Below are positions 1 through 64,000 of a DNA stretch of 64,000 nt, in pieces. The translations under genes were made by a program, and so were the position numbers. The stretch comes from Octopus vulgaris. Taxonomy: Eukaryota. Position 1 is the first letter of the stretch, and the number at the start of each line of letters is the position of its first letter. The notes under the pieces are model-generated. The model saw only the letters and a program-made list of their open reading frames with translations, ran no database searches and was not told the DNA's origin. Location of the stretch: contig OX597820.1 of NCBI GenBank assembly GCA_951406725.2, positions 63,488,001 to 63,552,000 of the forward strand, written 5' to 3'.

Positions 1-504
1 ATCACCCGCACCACCATTCTCTATATTCTCATCAGATTCAACACAACCACTGCCACCACCAATCCGCCCCCACCCCCGTAATGACCTGTAACAACAATTG
101 CAACATGATAACTCCATCTAAAATAAAAGACAATGACATGAGATAATGTAGTAACTTAGTGTATTTTAGAAGTTGACTGAAATCTCTTTGATCTTAAATC
201 AAAGAGGAATGACTTGAGACTAAACAGCAATAACTATTCAATTAATATTATCATCATCACCACCAACAACAACAGCAACAAGAATATTAACCCCCACCTT
301 CACTGACATCCTCCCCACCCCGTCACCAGCTACCACCAATGTCAAACCCACTACAGCCAACACTATCACTATCAAGGCACCAACTTTTTCAGTATAACTG
401 ATGACGTAAATAATAGTATGAACCTGAAGCAGCGTTTGTAGCTAAATAACTATTATGTCAACCCAACGGTTTGTGAGTGCATGTGTGTATAATAGACAAA
501 TGTA

Positions 505-522
505 GAAAGAAAGAAAGAACGA

Positions 523-570
<48 letters not shown>

Positions 571-591
571 AGAAAGGAAGGAAGAAAGAAA
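505..591. repeat. (GAAA)n microsatellite
   Basis: Direct reading of tandem GAAA/GGAA units. Confidence 0.95.
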
Positions 592-789
592 GCCCAAGTC
601 ATGCTTGTGAGGGGGTGAAGTACTTACGAACCTAGTAAAAATTAACTGGAATCATATCCATACTCCCTCCCGTCTCACTCCTTTCATAATCTTATCAACA
701 TTCTTACATCAGTAAGAATAAGGGATTCTTTTTTTATCACCCTCACAACTCACATCTTTCCTGCACTTTCTTGTACACTTCTTACGTTA

Positions 790-1525
790 CCATGCAAAGG
801 CATTACACAAGATATTTAACTTGATACGTTTAAAAGGCTTGATGCAAGGCAAAAAAAAATATTCAGCTACATTGCTAAAACTTTAAAGCTTGCACCGTTT
901 ATAGAAAAACCATACTTGAAGATACAGAGAAGACTACACTAAGGACTCTAGAAGCTGCTCTTTTAAATACTTGTACCCGCTTTCCTTCGTAGATGCAATG
1001 TGATGATTAAAATAGTACGGTTTTTGAGTGTATGGATTGATCATCAAAAGCAAGGTAATGTAACACAATGGTAATTCAAAAAAATAAACATAAAATTTGT
1101 ATGATGATTTGCAGGAACGGAAAGGGACACTAATGAAAGGCCGTTTCACGTTTGAAAAAGTTATTCTGATAGGATTAAACAGTAGGATAAACGGTACAAC
1201 ATAAAATGCAAGTTCCAAAAACACCTGACACACGTTCAGGTGTAATATGAGAATAAAGCCTCTATTCCTGTATCATTCCGAAAATCTTATGTTTTTTTAG
1301 AGATACTCAAAATTTAATCAACCTCTCATTTAGCCCTCAGATAAGAAAGTATGATGATAAGGATGTTTTTAAAATCTCCGCGTTTTAACTTATGTGTCAC
1401 AATTATTTACTTACTTAGGTTGAAGTTGCAGTTTTGGTTGAAATGCAATGAATGTCTGTGTTCTATAGTTTATGATCGGTTATCCTGGACTTCGCAGATT
1501 AGTTTTGGGGAACGAGAAATACTTT
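790..1525 (+). mobile_element. Degenerate Tigger/pogo-type DNA transposon remnant
   Basis: Frameshifted + strand peptides occur in Tigger order: LDTFKRLDA..IAKTLKLAP..TILEDTEK (psq/CENP-B-like HTH), RFLSVWIDHQKQ (second HTH) and RIKPLFLYHSEN (cf. KLKPLLIYHSENPRA of DDE_1). Boundaries are approximate. Confidence 0.65.
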
Positions 1526-1796
1526 AGCAAAGACTGTCATACTCGATAGTCAGTCGATAGAAATCATATATGGCAATAAAGTATATTTGTATGTCAGTTT
1601 TTATGTATTCTTTTATGCATGTATACAAGTGTAAAGACACATGCATATTTAATTGAACAATTTGCCTTTGAGGTTTATGTGGTGACGTGCACAGAGTTTG
1701 AGTCACTTCCTAGAAAAGTAGCAAACTATTTTGCTTGAATGGAAAAGTTTCAGGAATTTCTTAATGAACTCTCTGTGCATATATGTACGTAATGAG

Positions 1797-2090
1797 GGTG
1801 CATTACTGAGTGGTTAGGGCGTTGCACTTATGATCGCAAGGTGGTGGGTTTGAATCTCAGACTGGGTAGCGGGCTGTGTTTTTGAGCAAAATACTGCATC
1901 TCCTCTTTCTTTGCGATTTCTTCGACATCGTAAGTATGGCACAGCGTGCCCCTATAAAAGGGAATTTGATTGAGAGGAGTTAGCTAAACTACAGCGCGAA
2001 CGTTTGATCACAACATCAACAAAAATCATCTGTGCATCTTGTTTAGTGAGAAATTTCACACCTGGCTTTCTCTGACCCGAGAGACTACCA
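1797..2090 (+). mobile_element. tRNA-derived CORE-like SINE, degenerate
   Basis: A-box-like GAGTGGTTAGGGCG and B-box-like GGTTTGAATC, followed by CORE-like GTGTTTTTGAGCAAAATACT. Confidence 0.6.
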
Positions 2091-3962
2091 TTGCATTATG
2101 TTTGGATAAACCTGTACTCACGTTTTGATGGCTTCTTACGTGTGTATTTTCTTATCGTTTATATATGGGTATAAATATATGCAGCTATATGCCCATAAAT
2201 TCGCGTGCATATGTTTTCCCCAGAGAACTCAAATGGAAAATTCCTGTAACGTTTGACACATTTTCATTGTATAAGGGTTTAGTTTTCGTTGAAAAAAAAA
2301 CACAGGAATTCTAGGCTTTTATAGAAACGTGTTGTTAAATCGATGTGAATGTGTTTGCTTTGTTCAGTTTTGGAGAAACCCATCAATTTTAAGCTTTTGT
2401 ACGAATATCCTTTGTTATGTAGGCTAGTATTGTAAAGTATGATACGTATCATGATGTATACAAGACACTCGTCAATTCCCAGAAACTTGTAAGCTTTCAT
2501 GTTTAGAAATAGGAGAGATACACAGACCGCTGGTATTCATATTCATTGGCTGTTAAACAATCATTCCTCGACTGAATTCCACTGATATACGCCGCTCACA
2601 TAACAACTAGATCACGTGTTCTAACTATCAGGAATATTCCCTAAATTCTGCCGAAGGATGTGACCAAAACAACAACTATAGGAAACATTGAAACATAACT
2701 ACCTTCCTCGTAATAATTTCTAGAAGGAATTCTACCATGTTTCATCTTTCGAATGTGTTTACACTCTCGTATTTGTTGCTAGTTATCATTTTATTCGATA
2801 TTTTATTCCAAATTATTTAGGCCTCACGGAATGTAATTTCACTGTGGAAATATCCCATCTTCAATTACTATTTTGTAGCTATAAGTCTTCCGTCCATATA
2901 TCGATAATCATCGTTAATACGAACGCCATTTACAATCTGTTGTACAGCTGTAGTTTTAGGAACAAATCTTCTCGTGTACTACTTACTCTGTTCGTTTTCC
3001 TTTGTCGTGTTTGTCTTCTTCCTTATTTCTTATATGTATTCAGGTGCTTCTGTTTATTTTCACATGCAATCGGTGATGTGTCTAGACCATACCACACTTT
3101 ACATCGTGAGAAGTTTTGCAGTTTCAGTGATTAGATATGTCAAGTACTAGAATTCTGAATTTTAAATTCGGTTTTGTTTATCACTTCAAGACGTACATTC
3201 ATACATACATGGCATTATACAAACATACAAATCTAGGTAGAGATAGAGATAGATAGATAGAAAGATAGATACATTGAAGTCCCAATTAATATATTTACAT
3301 AAAGATGTATCAATGCATATATTTATGCACACACATACACATACACACACACATACACACACACACACATAAAATATATATTTATATGTGTATGTATATG
3401 CATGTACTTATATATGTATATATGTAACTGTATACATATGTACATTTGTGTGTGTGTATATATATATATATCCACACACACACATACATGCATACATACA
3501 TACATACACCTATAAATACTTAAGAATATGGATTCAGGTCCAAAGCTATAGACACACGCATGTAAACACACACGTCTGTTTGCGTTCTTGCATTATATAC
3601 AAAAACGTACATATCTACGTTAGTATATAGATCGGTGCAGAGCTCGAGAGATTGATTGATACAATGTGAAAGTTGATGGTGCACTCACCTTTCATATAAT
3701 AAGAGTGAACTTTCGAAGACTTTGATGTCTTCATTCGAGCCGTCTAGACCTCTAAGCACAAATCATTTAGTTACCGGTGTGTATTGTTTACCTATTGATT
3801 ATATACAAACGCGTGTGTATATGTGAATGTGTGGGTGTGTATGCATATATCTATTCTATATCAACATGTATGAATACACGTGCACACACGCATACTCACG
3901 CATGCATATACACACAAACGAACGTGTATATATGTGTGTATATATATATATATATATGTGTG

Positions 3963-4021
<59 letters not shown>

Positions 4022-4317
4022 ATGTATGTATGTATATATAAGCATTTTTGTATATTTTTATTTCTACATGACTAATTGAAAGAAAATGGAAAATGCCACA
4101 AATATTTATATTGATCTGCTCTACGTATATATGTGTATATATATATATATAACATAAGGGACTAAAGCCATCTGAATATGGCTAGGGACAGGGCAGGGTG
4201 GTGGGGGTGTTACTGTTGCATTTAGCCCCAGGCGAACATCGACGTCACCAGAAAGGCTCGACACCGTCACGGTGCCCTAAACCTGCAAAGGGAGGTAATT
4301 CCCCGATGAAGCGGAAA

Positions 4318-4367
4318 CCACACACGGACCATGGTTTCAAGGTGTATTGCCTATCATCGGCGTGTGG
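4318..4367 (-). ncRNA. Type I hammerhead ribozyme (U4C core variant), unit 1
   Basis: Minus strand reads CCACACG-CCGAUGA-UAGG CAAUACA CCUU-GAAAC CAUG GUC^CGUGUG UGG. Stem I is CACACG/CGUGUG, stem II is AGG/CCU and stem III is the palindrome ACCAUGGU. Predicted cleavage is between 4327 and 4326. Confidence 0.8.
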
Positions 4368-4677
4368 TAGGCCTCCGCTTCCTCGACGAATTCTCTCTCT
4401 GCAGGATTTTCTTATATAGATTTTCAAGCAAAATACATTTGCTGATTTCGAAAATCTGTTCGAAAGCAATAATAATTCTCTAAAAGGGATATAGACAGTA
4501 ACTGCTCGATAACATAAGGGACTAAAGCCATCTGAATATGGCTAGGGACAGGGCAGGGTGGTGGGGGTGTTACTGTTGCATTTAGCCCCAGGCGAACATC
4601 GACGTCACCAGAAAGGCTCGACACCGTCACGGTGCCCTAAACCTGCAAAGGGAGGTAATTCCCCGATGAAGCGGAAA

Positions 4678-4727
4678 CCACACACGGACCATGGTTTCAA
4701 GGTGTATTGCCTATCATCGGCGTGTGG
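4678..4727 (-). ncRNA. Type I hammerhead ribozyme (U4C core variant), unit 2
   Basis: Identical to 4318-4367, shifted by 360 bp. Predicted cleavage is between 4687 and 4686. Confidence 0.8.
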
Positions 4728-4917
4728 TAGGCCTCCGCTTCCTCGACGAATTCTCTCTCTGCAGGATTTTCTTATATAGATTTTCAAGCAAAATACATTT
4801 GCTGATTTCGAAAATCTGTTCGAAAGCAATAATAATTCTCTAAAAGGGATATAGACAGTAACTGCTCGATAACATAAGGGACTAAAGCCATCTGAATATG
4901 GCTAGGGACAGGGCAGG

Positions 4918-5270
4918 CTGCTGGATGGCTCTATGGCTAGCAACAGGACTCTGCACCATGCCACACATGCAGGAGAACCCATCCTGGCTGTCAGACAATT
5001 TCTACGACCATATCACCTCTAAATTCTGGCCACTATACTCCCTAGACTGCAACCCGCTTGATTATTATGTGTGGGTCGCAGTTGAGCGATAGAACAACAA
5101 AACTCCTTGTAATGCCAACTTAAGCAATGAGACAGACTAGAAGAGTTGCAGGAAATTACGAAGTCGTCTGGAGGCCTGGTTGAAGCCAATGGCGATTTTA
5201 TTGAATGCATTTACTCATTAGCATTGCGAGATACTTTTATGTAACTCTGGTAAATATATCTGTTAAATGT
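4918..5270 (+). mobile_element. Tc1/mariner (maT/DD37D-like) transposase 3' remnant
   Basis: Peptides QQDSAPCH..SWLSDNFYDHITSKFWPLYSLDCNPLDYYVWVAVER..EANGDFIE match the WPPNSPDCNPLDY-type catalytic region. Stops and frameshifts are present. Confidence 0.85.
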
Positions 5271-5929
5271 GTCAGTACTATTTACAGATTTAATAATAAA
5301 ATGAAGTCTCATTATTACGAGTGATAGAAGTGGGATCCCTCACCGTAGTAGATGATTTATACAAAGGCATATATTTAGCACGTGTAGAATTGCTATACGT
5401 ACAACGATTAATATTTGAAATTCCACAGTTATTTTTATTACTTCTAATCTTTGGATTGCAAAATATCCTTTTAGATTCGGATGTGCAGTAGACATGTCCA
5501 TTATTAGGTTTTGCATACCATATGGCATAACAATCATAGTTTGCGAAAAAATATGGTTTGTCAATGAGAGATTTTGTGTTTTTTTTTTGTTTTTGATTTT
5601 TTTATATTTGGAAGAAATCATTGTATTTTTATGGGAAAAGGAGGAAGAGCGATAGCATTTAATTCTGTCATTAGGAACATTCAATGTTTTCCCAGAAGGA
5701 AACTTTATTCATATACTTATAATGTTTAGCCACATCTTTACAAGAGGGATTGATATTACTAAGTTAATAATCTGAACGACTCGCAGTTTAAGTTTACTAT
5801 TGTTCATATATTATATTTCCTTGCCATAACCTCATCGTATTAAAGCATCATCCCATTAAGCTGAAACATTATGAAATATTTTACGTTAACTGATTTATAA
5901 GAAATTATAATTGATATATTTTTAACTAA

Positions 5930-6700
5930 ATGCTTTTTAATGGATCAAGAATTATTCAATCTAGTATTTATCTAGTGAAGATTATCATTAGGTTTATGAT
6001 TAGGATAATATAGATGTGAATATAAATTAAGAGCCGGGTGAGAAAAAGCAACAATTTTGGTACTCCTCTCAAAGCTAATTGTTACATTATAAGTTCTAAA
6101 ATTGAAAGAACGATTAACGATATTTAACAGAGAATCATCAAGGTGTAGACCAACGTCCTAAGCTATGGAAAATGTTCTATAAAATACAAACACGATAGCA
6201 GCATGATTTTGTCAATTACATAATATATTTTTAAAATATGACATGTAGATTCTCTAGTCCAACAATTATCACTGAAAAATATAATTTCGCTATTGGCTAC
6301 TAAAATATCATCTATTTCTATAGAAGTTGAATAATGTCATTCTAGCGAAGTCAAGGGCTTGCATGAGCAGGATAAGGAAAATGGAAGAATGATAACAGAA
6401 ATTATCAAGTTAAAGGAAATATTATTTTTCTGTTTTCTAGATTACATCAACAATGTTATTACAAAAAATTGCTTAAACATATTTCTTGAAAGTAGGTATT
6501 ACCGTATATATTATATTTACCAATTTTACCCAAGCCAGACTTCGATGATCTCATTAATCTAATAGAAGCATTTTTAAGAGATTCTCTATTATGGACCATC
6601 ATAAACTAAGTGAAGAGTTCTTGGTTTTAAATGTTTTGTCCAAATCCTTCAAACGACTAAGCGCACTGAAAGTCAAATTATGATGGACTATACCTAATTA
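5930..6700 (+). mobile_element. Possible highly decayed Penelope-like RT fragment
   Basis: Only faint motif echoes (LSKLI; LKYDM..PTI resembling FDI..FYPSI). Weak. Confidence 0.25.
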
Positions 6701-6949
6701 TTAAACCAATTTTTGTCTAAATACACATCACGTTAGCTCTACCCCTCGCAGATGAGGTCTTATTTGGTTCATAACGCCTGCAGGGTACATGCAAGTAATG
6801 CCAAACAGATTTTAAATTAACTCTCCATCAACATCCGCGCCACACTGGACACAAAAAAGTGACCCTTTCGTTCATTTCATACGTACAAATACACACATAT
6901 ACGTACATGAACGAATACTCAAACACAAGCACATATATATGTTTTTTGT

Positions 6950-7003
<54 letters not shown>

Positions 7004-7089
7004 GCACATATGAAATTGTTAAAGAGGATAAGAAACGTTAAAGCAAGGCAAACATCTCAAGTCATATGCATTATTATTATTATTGCAAA

Positions 7090-8000
7090 AACGATTCAAA
7101 GTCTTACAGCTGTTTCTGGGATATCCCAGAGTTTGGGATATTCCATCCTCGGAGACATATAGAGAAATTGAGAAAGTTATAGTTTAATGAAATGACGACA
7201 TAGAGGATAGGAGTAAAGGAATAAAAGAAGTAAAAAGAAGCATAAAATTTACAGTTCAAATTTCCGATCATGTAGAATTAAGTCCGCAAGTCCTTAGGTG
7301 CAATCCTGCATAAGTGCATATAGGTTAAAGTCCTGATAGTGTAAATATCCAGAAAAAAGACGCGGACACATCAACGTACAATAACAGAATGGTAGCAGAA
7401 GTGGCTATTAAGTGGTAAAAAGAAAGACTAATAAAGAAATATATAGAAAAAGAGGTAGATAGAGTGAGGGAGGAAGTTAAGGATTGGCGTTAAGGATAGA
7501 ATAACGTATTTAAAAATATATTGTCTAAGTATATAGTGTACAAAGATTTCTAAGAAATTAACAGAATGGAGGAGGAGGTAAATGAGGATAACGTAAAAAA
7601 AACATAAAATTAACAAAATAGAGCAAAATGAAAAGAATTTAAAGTTAATAGTAGGTGCCACGGGTATTCTTCTAGTTTATAGGGGTTGGGGACGAAATCT
7701 AGTAGTAAATGCTTGTATCCGTTCTGGCTAAGGTCAGAGGTTGTAGATTCATATTTAGCAATGGGGTTATAAGTGTGTAGGCAGAGATGAATGGAGGAGA
7801 GACTAGTTGAATGTTAAATTATTTAGGTGTAGGAGTTAGAATTAAATATAAGATTTATTGGGTTAAGGTTTAAAAATAAATTAACACATTAATATATACC
7901 TTATAAAGTGATGTGGTAAGGTTGATAGAAGAGATATAGGGTATGTGCTAATTATAATGGTGGTTTGTATGTTGGTGTTGTTCGAGGGTGTTACATGTGT
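7090..8000 (-). mobile_element. Penelope-like element 3' part (decayed GIY-YIG region plus HHR-bearing terminus)
   Basis: Minus-strand echoes of the PLE endonuclease (KVYI, STSLSS, YNL*) lead to a clear HHR at 7101-7156. Confidence 0.5.
7101..7156 (-). ncRNA. Type I hammerhead ribozyme (CCGAGGA core)
   Basis: GUCU-CCGAGGA-UGGAAUAUCCCA AACUC UGGGAUAUCCCA-GAAAC AGCU GUA^AGAC. Stem I has 4 bp, stem II pairs 11 of 12, and stem III is the palindrome ACAGCUGU. Confidence 0.8.
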
Positions 8001-8099
8001 GTTATTCTTTGATATAACGATAGGCTCAGCCGACTCCTCTCGGGTCACAGATCTAGTTGAACTGTGTCTCCTTCAGCTTCACACACAATTACCCCACAT

Positions 8100-9010
8100 C
8101 AAATGAGATTTATATAGAGATGATGCACTTTTAATTGCTACTAGCCTAACAAAATCTGAATTAGATAAACTTGAAAGCCCCTACATAAATACTTCGCCAA
8201 CCTATCTAACACTTTTGAAAAGTCTTAGAGAAAGAAAATGTTCTAGGTGTTACATTAGATTTAAACTTTTCACTATCCTTGCCGTATCATGAATCCAATC
8301 AATACGTTAAGTATATCAACACTGAATCTAGCCACCATAAATCTACTTTCGAGTGCATAATCTAAGACATATGCATCAGAATATCCGATCTATCCGCTAC
8401 TAAGGAAATCCTCAGTAATTACGCCAATTATTACAACCATGCTCTAGCTCCTAGAGGTTTCTTCCAGAAGCTTAGATTTATACCCAACTTAAGGAACACC
8501 TCTCGAAACTTAACCATAGACAAACGCACACCAATAGTGGAAAGCCAAACCCTCCTACTACGATCAAACAATATCGCCCACCTAAGCAACCACACACATA
8601 ACGTTCGATCTATGAATACTAATACTAATACTAAACCTTGCAACTCTCTTCTAACTAGGAATTACACCGCCCCAAACTTGCCTAATGAAAGAGGCGGGGT
8701 ATCTATTCTCTGGTATACACCCCCATTCTCTTTACACTTTAACAGCCTCACTAAAGCTTTCGTTAAAATAGTACAATCTAATTTCCAATGTAACCACAAG
8801 TAGCATTCTCTCTTTAACAGATCCACTTTTAAATTATCCTATTCCTCTACTCAAAATACAGAATTTGTTACCACCTCATCTAACAAACGTAACCTTGGCT
8901 CTTACTATCTAAATGCATACAATCCTACCATAGACCCACAAAAGGAAAATACTAACACCGCTCACAATAAAATATCAAGTAGCCCGGGCCCTACCACTTT
9001 AAATAACTTA
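8100..9010 (+). mobile_element. Penelope-like element RT/thumb remnant
   Basis: LYRDDALLI (PLE YRDD motif), YINTESSHHKST, SDLSATKEILSNYANYYNHALAPRGF and ILWYTPPFSL (cf. IIWFNPPFS). Disrupted. Confidence 0.8.
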
Positions 9011-9294
9011 AACGTAAATAATATAGGCCCCCACTTCAGAGGGTAACAGACGCACAGCTGAAGCCGCTGCAAACATTAATAGGCACACTGATACTAACAA
9101 TACTAAGATTATAAATACTGCAACTAATAATGCCTATACAACAACCAGTAATAGGTCTAGCAATAATACTGATACTAGCACCAACGGCAATATTACCAAT
9201 AATGCTATTACTGCCAGTGCTGCTGCTACTGCTACCACTGCGGCGGTTGTTGCTGCTGTTACTACTACTACTGCTACTAGTAGTAGTAGTAGTA

Positions 9295-9357
<63 letters not shown>

Positions 9358-9408
9358 TTCGTCTTGTATGTTGATTGTGTTCATTCATTATAAATCTTGA
9401 ATTATGCT

Positions 9409-9469
9409 TGCACTGATGAGTAAAGAGTGCACACCACTGCGCTGATTACGAGATCACAGGCGATCTGTA
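9409..9469 (+). ncRNA. Type I hammerhead motif, probably inactivated (GAAA>GAGA)
   Basis: UGCA-CUGAUGA-GUAA..AGUGCA..UGCGCU..UUAC-GAGAUC ACAGGC GAUC^UGUA. It lies in a short element (about 9360-9600) that ends in (TA)n. Confidence 0.6.
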
Positions 9470-9600
9470 CCTGAACTCTGCTTTTAAGTGACTTGTTTCA
9501 AGAGTTGCATTCGGTACAATATGTTTTTTTTATTTTAGTAATTTTGACTTTAAGAGTCCCTCCTAGCGTGTGGCATTTATGTGTAATAATGTCCTCATTA

Positions 9601-9659
<59 letters not shown>

Positions 9660-9705
9660 CATATGTATATATATGTATATGTATACATATATATATATAT
9701 GTATA

Positions 9706-9770
<65 letters not shown>

Positions 9771-9887
9771 AATCATTACATGATGCGCTAAAGGACAAAT
9801 ATAAGGAAATCTAGGAGCACATGTATAAACTCCGCTTGTGAAGTGTATACACAGCAATGTTAGCGTACAGCATAATTTTATAAGAGA

Positions 9888-10258
9888 CTAGCAGTATCGC
9901 CCGGCGTTGCTCGGGTTTGTAAGGGAAATAACTATAAAGCATTTCTAGAGAGTTATAGCCAAAAAATGGGAAAAAAATGATGGTAAAATTTTTTTTAGTT
10001 AAAAAGGTCGAGTTGCGTCCCCCAGACAGTCTGTGGTTTGTGTTTCTGATTCTCGACCCCATGTCGAATTTATCGATTTTTTTTAGAACTGGGGGAACTT
10101 TTCAAAATTTTCGCTGCGTTAGTTTTGAATTATGACATTGGGCTATGTGTGTGTCAAGTTTCATCAGAATCGGTTGAAAGCCGTGGTCACGGTGAGGGTA
10201 CAACCTAACAGACACACAGAAACACACACAGACAAACTGCCGTTTATATATAGAGAGA
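9888..10258 (-). mobile_element. Non-autonomous Helitron
   Basis: The minus strand starts A|TC, has a (CTGT/GT) tract near the 5' end and a subterminal hairpin CCCGAGCAACGCCGGG, and ends CTAG|T. There is no TSD. Confidence 0.85.
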
Positions 10259-10393
10259 TGAACAGTACAAAATAGAAGTGGAAATAACAAAGAGAATAAA
10301 TAAATAACAGAGCTGTTTAAAAATGTTCATTTCTACATTAGCTGTAGCAGCGCATTATATAACACTAATAACTATTAGTATATTGTTGTATAG

Positions 10394-10449
<56 letters not shown>

Positions 10450-10471
10450 GCTCATTCCAAGAGTTGAGGAA

Positions 10472-10503
<32 letters not shown>

Positions 10504-11466
10504 AGAGAGAGAATATACTCTTACATGTATTTTATACTCATTTACTACAAATAGTAATTTTGATATATCATGTTTGTGAGCAATATTTAAAGTATCTAAT
10601 AAAATGGGAACATAAATAAACCGATATTTTGTAGGCAATTAGTAATTTGGCAAATGATATAGATATTTTACTGAAAACATGAAAAATAAAATACGAAATT
10701 ATTAATGCCATATAATACAACGAAGCAGATAATATCAAAGTTCAGCAGAATGCTGATAATAACAAACGCTAATACTAATCAGTAATTGTCGATATAAGAT
10801 CAGTCAGTTAAATTAGAATAATTGATTAAGTTTGAACAATTGATTAAATATATATAAGTATGATGGCCTGAGCGAATGTAGCAATACTGGGTTATAATAA
10901 TGATGATATATCGATGTAAAAAAAATAAAATTTAATAATGTTATGTATATCATAATCATTTGTAAATAGACTATTGTTAATGTCATATGTACTTGAGAAA
11001 AGATATATGTGTATATATGGTTACGATAGAAATATGAACATACTTAGGGGAATATAATACAAAAGAGTAAGATCAGCTGCCAGGTATAATCAAATTGTTG
11101 ATGAATAAAGTTAAATTAAAGTAACAATGGGGAGTTACTACTTGTAAACCCTATTTTAATTTTATTATATAAAACCATTATGATTCTTAATACGTCTAAG
11201 TAGATTTAACCAAGTATTTACATTTACTTGTATTAATATCAGAATTTGTTAGAATCGAACAAGCTACTGTTCATACAGACACTACCATATACCATCTTAA
11301 TCACAACTATAACAATGAATTGTGTTGTGTATTAAAACCACGAAATTTCATGCTTGCATTGAAAGGCGTTTTTATATCTTCATTACTTAATGTACTTCGA
11401 TTTGCCCTTAAAATCTCAAGGGCTTCACGAGTACATAATTAACAATTTTTCTTGTTTAGTTTAACT

Positions 11467-11713
11467 CAGTGGTTTTCAAAGTGAACGGTATTGCTACTCT
11501 GGAGGCGGCGGAAAGAAAATTGGAGCCGTTAACGAGGTGGCCAAAAACAATCAAATAATAGGTTAATTTGGTGAAGTTTTATTTATGAAATACAGTTATT
11601 TTGAATTTGATGCAGAAAGTGGTCTACATTTGTGGTGGTAAGTGGGTAGCGTGATAGGAATGTGGGCCGGGTACGAAGTGGGTGGCATCCCTTAAAAAAT
11701 TTGAGTACCACTG
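11467..11713. mobile_element. hAT (Charlie-like) MITE
   Basis: TIRs CAGTGGTTTTCAAA / TTTGAGTACCACTG. An 8-bp TSD is only partly recognisable. Confidence 0.7.
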
Positions 11714-11886
11714 GTTTTGTTGTATACAAAATGTACCGTTTCTTGATACAGTCTATGCCTTAGGTTCTAGATCAATATGTTTTGCAAGCGAGGTTGAGTA
11801 ATAAAGTTATGAGTTAGAAAAATGAATGACGGTGCATATAAACGCATTTCTTGAAACAGAGGCTGTGAACACCATGTAATATATTT

Positions 11887-12113
11887 CTTTACTACCCACA
11901 AGGGACTAAACACAGAGGAGACAAACAAGGACAGAAAAACGGATTAAATCGACTATATCAACCCCAGTGTGTAACTGGTACTTATTTAATCGACCCCGAA
12001 AGGATGAAAGGCAAAGTCGACCTCAGCGGAATTTGAACTCAGAACGTAACGGCAGACGAAATACGGCTACGCATTTCGCCCGACGTGCTAACGTTGCTGC
12101 CAGCTCGCCGCCC
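11887..12113 (-). mobile_element. tRNA-derived SINE, family A (Meta-like central domain)
   Basis: Head GGCGGCGAGCTGGCAG..GAGTTCAAATTCC, then GTCGACTTTGCCTTTCATCCTTTCGGGGTCGAT. Several other copies lie in the window. Confidence 0.85.
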
Positions 12114-12589
12114 TTAACCCCATGTAATATATGTCAGCATATCCTTCGATTACGCTGCATTAGTAAACAATGTTTTTACTCACATATGTGCCATTTAACT
12201 TACACCTACCCACTATCCTTCGGTCAGATTCACAATTATATTCGCACTTTATTAATTATGATTGGTAGAGGAAGTGACTTCATTAATAATGATTCATTAT
12301 CTAATTACGTATTTCTGAGACTTGAACATATTTCGAACATTTAAGCAAAATATTTGTCCGCATATTTAATGTTTTTACATTACATAATAACAAATAGTAA
12401 ACGAACTCTGAATTACACTGGTTATTTTATCATCCGATTACAATGTATTTGTTGAAAGTGATAAGGCCATCTTCCAAATAACATATCGTACCACTAAGAG
12501 TGTACTGATAAACTTATATACGGCTTCAGATCCCTAGCCTGTGTTTGATAGTATGTTATTAGTAATGTATAGTTTCCAATCATTAGATT

Positions 12590-12820
12590 GGCTAGTTCTA
12601 GCAAGCCTTGCTACCCTAGACGGATGACGAGCAAGACTCAGGAATATGCATGTCTCTAGGTGCAGGCTCTAGCTAGTGGGGATGCTTGTCTCCCGTTCGC
12701 AAATATATGGACACAGGAAATGTGTCAAAGCCGAGAGGAAGCGTCGATGCTTCCTACGGCTAAATAGCGGTGCTGTGATACCCTTTACGGGACTGTCAGG
12801 TTAAGTTGACAGTATACAAC

Positions 12821-12823
<3 letters not shown>
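12590..12823 (+). mobile_element. Diverged single-unit relative of the 360-bp retrozyme-like element
   Basis: 12690-12764 aligns with the reverse complement of 4221-4295. A decayed HHR sits at the equivalent position, and the element ends in (TA)n. Confidence 0.7.
12615..12660 (+). ncRNA. Decayed type I hammerhead motif
   Basis: CCUAGA-CGGAUGA-CGAG CAAGA CUCA-GGAAUAUGCAUGUC^UCUAGG. Stem I is a perfect 6 bp and stem III is near-palindromic. There are two core substitutions (U4G, A13G). Confidence 0.6.
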
Positions 12824-12860
<37 letters not shown>

Positions 12861-13397
12861 CACCAATACAGGCACATGCACACATTTTTATACATACTGA
12901 ATTTCCGTTTCAATTTATTATTTGTATAGAATATATGAAATGCTCTTTTTTTTGTTTTTATGATTCTAAATCTATCAAATTACAATGGTATTTTTTTTCC
13001 TAATACGCAGAAAATTTGTCGTTTTACGTTTAGATTTGTAAAATTCTTAATAAATTATTCACAAATTTTTCTGTAGATATTTACATGACTGAGCAACATT
13101 TGTGAGGAGAGGTTTTGCGTGTAATAGTAAAGTGATGGATAGAGATTTCTAGATTAAAGCACTGAGAAATAGATACGGTGCAAGTGAAGCGATAGGTGAG
13201 AAAAGCTCCAATCAAGTTTGATGACAGCTGAAGATAAGCATTGACAAAGAACCAAAAATTACAGGTAGGGTAAAACGAGAAAGGGTGAGTGGTGACAGGC
13301 AAGAAGTAGAAGGTAAATAGAAAGGAAATAATGAGAAAGGAGGCGAAACTAAATTCGTGCACAATTGTCTAGAAATGTAAATGCTACATAATCGTGC

Positions 13398-13432
<35 letters not shown>

Positions 13433-16400
13433 CGTGTGAGTGTGTGTGTATATGAGGGTAATATGGTTCGTATATATAGAGAGATTTTTGAATATGTGCG
13501 CAGAGAGATATACACATGCATTGCCACAAATAAAAAGATGGATACAAATTCGGTCACTTTAATTATTGATCGATCTGTCAATCTATTCCCGCTCTCCTCT
13601 CTCCCTTTCTTTCTCTCTGTCCCTCTCTTTCCTGCTCTCGCTCTCTCCATCTATATAAATAAGTTCACAAAATTGTGTCTATGAATATGAATATAAGTGA
13701 ATATCTGCATATTGCTACAGAGACACCCTGGATGATTGACAAATTTGGGGACAGAAGATTGGATTTCTGAAGAGATAACTGGACCAAACAAGTAATAAGA
13801 GAATATCATCAACAATGAATCTTTAAGAGCTGGATTTAAAGTAATTTATGGCAATAATTAGAGACAAAAGGCGAGCTTTCACAAGAATAATTTTATTTCC
13901 TGTAATATAAAGTATAATTCTCTTGGCAGTTTAGGAATGACGAAAACCAGAAAGGAGAAAGCTAATTCAAAGATTATAGATCCAACCTATCACTGGAACT
14001 GTAAAAATCTGCAAAATCTTCCAGAAGTTATAATTTGGGTATAAATGAGCATGTCTAGACATGCATAAGAATACATAAATAATACAAAACATACATTTCT
14101 GCACATCTATATACTCTTCAAAAATACCCTGTTGATGCTGCAATTTCAGTGTGCAATTGTATCTGTTCTAAGCGGTAGTAAGAATTCAGGCCAGTTAATT
14201 TATTTTTTGACATATTTCAACATCTACTTTGTAAAAGAATCTCTGCTGTTTCCATGGAGGAAGAATTCTTGCTTTTGCTTTTTCTGAATATTTAAACTAC
14301 CTCGTTAGGAGATAATGAGGAGAGGTAACTCTAGTGGATTCTAAAGCCATAGCTTTGCCTTAAAACGAGCAAGAACACTGTTAGGCCACCTTTTGGGATT
14401 AAAATCAATAGTATCAGCGCTAAGTTATAATGAGTAAGAAATGAATTTTAGATAAGTTAAAATACGTTTTTGATTTATTTCAACTTCTTAATGCAAATTC
14501 ACTACAGTCAAAACTGAGAAAAGGATCAAAACCTAAAATTATTGTAAAAAGTGAAAAAACGCCATATCTGATCTATATCTCTCCCTGTCTGACACCCAGA
14601 AATGTTTCTGGCTCCTTAACCCTCCTCATTCGGCGACAACGAAGAGAGATAACACGAATCGACTCTAAAGATATTATCCCAAAGTATCCAACGATGAATG
14701 TTATCTTAAACGTGGTATAAAATCAGTTAAAAATTAGATGAAGAGTTTATTTGCTGCTATTACAATTGTTTCGTTAAGAATTTTTATTGTGACGTAGACA
14801 TCGTACATGTAGGTGTGCAGTATGCACGACATCGGTAAGATTACGTAATATTACTCAACCCTCAAATCCCCAGGCTTGCCAAATAGATATGGCAGCAGTA
14901 GCAGGTTTCTTAATCAACAGATGAAATTTTTAATCAGGTGCACCAACATGTAAGATGTCAGAAGACGACATCCCCATCACGAGGGTCGATAGTAGAGCGA
15001 GGTTTTATATTAATGAAGATTTAAAGCTATTTCTATTCTAACGATGGCAATAAAATTAAAGCACTCGCTCATAAAAGTTGGTACTGGCAAAACATGCTTG
15101 TACGCTGACAGAAAGCAGGCACCAAACATGACACTGACCCTATTAAAACATACTCTGAGAAGTTCCCGCCGTTAGCCTAAAGCAACCAGTTACTGTATTA
15201 TGTTGTTTGGTACATTAGGCGTGACATGGTTAAGAAATTCTTGCGTTACTTATACATTTACTTTATTCATCAATATTAAAATGCTCCAATTAATTATTGC
15301 AGAGGTAATACAGAATTAGCTTCGATTAATGGAGATCCAGTTAATAATTATTCAGGGGAAATAGCTTAAGGAAAATCGCAGATTAATGAAGGTCTGTGCG
15401 AAAGGCCGTGTGAAGAAGGAATGGAAGTAAAAGGAAGACAAGTATTTAATATACAGAGAAAGCTATGATCCCATTGCAAGAAGCATAAACTATAAATGCT
15501 TTAATAGAAACAGAACAGAATATATCATTGACAAGAAGACTACATTGGGATAAATAGATAAATGTATAAACCATAATGAATGGAATTACCTAAGGCGAAA
15601 CTCACCGTCAACATAAAAGTATAAATGTATAAATTCATTTTAGTTAAATACCGAAATTTACGCGCAACAGAACTTTAAAGAAGCTACTACTTGAAAGAAG
15701 AAATATAACAGAGGATGAAAAAATAGACCATTTCTTCCTGATAAAATACAAACAAGAAAAAAACGAGACGTGAATCCTGACGTGTCTAGTAATCAATATG
15801 GTCTCATTGTTATTGAAAGTAAGGCAGATGATATAAACCATATAGGTTTAGTAAATAGATAAATCTTAATCATAACGATTTAGAAATTATGAGAAGTAAC
15901 AGGAATGTGTCAAAGAATTTGTAAGAACTATAAATAATTATGGGTGCCATAAAGGTTCAAAAATGTTAAAATGATTTATTGTCATATACTGAATCCTAAA
16001 TAATTTTAAAGGCGCCTTAATTGGGAAGATAAAGCAAAAAATAAAAGATGACATTAAAGGCTAGATGCAGGTTGGAATAATTTTATCTAGTACGCCTGAT
16101 GAGTTGTAAGTTGCGTAACATATTATGTAATATCATTGATTTTGGTTTACTGCCTACATGAAACTAACATGTTTACGTCAAAATAACATCTCCTAACGAA
16201 GCAGTTGTAGAAATACCATATAACATTTTTGCCTATTCATGTGTGTGTGCGCGCGCGTGAGCTTGTTTATTTCTGTGCTCCATTAGTAGGATGTGATGAC
16301 TAAACAGAAGGGTCAAGCGTAGCTGGGTGTAATAAGCTTGTTTCCCATCTAGAGATTTCCTGGTTCAGTCCCACAGCGTGGCCCTTTGGGCAAGTGTATT

Positions 16401-16434
16401 ATAGCATAGCCTCGCGCCGACCAAATGTTGGCGA

Positions 16435-16495
<61 letters not shown>

Positions 16496-16585
16496 TATAA
16501 AAATAAATATAAGAGAGTGGTCACTATATGGCTCACTCTAGCACTAGTAAATCCAAAAAGTTTCAACCACAAAAATACAGATTAT

Positions 16586-16665
16586 TTTGGGACAATTGTT
16601 TCGCTATTAATGAATTAAATGTAATTTTACTCACAAAAAATCCACTTGTAGCTCCTCAGCCCAAA
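16586..16665 (-). ncRNA. Type I hammerhead ribozyme (inverted copy of 17081-17160)
   Basis: Reverse complement of the motif at 17081-17160. Confidence 0.75.
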
Positions 16666-17080
16666 CTATCTGGATGAAATCCACTCAATCACACGCCAGA
16701 TTTTACCATAACGATAAATACACGTGTGGTTCAATTGATTACATCCGACGTTATAATTCAAATGCCCCTACCAAATGCCCCTACCAACATTATAATATAT
16801 TATAAAATATTATAATAATCCAGGTTTCTCGGGGCACTGGGCCACTTGGTGTTGAATAGATATACTATTAAATTAGTATCTAATTCTCTCACCCTTATTA
16901 ATTAATTATAATATTTATGCTACATTTATTTCTAAATGTAGTATTTGTTTCCGTGAAAGTTTGGCGCGCTGTTGGTAGGGGCATTTGAATTATAACGTCG
17001 GATGTAATCAATTGAACCACACGTGTATTTATCGTTATGGTAAAATCTGGCGTGTGATTGAGTGGATTTCATCCAGATAG

Positions 17081-17160
17081 TTTGGGCTGAGGAGCTACAA
17101 GTGGATTTTTTGTGAGTAAAATTACATTTAATTCATTAATAGCGAAACAATTGTCCCAAA
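17081..17160 (+). ncRNA. Type I hammerhead ribozyme, canonical core
   Basis: UUUGGG-CUGAGGA-GCUA..(long loop)..UAGC-GAAAC AAUU GUC^CCAAA, with G10.1-C11.1 and palindromic stem III ACAAUUGU. Confidence 0.75.
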
Positions 17161-17320
17161 ATAATCTGTATTTTTGTTATTTTTTATTTGCCCTGTTCGT
17201 GTGAGCTAACAATCGTACTGACTTTCATGGGAAACATGTATTTTTGTGGTTGAAACCTTTTGGATTTACTAGTGCTAGAGTGAGCCATATAGTGACCACT
17301 CTCTTATATTTATTTTTATA

Positions 17321-17373
<53 letters not shown>

Positions 17374-17762
17374 TCGCCAACATTTGGTCGGCGCGAGGCT
17401 ATGCTATAATACACTTGCCCAAAGGGCCACGCTGTGGGACTGAACCAGGAAATCTCTAGATGGGAAACAAGCTTATTACACCCAGCTACGCTTGACCCTT
17501 CTGTTTAGTCATCACATCCTACTAATGGAGCACAGAAATAAACAAGCTCACGCGCGCGCACACACACACATGAATAGGCAAAAATGTTATATGGTATTTC
17601 TACAACTGCTTCGTTAGGAGATGTTATTTTGACGTAAACATGCTAGTTTCATGTAGGCAGTAAACCAAAATCAATGATATTACATAATATGTTACGCAAC
17701 TTACAACTCATCAGGCGTACTAGATAAAATTATTCCAACCTGCATCTAGCCTTTAATGTCAT

Positions 17763-17804
<42 letters not shown>

Positions 17805-17808
<4 letters not shown>

Positions 17809-17995
17809 ACAAGTTAATCCAAACATGAAAACACAAAGAGAAAACACAGCAACGCGAGAACGTGGAACAAATATAGTATTATTGGACGCTCAGGAAGGAA
17901 GGGAAGAAGGAGGGTTTTACGTTTCGAGCGGGGCTCTTCGTCAGAAACATAGGAAAAGGAAAGATCCAGAGAAGGGAAGACAGAGGAAAAAAATA
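17805..17995 (-). mobile_element. Short PLE-terminus-like element inserted in (TA)n (family P1)
   Basis: Homologous to 48552-48765 (+) and 59575-59692 (-). Flanked by (TA)n and carries a minimal HHR. Confidence 0.75.
17914..17948 (-). ncRNA. Minimal type I hammerhead ribozyme (PLE-type)
   Basis: GUUU-CUGACGA-A-GAGC CCC GCUC-GAAAC GUA^AAAC. The loopless palindromic stem III (ACGU) is typical of dimer-acting PLE hammerheads. Confidence 0.85.
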
Positions 17996-18005
17996 TTTGT
18001 ATATG

Positions 18006-18107
<102 letters not shown>

Positions 18108-18811
18108 CACACACAAACACGCGACAGGCTTCCTTCGTGATACATATGTGTTTGTGTGTGAGTGTGTGCGTTTATCCCCCTGTCATTGCTTCACAATCAC
18201 TTTTGGTGCGCATATGTCTCTGTAACATAGTGGTTCTGAAAAAGCGATCGATGGAATAATTACTAGGATTTTCCAAAAAAAAAATGCAAATCCTGGAGTC
18301 CATTCGTTCGACTAAAACCATTCAACGCGGTACTGTAGTATAACCGCCAGCAAATGACTGAAATAAGTGAAAGCATAAAGAATATATATATCATTGCAAT
18401 AATTATAACGATGCAGAACATGGAGAGCTGTTCATCTTCAAAATTTATTTCTCAGTATTTTACAATTTTACACTACACTATTATGGGATTTATAACCAAC
18501 ATTTGTTTCCACACACCGATTACGAGCAGTTGCAGACACAACGTGAGATGATTGTCGGTGCAGCCCCACCATGGTCAGACCATTTGGTCAGTTTTTAAGT
18601 TAATTAAGTAGAGTAAGATTTTTGTTTGTTAGGATTCGGGGAAGAGACAGTAGGGTTGTTTGTAATTGAAACCTGAGCCGTTTGAATGCATACATACATA
18701 CATACATACATACATACATACAAACAGACATATTGTTATTTGGGACATAGGGGCAAAGGTAGGTACATCATACAGGTAAAAAGAGTACATACACACATAT
18801 ATATATATGTG

Positions 18812-18866
<55 letters not shown>

Positions 18867-18899
18867 ATGTATATATGTATATATATATATATATATATA

Positions 18900-19705
18900 T
18901 TCTTGTAAATTTGGTACGACTCTACACTCTGTCTGTCTCTCTCTCTTACATTTACTTCGCATTCTTCGTTGATCTGTCCCCTTCTCTCTCTCTTCTCTCT
19001 ACTCATCCTCCTTTTCTCTTGCCTCTGATTCTGTGGTCTACTCTTCCCCTACCCTTCCATTTCATTGTCTTGCTTTGCACTCACAGGTCAATCTTTGACA
19101 CCCATCCCGTCTCCCCTCTCTAATTCCTTCTTTCTCTCTCTTCTCCCCCCTTGTTGCTTTCGTCCCTCTTCTCTCTCTCTTCCTTCCTTTGCCTCCCTTT
19201 CTTTTCTTTTCTTTTCTCTCTTCTCCGTCACGTGACTGCTGGCCAAAATCTGCCTTTCGGCCTCTGACCAGCGCCGTGACAACATCGTTGTCCTTGTTCG
19301 CCGTTAAGGCAATTTTTCCAAAATACGCCAGCCAAACTTGTTTGCACTGTTATTAGTCGTAAGACACCTGCTGTTTTTACCATTATTGCTTTTGTATTTC
19401 ATTATTGTTTTTTTGTTTTTTATATTCGTGTGGCACCGTCCGTTTTGCTGTCCCTGTGTTCGTATGCATTCGATCCTTCTTCCAGAAAATCTACGCTCCT
19501 AGCTTAGTTTTTCTAATGCTTGTTGCTTAGTTTTTCCTGAAGGGCTGGCCGGATCTAGTAATCTCAAGATTAATCAGCCGAAATTACTACGATGATCCGG
19601 TTCTTGACTGAAGACTGAGGGCTTCGAATGTCCTGTCTGTGTTTATTGTATCGTCTTCTAAGTGTTATGCGTTCTTGTCACAGTTTGTATTTTTCTACAT
19701 ATCAT
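18900..19705 (+). mobile_element. Interspersed element between (TA)n tracts carrying a permuted hammerhead
   Basis: (TA)n lies on both sides. The 5' part is pyrimidine-rich and the 3' part is structured. The PLE affinity is an inference. Confidence 0.5.
19543..19614 (+). ncRNA. Putative strand-scrambled, pseudoknotted hammerhead ribozyme
   Basis: All core nucleotides are present (CUGAAGA 19608-14, GAAA 19580-83, AUC 19561-63), with four fully paired helices in a non-standard strand order. Confidence 0.6.
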
Positions 19706-19706
19706 A

Positions 19707-19776
<70 letters not shown>

Positions 19777-20194
19777 GTATGTACAAATATGAATGCATAG
19801 ATCTCGACCCATAACTATTTCCCTAATTTTAATTTGATTACTCTCATTAATGTACGCTGGCTGGTATCTTGTTCGATCCGTTGTTCCTTCTCTTCCTATT
19901 GACTTCCATTGACCTGCAGATGTTAGTCTGAGAGACTGCCTGATGTATTACTACCATTTACGTCTCTCCACTTCTCTGTTGCTTTAAATAAATTGTTAAA
20001 CTCAAGTGGACATTACTGTTTTATGTAAGTTGAAAACCATAAAAACAAAAATGATAACAAATCATAAAAATTAAAGATGGAGTCTATAACAGCAGTTCAT
20101 GTAAAATACAACACAATCGCTTCAAATACAAACTGTATAAAATGTATTGATATATTTTTAGATTCTCCACTTCTCTCTTGTTTTAATGATATAT

Positions 20195-20229
<35 letters not shown>

Positions 20230-20346
20230 CATACATATGTGTTGTGTGTGTTATTCTGTTGGTGTGTGTAGGTGTGCGCGCGAGATAGTTGTATGTTTCA
20301 TTAGATATGTTTATACATCTCGTAACTGTATATTTATATAAGAGAA

Positions 20347-20378
<32 letters not shown>

Positions 20379-20954
20379 CTGTATGTGTCTGTGTTTATGC
20401 GTACACACACATGTATATATGAACCAATGTATGAGTATGTACGTATATGCATATAAACACATACACACGTACTTGCATATTGATATATTCGACTATATAT
20501 ACACACGCCCACACACATACACACAGATAGATAGATATACTCAAATATATGCACATTTACGTTGTCTGCTTCAACGAATCTCTCTTAGTAGGTTTGCTTT
20601 TTAAAAATCACTTTAATATGCCATGGAATAATTTGAAAAACCTTGGCTCAATCATCATTGAAAACTTGATAATTACTACAATTTTCAGAAACAAACCTAA
20701 CACCGGCAAAAACACACATATATATATATTTTAGATTCTCATAGAATATTCATTGTGGTAAGTGTTTTATATAACGGAAATCAGTTGACGCATTGTGAAT
20801 TTCATTCCGAATTCAGCGATACTAAGATGCATTAACGATGAATATGTCTTCTATGGTCTACAAACTATGACGTTGTGTTCAATATATCATATATCCTAAC
20901 TTGTTTGGTTTTGGTCTTTCTGTAGATATTCATATTTTTATAATAATAACTACA

Positions 20955-21105
20955 GGCTTACGAGTGGCTCTGTGGTAAGTAGCTTGCTTACCAACCAAAT
21001 CGTTCCAGGTTCAGTCCCACTGCGTGGCACATTGAGCAAGTGTCTTCTACTATAGCCTTGGGCCGACCACAGCCTGATGAGACGGAATCTGAATTAAGCC
21101 CTTTC
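20955..21105 (+). mobile_element. tRNA-derived CORE-like SINE, family B, 5' half
   Basis: GAGTGGCTCTGTGGTAAGTAGCTTGCTTACCAACC..GGTTCAGTCCCACTGCGTGGCAC..GCAAGTGTCTTCTACTATAGCC. The matching 3' half is at about 22290-22485, beyond nested insertions. Confidence 0.85.
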
Positions 21106-21113
21106 TATATATG

Positions 21114-21171
<58 letters not shown>

Positions 21172-21173
<2 letters not shown>

Positions 21174-22059
21174 ACTTATATAAAGTCCGTTCTGTCTGTG
21201 TGTGTGTCTTCTCGGATCTCGGGTATCCTCCATCCGATTGCGCTCAAATTTGATATGTAGATACCATATGTTATCAGGGCGTGTATAAGTCTTGAAAAAT
21301 TATAAAAATTGATTCCAGCTGAGAATACGATCGATATAGCCATTTTTGTCCTGCATTTCTTCCGTCATCCTGTACATAACTGCACCTTCCATTTTTTCGT
21401 GTTTTTGTACTGCTTAAAGGCAAGTTTCTTTCCTGCCAGGATTACTGTTTAAACCCTGTTTGTGCTCTCCCAGTCAAAAGCCTTATCATTACTGGTATTT
21501 TAAAATCTTCGGTTGCATAATTGTGAATAAAATCGTTTTTCTTTGGAATAGAAAAAAGTCTATCTTTATTTCTCCTTGTGCTGGTGTCTCAAATTTAGGT
21601 TAAATCAGTGTTTCTCAAAGGGGAGACCTATGGGACGGTCTGACAAGTTGTTTTGAGAAAATTTGGTTTAAATGTTTCACAACTCAGCACCGTCTATTGG
21701 ACGGGGGGGGGGCTGTTTGCTATCATACCCACAAATCTGTCACCTCACTACTAAATGTTTCTGACATTTGTCACCCTACACACACAGTCACGCACACACA
21801 CACACAGGCACGAATCCAGTTATATACATACACACACACAAGCACTCAAACTCATTAACAATAGAATACACCCACGCATCCCCATACAATATAGCTTGCA
21901 CTCTATCCCCTTCCTAGAGCTTTCTCCTCCCAATCAAATTTGAACTCTTGAACTCTTTAGAACATTCTCCATCCAACCAACTTTGACGTCATTGCTTATA
22001 ACGGGATATTTTAAAGAAACGCTCATTATTACTGTGGACATCATGTGGGCAGTCATCTA
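21172..22059 (+). mobile_element. Probable non-autonomous Helitron
   Basis: The 5' part (TATATAAAG..CTGTCTGTGTGTG..CCGATTGCGCTCAAATTTG) resembles the element at 9888-10258. The 3' terminus is degenerate. Confidence 0.45.
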
Positions 22060-22095
22060 AAAGTTTCCGCTCTTCAGGGTGCTGACATAAGTTTC

Positions 22096-22184
22096 TAGTC
22101 TTTCCTGATGAGATGGCGGAATAATGCACCCTTTATTCCTTCGCAATAAGGAATATGCAGCCTTCGAAACATGTGTCGAGACTA
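22096..22184 (+). ncRNA. Type I hammerhead ribozyme, canonical core
   Basis: UAGUCUUUC-CUGAUGA-GAUGGC..(extended stem II)..GCCUUC-GAAAC AUGU GUC^GAGACUA. (TA)n follows at about 22228. Confidence 0.8.
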
Positions 22185-22224
22185 AAGGAATTTTGTTAAA
22201 ATCGTCGTTCGACTCCATTCTTTC

Positions 22225-22286
<62 letters not shown>

Positions 22287-22919
22287 GTGTGTGCATATGT
22301 TTGTGCGTCTGTGTTTGTCCTCCCAAGATCGCTTGACAACCAATGCTGGCGTATTTACATCAACAGAGACTGATAGAATAAATACTAGGCTTACAAACAA
22401 TAGGTCATGGGGTCGATTTGCTCGACTAAAGGCAGTGCTCCAGCATAGGTACAGTCAAATGATTGAAACAAGTAAAAGAGTAGAAGCATATACATGTTTG
22501 TGTGCTTGTGTGTGCGCGTGTGTGTGTGTGTGTGGACGAATGTATTTAAATATAGGCTAGGGGATAATGCCCAGATCCAAGTTCAGTTACACTGTGTTGT
22601 ACCTTGGGGAATTATCTTCTACTAAAGCACGAGGCCGGCAATATTTGTGAGTAAATTTTGTTAACAAAAAATGAAACGCGTCCCACGTATAATTATGGGT
22701 TTGTGTGCGTGTTTGTGTTAGCACGTGTGTGTATATATATGTGTGTTTATGTATGTGTTTGTATATATATGCATAAGAAGAAAACAGGGTTTTATTATTT
22801 CAACAATGAAAAAAGTTTAATTATACCATATAGAAAAAAATTATATCCTATAGAAAAAAATTATGGGTTTGTGTGCAGTAATGTACAAAATAACAAATAA
22901 AATGTATATAATTCGTAAA

Positions 22920-22996
22920 TGACTACACGTGTTTCTTGGCTATATTTAACAACTGATTACTGTGCAACAATTTAAATATAGCCACTCGTCAGGTCA
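22920..22996 (-). ncRNA. Type I hammerhead ribozyme
   Basis: UGAC-CUGACGA-G UGGCUAUAUUUAA..UUAAAUAUAGCCA A-GAAAC ACGU GUA^GUCA, with a 13-bp stem II and palindromic stem III ACACGUGU. Confidence 0.8.
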
Positions 22997-23082
22997 AAGA
23001 TAAAACCAATAATTTTGTGTTTTTCATTATTGAATTGATAAAAAAGTGGTTTTCTTCTAATTGATATATATATATATATATA

Positions 23083-23150
<68 letters not shown>

Positions 23151-23220
23151 TATATCTTGTGAAATTTGATTTAGTATTTCTAAATTGAATTTTTCCTTGT
23201 AAGTTTGAAATAATATTCCC

Positions 23221-23301
<81 letters not shown>

Positions 23302-23302
23302 C

Positions 23303-23370
<68 letters not shown>

Positions 23371-23371
23371 T
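23221..23371. repeat. (ATT)n followed by (AT)n
   Basis: Direct reading. Confidence 0.95.
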
Positions 23372-25186
23372 TAAGAATTCTTGAGAGTTGTATAGTCTGA
23401 ATTATATTTACAGGTCGGAGATGCATGATGAATTATTTTCATCCACTAGCGCATTCGAGGCATGCATGTAAATATCTTGTTTTAGAATATCTATAGAGAA
23501 GGCACGGAACCTTCATGTTAGTCCTTTGCTTGTCAGTCATTTCGAGAATATATTTCTTATCTCTCTTCTTTGTCAATATGAAGTTTAACCGTTTTGATTG
23601 CTATGTCTGATATTTTAGTAATTACGGAATATTATTCAGCATAGTAGGCTTAACCTCTTTGCCTTAATTCATCCCAATAAATTACAATAATTCTTACAAA
23701 TCGTTACAAAAATTCGTTTTACCAGGTTTACTTTTAAGTATACAAATCGCCAAAAATTTTGTACATACATAAGGTTCTAATCTTCGGCACGGCAGATTCT
23801 TGCTAGGCTAATGAGTTTCAAAATACATTAAAACACGTGTCCATATTTTCCTCCACCTTACATGCAAGAAGTAGACTTTTACATTTCGTTAACATAAAAA
23901 TTCATGAAGTTGTTCTATATTACTTTAAAATATGTCACATTTTAATCAAAATAGCAACGAATTGATAGATTTATTGCGAATCCAAGGCAATGCCCAGCAT
24001 TTAATAAATAATTTTGTGAGTATTTGTGCATGAGAGAGGGAGAGAGGAACAAAAACAGAGTGACGGAGAGAAAAACTGTATTTGTGTGTGTGTTCATTAT
24101 ACAGTGTAGCCCCCAAAATAGGTTTACAATTATTCAACTATATCCTTCGCATTCATATATTAACAGTTTACATATTAATTATAAAATATATGAAACCATT
24201 TGGTTAATTGCAAAATAGAAATTTAAATGTAAAAGATGTTCTAAAAGAAATTTAAAGTGCCTGTGTGTTAACTGTGAGTCTACATTTGTGACACCCTGTA
24301 TAGCTTTTTCATAAAATTTGTATAAATGTTAACCTGATGACGTGAGTTTCCCACTTCAGCAAATATTGATATTAATATTAATTAATATTCTTAAATGTTA
24401 TGCTGTTATGTAATGACAACACACATTTAACATTTCCATAAAGATTTATACATACATAGACAGACACAGGCGCACACATACACGCACATACACACACGCA
24501 CATACATACACATATACATATGCATACATACATGCATACATGCGTGCCCGTATATATGTAAATATATATATATACATATTTATATTCATCCATACACAAA
24601 ATTACAAATATCTACTACACACGTGCGCACATATAAACACACAACAGACAAATGAATGATTATTAATCCGGGCAAAATTCTTTATATATCTCTGTTGGTA
24701 CACCAGTCTAACAGTATTATGTAGATTAGTAAAGAAGTCCACGTATGCTCGTAACATCGTCCAAGGTTATAATTCATCACCATTTTATATTGTAAAGCCA
24801 TGGTTCTGTTCCATGTATACTGGTTCTTACACAGAGTTTTATACAAGACAAGACATATATAACGGTCATTTTAAATTTGTCTTTTTTGCTGCAAATTGCA
24901 AAGTTATGAGGATATGAACACACCAACACCTTTGCAAAAGAAGATGCTATTCTTATTCACATTTTTTCCCGTCAAATCTTTATTAATTTAGAGATTCTTC
25001 TGTGGATTTGGGGTATATTGCCTTTAACGAAGCAGATTTTCATATGGTAGGTACCCTGGTATATATAAATATATTTATGTATCTCATATATAGACTTAAT
25101 TTTGTCTGTATGGCTTTTACGCTCGCGGCCACTAACGTTATTAGTTTTAGGAATAAAAATGTTCTTACATACATACATACATAAAT

Positions 25187-25219
<33 letters not shown>

Positions 25220-25247
25220 TACAATCATACATACATACATACATACA

Positions 25248-25283
<36 letters not shown>

Positions 25284-25288
25284 TATAA

Positions 25289-25345
<57 letters not shown>

Positions 25346-25509
25346 CTCTTCCGGTTGGAATTTGATTTACCAATATTCTTTATGTGAGTTCCTGTGTTGA
25401 AGCATATTTGTTGTGTCTAGAAACAGTAATTCTCTGTTAAATAATAAGGCACTAAAAGAGAATGACTCTTCCCAGACAATATATATATATATATATATAT
25501 ATATTCCAT

Positions 25510-25730
25510 TATTCTTTTTACTTGTTTCAGACATTTGACTACAGCTGTTCTGGAGCGGTGCCTTAAAGGGTTTTACTCGAAGGAATCGACACGAGTACTT
25601 ATTTTTGTAATCCCAGTATTTATTTTATTGAGCTGATTTGCCAAACCGCTAAGTCGCAGGATATGAACAGGCCAACAGCGGTTGACAAGTGAGGACAAAA
25701 CAGACACAAACACATACACATAAATCAATG

Positions 25731-25774
<44 letters not shown>

Positions 25775-25885
25775 CATATTTACGACGGATTTCTTTCAGT
25801 TTCCGTCTACCAAAACCCACTCACAAGACATTGTCGTCCCCAGGGTATTGTAGAAGACATTTGTCCTAGGTACCACTGCCACGTG
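25510..25885 (-). mobile_element. SINE family B, degenerate
   Basis: Homologous to 31741-32181. Confidence 0.75.
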
Positions 25886-25980
25886 GAAATATGTAATTGT
25901 GAGACACATTTCTTACCACAAATCCACGCGTGTGCATATATATACAGATACATACATACACACACACACATATATGTATA

Positions 25981-26113
<133 letters not shown>

Positions 26114-26121
26114 GTATATAT

Positions 26122-26792
26122 ACGAGTCTGGGTAGAGTCATTCGCTTTTAGTACCTTGCTATTTAACACACTCACCAGTAAACTTTTCACTCAATAACTT
26201 ACTGATTTTCTTTCTTAAAATTTTCCTTCCATCTTGCAATCTTTTCAATAATCTTTGAGTTGGATGTAATATGTGTAGCGTGTGACCGTCGAATTGACCA
26301 TGACAGAGAAAGCTGAGCAGAGAATCTGCATCAAATTTTGTCAAGCGCGTGACAATACCTGCTCAGAGGTCTGCGCAAATTATTTTAAAAGTTTTCATCG
26401 TACTCGATCCAATGAAGGAGTTCTTGTGAAACTGAAATCCAAGTCCTCTTGGTCAGCTGAAAGCAGTTTTAGCACACAGTTAGCAGACACGCGTCTCACA
26501 CCCAAATCGTGTGTGGCTCATACACTCTTCTCTATACCCTTTCTGCAACTTTCTGTTGGACTCTATAGGCATCGCCTTGACAACTCTCTCTGTCATGGTC
26601 AGTGCGACGTTCACACGCTATACAGCTCCCTTCCAAGCACTGCAGTAAAGTGCGGAAGTGAGCTAGAAAGTTAAATGTTAGTGAGCATGGATAGCTGAGA
26701 TGAAAGTCAACCTTTGCCAAGCGGCTTTACTCGACGTTCCTTAGCTTCGTTACTATGTCAACTGACCGGATACTAATTGATCAGACCCGGTA
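26122..26792. mobile_element. Mariner-derived MITE-like element
   Basis: MTEKAEQRICIKFCQ (mariner N-terminus) at about 26300. Internal inverted repeat at 26273-26309/26587-26621. Inserted in TA repeats. Confidence 0.7.
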
Positions 26793-27029
26793 TATATGTG
26801 TGTCTATGTGTGTATGTGTGTGTGTGCGCGTGTGTGTGTGTGTATGTTTATGGTGGTGAGCTGGCAGAATCGATAGCACGCCAGGTGAAATGCTTAGCAG
26901 TCAATTGTTATATGTAGCTTTCTACAAATGGAAGCGCCCATATTAACGTATACATATGCCCAGGCACACGCATTACATAAACGCACAAACACACTGACAC
27001 ATATATGCATATATATATATATATGCGTG

Positions 27030-27070
<41 letters not shown>

Positions 27071-28034
27071 TGCGTATAATGGTCTATGGGTCGGTATCTG
27101 TACGCAAATAAACATCTTACTTGAATACCGAAATATCAGCAAATGTTTAGCTACCTCGGTGTGTGTATGTGTGTGTCTTTGTGTGTGTGTATATATGTAC
27201 CTTTGTGTCTGCGAGTATCTGCGTAAAAATTCAAAACTATCTACTATATATGTATATGCGTAGTATTCAAGTTATTGCACAAACATTTCTGCCGAAAGCG
27301 TTCCATTATATCCTCAGGTTAAAAGCTTAACCTTGTTCAGACCCAGCAGCTAACTGTTCAGTTTGACAATTCTGGTGTTTTATATATTGCATTAAATATT
27401 AGTCAAGAAACTTTTAACGACAAGCATGATCGTATGCTGCGTAAAGTTCAATTAGAATGCATTTTTCTATTTTCATAAGTTTATGGCTTTGCTCCTGCTC
27501 TGTATGGGAATGAGTTTATATAAATATTGACATGTGTGCATATTTGTATGCTTCTGTTTATATTTTTCTGATTAGATAAGAGACTTTAAAATATTTTTCC
27601 ACACATACATGCGCTTCAGTAAAATTTTATATGTATATATGTAACAATATATATATACGTAAATACACACATAAATACCTACTACATAGGTTATGTAAAA
27701 CGCTTGCACAAAAACCGAGATATACAAGGTTTCACGGAGAAAGAGCAAAAGAAAAGTACACAGATTCTCTAAATGTAGAGATTTTCGTGTGAACAGATGC
27801 ACGCACTTGGGTATATGCAAAGACAGTTCAACCAACACACCAATCGAACCACATATTTATAAGCATGGTGAAGTCTCTTAACGCAAAAGGCCTTGTAGCT
27901 TTGTTAGTCTCCGACTTAAACTTTCTCGAGGACCTGAATTAAATTGAAAATAAGTTCATGCATACTCACGTACGTACGTACGTTCATGGTGGTTGTCTAG
28001 TTTTTATGCAGAATTTGCCGACATCTTTTACTTA

Positions 28035-28230
28035 CTACTTAGATCTATCATGGCGTCTGATGTGACTTTCTAAACTAGACAATTTATTGAAAAGACAGCC
28101 ACATACACTACATATCTGATTTAGACCACTAAAAGCTGCAGTTAAATTCTCATCTTTGTAGACCTCAAAGTGTATTTTGAGGCCTTCATTAGAATTGCAG
28201 ACCTTATGATATACACGGAGGTACGAACAT
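28035..28230 (-). pseudogene. Isolated C2H2 zinc-finger coding fragment (LINE C-terminus or ZNF relic)
   Basis: CSVCGCLFNKLSSLESHIRRH followed shortly by a stop, preceded by a decayed finger (YHKVCNSNEGLKIHFEVY). The 5' side is truncated at a (TATG)n tract. Confidence 0.5.
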
Positions 28231-28377
28231 GCATACATACATACATACATACATACATACATACATACATACATAGAATATATTAGGATAAAGAATATAG
28301 CATACTTTTCGAGCCTTATGGACTCACAGTGACCGGTTTCGCGGTTTCTGTGACACACACACACACACACACACATA

Positions 28378-28451
<74 letters not shown>

Positions 28452-28514
28452 TATATACACCTATATATACTTATACATAGTATGCATTCATATATACCAA
28501 CATATGCATATTCG

Positions 28515-28820
28515 GATTCAGAGACCCCTTCGGTCATGAATGAGCAGGGTATTGCACCTAGAAAGTTACCCTCCTAGGCACAAGTCCGGGAAAGGTTGTT
28601 CATGGAAGACTAGCAGTCACCCATGCATACCAGCCTCCGCTCTCCAAGCCACCGATGTTATCCAAGGAAAATGCAAAGGCCAATACAGCTGAGTGAATTG
28701 GAGCAACGTGAAATAAAATATCTTCCTCAAGAACACAACACGCCGCCCTGTCCGGGATTCGAACTCACAATCTCCCGGTCGTAAGATCGACGCTCTTACC
28801 ACTGAGCCTTGCAGCTTCAC
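28515..28820 (-). mobile_element. tRNA-derived CORE-like SINE, family C
   Basis: Minus strand GGCTCAGTGGTAAGAGCG (A box), GAGTTCGAATCCC (B box), then GTGTTGTGTTCTTGAGGAAGATATTTTATTTCAC. Confidence 0.85.
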
Positions 28821-28939
28821 ACGAACAGAAGCATAAGCATACATATAATCAAAGACACACATACACACACACGCGCGCATACATACGCACGTCAGTAGTC
28901 TCGACTTCATACAAACACTGTTAAAATACTCATATACAG

Positions 28940-29017
<78 letters not shown>

Positions 29018-30671
29018 TTAATATGCATGCGTATGTGTATGTGTGTGAGCTTTTGTATTTACGCGAATGTTTGCCTTCTCTTTTTTTTGTTTTACCTATA
29101 GAAACCGTTGTTATGTCAGAATAACCTAAAGTTTAATTTGGCAAATTGGTGAACCGGAATCGACAAGTTTATTATCAAACTGAAGCAAATATTTGGGTAT
29201 ATATTGCTAACACCTCTATCTATTGTAACAGATATATCCATTATTGATTTGGTCGAATGAGCAGAACCAGTAAAACTATAAATTGCTATGAAAGTAATGA
29301 TTTCCGGCCTCACTTACAATTACATGCATGTGTTACCTAATTGTACTTGATGATTTACGTAAGATAGGGTCGCAGATCAAGTCCCTGTGCAGGAACTTCG
29401 CCATTGATATTCGATTCAATACAGACCTGTTCAACAAATGCATCGAGCTGAAACATCTACAAAATCGTTCTGGTTAGTAGCGTTGCATATGTCTGGGCCA
29501 CAGACGCCGTGTGTGACTGACTCCAACACGACTGTTGGCTTTCAGTACAACGTGCTACATTGCACGCCATCTCTGTAGCTTGTATGACATGCACGTCCTC
29601 TGTGTAGCTGGTATGTCAAATACATCAATACTGAAGGATGTATGCGGGGATGCGAAATGAGAATGAAATGTGTGACGATGGAAACGGCAACGTTTAAATC
29701 ATATTATCGTGTCCTAGAAACGCTCAGCCTGTATTTTCTAGGGATGCGTAATAGGAAAACGTATTCACACGCGAGAAAAACTATAGTGAACCAATGCCAT
29801 TAAGGACTTGATGTAAAGGGCTCTGATAGAGTGTAAAGCTGCATGACCCAACAGCAGCGTGTAGCGAGGAGTTATTTTTATCACTGAGGTTACTAAACTC
29901 CAACTATGAGTAGGGACGTATTCACTTAACTTACTCATGATCTCACATGTATGATGGAATAAGTCACCTAAAATTACTTATAGTTACAAGTGATAAAAGA
30001 ATCTGGTGAGTTTTAGCCACATTTGGCCTCACCAGTTAAATATATTCTACTGAAGTAACAAAACTATATCTCAATAGTAAATACAGAAAAGGTGCGAAAG
30101 TAATGCACGTCTATATATTACAATAGTTTCACATGGAGTAACAAAATATAGGAAGGTCGTATTTACAATATTTAAAGGAGCTTTAATAGTGGTACTATAT
30201 GATAATATTTTGCTCTGTGTTCCTTTGTGATTAACTAACGGTGTTGTGAAATTAATTAAGCTATGTTGAATTGGCTTGATTGCTACTCGGGTACAAGTGT
30301 TGTAGGTGTTCTTAATGTTGTTATAATTATTGTTGTTTTATCGTTGTTATTCAGCACCAATATAGCCGAGACTATGCATATCATATGATCAATGAATTTC
30401 CTACTTTAATTATGCTATCTGTTGTATATACCTGAGCAAACATCTATTTCCTATATCGTGGATGTGAGTTTTCTCGAAAAAAATCATCAGTAAGAGGTGA
30501 AGTCAGTACTACTTAGTAGTAGCCATATATATCTGCAAGAAATAATTGCCAAATATTAAAATATTACTCTGTCACTCGAATCATCGAAATAATTCTGTGG
30601 GTATATATACAAAAGACAGGATTGAATACACAAAGTATGAATCGGGATACAGAATCAATGATACATAATCT

Positions 30672-31078
30672 TTTCTACTCTAGGCACTAGGCCAGAAATT
30701 TGGAGGTGGCAGTTAATTAGACTGATCTCAGAACGCAACTGGTACATAATTTATCGACCCCGAAAGGCAAAGCCGACCTCGGTGGAATTTAAACAGAGAA
30801 CGTAACGGCAGACGAAGTAAGCATTTCGCCCGGCGTGTTAACCTTACTTATTTTTTTATTGCCCACAAGGGGCTAAACATAGAGGGGACAAACAAGGACA
30901 GACAAACGGATTAAGTCGATTACATCGACTCCAGTGCGTAACTGATACTTAATTTGTCGACTCCGAAAGGATAAAAGGCAAAGTCGACTAGCGCGGAATT
31001 TGAACTCACAACGTAACGCAGGCGAAATACCGCTAAGCATTTTCCCGGCGTCCTAACGTTTCTGCCAGCTCGACGCCT
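30672..31078 (-). mobile_element. Two adjacent family A SINE copies
   Basis: Both are homologous to 11887-12113 (about 30672-30842 and 30845-31078). Confidence 0.8.
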
Positions 31079-31740
31079 GAATCAACAGTAAATAATAACA
31101 AAACTATTTATACTGTAACTTGTTATTATACCGTTTTTCTTTCCAGGTAGTCTATGTAACCTGTTTTATATATATATTTAGCTAAGTGAAAAAGAGGTAC
31201 GTAGGAAAAGAGTAATAAAATGAAATTCGTTTCTTGCTAACAAAGTGTTAGGAGCATGATAATATGATTTAAACGATGTAGTTTCCTGGTTTGGTCGTCC
31301 CCACAATATATTCATTCCGCAACGACGTATTTTTTTGTTCACTTCTACCGTACAGTCCCCTGTGCAAGTATCTTATGATATTGTCGCAAGCTGTCTACTA
31401 TTGTGTGGCAAAATTTCGTTCAGGAAATTGCGTGGAAGCCTATCCTATATGAGTGTGTGTACGTGAGTTTATGTATGTGTGTGGTTGGCTGTGTGTGTGC
31501 GTGTGTATATGTGTGCGAACTCCTTCGTGTGTATTTGTGTGTGAGTGGGTATGTGGCTGTGTTATCCCATTTCTCTTTCATTGCATGACAATCGACGGTG
31601 TCGAATATACTTAGCGGATTCGCAAAAACAAAACGGTAGATACAAAGTCAAACTTCAACTAATTAATGATGACGATTTCTCCAGCTAAAATCATTGATTC
31701 AGTGCTACTGCATGGCCGGACTGCAAGGACTGAAACAAAT

Positions 31741-31946
31741 TACTCTTTTACTCTTTTAATCTTTTCAGTCATTTGACAGCGGCCATGCTGGAGCACCGCC
31801 TTTAGTCAAGCAAATCGACCCCAGGACTTATTCTTTGTAAGCCCAGTACTTATTCTGTCAGTCCCTTTTGCCGAACCGCTACGTGACGGGGACATAAACA
31901 CACCAGCTTCGGTTGTCAAGCAATGCTAGGGAGACAAAAACAGACA

Positions 31947-32035
<89 letters not shown>

Positions 32036-32181
32036 GACGGGCTTCTTTCATTTTCCGTCTACCAAATCCACTCATAAGGCTTTGGTAGAAGACACTTGCC
32101 CAAGAAGACACGCAGTGGGACTGAACCCGGAATCATATGGTTGGTAAGCAAGCTACTTACCACACAGCCACTCCTACGCCT
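31741..32181 (-). mobile_element. Full-length SINE family B with internal (TA)n(TG)n
   Basis: tRNA-like head AGGCGTAGGAGTGGCTGTGTGGTAAG..GGTTCAGTCCC, CORE-like segment, internal microsatellite, and a 3' end ..CAAATGACTGAAA with an (AAAAGAGT)n tail. Confidence 0.9.
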
Positions 32182-32586
32182 ATATGTGTTAGTTCTGTGA
32201 TAAATGGATAAATTTAACAGTAATTATTAGCAACCACCAGAAAATAGTAGAAAAGATTTTACTTGAAATTGCGTATACAAGGCTAAGTTGACCGGGGAGT
32301 AATGAAAACGTTATTGAGAGAACGAAGTTTAATGATTTTATATTATTATTTACCACATCGATACCACCGGGAATCACCAATGCACACACACACACACACA
32401 CACACACTTGCACCAGTATGCAAGATATATGCACAAACATTTAAGCACACACAATCACACACATACACACACACACTCACACACGCACACATACACACAC
32501 CTACACAGGCGCACATAAAGACGGTTTGACGGTGCCGAAATAAACAAGTATGAAAGGAATGAAAACCGAAATTATTACTGCAAATA

Positions 32587-32611
32587 ACAATTCTTCATCC
32601 ATATACATACA

Positions 32612-32647
<36 letters not shown>

Positions 32648-32782
32648 TATATATGCGTGTGTGTGTACATATAAGTATATAAATATATATATATTTATAT
32701 ATATATATATCTGTGAGCGTGTGTATATGTGTATGTATATATGCATATACGTATAAATACATATATATCAAGACCAAATACA

Positions 32783-32868
<86 letters not shown>

Positions 32869-32999
32869 TGTATTTGGTCTTGATATATATGTATTTATAC
32901 GTATATGCATATATACATACACATATACACACGCTCACAGATATATATATATAAATATATATATATTTATATACTTATATGTACACACACACGCATATA

Positions 33000-33035
<36 letters not shown>

Positions 33036-33060
33036 TGTATGTATATGGATGAAGAATTGT
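32587..33060. repeat. About 470-bp palindrome centred on (AT)n
   Basis: The non-repetitive marks ACAATTCTTCATCC and CAAGACCAAATACAAT are mirrored as reverse complements. Confidence 0.9.
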
Positions 33061-33607
33061 GTGTGTGTGTGTGTGTGTGTGTGTATGCAGGCATATATGT
33101 CTGAATATATATTAAATAACACATTATCGAAATTATATCTTATTCAGTCTGCCTGTACATTTGTTTCAACGTCAGTGTAAGTAAACTGAAGGACTGGTTA
33201 ATAATCAGCAAAAATATATTCTATTAGTTCAACATTTGTTTCAGTCCATTATCATCGAGGATATTTGCACATGAATGCAGCTGTTTTAAATATATATAAA
33301 ATTCTAATCAGATGCCGTTTGGGTAAATTAACCATGTAATCTGTACACAAATACACACAAGATCCTCAGTGAGACACAGGTACATATACACTTAGACAAA
33401 CACATGTAAACAAGTCGTAAAATTTATATACGATTTGATGAATGTGTGCTTGTGTGCGGTTTGTGCGTTTGCGTATCTATATATGTGTGTACCTCCGTAT
33501 TTATATATATATATATGTATATATATATGCGTATATATATATATGTATATATATCTATATATATGCGTATATATATATGTATATATATGTATATACATAC
33601 GTATATA

Positions 33608-33787
33608 CGGAGGCGTATCTATTTGGTAAGAAGCTTGCTTCCCACCCCCATCGTTCCGGGTTCAGTCTCGCTGCGTGAAACCAAGGCCTTGTGAGTGGAT
33701 TTGGTTATACGAAGACTGGAAGAAGTCGGTTGTATATATATATGCTTGTGTATATGTATGCGTGTCTGTGCGCGTGCTCGTGTATAT

Positions 33788-33833
<46 letters not shown>

Positions 33834-34095
33834 GCTTGTGTGTGTGTGTATGTGCACGCGAGTCTGCGTGTGTCTGTGTCTTTGTATCTGTAATTAGCAC
33901 ACCCCCATCACCGTTTTACAATTGGTATTGGTGAGTTTACGTCCCCCTAACGTAGGGGTTCAGTAAAAGGGCCGGACAGAATAAGTACTGGGCTTGAAAA
34001 TATGTCCTGAGGTCGATTTCTTCGACTAAAACCGCTCGAGGGGGTGCTCCCTTATGACCGGAATCAAATGATCGAAACATAATAGAATAAAGAGA
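33608..34095 (+). mobile_element. SINE family B
   Basis: Homologous to 31741-32181. Further degenerate copies lie at about 34998-35360 (+), 42690-42850 (-), 51530-51900 (-) and 55030-55410 (-). Confidence 0.8.
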
Positions 34096-34444
34096 ATGAG
34101 ATAATATGTGGACAAGAAAAAGAAACACACCCTTACTTTGCGTAATGCTTCTAAATAGTAGCTGGAGATATATTTCCGGTCTGTAATAACCGAAAGCCCA
34201 ACAAAAGGACATATCCCTGGACGAAATGATGCAGTCAAGGTAATATATTGAGTAGACCCCTAGGATTGAAATTTTGTGATCATACATACATACATACATA
34301 CATACACACGAACATTGTCAATCTAATTAAATAAATTCCATATGTGGTTGAAGAGTGTTCTACATTTTAAAACTGATGTAATACTTACATTCTTTAATTA
34401 AATGAAGTAGCATGAAACGATTGTACTACCCTACTTTTGGATAC

Positions 34445-34563
34445 CCCGAAAGGATGAAAGGCAAAGTCGACTTCGGCGGAATTTGAACTCAGAATGTAAC
34501 AGCAGACGAAACCCGGCTACGCATTTCGCCCGGCATGCTAACGTTTCTGGTAGCTCGCCGCCC
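34445..34563 (-). mobile_element. SINE family A, 5' part
   Basis: Homologous to 11995-12113. Other copies lie at about 37740-37935 (+), 46270-46380 (-) and 51035-51420 (-). Confidence 0.8.
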
Positions 34564-35775
34564 TTGGATACAATCTTAACTGATTCTCATGTATTTTGTT
34601 TTGCCCAAAAGCCAGGAATTTTCCAGTACCCTATCATATCTACAACAAGGCCTACCGACATATTGAATTTCCCACCAAAATGCGCTGCAAACTGTATAAG
34701 CCATGTTCATAAATGGTAGAGGTGATGATAGAGATAATGTCTTTGCTGATAAATGTGGTCGTACAGGATGACCTAGGGTTGAACATCAACAAATTCAACA
34801 GCCTTATTCGAGATTTTTTTTTTCTCAATGATTTCAATTCAACGCTTTGCGTTCGTCTCATTTTCTCTCCGTGGAAAATTACGCTTTTCTTTCTCCCTTC
34901 CTTCTTCTCATCTTTATTTCTCTCTCATTTCCCCCCTTTTTCTCTCCCTCTCTCTTATCATTCTTTTTGCCGCTGTCTTTAATCAATAATGTAATCTTTG
35001 AGTGGCTTTGTGGTAAGAAGCTTCCAAACCACAAGCTTCAGTACCACTGCATGAAATCTTGGGCAAATATGACCTACTATAGCCGCGGGCTTACCAAAGC
35101 CTTGTGAATGGATTTGACAAACGGAAGCAAACGGAAACAAAGCAGTCTGTCTTTGTGTTTATATTTGTCCGCCACCACCTCTTGATTACCGGTGCTGGTG
35201 TGTTTACGACCCTGTAACTTGGCGGCTCGAGACAAGAAATCGATAGAATAAGTACCGGGTTTAGGAAAAGAAATTACGTACTGGGATCGATTCATTCGAC
35301 TAAAAATTATTCAAAGCATGGCCTTGCATAGCTGCAGTTTAATGACTGAAACAAGTAAAAGATTTGTTATTAGTATCGTCAATATTACGGTTGATCTTTT
35401 CCTTAAGATTCTTACACACGATTGAAACCTTACCAAAACTTTTGCAGCTATCTTCGTTATTCTCATCTTTAAATTTATAGCCGTTAGTATGCTCAACACC
35501 ATCGTCGTCCTCGTCGACATCATCATCAACTTCGTCTTGTCGTCGTCCTCGTCGTCTTCATTATCATCGTTGTCGGCGTCACCAGCCTCCTCCTCCCCCT
35601 CCTCCTCTTCATCATCATGATATGGACATCATCTCTCTTGTTATAATCACTAGCATTTTTATTATCTCCAACGTCAACAGAATTTTCTTTATCTTAGTAT
35701 TGAAATCAAAATATTCATCATCACAATCCCACATCATATTCTTATCTGATAATAAAAATGATTATGATGACATCA

Positions 35776-35845
35776 TGATGATGATGATGATGACGACGAT
35801 GATGATGATGATGATGAAGATGATGATGATGATGATGATGATGAC

Positions 35846-35893
<48 letters not shown>

Positions 35894-35920
35894 GAAATGA
35901 TGATGATGATGATGATGATG

Positions 35921-35989
<69 letters not shown>

Positions 35990-35990
35990 T
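35776..35990. repeat. (GAT)n-(AAT)n compound microsatellite
   Basis: Direct reading. Confidence 0.95.
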
Positions 35991-35996
35991 TAATAT

Positions 35997-36555
35997 AAAA
36001 TGCCCCAATGCAGTACCAGACAGTAGATCTCATGGCTTCTGATCTCAACTGATAGGAATTGTTATCCTGTACACAGCTTTGTCTTGGTATAAAAGATGGA
36101 CTACAGCAAATAATCTGCTCAATAACACAGATTTGCTTGTCAGTTGTTTGACGTTAACCAGTTGAGCTTTTCCCTTAGTGACTGACGATATGTGCATCTC
36201 TGATCACAAGCAGAAGTAGTGGTGGAGCATCGTAGCCGTGTGTTGAAAGGAAATCTTAGAGGTTTGGATAATTCACCTTTGGAAACAGGGGTGATTCGTT
36301 CAACATGCTTAAACAACCCTTATTGAATAACCTTTCAAGTGGGGTGGGTTACTCAACCAGAAGAAAGTTCTAACTGGGCCCCACCTGCAAGGTCGTGCGC
36401 TATTTATCTTGATATGAGATCACGATGTCGCCCACTTATGATAGTGCTGTATGTTCCGGGTGTAATCTTATCAGACGGGTAGTCATGATGGGTGTACTGG
36501 TCTACGTATATTTTACCCCAGTGTCACTTTGACGGCATGCACTGCTCTCTCACTC
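35997..36555 (+). mobile_element. Unclassified non-coding element embedded in (AAT)n
   Basis: A GC-richer block of about 560 bp with (AAT)n on both sides and no ORF. Orientation is assumed. Confidence 0.45.
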
Positions 36556-36603
<48 letters not shown>

Positions 36604-36884
36604 GGTGGTTCTGATAATGATGATGGTGATCATCATTGTAACGATGCTCCTTAAGATTCTGCTGCTGCTGATGTTGATGATGTTGAATATGATGATTATG
36701 ATCATAAAAGTAATTATTATTACTGCTCGTTTTATTATTATTATTTTTATTGCTGTTGTTATTCTGCTTGTTCCTGCATTCCCCTTTTGACAGCGAACAA
36801 AGTAGTTTGTTTATATTTGTTTATATATTTATATATATATGTTTTTTTTTAATTCCCTCAACCCACGCGCACTTGTGCAATTAC

Positions 36885-36939
<55 letters not shown>

Positions 36940-37427
36940 ATAAGACAGACAGAAATGAAGGGATGTGTAGAAAGCAGTTAAATGATTGTAAGCGTTATAT
37001 AACAGAATAGTGTGACAAGGCAATGAAATAATGTTTGGTTGCTGTTAAAGGTTTTAATATTCAAACATTTCTATATCTTTCTTCCGTGAATGTATCTATG
37101 TAGATCGACAGATTTCTTGATGGATAGAAGATAGAACGTTGGGTGGCTACATATAGCGACACATAATAACCATAGCTATACAATATAACCTGAGTAAACA
37201 GGTAAGGATGTAATTTTTAAGTTTTAATATGTTGCCGACCAAAGGTTGAGGCCATGCTGGACACTGGAATTTTTTTTTTTTTTGGTGGGGTGGGAGTTAT
37301 TCGGTTTAAATGTTTGTCTGTAATGTTAGAGTAGACGGATATAAAACATCGACATATATGTAAATAGAATATGATAGATAAATAGATTGATAGATATGTA
37401 CGTAGGTAGGTTGGTAGGTTGGTGTAC

Positions 37428-37474
<47 letters not shown>

Positions 37475-37511
37475 GATAGATAGATATATAGATAGATAGA
37501 TAGATAGATAG

Positions 37512-37591
<80 letters not shown>

Positions 37592-37592
37592 T

Positions 37593-37638
<46 letters not shown>
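37428..37638. repeat. (GATA)n microsatellite
   Basis: Direct reading. A second long tract lies at about 57731-57910. Confidence 0.95.
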
Positions 37639-37639
<1 letters not shown>

Positions 37640-38027
37640 TAATGATTGACTGATAGTCCATTCAATATTGCTTATGCGGATTTTTACATATATTCAAGAC
37701 TTTCAAAATTCAAAAAATATAACCATGGAATATTCACAGGCGTGGAGGCAGAACCGTTAGTACTCCAGGCAAAATCCTCGCGGCCTGTATGTTCTGAGTT
37801 CAAGTTCCGCCGAGGTTGACTTTGCCTATTATCTCTTCGGGCTCGCTAATATATGTACTAGTGGAACAATGGATTCGATATGATCGACTCATCCCATCCC
37901 CCAAAGCAACTTGTGGCAAAATATGTGAAACCATTATTATTATTGTTGTTGTTATTGTTGTTGTTATTATTATTACTATTGCTATTATTATTATTATTAT
38001 TATTATTATTATCATTATTATTATTAC

Positions 38028-38103
<76 letters not shown>

Positions 38104-38106
<3 letters not shown>

Positions 38107-38600
38107 TAGTTTTATTTTTATAGCGTGCTTTCACTTCACTACCGAGCGCAGCTCTGTGTGCCTTGGGTATGTGCTGTGATTTGTTGTGATGCTCTGATGG
38201 TTATTGTATGGAAAGTGTTCTGCGTAGGATGTGTGCAGTGCCTAGTAGTGCAATTTTCTGTATGTTATATGTGTTTGTAAGTCCTGGTGTTTTTGTTATG
38301 TATTTGTCTGAATATTTTTTTATCATGCCTAATACACCTACTATGATAGGAATTGTTTCTGTTTTCAGGTTCCACATTCTAGTTTCCTCTATTTCCAGGT
38401 CTTTGTATTTTGAGAGTTTCTCCATTTCTTTTAGAGACACGTTGTCATCTGCCGGTATTGATACATCAATTAGAAAGCATTTTTTTCTTCATGATCTCTG
38501 ACAACTATATCTGGTCTGTTGGCCTTAATTTCTCTATCTGTGTGTATCGGCATATCCCAGAGTATGGTTGCTTTCTCGTTTTCTGTGACCTTTTCTTGTG

Positions 38601-38602
<2 letters not shown>
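38104..38602 (-). mobile_element. R4/Dong-clade non-LTR retrotransposon, 5'-truncated copy 1
   Basis: REL-endonuclease C-terminus RPDIVV..FLIDVSIP..EKLSKYKDLEIE..IPIIVGVLG..QKIALLGTAHILRRTL plus 3' UTR. (TAA)n on both sides. Confidence 0.9.
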
Positions 38603-38685
<83 letters not shown>

Positions 38686-38688
<3 letters not shown>

Positions 38689-39983
38689 TAGTTTTATTTT
38701 TATAGCGTGCTTTCACTTCACTACTGAGCGCAGCTCTGTGTGCCTTGGGTATGTGCTGTGATTTGTTGTGATGCTCTGATGGTTATTGTATGGAAAGTGT
38801 TCTGCGTAGGATGCGTGCAGTGCCTAGTAGTGCAATTTTCTGTATGTTATATGTGTTTGTAAGTCCTGGTGTTTTTGTTATGTATTTGTCTGAATATTTT
38901 TTATTATGCCTAATGCACCTACTATGATAGGAATTGTTTCTGTTTTCAGATTCCACATTCTAGTTACCTCTATTTCCAGGTCTTTGTATTTTGAGAGTTT
39001 CTCCATTTCTTTTAGAGACACGTTGTCATCAGCCGGTATTGATACATCAATTAGAAAGCATTTTTTTCTTCATGATCTCTGACAACTATATCTGGTCTGT
39101 TGGCCTTAATTTCTCTATCTGTGTGTATCGGCATATCCCAGAGTATGGTTGCTTTCTCGTTTTCTGTGACCTTTTCTGGTGTGTGCCTATACCATCTTTT
39201 TTCTGTTGTTATTCCATAATGTTGGCATAGCTTCCAATGTATCTAGGTTCCAACTCTGTCATGTCTGTGAACATATTCCTTCTTAGCCAGGACTGGGCAG
39301 CTAGAGATAATATGATTTATTGTTTCTTGTCCATCTCCAAATATTCTGCAGTTACTTGTAATATTTCTTTTCATTACATGTTTTTGGTAATTTCTGGTGG
39401 GGAGGCTTTGGTCTTGTGCTGCAATTAAAAATCCCTCTGTTTCTGCTTTGAGTCCTGAGCTTCTCAACCATTGCTGGGATTTTTCTTTGTCTATTTCTTT
39501 TGCGTTTAGTTTAGTGCAGTATTTACCATGAAGGGGCTTTTCTTGCCATCGTTTTATCATGGTTCGTTGCTGTTCTATTTTTAGTTTGGATTTCATTTGT
39601 TTTATAGCTTTTGTTGTTTCTTCATCATCTTCTTCTTCTTCTTCGTGTTTATTAGGTGGTATGATTTCTTGTTTGTATTTGTCAGCTTCCTTAAATACTG
39701 AGAACAGTTTTTTGTTTTGCTCGTGTTTTACTGCTATCTGGATCAGGTTTCCTTCCTTCTGAAGTAGATATTTTTGCAGTCCTATGGTGGTTATTTTATA
39801 GTAGTTTTCCAGCTGTATAAGGCCTCTACCACCTTCTATACGTTGTATATATAGTCTTTCTATGTCAGATTTTGGGTGATGCATCCTAGATCCTGTCAGT
39901 ATTTTTCTTGTTTTCCTATCTATTTTGGACAGTTCATTTCGTGTCCAGTTAAGGATATTGTAGCTGTAACTTATAACTGTAAC
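38686..39983 (-). mobile_element. R4/Dong-clade non-LTR retrotransposon, 5'-truncated copy 2 (RT thumb, CCHC, REL endonuclease)
   Basis: HHPKSDIERLYIQRIEGGRGL, WQEKPLHGKY, ETEGFLIAAQDQSL, CRIFGDGQETINHIISSC (decayed CCHC), RHD and the PD..D nuclease motif. In-frame stop at 39243. (TAA)n on both sides. Confidence 0.92.
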
Positions 39984-40300
<317 letters not shown>

Positions 40301-40468
40301 AAGGAATTGCTTCTGATTTTAGAATCCACATTCGAGTTACCTCTCCAGGTCTTTTCATTTTGAATGCTTCTCTGTTTCTTTTAGAATAAAAAGATCTGGA
40401 AATAGAGGTAACTCGAATGTGGAGTCTAAAATCAAACAACTACTATCTTAGGAGACGCATTATTATTA

Positions 40469-40548
<80 letters not shown>

Positions 40549-40555
40549 GTTATTA

Positions 40556-40644
<89 letters not shown>

Positions 40645-40647
<3 letters not shown>

Positions 40648-40984
40648 TAGTTTTATTTTTATAGCGTGCTTTCACTTCACTACCGAGCGCAGCTTTGTTT
40701 GCCTTGGGTATGTGCTGTGATTTGTTGTGATGCTCTGATGGTTATTGTATGGAAAGTGTTCTGCGTAGGATGTGTGCAGTGCTTAGTAGTGCAATTTTCT
40801 GTATGTTATATGTGTTTGTAAGTCCTGGTGTTTTTGTTATGTATTTGTCTGAATATTTTTTTATCATGCCTAATGCACCTACTATGATAGGAATTGTTTC
40901 TGTTTTCAGATTCCACATTCTAGTTACCTCTATTTCCAGGTCTTTGTATTTTGAGAGTTTCTCCATTTCTTTTAGAGACACGTT
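40645..40984 (-). mobile_element. R4/Dong-clade copy 3, severely 5'-truncated
   Basis: Near-identical to the 3' ~340 bp of copies 1 and 2, with the same 3' end and (TAA)n flanks. Confidence 0.9.
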
Positions 40985-41035
40985 ATTATTATTATTATTA
41001 TTGTTATTGTTATTATCATTATTATTATTATCGTT

Positions 41036-41066
<31 letters not shown>

Positions 41067-41070
41067 TTGT

Positions 41071-41154
<84 letters not shown>

Positions 41155-41664
41155 TAGTAGTCGTAGCAGCAGTATATTCAAATATCTCGATTGTAGAACA
41201 TTTCTGACGCACTTATCTCATTATCTCTATCATTGTTTCCAGATCTCGTTATTTACGTTGTTAACATTGTGTTTGTTTATTTCTTCATTATTGTGTTTTG
41301 ATTGTTATTGCCATTCTCGTTATAAAGATTATTAAATAGCTTTTTAACATTATTTTAAGATGTATTGTTTTTTTTTTCAAATGAATACTTCAATTCTTAT
41401 TTTTGGTATCCAAAACATTAACACGTACGTAGACATCCACACACACAGACGCTTAGATATGTGTATAGAATGACACACTCTTCCATCCATTTTGACAGAC
41501 ACACACACACATACACACACGTATACACACATACGCACGCACACACATACTCGTATATGTATATATACCGCGATGTTTACGTGAGCTGTTTTTATGTATG
41601 TACGCAAATACATATGTGTGTATATGTTGAAGTACAGATATATTTATATGTATATATGTAAATG

Positions 41665-41718
<54 letters not shown>

Positions 41719-41733
41719 GTATATTATCTCTCA

Positions 41734-41785
<52 letters not shown>

Positions 41786-41912
41786 ATATATATATTTATA
41801 TGTATACGTAAACATATACACATAAACGTATACATACATTTATATATATATTTCGTTTTTGGGCTCCAGCATGGCCGCAGTAAAATGATAGAAACAAATA
41901 ATTTATAAAAGA

Positions 41913-41959
<47 letters not shown>

Positions 41960-42927
41960 TCTGTATACATATATATATATATGTATATATATATAAGTAT
42001 GTATGTATATATATATATTTGTGTGTGTATATATATATATATATAATATATATACATGGATATATATATGTATGTGTGTGCATGTGTGTGAGAGAAAGAT
42101 TGAGAGATTTAGGTTTGATAGACAAATAGTGAGAGAGTGAGATAGAGAGATAGGGGGAGAGAGAGAGAAAGAGAGAAGAGTGAGAGAAAAGAATGGTACG
42201 GGTATAACATCCTAACTTCTTTGTTTCTCCTCTTCCTTTTGAATATTACATCAGCTATTCCCAATGAAATAGCGCTGAAATTTCTAAACGTCTTTCTGCC
42301 AAAAATCTTTGTATCTCTCTTACTATTCTTTAATTCTTGCTTCTCCCTACAACCTTCTCTCTTTCTTTCTCCCGTCCAAACACTTCTGTTGCTTTCTTGT
42401 TTTCCTGTCTTTTTCAGTTCAACTCCTCATTTTTTCCTTCCAATTTCTTAACCTTTTATTGAATTTATAGATATCGCCATTTTGTCATCATATTTCTCTC
42501 TCACTTACAAATGTTCAACTCATATAATCATCTTTCTCTCTTACTAAATTGTTTTTTCATACCTTCTTTTTTCTCTCTCCCTCTCTCTTTCTCTTCCTCT
42601 CTGCCCCTTCTTTGTATACACACACACACACACGCGCGCGCACACGCATACACATAGACACACACATATTCATATATATACATTTATATACAAAGGGCTT
42701 CTTTCAGTTTCCGTCAAACAAATCCACTCACAATTGTTTGGTAGGCCCAATGTTATAGCAGCACACTTGCCCAAGGTGCCACGCAGAAGGATTGAGCCCC
42801 GAACCATGTGGTTGGGAAGCAAGCTATTTACCACAGAGCCACTCTTGCGCACATATACATGTGTATGTGTGTGTGTATATATATATATATATATGTATGT
42901 ATTATGTATATGTGGGTGCGTGTATGT

Positions 42928-42984
<57 letters not shown>

Positions 42985-43084
42985 TCTGTGTGTATACTAT
43001 GATGTATATATATATAGATATATATATATATACAATTACATGTGTCTATCTCACTACCTCTCTCTCTATCTACCTATCAGTCTA

Positions 43085-43127
<43 letters not shown>

Positions 43128-44020
43128 CTATCTATTAATCAATCAATCAATCAATCTATCTATCTATCTGTATATCTATCTCAGCACCACCAACCATCCT
43201 CACCTTTACCACTCTCTTCCCCTGTTTTATCTCTTTTGCCTTTATCTACTTTCGGTATTGCTGTCTCTGTTTCCTTCTGTATTTCTCGTCTATTTCTGTT
43301 TCTTTTTTATTCCTCTCTCTCCTGGGCTCTCTCTCCCTTTTTCTCTCTCTATTTCTTTCTTTCCCCAGAATCTCTCACTCTCTCTCTACCTCGTTTCGCT
43401 GTCTCCCGTTGAATGTTGCTCTCACCCCCTTTCACTGAATTCTTTTCTTTCTCTACCTCTATTTGTAATTGTTTTTACCTCACACTGATTCTCTCTCACC
43501 CTTTTTCTCCGCTATTCGCCCTCTCTATCCCTGTCTCTCTTTCTCCCTCTTTTCTTCTCTCACCGAATCTGCCTCACTCCAATTCTCCCCCTCTCTCTCT
43601 CTTTGTCTTTCTTACTCAGCCTCTTTTAATATTTCCCCCTCTCTTTTTCTCTGTCTAATTCTCTTTCTCACACTCTCTCTCTCTCTGCATCTCTCGCTCT
43701 CAGCCTGTATGTCTGTTTGTCTCTCTCTCTCTCTCTCTCTTTCTCTTCCTCTCCCTAACACTCTCTCACATTCTTATCATTACAACTATTTCAATTGATT
43801 TTTCTCATTAATTCTTAAATATTTCTTCAGATTGTTCTTTCCTAAATATAATTTTACTTTTCTTTTTTTACACTTCACTAAATTTGTTATTTTATTTTTC
43901 TAGAATATATCTTTATTATTCAGTTTGTTTATTTACTTATTGGTATCATTATCATCGCTTTCATTATTGTTGTCGTCGTCGTCGCCAGCGATATCATCAT
44001 CATCGTCGTCGTCGTCGTCG

Positions 44021-44060
<40 letters not shown>

Positions 44061-44653
44061 TAGTGTTGCATTTATTATTATCATTAGAGTTAATAGTATA
44101 TTGCTCTTTCTTTTTGTTACTTTAGTATTGTTTCCGTGGTGATAAATATTGTAGCTGCTTCTATTATTTTATTACCATTTTTTAAAAATACATTTATCTA
44201 TTATTATTATTATCATCATCATCATCATCATCATCTTCGTCGTCGACCTTTTCACCAGCATAATCATCATCATCATCATCATCATAATCATCATCAAGAT
44301 CATCATCGTCGTCGTCGTCATTTTTATCACTTTCATTCACACATTTCATTTTTACTTCGCAAATCGCATCATGATGGTGTTAATAAGAAATCTCTTTTTT
44401 TTCCGCTAATGTCCCATCTCACCTTGTAAACTCCATAGAATTAAATTTGTTCCAGTTGGCTGTATTGTGAAGTACCTCATTTGATTATGGTTTCTTTAAA
44501 ATTTTTTAATATTAGTTTTACACTTCGGGTTTATTTGTTTATATATTTATTTGGCATACATTTATTTTAGCATCTCATCTGCGAACTTCCTTTCCGATTC
44601 TAAAACATACGCATAAACAGACAGACAGAGAAAAATACACACACGTATATATA

Positions 44654-44727
<74 letters not shown>

Positions 44728-44930
44728 TATATATATATATATATATATATATGCATGTATATATATAATATATATGTATATATGTATAAATGTGTGTGTT
44801 TACGTGTGTGCGTAACATGAACTGTATGTGTAAGATTGTATTTTTATATATATATATAAATATATGTATATATATATATATATAGATGTTTATGCATACA
44901 TATATACTTGCATATGTATGTATATATATG

Positions 44931-44971
<41 letters not shown>

Positions 44972-45020
44972 TATTTATGCATATATATATATTTACATAT
45001 ATATGTATATATATATATAA

Positions 45021-45084
<64 letters not shown>

Positions 45085-45671
45085 TCCTTCGAAATCAGTG
45101 TTATTATTTCTTATTCGTTTATTTCTTTGTGTGTGTTGACTCTTTTCGTAAAATACTCCATGTACCACCCACCAACATTTTTTCTTCGTTCTGGCAATAA
45201 TACAACTGCCGATAACTTCTTGTATTTCGGATGTGCAACCATTCACAACATTCGTACTTCGTTACTTGCTTCGCATTAAAAAAAATTAACGCATTAATGC
45301 TTGAGGTGTACATGTATTTTGTGGTTTGTAATTGTGCTTGAATTCTTTGAAAAATAGATTATAATACCCTTTCGCTTCACCTTTTTCTTCATGTTTGACG
45401 AATTGTTTTATATCAAGCCATTTGGATTTTTTATTTCCTTTTTTCCTTCTATTTCCGGTTAGCCATATGCAAAATTATGTATTCAGCCTTTCTAACGTTT
45501 TATTGAACCTCATTTTAATAACTTTACACCGAACCCGTCATTTTAGATATATGTAGGACTTTATTTCAGTTAACTTAACTGCAACACAAGCAAAGATAAT
45601 CTTATCTACTCTAACATTATCTTGTGATAGCCTCTACGTTCATTTCCTCTTAATATATATTGTATATTAGT

Positions 45672-45945
45672 GGAGGCACAATGGCCCAGTGGTTAGGGCA
45701 GCGGACTCGCGGTCGTAGGATCGCGGTTTTGATTCCCAGACCGGGTTTTGTGAGTATTTGTTGAGCGAAAACACGTAAAGATCCACAGGGCTCCTACAGG
45801 GGTTGGTTGTGAACCCTGCTGTGTTCTTTCACCACATCTCTCTCTTTGAAAGCCGATGAAATAAGTACCAGTTGAACACTGGGGTCGATGTAATTAGCTT
45901 ACTCCTTCCCCGCAACTGCAGGACTTGTGACAAACTTTGAAAGTA
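45672..45945 (+). mobile_element. tRNA-derived SINE (possibly chimeric)
   Basis: GGAGGCACAATGGCCCAGTGGTTAGGGCAGCGGACTCGCGG..GGTTTTGATTCCC head, with a family A-like 3' part. Confidence 0.75.
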
Positions 45946-46384
45946 TTATATATCTCTTTATGTAGTTTTGTCACTATCTCACTTTTCATATATATAGTAA
46001 CCATATGCCTCGGTACGACTTATTGTATGCAATACCAAGTAGGGATGGGTTCAATTAATCAAACAAGTAAATATTTATTGTTAAGGCTCAAGTAACAGTT
46101 GTCACACCAATGTACAATTGAGGTGAATGAAAGACAAAGCTACCATATCAAACTGATAATAATGATTTCAAATTATGGAACCAGGCCAGGATGTTGTTTT
46201 AGTGAGGGTTTATTCGTCTATATTGTCTTCAATACTTAAGTAGGACAAAATTTTTCGGCCTTAAAGAATGGGAGTTATCGACGATATTGTTGGGATTTGA
46301 ATTCAGTACGGAGAGAGCCGTAAGAAATGCTGCTAAGAATTTCGTCCAGCGTGCTAACGAGTCTGCCAGCTCTCCGCTTTAATG

Positions 46385-46514
<130 letters not shown>

Positions 46515-46544
46515 TAATAATAATAATAACAATAACAATAATCC

Positions 46545-47305
46545 CATCCGATCTGCCACAATCCAACTAGCAGCCGTGATGACGGATAGAAGAGGAAATA
46601 AACAACCTTGGTGGAAAAGGAGAATTTCACAAGATATAAACTCCTTGAACAGTTTTGTGTCAACACTTGTGAGGAAAAGAAATTGAAAACTTAAGAATGA
46701 GTGCAAATTCGAAAAATGTTAGGAAGAAGTATGGTGCAGATACAAAAAGCCTGAATGTTGTAACTAGAGAAGTGAAGTAGTGCTGACTTGGAAAAAAAGC
46801 AAAGCTAACTAGGTTTGAACAACGGGTTAAGCACATTCGGCAAAACAAATTGTTTAGAGCCAACCAAAAAAGAGTTTATCAAGAGATTATGATGATAAAA
46901 TACGTGCAATATTAATCCCTGATGCTGATGAAAGTTGAATTTACTGTGGTAAGATGTGGAGTAAGCAAGAACGGCATAATACTACAGCTGAATGGCTCTG
47001 CAGACTGACGCAAACAGTTTGTTATCTCCAGCAAGAGTCTATCTATTTCACAGAAAACTGTATCAGAAATATGAGTAAAAAAGACAAAAACATGGAAAGC
47101 AGCAGAACCTGATGCGGTACAGGAATTTTGTACAGGAAGACGAAATCACGGCCTGGGGATTTGAGTAAAGGACGACCGCTGGTGTTTCTGAAGCATACAA
47201 CAAATGGAAAAGCTGCTTACAAATACAGGCCGATTTCTTGCTTCCAATTTATATGGAAGTTACTGTCAGAAGGAATAGAAGAAGAGCTGTACTAATTTCT
47301 TAAAG

Positions 47306-47307
<2 letters not shown>
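46545..47307 (+). mobile_element. Old R4/Dong-like LINE fragment (N-terminal region to start of RT)
   Basis: QPWWKRRI, RQNKLFRANQKRVY, HNTTAEWL, WKAAEPDAVQEF and YRPISCFQFIWKLL, with stops and frameshifts. Starts at a (TAA)n tract. Confidence 0.8.
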
Positions 47308-47337
<30 letters not shown>

Positions 47338-47377
47338 AAGAAGAAGAAGAAGAAGAAGAAGAAGAAGAAGAAGAAGG

Positions 47378-47448
<71 letters not shown>

Positions 47449-47504
47449 AAGAAGAAGAAGGAGGAGAAGAAGAAGAAGAAGAAGAAGGAGGAGAAGAAGA
47501 AGGA

Positions 47505-47584
<80 letters not shown>

Positions 47585-47590
47585 AGAAGG

Positions 47591-47661
<71 letters not shown>

Positions 47662-47723
47662 AAGAAGAAGGAGGAGAAGAAGAAGAAGAAGAAGAAGAAG
47701 GAGGAGAAGAAGAAGGAGAAGAA

Positions 47724-47782
<59 letters not shown>

Positions 47783-47810
47783 AGAAGGATAATAATAATA
47801 ATAATAATAA

Positions 47811-47841
<31 letters not shown>

Positions 47842-48020
47842 AAGAAGAAGAAGAAGAAGAAGAAGAAGAAGGAGGAGGAGAAGAAGAAGAAGAAGAAGAA
47901 GAAGGAGAAGAAGAAGAAGAAGAAGAAGAAGAAGAAGGAGGAGAAGAAGAAGAAGAAGAAGAAGAAGAAGAAGAAGAAGAAGAAGAAGAAGAAGAAGAAG
48001 AAGAAGAAGAAGAAGAAGAA
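47308..48020. repeat. About 710-bp (GAA)n/(GAG)/(TAA)n compound microsatellite
   Basis: Direct reading. Three GGA-(TAA)n interruptions. Confidence 0.95.
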
Positions 48021-48156
48021 AGAAAAAGTTGTTCAGAATGCTGGATGGTTGTAAAAATATATATTTATTTACATATCACATATTATTTACATATTTGATA
48101 TGTAAATAAATATATATTTTTACAACCATCCAGCATTCTGAACATCTTTTTCTTTC
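48018..48156. repeat. Short fold-back (about 60-bp arms)
   Basis: GTTCAGAATGCTGGATGGTTGTAAAAATATATATTTATTTACATATCA is followed by its reverse complement. Confidence 0.9.
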
Positions 48157-48511
48157 ATATGTATTAAATCTGTACATCACCCCTAATACTTCTAGCATGT
48201 ATATACATACATACACGCACACGCACACACATACACACACACATACATACACACACACACACATACACACACACACATATATGTGTGTATTTATGTGCAT
48301 GTGTCAGTGTGGGGGGGGCGTGCGGGTCTGATTGCCATTTTCATTTTTTCTCTCGAGAAGTACTTTTCAAACCAATATTTACATTCCGTTATTTATGAAT
48401 TTATTTGAACTTCATGATATATGTGTGTGTGTGTGTGTGTTTGTGTGTGTGCGCGTGCGCGTGTATATAGATAGATACATGCATACATACATAATACACA
48501 CACACACATGC

Positions 48512-48551
<40 letters not shown>

Positions 48552-48552
<1 letters not shown>

Positions 48553-48765
48553 ACCTCGTGAGTACCATCGGCGATTTTTTTTCCTCTGTCTTCCCTTCTC
48601 GGGATCTTTCCTTCTCCTATGTTTCCGACGAAGAGCTCCGTTCGAAACGTTACACCCTCCTTCTTCCCTTATTTCCTGAGCGTCCAATAATACTTTATTT
48701 GTTCCACGTCCTCGTGTTGTTGTGTTTTTTGTTTTTTTGTGTTTTCTTGTTTGGATTAACTATAT
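48552..48765 (+). mobile_element. Family P1 element with minimal HHR (48621-48655, CCGACGA core)
   Basis: Homologous to 17805-17995. GUUU-CCGACGA-A-GAGC UCC GUUC-GAAAC GUU ACAC, with an imperfect stem I. Confidence 0.75.
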
Positions 48766-48889
48766 ATATATATATATATACCTAGATCTCTAGAGAAGCA
48801 CATCTTCAGTTATATATGTAAATGAAATTAAGGGAATGTTTCTAAATAAAGAAATACATAAATAGAAATAATACATGAATAGGTACCAA

Positions 48890-49641
48890 CATGTTTCCCT
48901 ACTAGTTATGTTTAATAAAAAAATAAGTTAATTGCTAAAATTTAATATCATAACCTTTGAAATATTCACCTTGCGCAGCAATACACTGGTCCTAGCGTTC
49001 CTGCCACTTTTGGAATCTAGACTGGAAGTCGTTGCGATTCCTTCTTGATCTCAACAACGGTCTTTCAACGGTGACCTTTGAGCTGCATTTTCATCTTGGG
49101 GAAGAGCTGGAAGTCCGCAAGTGCTGAATTTTGCGAATAGGGCCGGTGTAGAGGTGCTGCCATGTGTTTGGCGACGCACTCACAAATGAGGAGAGCCCGG
49201 ATCCAATTTTCATCCCTTAAACGCTCGAAAATGTCGCAGTAGAACTCTCAAACGGTGGTGTGGCCCTGGGGGATGAATTCTCTGTGCACAATACCACATT
49301 TCCAGTGATCACTTTCGTGGTAGGCTTTCCAGATCGCTCATCGTCTTGCAGGGACGTTTTTCCGCTCTTGACGTACTTGTGCCACTCGTAACATTGCGTA
49401 TGACTCATTGCTCCAACAGCGTAAGCTTGCCGAAATATATTAAATGACTCTATATTTGACTTCCAAAGTTTGACGTAAAATTTCACGTTGGCTGTTTGTT
49501 CCTGCCCATGACAATATCGCAGACTATAGCATATACTTGATTACGAAAACGCATAAAGCTCTCACAGCGCATGCAACCATATGCCGTTATCTGTTGGCGC
49601 GCCACATATGTTGTCCGGGAACTTTTTGATACCACCTCGTA
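48890..49641 (-). mobile_element. Internally deleted mariner transposon
   Basis: 5' TIR TACGAGGTGGTATCAAAAAGTTCCCGGA. Peptides VKFYVKLWKS..QCYEWH..DDERSGKP, VHREFIPQG, PYSQNSALADFQLFPKMK and FQKWQER..QGEYF. Confidence 0.9.
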
Positions 49642-49965
49642 AATACATATTTAGAATAAGGAAAAGTGCGTCGTTTCTTAGATAGAGTGATAATGTGAAA
49701 AGGTTTATCTCCACGAATTGTACTTCAATGAAAAAGATGGCCGTATTAAAACAGTGATGTTTGCATAAACATGTTAAAATGAATTAAGTGTTTGTAAATG
49801 CAAGAATATAAAACGTTAACGAGAAATTATTGATGCGGGTTTTAAACATGCATGTGCCTTGTAAAATCTCTTAAAATGCAGTGAGTACAGCAAGGATTAT
49901 TACACATTTTATAGAATATTCGGATACGTTGTAGCTGGTTGGTGTTTGTGCATGTATGTATTTAT

Positions 49966-50063
49966 GGTCGCCTGATGAGGTGAACAAGTTAGCTGGGGAC
50001 CAACAGCAAAGAGAGGACATAGCAAACACATAATGAGAAAGACCGCAAAAAGACGTTGCGATT
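49966..50063 (+). ncRNA. Decayed type I hammerhead-like motif
   Basis: GGUCGC-CUGAUGA-GGU...ACC-GCAAAAAGAC GUU^GCGAUU. Stems I and II are recognisable; GAAA and stem III are damaged. Confidence 0.35.
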
Positions 50064-50199
50064 AAATGATAACACTAAATCTGTAACTGACAGCAGGCGT
50101 GTAACATGTTTCAAACTTCTTAAAATTCTTAACAAAATCATCTAGTACGTAACGTGTAGCTTCATAAAATTAATTTCCGTTGATTATATCATGAAGTGT

Positions 50200-50950
50200 C
50201 TAGCTATAATTTAAAATGACAAGAATAAAGGGGATTTGTCAGAATATTGAACCATTAAAACAGGCAAAGCTATTGATGCCAGCATATCCAGTTTCAATAA
50301 TCAAGTAATCTATATCGTAGTTGAAGATACCTATATCATTCACAGTCTTGTTGTACCGCTTTTATCTTCACGTATATGAAAAGGTGTTTTGTTTGCATCA
50401 GTACATAAAATCATTCTCTGAGAGGCTAATCAGCATTTTGTAATTTTGAAGATAGTACTGTAATCTGCACTGCAGTAGATACAGCTCTTTTGAAGATATC
50501 TGCTGTTTAGATATCGTGAGCTGTGAATAAAACAACTATATTGTATTGATGAATCTTGTACTATAGAATTTTCTAATTTCCTTTTATTAATCCAAAGTAG
50601 TGAAGAGAGCAAGTTGTCCGTGGAAGTGAAACTTTGATGGTATCTGTATTGACAATATGATATCTTTTGATGAAAGTCCCGCAAAGAAATGATTTGTAAA
50701 TGAATTCAGAAAGGAAAGAGCAACAAACATTGAAAGTAAAACCTGGGCTGTACCATATCGCCTTCCTTGAATTTGAAATTTTATGTTTGAATATGTACTG
50801 TTTGTTATCGACGAAGTAGCTTCTCTTTAAAATCTCATTATGAAATTTTGATGAACAGATTAAACATATATTTATCAAAACGATTAAATGCCTGTTTAAC
50901 CAATATTTGAAGGCAAATCCTTCTGAGAATGGATTTACTGTGACTACAGC
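50200..50950 (-). mobile_element. Penelope-like element remnant (RT thumb/linker)
   Basis: FHNEILKRS, RKAIWYSPGFTFNV (cf. RNIIWFNPPFS.NV), HIVNTDTIKVS and a Cys-rich linker. Confidence 0.65.
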
Positions 50951-52270
50951 GTTAATATTTAAGGAGTTTTCTATGAGGATTATATGTGCCTAGAACTATG
51001 ATTTTAGCCAATCTAGTGATGATTCTCGAAGTAATATTAGTTTCAAATTTTGGTGCAAGGAGGACATGTTCGCGTGAAAGTGTAAGTCGATTACCCTCGT
51101 GCTCAACTGGTACTTATTTGATCGAGCCTGAAAGGACGAAGGCGAAGTCGACCTCGGCAGAACTTCAGAAAATAAAAACGGAAGAAATGCCGCTAAGCAT
51201 TTTTACCTGCTGTGCTAACGATTCTGCCATCTCGCCACCTTGGTGCTTACAACAATACTAGTTTTAAATTGTGGTATAATGCCAGCAATTTCGGAGTGGG
51301 TGGATAAGTCTATTGCATCGACCCCGGTGTTTAACAGAAATTATAGTTTATGAACCCGAAAGGATAGCGGTGTTTGAATACGGAACGTAAAGACGGACGA
51401 AATGCGCCTAAGCAAGCTCGCCGTCCAGGTGCTTTCAGTAATATTAACATCAAAATGTTTAACATTGACAATTAGAGACTCCGTATTCATATCAACTATT
51501 CACATCTTTAATTCAGTAAGTTCATTGTCTCTATATTCTGTTTTACATGCTTCAGTCATTCGACAGTGGCAATGCTGGAGCACCATTTTTAGTCGAACAA
51601 ATCGGGTCCCTTTTGCCGAACTGCTGAGTTTCGGGGCAATAAACACGACAACACGGTCGTCAAGCGATGGCTGGGGGGAGGATAAACACAGACACAAAGA
51701 CAAACACACCCAACCACACACATATATATTTATTTACACGAAAGGTTTTTTTTTCAGTTTCCGTCTACCAGATCTACTCACAAGTCTTCGATCGACCCTA
51801 AGCTATAGTCGAAGACACTTGCCCAAGGTACCACGCTGTGGGACTGAATCCTGAACCATGTGGTTGGGAATCAAGTTTCGTACCATACACCGACGCGTAA
51901 TTCTATAAAAACAAATTAATATTTTCAAGTTTCAAAAAGATATGATATTCGATATCATCGAAGCAGCCCACAGGGTCATTTAAAATTGTTCATGACTCGG
52001 CGCTGGAATGAATCACTACATGAAGGAAGACCTTTTCTTTATGTATATTAACATATGTGCCTAAATATTTTATGGCAGTATAAGAACAATGGAAATTTAA
52101 GGTATTCATTAAAAGGGGTGGATTGGGCAAAACATGGATCAAATATCGAATTGTAAAACTGGAAGAATTAAGAGTTTAAATCAATGTAGCGTGCGTAATA
52201 ACTTTTATAGTAAAACATTTTAGACCACCCAGTGGTGAAATTTAAGACTTCCATTAAAAAAGGGTTCAGT

Positions 52271-52875
52271 ATCTTTACCTTTTGACCGACAGATTTAAAA
52301 AATAATTTTTTGTAACTAAACACTTTCAAGCTGCCGGCACTCGTAGAATGTGTCATATAAAATATCTTTTACTCTTAGCGTTTTTGAGAAAAGCTTATAT
52401 TTAGGAAGTTATTTCACGTTAAAATTATAGTATTTCGGTAAATTCAACCAATCATTGACGTGTATTCAGCTGAATAAAATTACTGCCGTTGTTTGTTAAC
52501 AATAACTATCGGCGGTGTATTTTTCGTTTGTCACTGTTATTTATGACATTGTTCGTGCGCTTGTACTGGTTTTAGGGTTAGGGTTAGGATTTTAGAGTTA
52601 GGGTTGTCATAAATAACGGTGACAAACGAAATATACACCGTCGGAAGTTGACAAACAACAGCAGCAATTTTATTCAGCTGAATACACGTCACTGATTGGT
52701 TGAAATTACCGAAATACTACAACTTTAACGTGAAATTATTTCCTACATATAAGTTTTCTCAAATACTCTAAGAGAAATAGATATTTTATATGACACATTC
52801 TACTAGTGTCCGAAGTTTAAAAGTGTTTAATTAAAGAAAACTATTTTTTAAATCGGTCGGTCAAAAGGTAAAGAT
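52271..52875. mobile_element. Fold-back MITE with about 280-bp inverted arms and a central (TTAGGG)n tract
   Basis: ATCTTTACCTTTTGACCGAC.. mirrors ..GTCGGTCAAAAGGTAAAGAT. TTAGGG-like units lie at 52572-52603. Confidence 0.85.
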
Positions 52876-53734
52876 CCGGGATTCATTAACAGAAGGGTAG
52901 AATTTAACAATGTCTAAATGAGTGAATTTACCTTTAGATATCTTGTATAAATTACCGTACCAAACTATTATTGACGAGCTATCTTTCCAAAATGAAACAT
53001 TAAGAGATTTCATGATATGATTATTAAATGGAATCATGTATAACCTAACTAATTCTTCTTAGTTTCCATTTTGTAGAATTACGGTTTTTATTGAGTATTT
53101 GCACGACCAAATACTCAATTCTGTCGTCTTTCTGAAAGATAAAAGCTAATCGATTCACGTCTTCGTGAATAAGTTTGTGTGTGCGTGGATTAGCTTCGTT
53201 ATAATAATTTTTTATAATGCTTCATAAGTATTTGCGTGCACTTGTTAAAATGTGTTTATATTGATTTATTCTATATTATTTTATTATATGCATTACGTCT
53301 TTTTAGTTGATATTGCTTAACACGTGATTCTCCAGTTGTATTTTGACATATAGATTCGGAGTGTCTTATATATTTTCTAATATAAATATAAATTTTGCGA
53401 TTATTAAATTACAGTGCAACGCAAGAACGTTTCTGTCGCTAAGTCACTTGTATAGCTTTGCAGCTAAATCAAAAACAGAATATACTCTACTATTGCATAT
53501 AGAGTCCAATTCGCTCGACTAATGGTACACGCACACGCACACACATACATGCGCATGCGCACCAGCATTTTTGAGAGCATGTCTGTGATAGCAGGCAATG
53601 CTGCGGTCTGTAAAACGACATGTACTCTAGCATTTATGAAGTCATAAACATCATATACTTACCCATCTCCTTATCGTCTTCATTCGTCGACGGCATCCTC
53701 ATCATCAGCATAAGTAGTATACTGATGATGATGA

Positions 53735-53797
53735 CGGATGTAGTAGTAGTAGTAGTAGTGGTGGTGCATCTGTTATTGTTTGGTGATGCTGGTGACT

Positions 53798-53882
<85 letters not shown>

Positions 53883-54024
53883 CAGCAGCGCTGGTGTTTT
53901 TGTTGTTGGTGTTGTGATAGTAGGCGTAGTAGAAGTGGTAGCAGTAGTAGTACTAGTAACAATGGTCTTTTTGCTATTGTTGCTGTTGGCAGCGGTGGCA
54001 TTATCATTATTATTATAATTATTA

Positions 54025-54121
<97 letters not shown>

Positions 54122-54150
54122 GTGGAGGAGGAGGAGGAGGAGGAGGATGG
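53735..54150. repeat. (TAG)n/(ATT)n/(GAG)n compound microsatellite region
   Basis: Direct reading. Confidence 0.9.
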
Positions 54151-56392
54151 GGTATATTAGCAACAGCAGTAGTTTTCTCTTAATCTTTCTTTGGACTTGT
54201 ATTACAAATTGCTCACTAGTTTTCAATAGCAAATAGAACATATAATGTGAATTAGTCTATTGGTACGTTGACAACATGTTGATGGAAACGAATAATAGAG
54301 AATGAAACGAAATGAACGAGTGGTTTAAACATTATGTAGAAGTAAAGCTTAGACAAAATATTAATGAGACACAGAAACGAATGGAAGTCAGCATGAGATA
54401 TGAATAAGAGAATGAATGAAAAATTAATGTTTTATACATGTTTGAATAAATGAGATATTTAAAGTGCAGAAATTTAAACTTGGTGAAAGATTAAATGTAA
54501 AGATATTAGTTAAGTCTGAATGAGAGAATGAAGGATTAGATAAATGGAAATTGAAGATACGAAGAGCCAGTGAGTAAAAGATCAACAGAATGAAAGAATA
54601 AATAAAAATATGGAACAATAATTGAAGAAATAAAGTGAATGAAAATGACTGAATAATTCAATAAATGAGATGCTGGATACTTGAATGGCAGAAAGAACTG
54701 GATATAATCTTTTTACCATTTACGTGGTTCTGTCACAAGAATGCGTCCATGCTAGGGCACAACCTTGAAGTGTTTTGAATAAATCTATTTTATCGTCCTT
54801 ATTTTAGGTCCTTATTAGGTCCTTATAGGTCCTTATTTTATCGTATTTTTTTTTGTCGAAATGCTAGGCTATAGAGACGTAAAAAGACCATAGAGCTTTC
54901 CAAGTGTGTTCGGAGAAAAACACATACACACACACACACACACACATTCACACACACGCACATGCGCATACATATAAATACAAGTGCGCGTACACACACA
55001 AACATACTGTCTCTCACACACACACGTATTTACGACGGGCTTATTTTTAGTCTATACCAAATCAGGTTCCTTATTATATCGCTTCTTTTGCGGAAACGTT
55101 AGGCTATGTGGACATAAAAAAAAAACATAAAAATTGTCAAACTGTGTTTAGAGACAAACACACACACTCGCGAGCGCGCAAATGTAGAAATACACGCGTA
55201 CACACACATACACACACACTCTGTGTCTCTCATACACACGTGTTACGACGGGCTTATTTCAGTCTCTCTCTGCCAGATCCACTCGCAAGATTTTGGTCGG
55301 CTCAGGGCCCTATAGTTGAACATACTCACCCAATGTAACACAGTGAGACTCAATCTGGAACCTTGAGGTTGGAAAGTAAAATCCTTACCCCACAATCACT
55401 CCGGCACCTATATAATGAATGATATATTGAATAATATAGGATGAAAAAAAAAAGATAATAGATTTAATGAAAAGCAGAGGTTGAATTTCTGAAATCATGG
55501 ATCAAATGTTGCATGGGAATAAATTTGATGTATAAATAAAGTAAAGAAGAATGGAAGTAAAGGATTAATCAAAGATCGAAAAAGTGAAATCTTGAATTGA
55601 TTTATAAAGATTGAAAAGATGAACGAAGATATGTAGTGAAACAGAGATCTATAAAATGAATGAAGAAAATAACGAAGGACTTAAAGACCTAACCAAAGAG
55701 AAAAGACGAAAATAAATTCGATGCAAGAATGAATGAATTTATGAAATATTCGAGGATGATGTGAAGTAACAACAAGGACGGAATAATCGATTAAAAGAAT
55801 GTATAAATGAATAAGGTGGGGAATAAATGAATGCATGAATGATGAAAAGATACAAGGAGGGAATGAATCAATGGACGATTGAAAATGAATAAATGAACAT
55901 TCTATGTTAGTCATGTTTTCGCAGATATGTCATCATCCAGCCATTTTACAATAAGATAGCAGGTTAGTCTAGTAGTAGTAGTTGTAGTAGTAGTAGTAGT
56001 AGTGGTAGGGGAAGGAGAAGGAAGAGAAGGGGGAGATGGTGAAGAGGCTTTGTCACAAAACATTGGCAACATGGAGTAATAATAGGAAGAAAGTTGTGGT
56101 AGATTTGTAAAGAGACAGAAATATACATACATGCATACATATAGATATATATATATACGTGTGTGCGCGCGCGTGTATGTATTTGCGTGTGTGTATTGGA
56201 ATTTATGCACATATGAATACATCCACTCAGGCACACACAAGCACATATATATGGTTACTGATAACCCAAAAGAAATAAATATCTATACATTCATATGCAT
56301 GTTAACGCAAAAGTAAATATGTATATACGTACACACATACGCACGCTCACACACACACACACATATATGTCCGTTGTATTGATATGTATATT

Positions 56393-56431
<39 letters not shown>

Positions 56432-56608
56432 TATATGTCCATATGTACCTACATACTTATATGCACTTACATATATAAATATATATATATATATATATAC
56501 ACATACACAATACATGTATAATTACATGTGTATGTATGCAAATACATCACACTCGCACAGTCACATTCACCTAATAAGACATACTCACGAATACACATAA
56601 TCACACAT

Positions 56609-56643
<35 letters not shown>

Positions 56644-56922
56644 AAAAAGTGATAGTCTGCCAGAGACTGAAAGCTGCAAAGAGAATAAAAGAAACTTTGT
56701 GTAAATTATATGGCGTACTTTTCTTTCCATCATTAGCATCTTTCAGCATGGCGGAAGTGAAACTGCAAGATTCATTGATAGACTTTCACGTCACACAGCA
56801 GCCATTCTCCAACATTACAAGCAGATATTCTACACTTGCCTTAAGACTTATTGCATACACAGCGATCTGAATTTAAACAAATGCGCACCGCAATATGCAG
56901 CCATATATATATATATATATTT

Positions 56923-57025
<103 letters not shown>

Positions 57026-57043
57026 CATATATATATGTATGTA

Positions 57044-57084
<41 letters not shown>

Positions 57085-57758
57085 TTATGTGCATATATGT
57101 ATATAAGTATACATATATCTATACACACAATCATACACATATGTATGTATTTACATAGATATATACTTATATTAATCTGTATGTATATGCACAATTATGC
57201 ATGTATAAGTGGGAGCGCGTGCACACATACGTGTTCATGTCTGTGTGTGTGAATGTACTATATATGTGTGGGCTTCTCTCCTTATGTGTGCTTTGTGTAT
57301 ATATAATATATATAAATGTGTAGAAATGTATGTAAGTGCCTGTACATATTCGTATCCGCTGATTTATATGCACTTGTAATTGTTCAATACGATATTTTGT
57401 ATGTATGTATGTATGTGCCTATGAATGTGTGAGTGTGTGTGTATATATATAGATAGATATAGATAGATATTATTCATACATGCACACAAACACACAAATA
57501 TAGAAGTGCATACGGGATAAGACGACTGGAATTGCCCATTTGGACACTGGTGACTGGCATGCCTGACTGGGAATGAAAACTATTTTGGTGATGCCCTGTT
57601 TTGGGGAAATTTGTTCAAAGTATTGACGGCAAACACGCATACTCATTCACGTACAGGAACACATATACACACACAAATACTCGCACATACGCAAGTACGC
57701 AAATACGTGCAGAAATATAGTCATACATTAGATAGATATATAGATAGATAGATGGATG

Positions 57759-57870
<112 letters not shown>

Positions 57871-59164
57871 GATAAATAGATAGATAGATGATAGAGATAG
57901 ATAGATAGATACAGTGAGTGAGAGAGAGAGAGAGTGAACGAGAGAGAGTAAGGGATGAGTAAGATATTAAAATTCATTTAACTGAAATCTAATGACATGA
58001 ACACTTTCCTTCTCCTCATATGAATAAATTGAAATACGCTCACACACATTAACAGAAACAAGCAGAGGCAGCAGAAAGAGATAAAGAAGGTAAAACAGAC
58101 AGAGATGGACAAAACGAGAGAAACATCAAAATGTATTAAAGGATCGTCATTGCTATAATCACACTGCCTCTTCATATACGAATAACGATAAGATCGTATA
58201 TTCACTTAAACAAATAAAATTTAGAGAAACCCACCGTGAAAAGTATTTATAAAATCGGAGTCATTTAACGTATCTTAATGCTTGTCTGTCTCTCTGTCCT
58301 CTATATTTTATTTTTGCGCAGAGCGCCTAAATTTAAATCCATTGTCAGTCAGTTCTGCTTTGTGACAGATGTACAGAAATCCATCGTGCGAAAATTATTC
58401 TTTTGTACGTTTCATTATTATTTCCACAACCATTATATACATGTAGAGAAACAGAAAATAAAGAGGATTTGGTAGCTGAGTAGTTTAATAGTTGTCATTA
58501 CAAGTTAATAGAATAGAAACGCAAATTCCCGCTGATAACATATCCCAAGGAGAAAGTGTCAGCGACGCCAAATAGGCAGAACGGAACTGCTGCGTTAAAA
58601 CGGCTCATAAGCATTTACACAAAACTGTAAGGAGACAGTAAGATTAGTTTAGAGAGTAGCTTGTGTAGTATTTCCTCCCCAGGCAATATTCGAAAATGTA
58701 ACTGGAATAGCGTTACTGACTATCATCGTTGCGAAGGTGATGCCTCACTGAAGCACGTCATGCCATTACAAGTAATTCTTTACCGTGCGTACATAGCAGC
58801 GTACAAAAACTTGACAATCCATGCCGTTTCACTAAAACTACAATGACTCAAAATGTTAATATCATGGGAATGATCCCTATATGACACGCAATTATTTTCC
58901 ATAAGTCGTAGGAGAAAAGACGTCACAGAAGCAAAAATAATGGAAAGCAAAGATCTAGGTTTCTACATCGTCATAATGCACAGTTCCGAGGTATTCACGG
59001 TAGATGCTTAGTTTTCAAGCTATATATGCAAAAGACACATAGATCGTTCTTCCCTATTCCAACTAATACCTCTCCCATCTGTGCACTTAGAGACCAATAC
59101 AACTTATACCACTCTCCTAATCTCCCCGTATCTCAATCTTTCTCTAAATATATACAGAAGGAAA

Positions 59165-59456
59165 CAGCAGGCTAAGGATGTGTCGATTCTGGGTAAGTGA
59201 AGACCTGAAATTTTTATTGAGGTGGCAAAAAGTCGAAGGAGGACCACAGACCTTCAATATCCTCCCACAAAACCTGTGATATCTGCATGGCGTGGATGTA
59301 GGCTTTTTCAAAACAAAATTAGATCTCCTTCTCTTAAGAGTTCCGGATGAACCTACCTCTAAGCAAGAAACACAGATGAAAGCAGCAACATCAAAGTCCC
59401 TCATCCGCAAAATGTCACGTGAAAGCATAGCTGCAATCCTTTCACTGAAATTGAAA

Positions 59457-59460
<4 letters not shown>
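59165..59460 (+). mobile_element. CR1/L2-group LINE 3' end
   Basis: [37 protein letters not shown] fits the (W/F)N.LP..FK..LD ORF2 C-terminal motif. Ends in (TA)n. Confidence 0.75.
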
Positions 59461-59518
<58 letters not shown>

Positions 59519-59525
59519 GTATATA

Positions 59526-59574
<49 letters not shown>

Positions 59575-59581
<7 letters not shown>

Positions 59582-59692
59582 ATCCAAACAAGAAAACACA
59601 AAAAAAAACCCAAAACACAACGCGAGGACGTGGAACAAATAAAGTATTACTGAACGCTCAGGAAAGAAGGGAAGACAGAGGAAAAAATCGCC
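59575..59692 (-). mobile_element. Family P1 element with the HHR segment deleted
   Basis: Matches both ends of 17805-17995 but lacks the internal HHR region. Confidence 0.75.
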
Positions 59693-59709
59693 CATATATA
59701 CATATATGT

Positions 59710-60769
59710 TACAATGAAAAATGCCAGTGTATGTATGTTAATATTCTTAAGTTATTACAACTGGAAAAGTACGGAACATGATTTCTACTGTAGAATTTGC
59801 CTAATTTGTCACCTTTCAAAGGAACTAAAAAGTACTTCAAATTAATGTACGTAAAATATTGGAGCCGAGAAAAAACATTTTAAAGCTTTACTATATTATA
59901 TTGAAACAAAAAATGACTGTTTTTTTTTTCTTCCCGAAAATGCGCCCAAGAATATATTTAATCCTGCATGAGTTTCTTTTCATGCATAGCCCCTGTAATT
60001 TTCATTATTTTTCAGAAAAATAATTATTTAAGCAAAATTATTTCAGTCCGTATTTAAGCCCACGGGTTTATTTTTGGAAAAAAATAATATTTTAAAAATG
60101 AAATGAATTAAAATAAATTTTTAAAATACAGTAGAATTCGCCTAATTATTCGTCCCTAGGAGAAATCTGAAAGTGACGAATTAGGTGAAATAACGAATTG
60201 CCCAAAGACGAATAAGGCTAATTCTTTTACCCTTGATTTATTTGCCAGATGAAATATTTTTTTAATGTGGAAGAATTGAGTGAGCATATGGTGGATTTGA
60301 AACCATTTTATGATCATTCTACTGCAATCAATGTCTCTCTTTTTTGCAATAGGATTTCAATTCATGTCAGGAAAATATCATATGCAATATTTTATTGTTT
60401 CTATTTTATACAACTTAATAAAATGCCTATTTTAATTCTGTATTTAAAAAGATATGATTTGAAAAAAAAATATTTAAATTTATTTTTAATTACTTTTGTA
60501 CCATACTCTTTGACGATGTATTTGTTTTTTTTAGATTCTCATACTAAATAAAATAAAATAAAATAAAATCTCAAAATTTACCTAATGTTGTATTTTGATT
60601 TTACTTGGTTGCAATATGTTTAGTACAGTAGAAGTATAATTTTGAGTACTTTTGTTTTCTTTTAGAGGCGAAGAATTAAGCAAATTCTACTATAGAAATC
60701 TTGTTCTATACATTTCCAGGTGTAATAACTTAAGAATATTAACATTCATGCGCCCGTAGCTTTCATTGT
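59710..60769. mobile_element. Degenerate inverted-repeat (MITE-like) element
   Basis: 59710-59806 mirrors 60674-60769. An internal related motif TACAGTAGAATTCGCCTAATT lies at 60127. Confidence 0.6.
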
Positions 60770-61231
60770 TATCCACCTTTTCCCACGCAGTGCAATAAAC
60801 TAATAAATATTCTTTTGTTAAGAAATATTTGAATGAAATGAAACTTGAATATATATATATATATTTCCTTTAAAATTAATAATGTTTTACGATAATGAGA
60901 AATGTAATTATAATTGTGAAATATATTAGATCCTATATCTTCATTATATGTAACATTTTGATATTGAAACAAAGTGCATAATACGAACACACCAAAAAAG
61001 AAAGTGCGAAAATTCATTATGAAAAATAGCTTTCAACATAAATGTGAATATTAATATAATACAATTTTTATCATATATCAATAAATAAATAAGCTATATC
61101 TATATATAATTAGAAGAAGTAGCAAGAAGAGGTATGAGAAAATATCAACTATATAGTAAGATGAGAATATGAGCACATGAATAGTAAAGCCATGGCTAAA
61201 TTGAAATTTTTTAAACTGCCAAAATATCCAA

Positions 61232-61374
61232 TGCGTAGGAGTGGCTGTGTGGTAAGAAGTCCCACAACGCGGCACATTAGGCAAGTGTCTTCTACTATAG
61301 TCTCGGGCCGACCAAAGCCTTGTGGGTGTATTTGGTAGACGGAAACTCAAAGAATCGGTTCGTATATATGTATG

Positions 61375-61422
<48 letters not shown>

Positions 61423-61647
61423 GCTTTGGAGATGATGTACCGGTATTATATATTAGAAGAAATAAGGTACTCAGAAATCTGGATGGTTTATATTTACAGA
61501 TATTTATTAATATGTCACATGTTTTTATAAATAAAATATATATAAAAAACATGACATATTAATAAATATTTGTAAATTATAAAACCATCCAGATTACTGA
61601 GTACCTTATTTCTTCTAATATATAATACAGGTACATCATCTCCAAAC

Positions 61648-61706
<59 letters not shown>

Positions 61707-61905
61707 TTGTCCCCCCCAACTTCGATTGACAACCGATGCTGGTGTGTTTACGTCCACGTAACTTAGCGGTTAGGCAAAAGTCACCGATAGAATAAGTATT
61801 AGGCTTGCAAAGAATAAGTCCTGGGGTCGATTTGCTCGACTAAAGCCGGTGCTCCAGCATGGCCACAGTCAAATGACTGAAGCAAGTAAAAGAGCAAAAG
61901 AGTAA
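61232..61905 (+). mobile_element. SINE family B interrupted in its (TA)n by a fold-back insertion
   Basis: Head at 61232-61360 and tail at about 61700-61905, with a palindromic insert at 61420-61651. Confidence 0.85.
61420..61651. repeat. Imperfect fold-back (about 110-bp arms) in (TA)n
   Basis: TTTGGAGATGATGTACC..AATAAGGTACTCAG..CTGGATGGTTT is followed by its slightly diverged reverse complement. Confidence 0.9.
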
Positions 61906-63234
61906 TGCATCCACCGAAAGGTAAGAGGAGACCCCTGCCCTTTTTAAGGCAAAGTTAGTTTGTTAGTCAAAATTCATGGAAAATAAAAATAAAGCCTTGA
62001 ATTCATTTTCTGATCTTGACCTGCCTGAAAAATGAAAAAAAAATCCTGCTGCTCTGAAAAGTTAGCAACTCTTGATAGATCTAATAAGGAATACAATAGT
62101 ATAAATGTCCTTAGAAGAATAAGGAAATAATCGGCAACGCAAGCAGACATCAAGAATATCAGGAGGAAATTATAATTGGTTTTCTATTATTAATTAGTTG
62201 ATCACGATAAAGCGCTATTAATTTACCAAGGGATCTTCTTCTTAGAGGACTTCAAATTCCGATGACTTCGATCTTTTATGAAACTAAGTATGTGTCAGCT
62301 ATACTAATTTGTCTGATTATATCTTATACATTTGTATAATTTGATGGCTGATGTAAAGGTTTTATATGAAAAAAGAAGGCGAATAAAATATTTTGAGAAA
62401 AAATTAAACAAACCTGTGTCTAAAAATTATAGGCTAATAATTGTATTTGAAGAATAGATGAAAATCGAAATGCGTTAGATCTAAAGAAAATAATATGACT
62501 GAAAAAAGACACATAAAGTCAATGTTTATTTAAAATTAAAATATAATTTTATTTGAAGTAGAAGCAATTTTAGAAGAAGAAAAACTTAAACGCTTAAAAT
62601 TGATTTTTATTTTTTAGAGAAAAGTAAAAAATTAAATAACAATGGCAGAATCAGCAAATAATTTTAGACGAGAAGTGTACAATAAAATTGGAAATTTAGC
62701 ATGGATTTTAGTGTTAGTAAATTAATAGATAATGAAAGATGGGAAAATGAAAGTAAAGAAAGAAGAAAAATAACGGTAACGTTTTCACTGTCCAAAAACT
62801 TTAAAAGCAATGAAATTTTGACAAAGAAGCTAACATCATATTAGAAATTCTGATTTTAACAATTAAAACATTAATGAAAACGCATTATCTTATATAGTGT
62901 AGAGCTCATACTACAAAGCAGTTGGTTTAAGGAAATATCGATTAATTAGTAATTGTTGAAAGTTAGTTAATAAATATAATGTCTGTAATTAGAAAATTAG
63001 AAGCTGGATAGGTAAGCTTAACGTGGTACACTATTAATTAGCAGTTACATGCGTAATGGGTGAATACATTTATTCCAAAGAGTATAGCCCTTTTATGTTT
63101 GTTTTACCTTTTATGTAATGAATGGTTACATAATATTTCAAATCTATACCAGTTGGACTGATGGACGAGAGTCATGCCTGAAATTTCGTAGTTTAAATTG
63201 TTGTGTGATAGAGCAAGGGAAGAAAGTTTCTTCG

Positions 63235-63900
63235 CTAAAGTTCAAAATATTCGATGTGTGTTATAATGTTTGAATTCTCAGCTATACAATGGTGGCATTT
63301 TCTTTCTCTTCCGTTATTTGCTGACGTTAGCGACGATGTTGAAGAATATTTGGAGGTTGTCCACTCTACTATTTTAAGGTTATTTTCCACATTAGGCAAA
63401 ATATGGTATTTTTTAAAAATTATTATCTCCAAACGAAGCCTAGTACTGCAGGTATTCTTCCTTGATGTTATTTCCACTTATAACAATATAGGTTCTTACA
63501 GTTTTATATAACATGTCATTGATCTTAATCTTGTAATTTAACTATTATTCAAGAGAGGTATTATGCAAAGGACAGCAACTGGGGACTCTAGATAGTCGGT
63601 TCTAATGCTATTATTTTTATTGTCCTTAAATATTCCATAACCTATTGAAGGTCTTATATTGTGAGAATGTGGCTTTGAAGTCACATTTATGCTGCTTGGA
63701 GGATTATATGGTAAAAGTTTTCTCTGGGTACATGTATGATTGTTTCGACGTAGATTACAGTGTTCTTAAAATGAGGTGCTTCTAAGAATCCGTTGTAATA
63801 TGGAAATGAATTTTTGAGAGTTGCTTTGCAAGATGAAATGTTGGAAACACACCTACGTATACAATAAAATGTTTTGCTCATTTTTGTCATAATACACATG
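63235..63900 (-). mobile_element. Penelope-like element remnant (thumb to GIY-YIG C-terminus)
   Basis: VSNISSCKA..FPYYNGFL, CCPLHN, STRL..IVEW..CHHCIAEN..II (cf. C.LCL.EK..II). Confidence 0.6.
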
Positions 63901-64000
63901 GTGAGACTACTCTTAATACGTTCTGTACTGGAGCGTCGTACCTGTGAACCACAATTCTGGAGTCATCTATTGCATTGTTAAATGTATGGGTGTCGTGGGA

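Follow-up and report, generated by a model that had tools for sequence, protein, structure and literature searches.

A young hammerhead-bearing retrozyme family of Octopus vulgaris, probably inserted by Penelope-like elements at (TA)n targets

A 64,000-nt stretch of the Octopus vulgaris genome (contig OX597820.1, positions 63,488,001 to 63,552,000, hereafter the window) contains a perfect 360-bp tandem repeat with a hammerhead ribozyme motif in each unit. The questions raised by this locus are what kind of element the array represents and how such a tandem comes to be inserted. A sequence-only reading of the window had described a pair of identical 360-bp units followed by 49 bp, a type I hammerhead on the minus strand of each unit, predicted cuts 360 nt apart and a long stem around each hammerhead, and all four points were borne out. 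Identity at a period of 360 spans exactly positions 4149-4917 (TRF: period 360, 2.2 copies), with no mismatches between the two full units (4149-4508 and 4509-4868, identical on self-comparison), and is completed by a 49-bp partial third unit (4869-4917). The insertion comprises 2.14 units and its RNA sense is on the minus strand, with the 3' end at 4149 and the 5'-truncated end at 4917. A (TA)n tract at the 3' junction (4136-4148) is the presumed target.

Read on the minus strand, the first hammerhead motif (4321-4366) consists of the 5' strand of stem I, CACACG (4366-4361), the core CCGATGA (4360-4354), a stem II region (4353-4339), then GAAA, CCATGG, TC and finally CGTGTG (4326-4321). The second copy lies 360 bp higher (4681-4726, read from 4726 to 4681), and the predicted cuts are at 4327/4326 and 4687/4686. 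A U-U mismatch underlies the three pairs of stem II; stem III is limited to 2 bp with a palindromic CAUG tetraloop; because stem III is made of two pairs and this loop, the segment ACCAUGGU is palindromic. The motif is placed at the tip of a predicted long imperfect stem (approximately 4281-4407, and again 360 bp higher), and positions 4280-4408 fold as had been claimed (-62.7 kcal/mol). Position 4 of the core, CCGAUGA, is C; the canonical and normally invariant base is U. The suggested check against Rfam did not recognise the motif: there was no hammerhead among 39 matches over 2000-8000, and there were no matches at E ≤ 10 over 4149-4930. Assignment of the motif is based on its sequence and on covariation among related units (described below).

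The 2.8-Gb genome (227 contigs) was searched with the whole unit and with short words taken from it. The 40 candidates scored for the unit, from a total of 648, gave 245 matches. Exact hits numbered 2,042 for a 21-mer at the unit start and 1,332 for a 28-mer from the hammerhead, with none for the reversed control of either. Grouping the first 100 hits of the 21-mer gave 41 loci; extrapolated to all hits, this would be roughly 800. For analysis, 73 distinct loci were assembled from 40 of the 41 positional loci, 20 loci picked from the matches and 13 of 30 matched stretches; the 17 dropped stretches were duplicates (8) or overlapping pieces of one long array (9). More than 20 of the 73 loci were chosen as top BLAST hits, which biases the sample toward long young copies. 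The array in the window is one copy of a young dispersed family with hundreds of near-identical copies. Its unit has no protein ORF, and its ends are not LTR-like. The proposals that this is a retrozyme, that its tandems stand alone and that the family was recently active therefore hold beyond the window: 360-bp tandems with a motif in every unit occur at many dispersed loci, their arms never run into coding sequence, and the dispersed copies are near-identical.

Related sequences place this family (family A) within a larger group. Its sister, family B, has 2,605 candidates, with copies about 90% identical to one another; it can be aligned with family A along the full unit, at ~65% identity. 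The core of family B is the canonical CTGATGA, and the family uses two homologous 3' ends. Sister subfamilies have canonical CUGAUGA or CUGACGA cores. Intermediate subfamilies, 76-87% identical to the window unit, retain a unit of ~359 nt, and subfamilies A, B and C all retain a unit of ~359-360 nt.

The usual insertion in family A consists of two inverted arms. Two head-to-head arms with their RNA 3' ends outward were found at 55 of the 73 loci, and the window is an atypical copy among the 18 one-armed loci. Variable 5' ends, (TA)n targets and one common 3' end had been anticipated from the window. The first two were found: inner 5' ends are spread over the unit, and 109 of 128 3' ends border a tract of at least (TA)3. 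The third gave way to two fixed ends 44 nt apart, with 52 of the 128 3' ends exactly at unit position 1 ("short") and 50 exactly at position 317 ("tailed"), which is 44 nt further along the RNA; 102 ends in all are at one or the other. The long array from which the nine overlapping pieces were dropped also ends at 317 and 1. In the window, 4149 is a short end, and the 44-nt tail between the two fixed ends is internal (4465-4508 and 4825-4868, minus strand), with 4465 corresponding to the tailed end.

The two ends are combined in a strict manner. One short and one tailed arm were paired in 52 of the 55 two-armed loci, the others being one tailed pair and two irregular insertions. None of the 55 had two short arms; the 21-mer search could find both symmetric classes (short with short, and tailed with tailed). 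Inner 5' ends do not pile up at the predicted cut (unit position 178/179), since 4 of 110 fall within 170-186 where about 5 are expected, and of the 52 short arms 40 cross the cut, as do 40 of the 52 tailed ones. Nor are inner ends clustered at the start of the other arm (7/52 and 8/52, p = 0.26 and 0.14). The longest insertion is 8,328 bp (14.7 + 8.4 units). Arm lengths are correlated (rho 0.53, 52 loci), a value that the mixed sampling could inflate. Target duplications were identified at two loci with non-microsatellite flanks (8 bp at L042 and about 11 bp at L067). Dispersal by retrotransposition is supported by the fixed 3' ends, the variable 5' ends and these duplications.

Three further types of junction were observed. 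The inner junctions of L025 (2107-2318) and L161 are complex, with short pieces alternating between the strands of predicted hairpins, and look as if a polymerase had switched templates at stems. A common short sequence, CTACTAGGCCGCTGGTGGCAA, is present at or near the 5' junction in the right flank of L055 and in L128, in one case on a family A arm and in the other on a family B arm. L162 (624-1570) contains seven copies of a 119-bp unit made of the retrozyme 3' end and TA flank; this tandem was considered as the product of a smaller circle and rejected, as the inclusion of the TA flank indicates duplication of DNA.

At its 5' end, the window arm joins the middle of an old repeat at a 2-nt GG microhomology. 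The remnant (4918-5286, plus strand) is not part of the element and comprises the 3' ~370 bp of an ~860-bp repeat (3,541 candidates, about 80% identity) that has broken DDE-transposase-like motifs and that we take to be Tc1/mariner. A 48-aa piece of this repeat had no hit in Pfam. The 5' ~440 bp of the repeat are absent from the window. This arrangement fits either a deletion of the target at insertion or a later loss of the second arm. Elsewhere in the window, a 246-aa open frame (39246-39983, minus strand) presumably resembles the C-terminal part of a non-LTR retrotransposon reverse transcriptase.

Folded as a circle, the 360-nt sense monomer has a predicted energy of -117.0 kcal/mol (z = -5.0) and the antisense monomer -109.1 kcal/mol (z = -2.9; 60 dinucleotide shuffles each); a fold that allows the hammerhead lies 7.4 kcal/mol higher than the minimum for the circle. 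Motif variants were counted on 125 motif hits in 55 stretches. The commonest full-context cores were CCGATGA (81) and CCGACGA (21), and rarer ones were TTGATGA (7), TTGACGA (3) and the U3-A8 covariant TTGATAA (4). Among these hits the stem III loop alternates between CATG and CTAG. In the intermediate subfamilies and family B, stem III is palindromic in 19 of 28 hammerhead rows, in six different sequences (two AT-rich chance rows having been excluded). When five A units were compared with seven B units, 8 of 37 named pairs had changed on both sides, and 96.8% of the cells in the alignment pair versus 31-44% in slid controls. The count of double-sided pairs between A and B is not above that in shuffles (154/500), and this covariation represents a single evolutionary split; within family A, double-sided change was seen in none of 97 predicted pairs. 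An 8-bp helix predicted in the monomer between 4209-4216 (5' strand, minus strand) and the tail segment 4495-4502 shows one double-sided change between families A and B. Judging from these alignments, the related subfamilies preserve their predicted helices and a palindromic stem III via compensatory changes.

The C4 core of the youngest subfamily is a reason for caution with regard to self-cleavage. A U4C change considerably lowers hammerhead activity in vitro yet permits viroid infectivity (PMC3088659). Other hammerhead motifs with C4 were noted in this genome: CCGAAGA in the terminal repeat of a Penelope-like element (PLE; L103, 5290-5345), and CCGACGA and CCGAAGA in other repeats (L075, L119 and L099). 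C4 therefore recurs in unrelated families of the genome.

The anatomy of the insertions points to the enzyme that made them. Among the hallmarks of PLEs are a 5'-truncated copy in inverted orientation and, at one end, a tail of 30-40 bp (PMC8557442), and the signature of a tail at one end with an inverted arm is also described in PMC3846280. As the retrozyme arms have an inverted partner and a tail at one end, mobilisation of the PLE type, which the sequence-only reading had favoured, is likely; the (TA)n targets agree with it. A purified PLE protein, a predicted dimer, cuts both strands of AT-rich DNA and starts reverse transcription at two internal sites that bound the tail (PMC11167929). 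In the same in vitro system the PLE hammerhead is dispensable for insertion and unprocessed RNA is the main substrate. For PLE tandems, PMC4209133 proposed that the template is circular; PMC8557442 lists the formation of tandem and inverted PLE structures as unexplained.

Young PLEs are present in the octopus genome. One of these has a 781-aa ORF with RVT_1 and GIY-YIG domains (11 ORFs, 98.8% identical). The young elements have a C-terminal GIY-YIG and a CX4CxxC linker and end in (TA)n; hence, by the linker alone, they would be of the Neptune/Nematis type. Fifteen loci of the 781-aa PLE were examined, and all three that are inverted have a tail of ~37 nt at one end only. A PLE 3' end and a retrozyme share a TA tract in 3 of the 40 positional loci. 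A homologue search with the 781-aa protein returned 565 proteins with uninformative names; close homologues listed under bacterial gill-symbiont names (P0030, P0041, P0055 and others) are probably host contamination of those assemblies. In L091-L102 (e.g. L094, 744-5953) the 781-aa frames are in a tandem unit of ~4.7 kb, the 3' region of which has four ~50-nt repeats around TGACGTC-like words, and L094 and L100 have a second open frame of 479 aa upstream of the reverse transcriptase frame.

Variants within and between insertions were used to characterize the template. In 39 two-armed loci, the two arms differ at 38 of 8,277 shared positions (0.46%), as do units within arms (0.46%), compared to 2.9% between loci. 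In the 20 stretches with at least three full units, a variant is nearly always either confined to one unit or found in every unit of the two arms. Thirty haplotypes were found among 56 stretches, the window haplotype being common to L001, L004 and L056; some are nested and private, with private substitutions in every full unit of both arms of L156 (4/4), L141 (8/8) and L157 (3/3). The exceptions are one substitution in 2 of 5 units at L049, three substitutions in two units of C16, a long array, and, next to indels, three variants with near-complete counts. The presence of a new substitution in all units of both arms implies a bottleneck of a single unit. Since a linear template cannot be lengthened by truncation and arms reach 14.7 units, a circular monomer is favoured, and it would be the simplest source of the arms; alternatives that could leave the same pattern are gene conversion, assembly consensus and repeated jumps between templates. 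The circularly permuted, non-integer array in the window had itself been taken as the trace of a circle. The circle is supported by the haplotypes across loci, and the array alone is not proof of it, because internal priming on a linear multimer looks alike. A collision of two primers on linear RNA, in the style of L1, was also considered and is unsupported by the positions of the inner ends.

The strongest alternative, which we nevertheless regard as unlikely, is that PLEs inserted an uncut linear multimer, with a weak or idle hammerhead and with arrays that grew and became uniform through template jumps or through processes at the DNA level. There are four arguments against it. First, many loci have new substitutions that are fixed in every unit of the two arms, and mosaics are few, as expected of a single-unit bottleneck. 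Second, 5' truncation only shortens a template, yet some arms have as many as 14.7 units. Third, the inner ends are unclustered at the start of the other arm. Fourth, the palindromic stem III has been kept across subfamilies. The linear multimer does account for the read-through of the cut site as well as a circle would, and it agrees with the C4 core in the youngest subfamily, with the performance of unprocessed PLE RNA in vitro (PMC11167929) and with the inactivity in vitro of 8 of 9 Xenopus retrozyme dimers (10.64898/2026.07.22.740005). DNA-level duplication does happen in this family, as L162 demonstrates.

A circular monomer copied by a PLE enzyme is the reading that we prefer, and we consider it likely that the element is a young non-coding 360-bp hammerhead-bearing non-LTR retrozyme that was copied by PLEs into (TA)n, probably from circular monomer RNA. 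In the mechanism that we propose, a tandem copy would be transcribed on the minus strand, and its hammerheads, which probably dimerise via the palindromic stem III and may be helped by protein, would cut out 360-nt monomers that are ligated into circles. A PLE reverse transcriptase/GIY-YIG enzyme, plausibly a dimer, would cut both strands of a (TA)n target and prime two cDNAs on one RNA, using the short site for one of them and the tailed site for the other. Both cDNAs would then proceed around the circle for variable distances before their ends are joined head-to-head. For the window copy, only the short-site arm would have been made or kept, with deletion of flanking DNA.

Whether a particular PLE family supplies the unit as well as the enzyme is a separate matter. 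Local alignment of the family A unit with 11 PLE 3' regions detected no similar region (z ≤ 0.6). In tblastn searches with two PLE proteins of 95 stretches and the window, PLE sequence was near a family A copy in four stretches, each time as a separate insertion beyond a microsatellite tract, and 20 further subfamily loci contained one unrelated PLE fragment. An ORF with reverse transcriptase and GIY-YIG domains was absent from the element in the stretches searched, so this is not an autonomous PLE. The best partner candidates are the young Neptune/Nematis-type PLEs of this genome, and since no sampled PLE end resembles the unit they are candidates by behaviour only. PLE families are undersampled in this comparison, as 150 of 6,136 candidates from the GIY-YIG search were scored.

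Several leads toward a partner were followed and dropped. High z-scores of family B against PLE 3' regions were caused by a TA tract left in the query. The single blastn match across 40 PLE stretches proved to be a separate insertion of family B. At L175, a fragment of a Poseidon-like reverse transcriptase next to a subfamily arm was traced to a decayed family; many near-identical fragments of this type are grouped on the 12-Mb contig C31 (L183-L195 and L208-L209), a clustering that suggests segmental duplication. A 65-69-nt match near two Poseidon-like copies is situated in a separate repeat, which we take to have Helitron-like ends. This multi-copy repeat carries the retrozyme piece at L200 (5935-6335) and L212 (1860-2256), and at L132 it adjoins a two-armed family B insertion.

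These searches bear on a second alternative, in which the unit would be the terminal repeat (pLTR) of an unsampled protein-coding PLE that left 5'-truncated copies behind. A pLTR, too, has the tail, the inversion, the hammerhead and the target, a relationship between pLTRs and the retrozymes of Xenopus has been described (10.64898/2026.07.22.740005), and the fraction of GIY-YIG candidates scored leaves room for such an element, but arms continue into further units and never into coding sequence, the PLE sequence nearby belongs to separate insertions, and A, B and C all keep a ~359-360-nt unit. We consider this explanation highly improbable. The sequence-only reading had itself asked if every copy might be the terminal repeat of a coding PLE; no PLE coding sequence was contiguous with the arms.

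Sequencing runs were also inspected for the unit. Closed contigs of 390 nt (360+30) were obtained in four runs (X1, X5, X14 and X16), which are not on record as RNA, and a joint back by one unit was present in 7 of the 8 runs examined. A closed contig fits a circle or a tandem, of RNA or of DNA, and therefore proves neither expression nor circularity. Four runs guessed to be RNA cover the unit. A neighbouring multi-copy transposon remnant is covered as deeply or more, so this coverage is evidence of neither high expression nor strand nor ends. Runs labelled as four further organisms (B, C, D and E) likewise contain the unit, with an identity of about 98-100%, a result from which no horizontal transfer is deduced.

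An assembly duplication, which had been named as a possible source of the array, is very unlikely because the tandem recurs at dozens of loci on many contigs and closed contigs occur in independent runs. More generally, the array might be a simple DNA satellite, or an assembly duplication, in which something like a hammerhead arose by chance, and the silence of Rfam and the 100% identity of the units would agree with that. This explanation is effectively refuted by the existence of hundreds of scattered loci whose ends are fixed, by inversions and target duplications, by a core and helices conserved in a ~65% identical sister family, and by closed 360-nt contigs in unrelated runs.

With PLE-copied circular monomers as the preferred reading, a more far-reaching interpretation can be offered tentatively, as a possibility that we would not yet bet on. 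An independent, long-lived lineage of 360-nt RNA circles may hijack a sequence-unrelated Neptune-type PLE, the dimer of which, using two fixed sites of a single circle, would prime both strands of the target and roll twice in parallel, such that each insertion is a clonal record of one RNA. If true, this would settle how animal retrozymes integrate and explain the tail-plus-inversion signature of PLEs; the entry of retrozymes into genomes is called open in both PMC7229834 and 10.64898/2026.07.22.740005. Independent of this interpretation, the octopus family provides a junction-level argument for PLE mobilisation, a strict rule of one short and one tailed arm, and haplotype evidence that both arms derive from one template. 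Intact young PLE ORFs, a 360-nt RNA and a (TA)n target make the mechanism testable in vitro in the format of PMC11167929. No description of family A or of paired-arm retrozyme insertions was found in the literature searched, which was largely without subscription journals, Repbase and supplements.

By its sequence features, the element is an animal non-LTR retrozyme, a class known from PMC7229834. In common with the retrozymes described there, it has non-coding tandem units of a few hundred bp (350-390 bp in mussel), a type I hammerhead with a 2-bp stem III and a tetraloop, a self-paired monomer and coexistence with PLEs; a U-U mismatch at the base of helix II is shared with HHR_Amex2. It differs in the C4 core of its youngest subfamily and in its two fixed 3' ends and paired inverted arms, the word "inverted" not occurring in the main text of that paper. 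Circles were demonstrated in that study, whereas the octopus family is known here from sequence alone. The mobiliser was left open there (LINEs, PLEs or other elements). Li, Clavereau and Pollet 2026 (10.64898/2026.07.22.740005) likewise regard retrozymes as non-autonomous PLE derivatives, based on co-occurrence and pLTR similarity, mainly in vertebrates. In contrast, our evidence consists of junction anatomy and haplotype sharing, with no related pLTR among the sampled families. Furthermore, they favour local tandem growth after insertion, whereas octopus arrays appear to be made at insertion.

Similarities to PLEs themselves are equally extensive. Neptune/Nematis PLEs with an endonuclease (EN+; PMC8557442, PMC3846280, PMC11167929, PMC4209133) have an inverted 5'-truncated partner, a tail at one end, microsatellite targets, a palindromic hammerhead stem III and the U3-A8 core variant, all of which have counterparts in the octopus family. 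Unlike these elements, the octopus retrozyme has no reverse transcriptase or endonuclease ORF, its repeat unit is the whole element, and its tail is 44 nt rather than 30-40 nt. Non-autonomous Chlamys PLEs, such as MRC1 (PMC8557442), are comparable in that they are non-coding, depend on PLEs and form multicopy head-to-tail insertions. However, these elements resemble their autonomous partners at the 3' end and the octopus unit has no related partner among the PLEs sampled, and, while most Chlamys elements are without hammerheads, the octopus unit carries a hammerhead motif.

What the first reader, a model, noticed from the sequence alone, without database searches (positions are those of the whole stretch)
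19543..19614. Strand-scrambled, pseudoknotted hammerhead that fits none of types I, II or III
SEEN, 5' to 3': GGCUGG(19543-48) CCGGAUC(49-55) UAGUAAU-C-UCAAGA(56-69) UUAA UCAGCC-GAAA-UUACUA(74-89) CGAU GAUCCGG(94-600) U UCUUGA-CUGAAGA(602-614). Stem III is 19583-89/19556-62 (7 bp) with an AUC triplet. Stem I is 19564-69/19602-07 (6 bp), directly before CUGAAGA. Stem II is 19574-79/19543-48 (6 bp, G10.1-C11.1), directly before GAAA. An extra 7-bp helix pairs 19549-55 with 19594-600. Every conserved core base is in register, but the strand order is IIa, IIIb-UH-Ia, IIb-GAAA-IIIa, Ib-CUGANGA, with the chain open between A9 and G10.1. KNOWN: types I-III are circular permutations that keep the cyclic strand order, and stems I and II lie side by side in the active fold. 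INFERENCE: the short linker could join the tips of stems I and II while the extra helix braces the fold. This would be a topology that standard HHR descriptors miss. Four fully paired helices plus the core in 72 nt is unlikely by chance, though I did not compute this.
Basis: partly seen in the sequence, partly recalled or inferred. Interest (0 to 1): 0.85.

Follow-up and report, generated by a model that had tools for sequence, protein, structure and literature searches.

The report
Split-core hammerhead ribozyme in animal retroelements
This repeat encodes a self-cutting hammerhead RNA whose parts come in a scrambled order and whose catalytic core is interrupted by extra helices, a layout I found no description of, present in thousands of copies of animal retroelements whose genomic ends pile up at the predicted cut.

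Summary
The motif sits in a non-coding ~850-bp repeat. Its blocks run S-G-C, the non-circular order published in 2023 (PMC10085705). Unlike those forms, the chain is open inside the core, between A9 and G10.1. Diverged families keep an invariant core while all stems change compensatorily. The same layout lies in the 3' UTR of R2-superfamily (RLE) LINEs, in this genome and in one metagenome assembly. Of 85 insertion 5' ends, 44 fall within -3..+19 of the predicted cut and none in -12..-4, which points to cleavage in vivo. Cleavage was not assayed, and monomer versus dimer action is open. Ten literature searches found no split-core form. Verdict: a new structural variant of the hammerhead, probably active.

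The parts
18897..19714 (+). One solo unit of a non-coding interspersed and tandem repeat (retrozyme-like; unit 843-903 bp in arrays). The ~40-nt linker that joins units in arrays is absent here.
19715..19790 (+). (TA)n/(TATG)n tract at the 3' junction; family copies insert into TA microsatellites
19466..19479 (+). P5, 5' strand (8-bp distal part 19466-73 and 5-bp proximal part 19475-79); closes the two ends of the ribozyme
   Evidence: clear 11-bp form in the metagenome family and a 4+8-bp form in L491
19480..19542 (+). P6 hairpin (arms 19480-89 and 19533-42) ending directly 5' of G10.1. This copy has two mismatches, A19486 and A19540, where other copies mostly have G.
   Evidence: (G at 19540 in 28 of 30 loci)
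19543..19548 (+). Stem II 5' strand, starting at G10.1, detached from CUGANGA
19549..19555 (+). P4 5' strand (equivalent to the stem I-II interaction helix of type SGC)
19556..19569 (+). Block S: stem III 3' strand, AUC triplet, predicted cut between C19563 and U19564, stem I 5' strand
19570..19589 (+). UUAA linker and block G: stem II 3' strand (C11.1 = 19579), GAAA, stem III 5' strand
19594..19600 (+). P4 3' strand
19602..19614 (+). Truncated block C: stem I 3' strand and CUGAAGA (C3-A9), with no stem II strand after it
19615..19631 (+). P5, 3' strand (19617-21 and 19624-31). 19615-16 can pair with 19541-42. An alternative local hairpin is possible.

Best explanation
A functional self-cleaving hammerhead ribozyme of a new architecture, carried by a non-autonomous retroelement. 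The catalytic blocks are in the non-circular order S-G-C. The RNA's 5' and 3' ends leave the core at the A9/G10.1 step, through a closing helix P5 and usually a hairpin P6. These can stack and cross the core strand like a four-way junction, keeping A9 next to G10.1 without a covalent link (inferred). The short linker and P4 tie the tips of stems I and II, as in type SGC. Standard G12/G8 chemistry would cut after C19563 (established hammerhead knowledge, inferred for this RNA). The 3' product starts at U19564 and is reverse-transcribed in trans and inserted in (TA)n, giving the many insertions that start at the cut. Uncut or multimeric RNA gives longer and tandem insertions. SHOWN: the sequence, covariation, copy number, presence in RLE-LINE 3' UTRs, and the pile-up of insertion ends. 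INFERRED: catalysis, the 3D fold, monomer action, and which reverse transcriptase mobilises the window's family (Penelope-like signatures point to a PLE).
For: In 24 of 24 representative copies from many subfamilies, CUGANGA, GAAA, G10.1-C11.1 and A15.1-U16.1 are invariant. Stem columns are paired in 19-24 of 24, with up to 5 pair types per column. On a 13-sequence alignment, 93.3% of cells are paired and 14 of 23 pairs show two-sided changes; 0 of 500 shuffles reach that, and slid controls give 12-47% paired. Stem II covaries with the UPSTREAM strand (cognate -7.9 vs -1.7 kcal/mol across groups), while the strand after CUGANGA gives no signal (-1.0 vs -0.8). P6 scores 14 or more in 14 of 25 copies against 2 of 84 shifted anchors, and mostly ends flush with G10.1. 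Unrelated families repeat the whole layout with different letters: 7 of 122 metagenome and viral loci (4 pass the full descriptor), all from one assembly, with a P5 of up to 11 bp and no gap; and 2 of 8 fetched RLE-LINE 3' ends from this genome. 5' ends of 85 insertions sampled by a downstream anchor: 44 in -3..+19, 6 in -103..-4, 7 in +20..+81, 28 further upstream; 20 in -3..+6 against 0 in -12..-4. A stem-agnostic core pattern in S-G-C order gives 17,565 hits against 981 for the reversed control. The 9/10.1 step tolerates an inserted base in metazoan PLE hammerheads (PMC4209133).
Against: There is no cleavage assay and no RNA-end data. P5 is 5 bp or longer in 18 of 25 copies, but mismatched partners also reach that in 39-71% of trials, so P5 is weakly tested inside the window's group. 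Family C has no P6. Abundant young sublineages carry a U-U mismatch (21 sampled hits) or a bulge (37) in P4, against 22 perfect ones. The window's own copy has two P6 mismatches. A rough distance estimate leaves the window's fully paired monomer about 5 A short, unless one terminal pair frays. The cross-family check of the 5'-end edge is thin: 2 of 7 (C), 1 of 9 (G) and 7 of 13 (D/H, six of them the same loci as). The nested minimum-energy fold forms P4, III, P5 and P6 but not stems I and II. A PLE study found no reads at its hammerhead site and no need for cleavage in vitro (PMC11167929).
Confidence: 0.8

Rival explanations
1. Same ribozyme, but active mainly as a dimer. Each unit folds into a nested rod (P5, P6, P4+III). 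The apical loop of one unit pairs with the free IIa and Ib-CUGANGA strands of another unit, in a tandem transcript or in trans, so multimers are cut and monomers or circles are spared. This is a variant of the best explanation, not its opposite.
For: P4 and III form one nearly continuous helix in the minimum-energy fold. The junction linker is 0 nt on one strand in the window and in L491, which is marginal for a monomer. Units occur in tandem arrays. Metazoan PLE hammerheads are reported to act as dimers (PMC4209133).
Against: One frayed pair removes the strain. Natural SGC ribozymes cleave co-transcriptionally, and a few have a 0-nt link at this place (PMC10085705). Family G has linkers of about 5-9 nt.
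Confidence: 0.25
2. The fold is conserved for another purpose (a protein or reverse-transcriptase binding site, or a stability element). The edge of insertion ends at 19564 comes from a transcription start, a protein nuclease, or a reverse-transcriptase stop helped by TA microhomology.
For: Positions +5 to +9 resemble the TA target and hold many ends. No RNA ends were observed. Cleavage was dispensable for one PLE in vitro.
Against: The edge falls on the predicted bond: 5 ends exactly at 0, and 5 more at 0 once target microhomology is allowed for. The AT-containing 9 nt just upstream hold none. A reverse transcriptase would meet the fold at its 3' side first. Catalytic core bases are invariant while the stems diverge.
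Confidence: 0.12
3. A dead relic: an ordinary SGC or CSG hammerhead whose block C was duplicated and then decayed, frozen in a recently amplified repeat.
For: In the window, the bases before G10.1 and after A9 each look like a damaged block C.
Against: The core-like upstream spelling is a minority variant (2 of 30 loci). An intact block C is absent (1 hit, 1 control hit). The bases after A9 differ freely between families and do not pair with IIb. The split layout persists with compensatory change in families that show no similarity to the window's unit beyond chance.
Confidence: 0.03

Closest known systems
Type-SGC (also CSG, GCS) non-circularly permuted hammerheads, Eckert et al. 2023 (PMC10085705; read parts 1, 3-6 of 8, plus a word search of the supplement)
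   Same: S-G-C block order, a short linker from stem I to stem II, an extra helix joining the other strands of I and II, and a standard core
   Different: There, block C is assumed uninterruptible. Here IIa is detached from CUGANGA, the ends sit in P5 and P6 at A9/G10.1, and the P4-III link is closed on both strands. Those RNAs come from metatranscriptomes and metagenomes plus one bacterial candidate; none is from an animal genome or a retroelement.
Metazoan non-LTR retrozymes (PMC7229834, passages; bioRxiv 10.64898/2026.07.22.740005, parts 1-2 of 5)
   Same: Non-coding tandem and solo repeats with one hammerhead per unit, probably mobilised by Penelope-like elements
   Different: They are defined by a type I hammerhead; the published type I descriptors would miss this one
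Penelope-like element minimal type I hammerheads (PMC4209133, parts 1-2 of 4)
   Same: Position near the 3' end of the unit, an insertion tolerated between 9 and 10.1, possible dimer action, partial-tandem and inverted copies
   Different: Canonical cyclic order, an insertion of one base only, and a short or absent stem III. The two autonomous PLE families inspected in this genome appear, by eye, to carry that ordinary form, not the split one.
Pseudoknot (PK) hammerhead, PDB 8YDC (PMC11300833, parts 1-2 of 6)
   Same: A hammerhead with an extra helix and a pseudoknot
   Different: There the PK helix replaces helix II, the A9-G10.1 backbone is continuous, and the connectivity is pistol-like
HDV-like ribozymes of R2 and other LINEs (PMC13708176, PMC6765202, passages)
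   Same: A self-cleaving RNA inside an RLE-type LINE
   Different: A different ribozyme class, located in the 5' UTR; here a hammerhead lies just after the stop codon, in the 3' UTR

Membership tests
Hammerhead ribozyme | CUGANGA, GAAA and UH core bases in register | tested here: met
   24 of 24 representatives
Hammerhead ribozyme | Stems I, II and III flanking the core, with G10.1-C11.1 and A15.1-U16.1 | tested here: met
Hammerhead ribozyme | Continuous backbone from A9 to G10.1 (at most 1-2 inserted bases) | tested here: not met
Hammerhead ribozyme | Site-specific self-cleavage after H17 | not testable with these tools
   indirect support only: the insertion 5'-end edge
Hammerhead types I/II/III | Cyclic order C-G-S; match to an Rfam hammerhead model | tested here: not met
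   order is S-G-C; no Rfam hit
Type SGC hammerhead | Blocks in order S, G, C with a short Ia-IIb linker | tested here: met
Type SGC hammerhead | Interaction helix between the strand 3' of IIa and the strand 5' of Ib | tested here: met
   P4: 5 of 7 pairs with two-sided changes
Type SGC hammerhead | Intact block C (Ib-CUGANGA-IIa contiguous) | tested here: not met
PK hammerhead | Helix II replaced by a loop-loop pseudoknot with an intact core strand | tested here: not met
Non-LTR retrozyme | Non-coding tandem or solo repeat with one ribozyme per unit | tested here: met
Non-LTR retrozyme | Type I hammerhead | tested here: not met
Non-LTR retrozyme | Expressed as circular RNA | tested here: inconclusive
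   only contigs were available; no informative joints or ends
PLE-mobilised element | Partial-tandem and inverted 5' copies, ~30-40-nt tail, microsatellite target | tested here: met
   L008, L021, L030, L026 (partial tandem), L013 and L312 (inverted), 40-nt linker
PLE-mobilised element | 3' end shared with an identified autonomous partner | tested here: inconclusive
   no similarity to 30 GIY-YIG loci; none seen to RLE-LINE 3' UTRs in the 40 hits printed
RLE-type (R2 superfamily) LINE, for the autonomous carriers | Single ORF with RT, a zinc finger and a C-terminal restriction-like endonuclease | tested here: met
   homolog P0003 (88% identical to the query stretch): PF00078 and PF13966, best solved relative R2; endonuclease motif read by eye
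HERO clade, for the autonomous carriers | Placement in the HERO clade by RT phylogeny | not tested
   label recalled from the C-terminal motif; it comes from no call

The most novel reading that the evidence does not exclude
A widespread, overlooked topology of hammerhead, whose core is assembled across a four-way junction with the RNA's ends inside the core. It is native to the 3' UTRs of an RLE (HERO-like) LINE lineage and has been captured by Penelope-mobilised retrozymes. It may also be the missing ribozyme of elements reported to lack one, such as the Naiad 'half-core' cases in PMC8557442. P5 versus the local 3' hairpin, or dimerisation, acts as a switch that decides when the retroelement RNA is cut.
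Probability: 0.45. Interest if true: 0.93.

Novelty: new variant of a known kind. Interest (0 to 1): 0.86.

Why it matters
It breaks the published rule that the three hammerhead blocks cannot be interrupted, and it moves non-circular RNA permutation from rare metatranscriptomic finds to thousands of copies in an animal genome. It places a hammerhead in LINE 3' UTRs, where only 5' HDV-like ribozymes appear in the passages I read. It also offers a sequence-only way to see ribozyme cleavage in vivo, from the 5' ends of insertions, which bears on the open question of whether retroelement hammerheads cut at all in cells. Standard descriptors and Rfam miss it, so eukaryotic ribozyme counts are probably too low. 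A core position that accepts whole helices is also a ready site for engineering switches.

Tried and rejected
Rfam at gathering thresholds: no hit. Intact-block-C ancestor: 1 hit against 1 control hit, and the hit is unrelated sequence. Stem II partner downstream of A9: no signal. Back-splicing to rejoin A9 and G10.1: no GU donor after A9 (by eye). Autonomous PLE carrying the split form: none at the 3' ends of 30 GIY-YIG loci (the output was cut). The very active ~4.5-kb PLE family has an ordinary minimal type I motif, read by eye in one copy. PLE fragments next to split-form copies in L028, L047 and L105 lie on the opposite strand and were not taken as evidence of linkage. Sequencing runs: no RNA holder listed, contigs only, no molecule ends, and one trivial joint far from the motif; these show only that runs labelled organisms A, B, D and E hold the family. 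Viral contigs: 0 of 3 pattern loci passed, and there is no relative of P0003. The gap in the pattern was mis-set and returned odd copies, which were not used for counts. The P5 cross-partner control is weak. Earlier scan findings: nothing by sequence, by genome or by the first word set. Lünse et al. 2017 could not be read, and the bioRxiv supplements were not seen; both could hold related variants. The metagenome contigs could not be searched beyond their 300-nt flanks.

Full report
1. Observation. All segments are at the stated coordinates. A descriptor for the split layout finds this site alone in the window. In 2822 block-wise dinucleotide shuffles it found 0 sites with every helix of 5 bp or more, and 16 with 4 bp or more. 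Rfam gives no match.

2. Setting. The window lies in a 2.8-Gb, AT-rich, microsatellite-rich genome. It looks like an animal's; my guess of a cephalopod is untested. The motif is about 100 nt from the 3' end of a non-coding repeat unit spanning about 18897-19714. A 161-nt query had 1708 candidates, of which 40 were scored at 97-100% identity. A 16-mer from block G has 1276 exact hits against 1 control hit, many in arrays, with periods of 843-903 bp. Copies are 5'-truncated and sit in (TA)n. Some show partial-tandem or inverted upstream copies joined through a 40-nt linker. These are Penelope-like signatures (PMC8557442 and PMC11167929, passages), so the element works like a non-LTR retrozyme.

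3. The split is conserved. Diverged subfamilies appeared in loci fetched for other reasons and through core-only patterns. I picked 24 representatives by eye as intact-looking copies, leaving out visibly decayed ones such as L357 and L363-L367. In all 24, the core, G10.1-C11.1 and A15.1-U16.1 are unchanged. [quoted passage not shown] Stem II always pairs with the upstream strand; the strand after A9 shows no pairing signal. On a 13-sequence alignment of the alignable group (the inner stem III columns were left out because the aligner shifted them), 14 of 23 pairs have two-sided changes; 0 of 500 shuffles reach this, and slid partners pair in 12-47% of cells against 93%. That test does not correct for relatedness. 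A pattern with only core bases in S-G-C order gave 17,565 hits against 981 for the reversed control. Of the 100 listed rows, 18 are second hits at the same site, and 13 of 23 distinct sites printed were family members by eye. I therefore estimate roughly 8,000-13,000 sites. An intact block C with the window's stems does not exist above chance.

4. The RNA is larger than 72 nt. Folding the flanks with the core held open shows a hairpin, P6, whose 3' end abuts G10.1. It also shows a helix, P5, between the bases after A9 and the bases before P6. P6 scores 14 or more in 14 of 25 copies against 2 of 84 shifted anchors. P5 reaches 5 bp in 18 of 25, but mismatched partners do so in 39-71% of trials, so that control is weak. 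In several G-type copies both gaps are zero, which makes a perfect four-way junction. Family C has P5 only. The window's copy carries two P6 mismatches that are rare elsewhere.

5. Unrelated carriers. Seven of these 122 loci pass stems I and III and four pass the full descriptor; all seven come from one assembly, prefix Ga0224511. That family has different letters in every stem, a P5 of up to 11 bp starting right after A9, and an 8-bp P6. In four of its ten loci the motif follows the end of an ORF. Homologs of that ORF are RT plus zinc-finger proteins with a C-terminal restriction-like motif; the closest named hits are from bivalves, and the best solved relative is R2. The label HERO-like is recalled, not tested. 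In the window's genome this C-terminal domain has 2399 candidates, of which 150 were scored. I fetched the 3' ends of 8: both copies of the young family (ORF up to 1175 aa, some with neighbours about 3.7 kb apart) carry a complete split hammerhead with P4, P5 and P6 just after the stop. None of the six older copies passes the descriptor; they show decayed remnants by eye. The two autonomous PLE families inspected appear to carry ordinary minimal type I motifs instead (by eye). I found no 3' end shared between the window's family and any autonomous element.

6. Evidence of cutting. I anchored a sample on a 17-mer lying 82 nt downstream of the predicted cut (872 hits). Of the first 100 listed places, 90 loci were fetched; those left out were downstream members of arrays, one partner of an inverted pair, and the last two rows. 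Six loci were array-internal units and were skipped, and one locus gave two ends, leaving 85 ends. Relative to U19564: 44 lie in -3..+19, 6 in -103..-4, 7 in +20..+81 and 28 further upstream; 20 lie in -3..+6 and none in -12..-4 (binomial p about 4e-26 and 1e-18 against the two neighbouring stretches, assuming independent insertions). Five ends are exactly at 0, and five of the six scored at -3 are also at 0 once TA microhomology is allowed for. Some far-upstream ends may be alignment breaks. The simplest reading is that the template RNA often began at the hammerhead cut. The check in other families is thin. Public runs gave contigs only and say nothing about expression or ends.

7. Mechanism. 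Blocks S, G and C assemble the normal core. The linker and P4 hold the tips of stems I and II, and P5 and P6 hold A9 next to G10.1, at a step known to accept an extra base (PMC4209133). A rough distance estimate finds the fully paired window monomer about 5 A short, and feasible with one frayed pair; most other families fit without fraying, and L491 is borderline. Dimer action stays a real alternative, because the nested ground-state fold leaves stems I and II open. After the cut, the 3' product is reverse-transcribed in trans; uncut or multimeric RNA gives arrays. Catalysis and the 3D fold are inferred.

8. Comparison and novelty. It works like a type-SGC hammerhead but is not one: block C, which that paper assumes cannot be interrupted, is split, and no RNA in that paper came from an animal genome (PMC10085705). 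It is not the PK hammerhead, and not a type I retrozyme or PLE motif. Ten searches found no split-core form and no hammerhead in HERO elements. The library lacks most subscription papers, and Lünse et al. 2017 was not readable. Craig et al. list eight Naiad 'half-core' cases with GAAA 35-50 nt to either side; whether these are the same thing is untested. Verdict: a new variant of a known kind, probably active, interest 0.86.

Noticed in passing
L491:100-225 and L492:90-215 (G000 C1:157436380-157436860, C10:113824820-113825300): A young RLE-type LINE family with ORFs up to 1175 aa, in places with neighbours about 3.7 kb apart, carries the split hammerhead in its 3' UTR; tandem arrays would be processed as in Penelope-like elements.
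   Followed up: partly
L105:1125-1170; family L207-L236: A very active ~4.5-kb GIY-YIG Penelope-like family (17,483 candidates) has a minimal type I hammerhead-like motif with an A6U change and an extra base between 9 and 10.1 (read by eye in one copy).
   Followed up: partly
L036, L038, L040, L041, L055 (3' ends): Penelope-like copies related to the 781-aa family end in a hammerhead-like motif with a U3-A8 pair in place of C3-G8, as reported for Schistosoma (read by eye).
   Followed up: no
L004, L025, L039, L042, L077, L090, L096, L140, L142, L151: Several other repeat families with ordinary type I hammerheads occur in the same genome.
   Followed up: no
L047:1040-1135: A 5'-truncated unit of split-hammerhead family G is joined without a spacer, in inverted orientation, to a 5'-truncated PLE ORF; this may be a template switch by the PLE reverse transcriptase.
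   Followed up: partly
L051 minus strand ~1640-1740: A single candidate with an intact-block-C S-G-C layout (stems of 7, 6 and 8 bp, with a long linker between blocks G and C); it may be chance.
   Followed up: no
window 19502-19512 and 19525-19535: A short direct repeat in the P6 loop of the window's family; related families have one copy.
   Followed up: no
L432 and L343: Single copies of two other families (the metagenome LINE family and family G) also begin at or within 4 nt of their predicted cut.
   Followed up: partly
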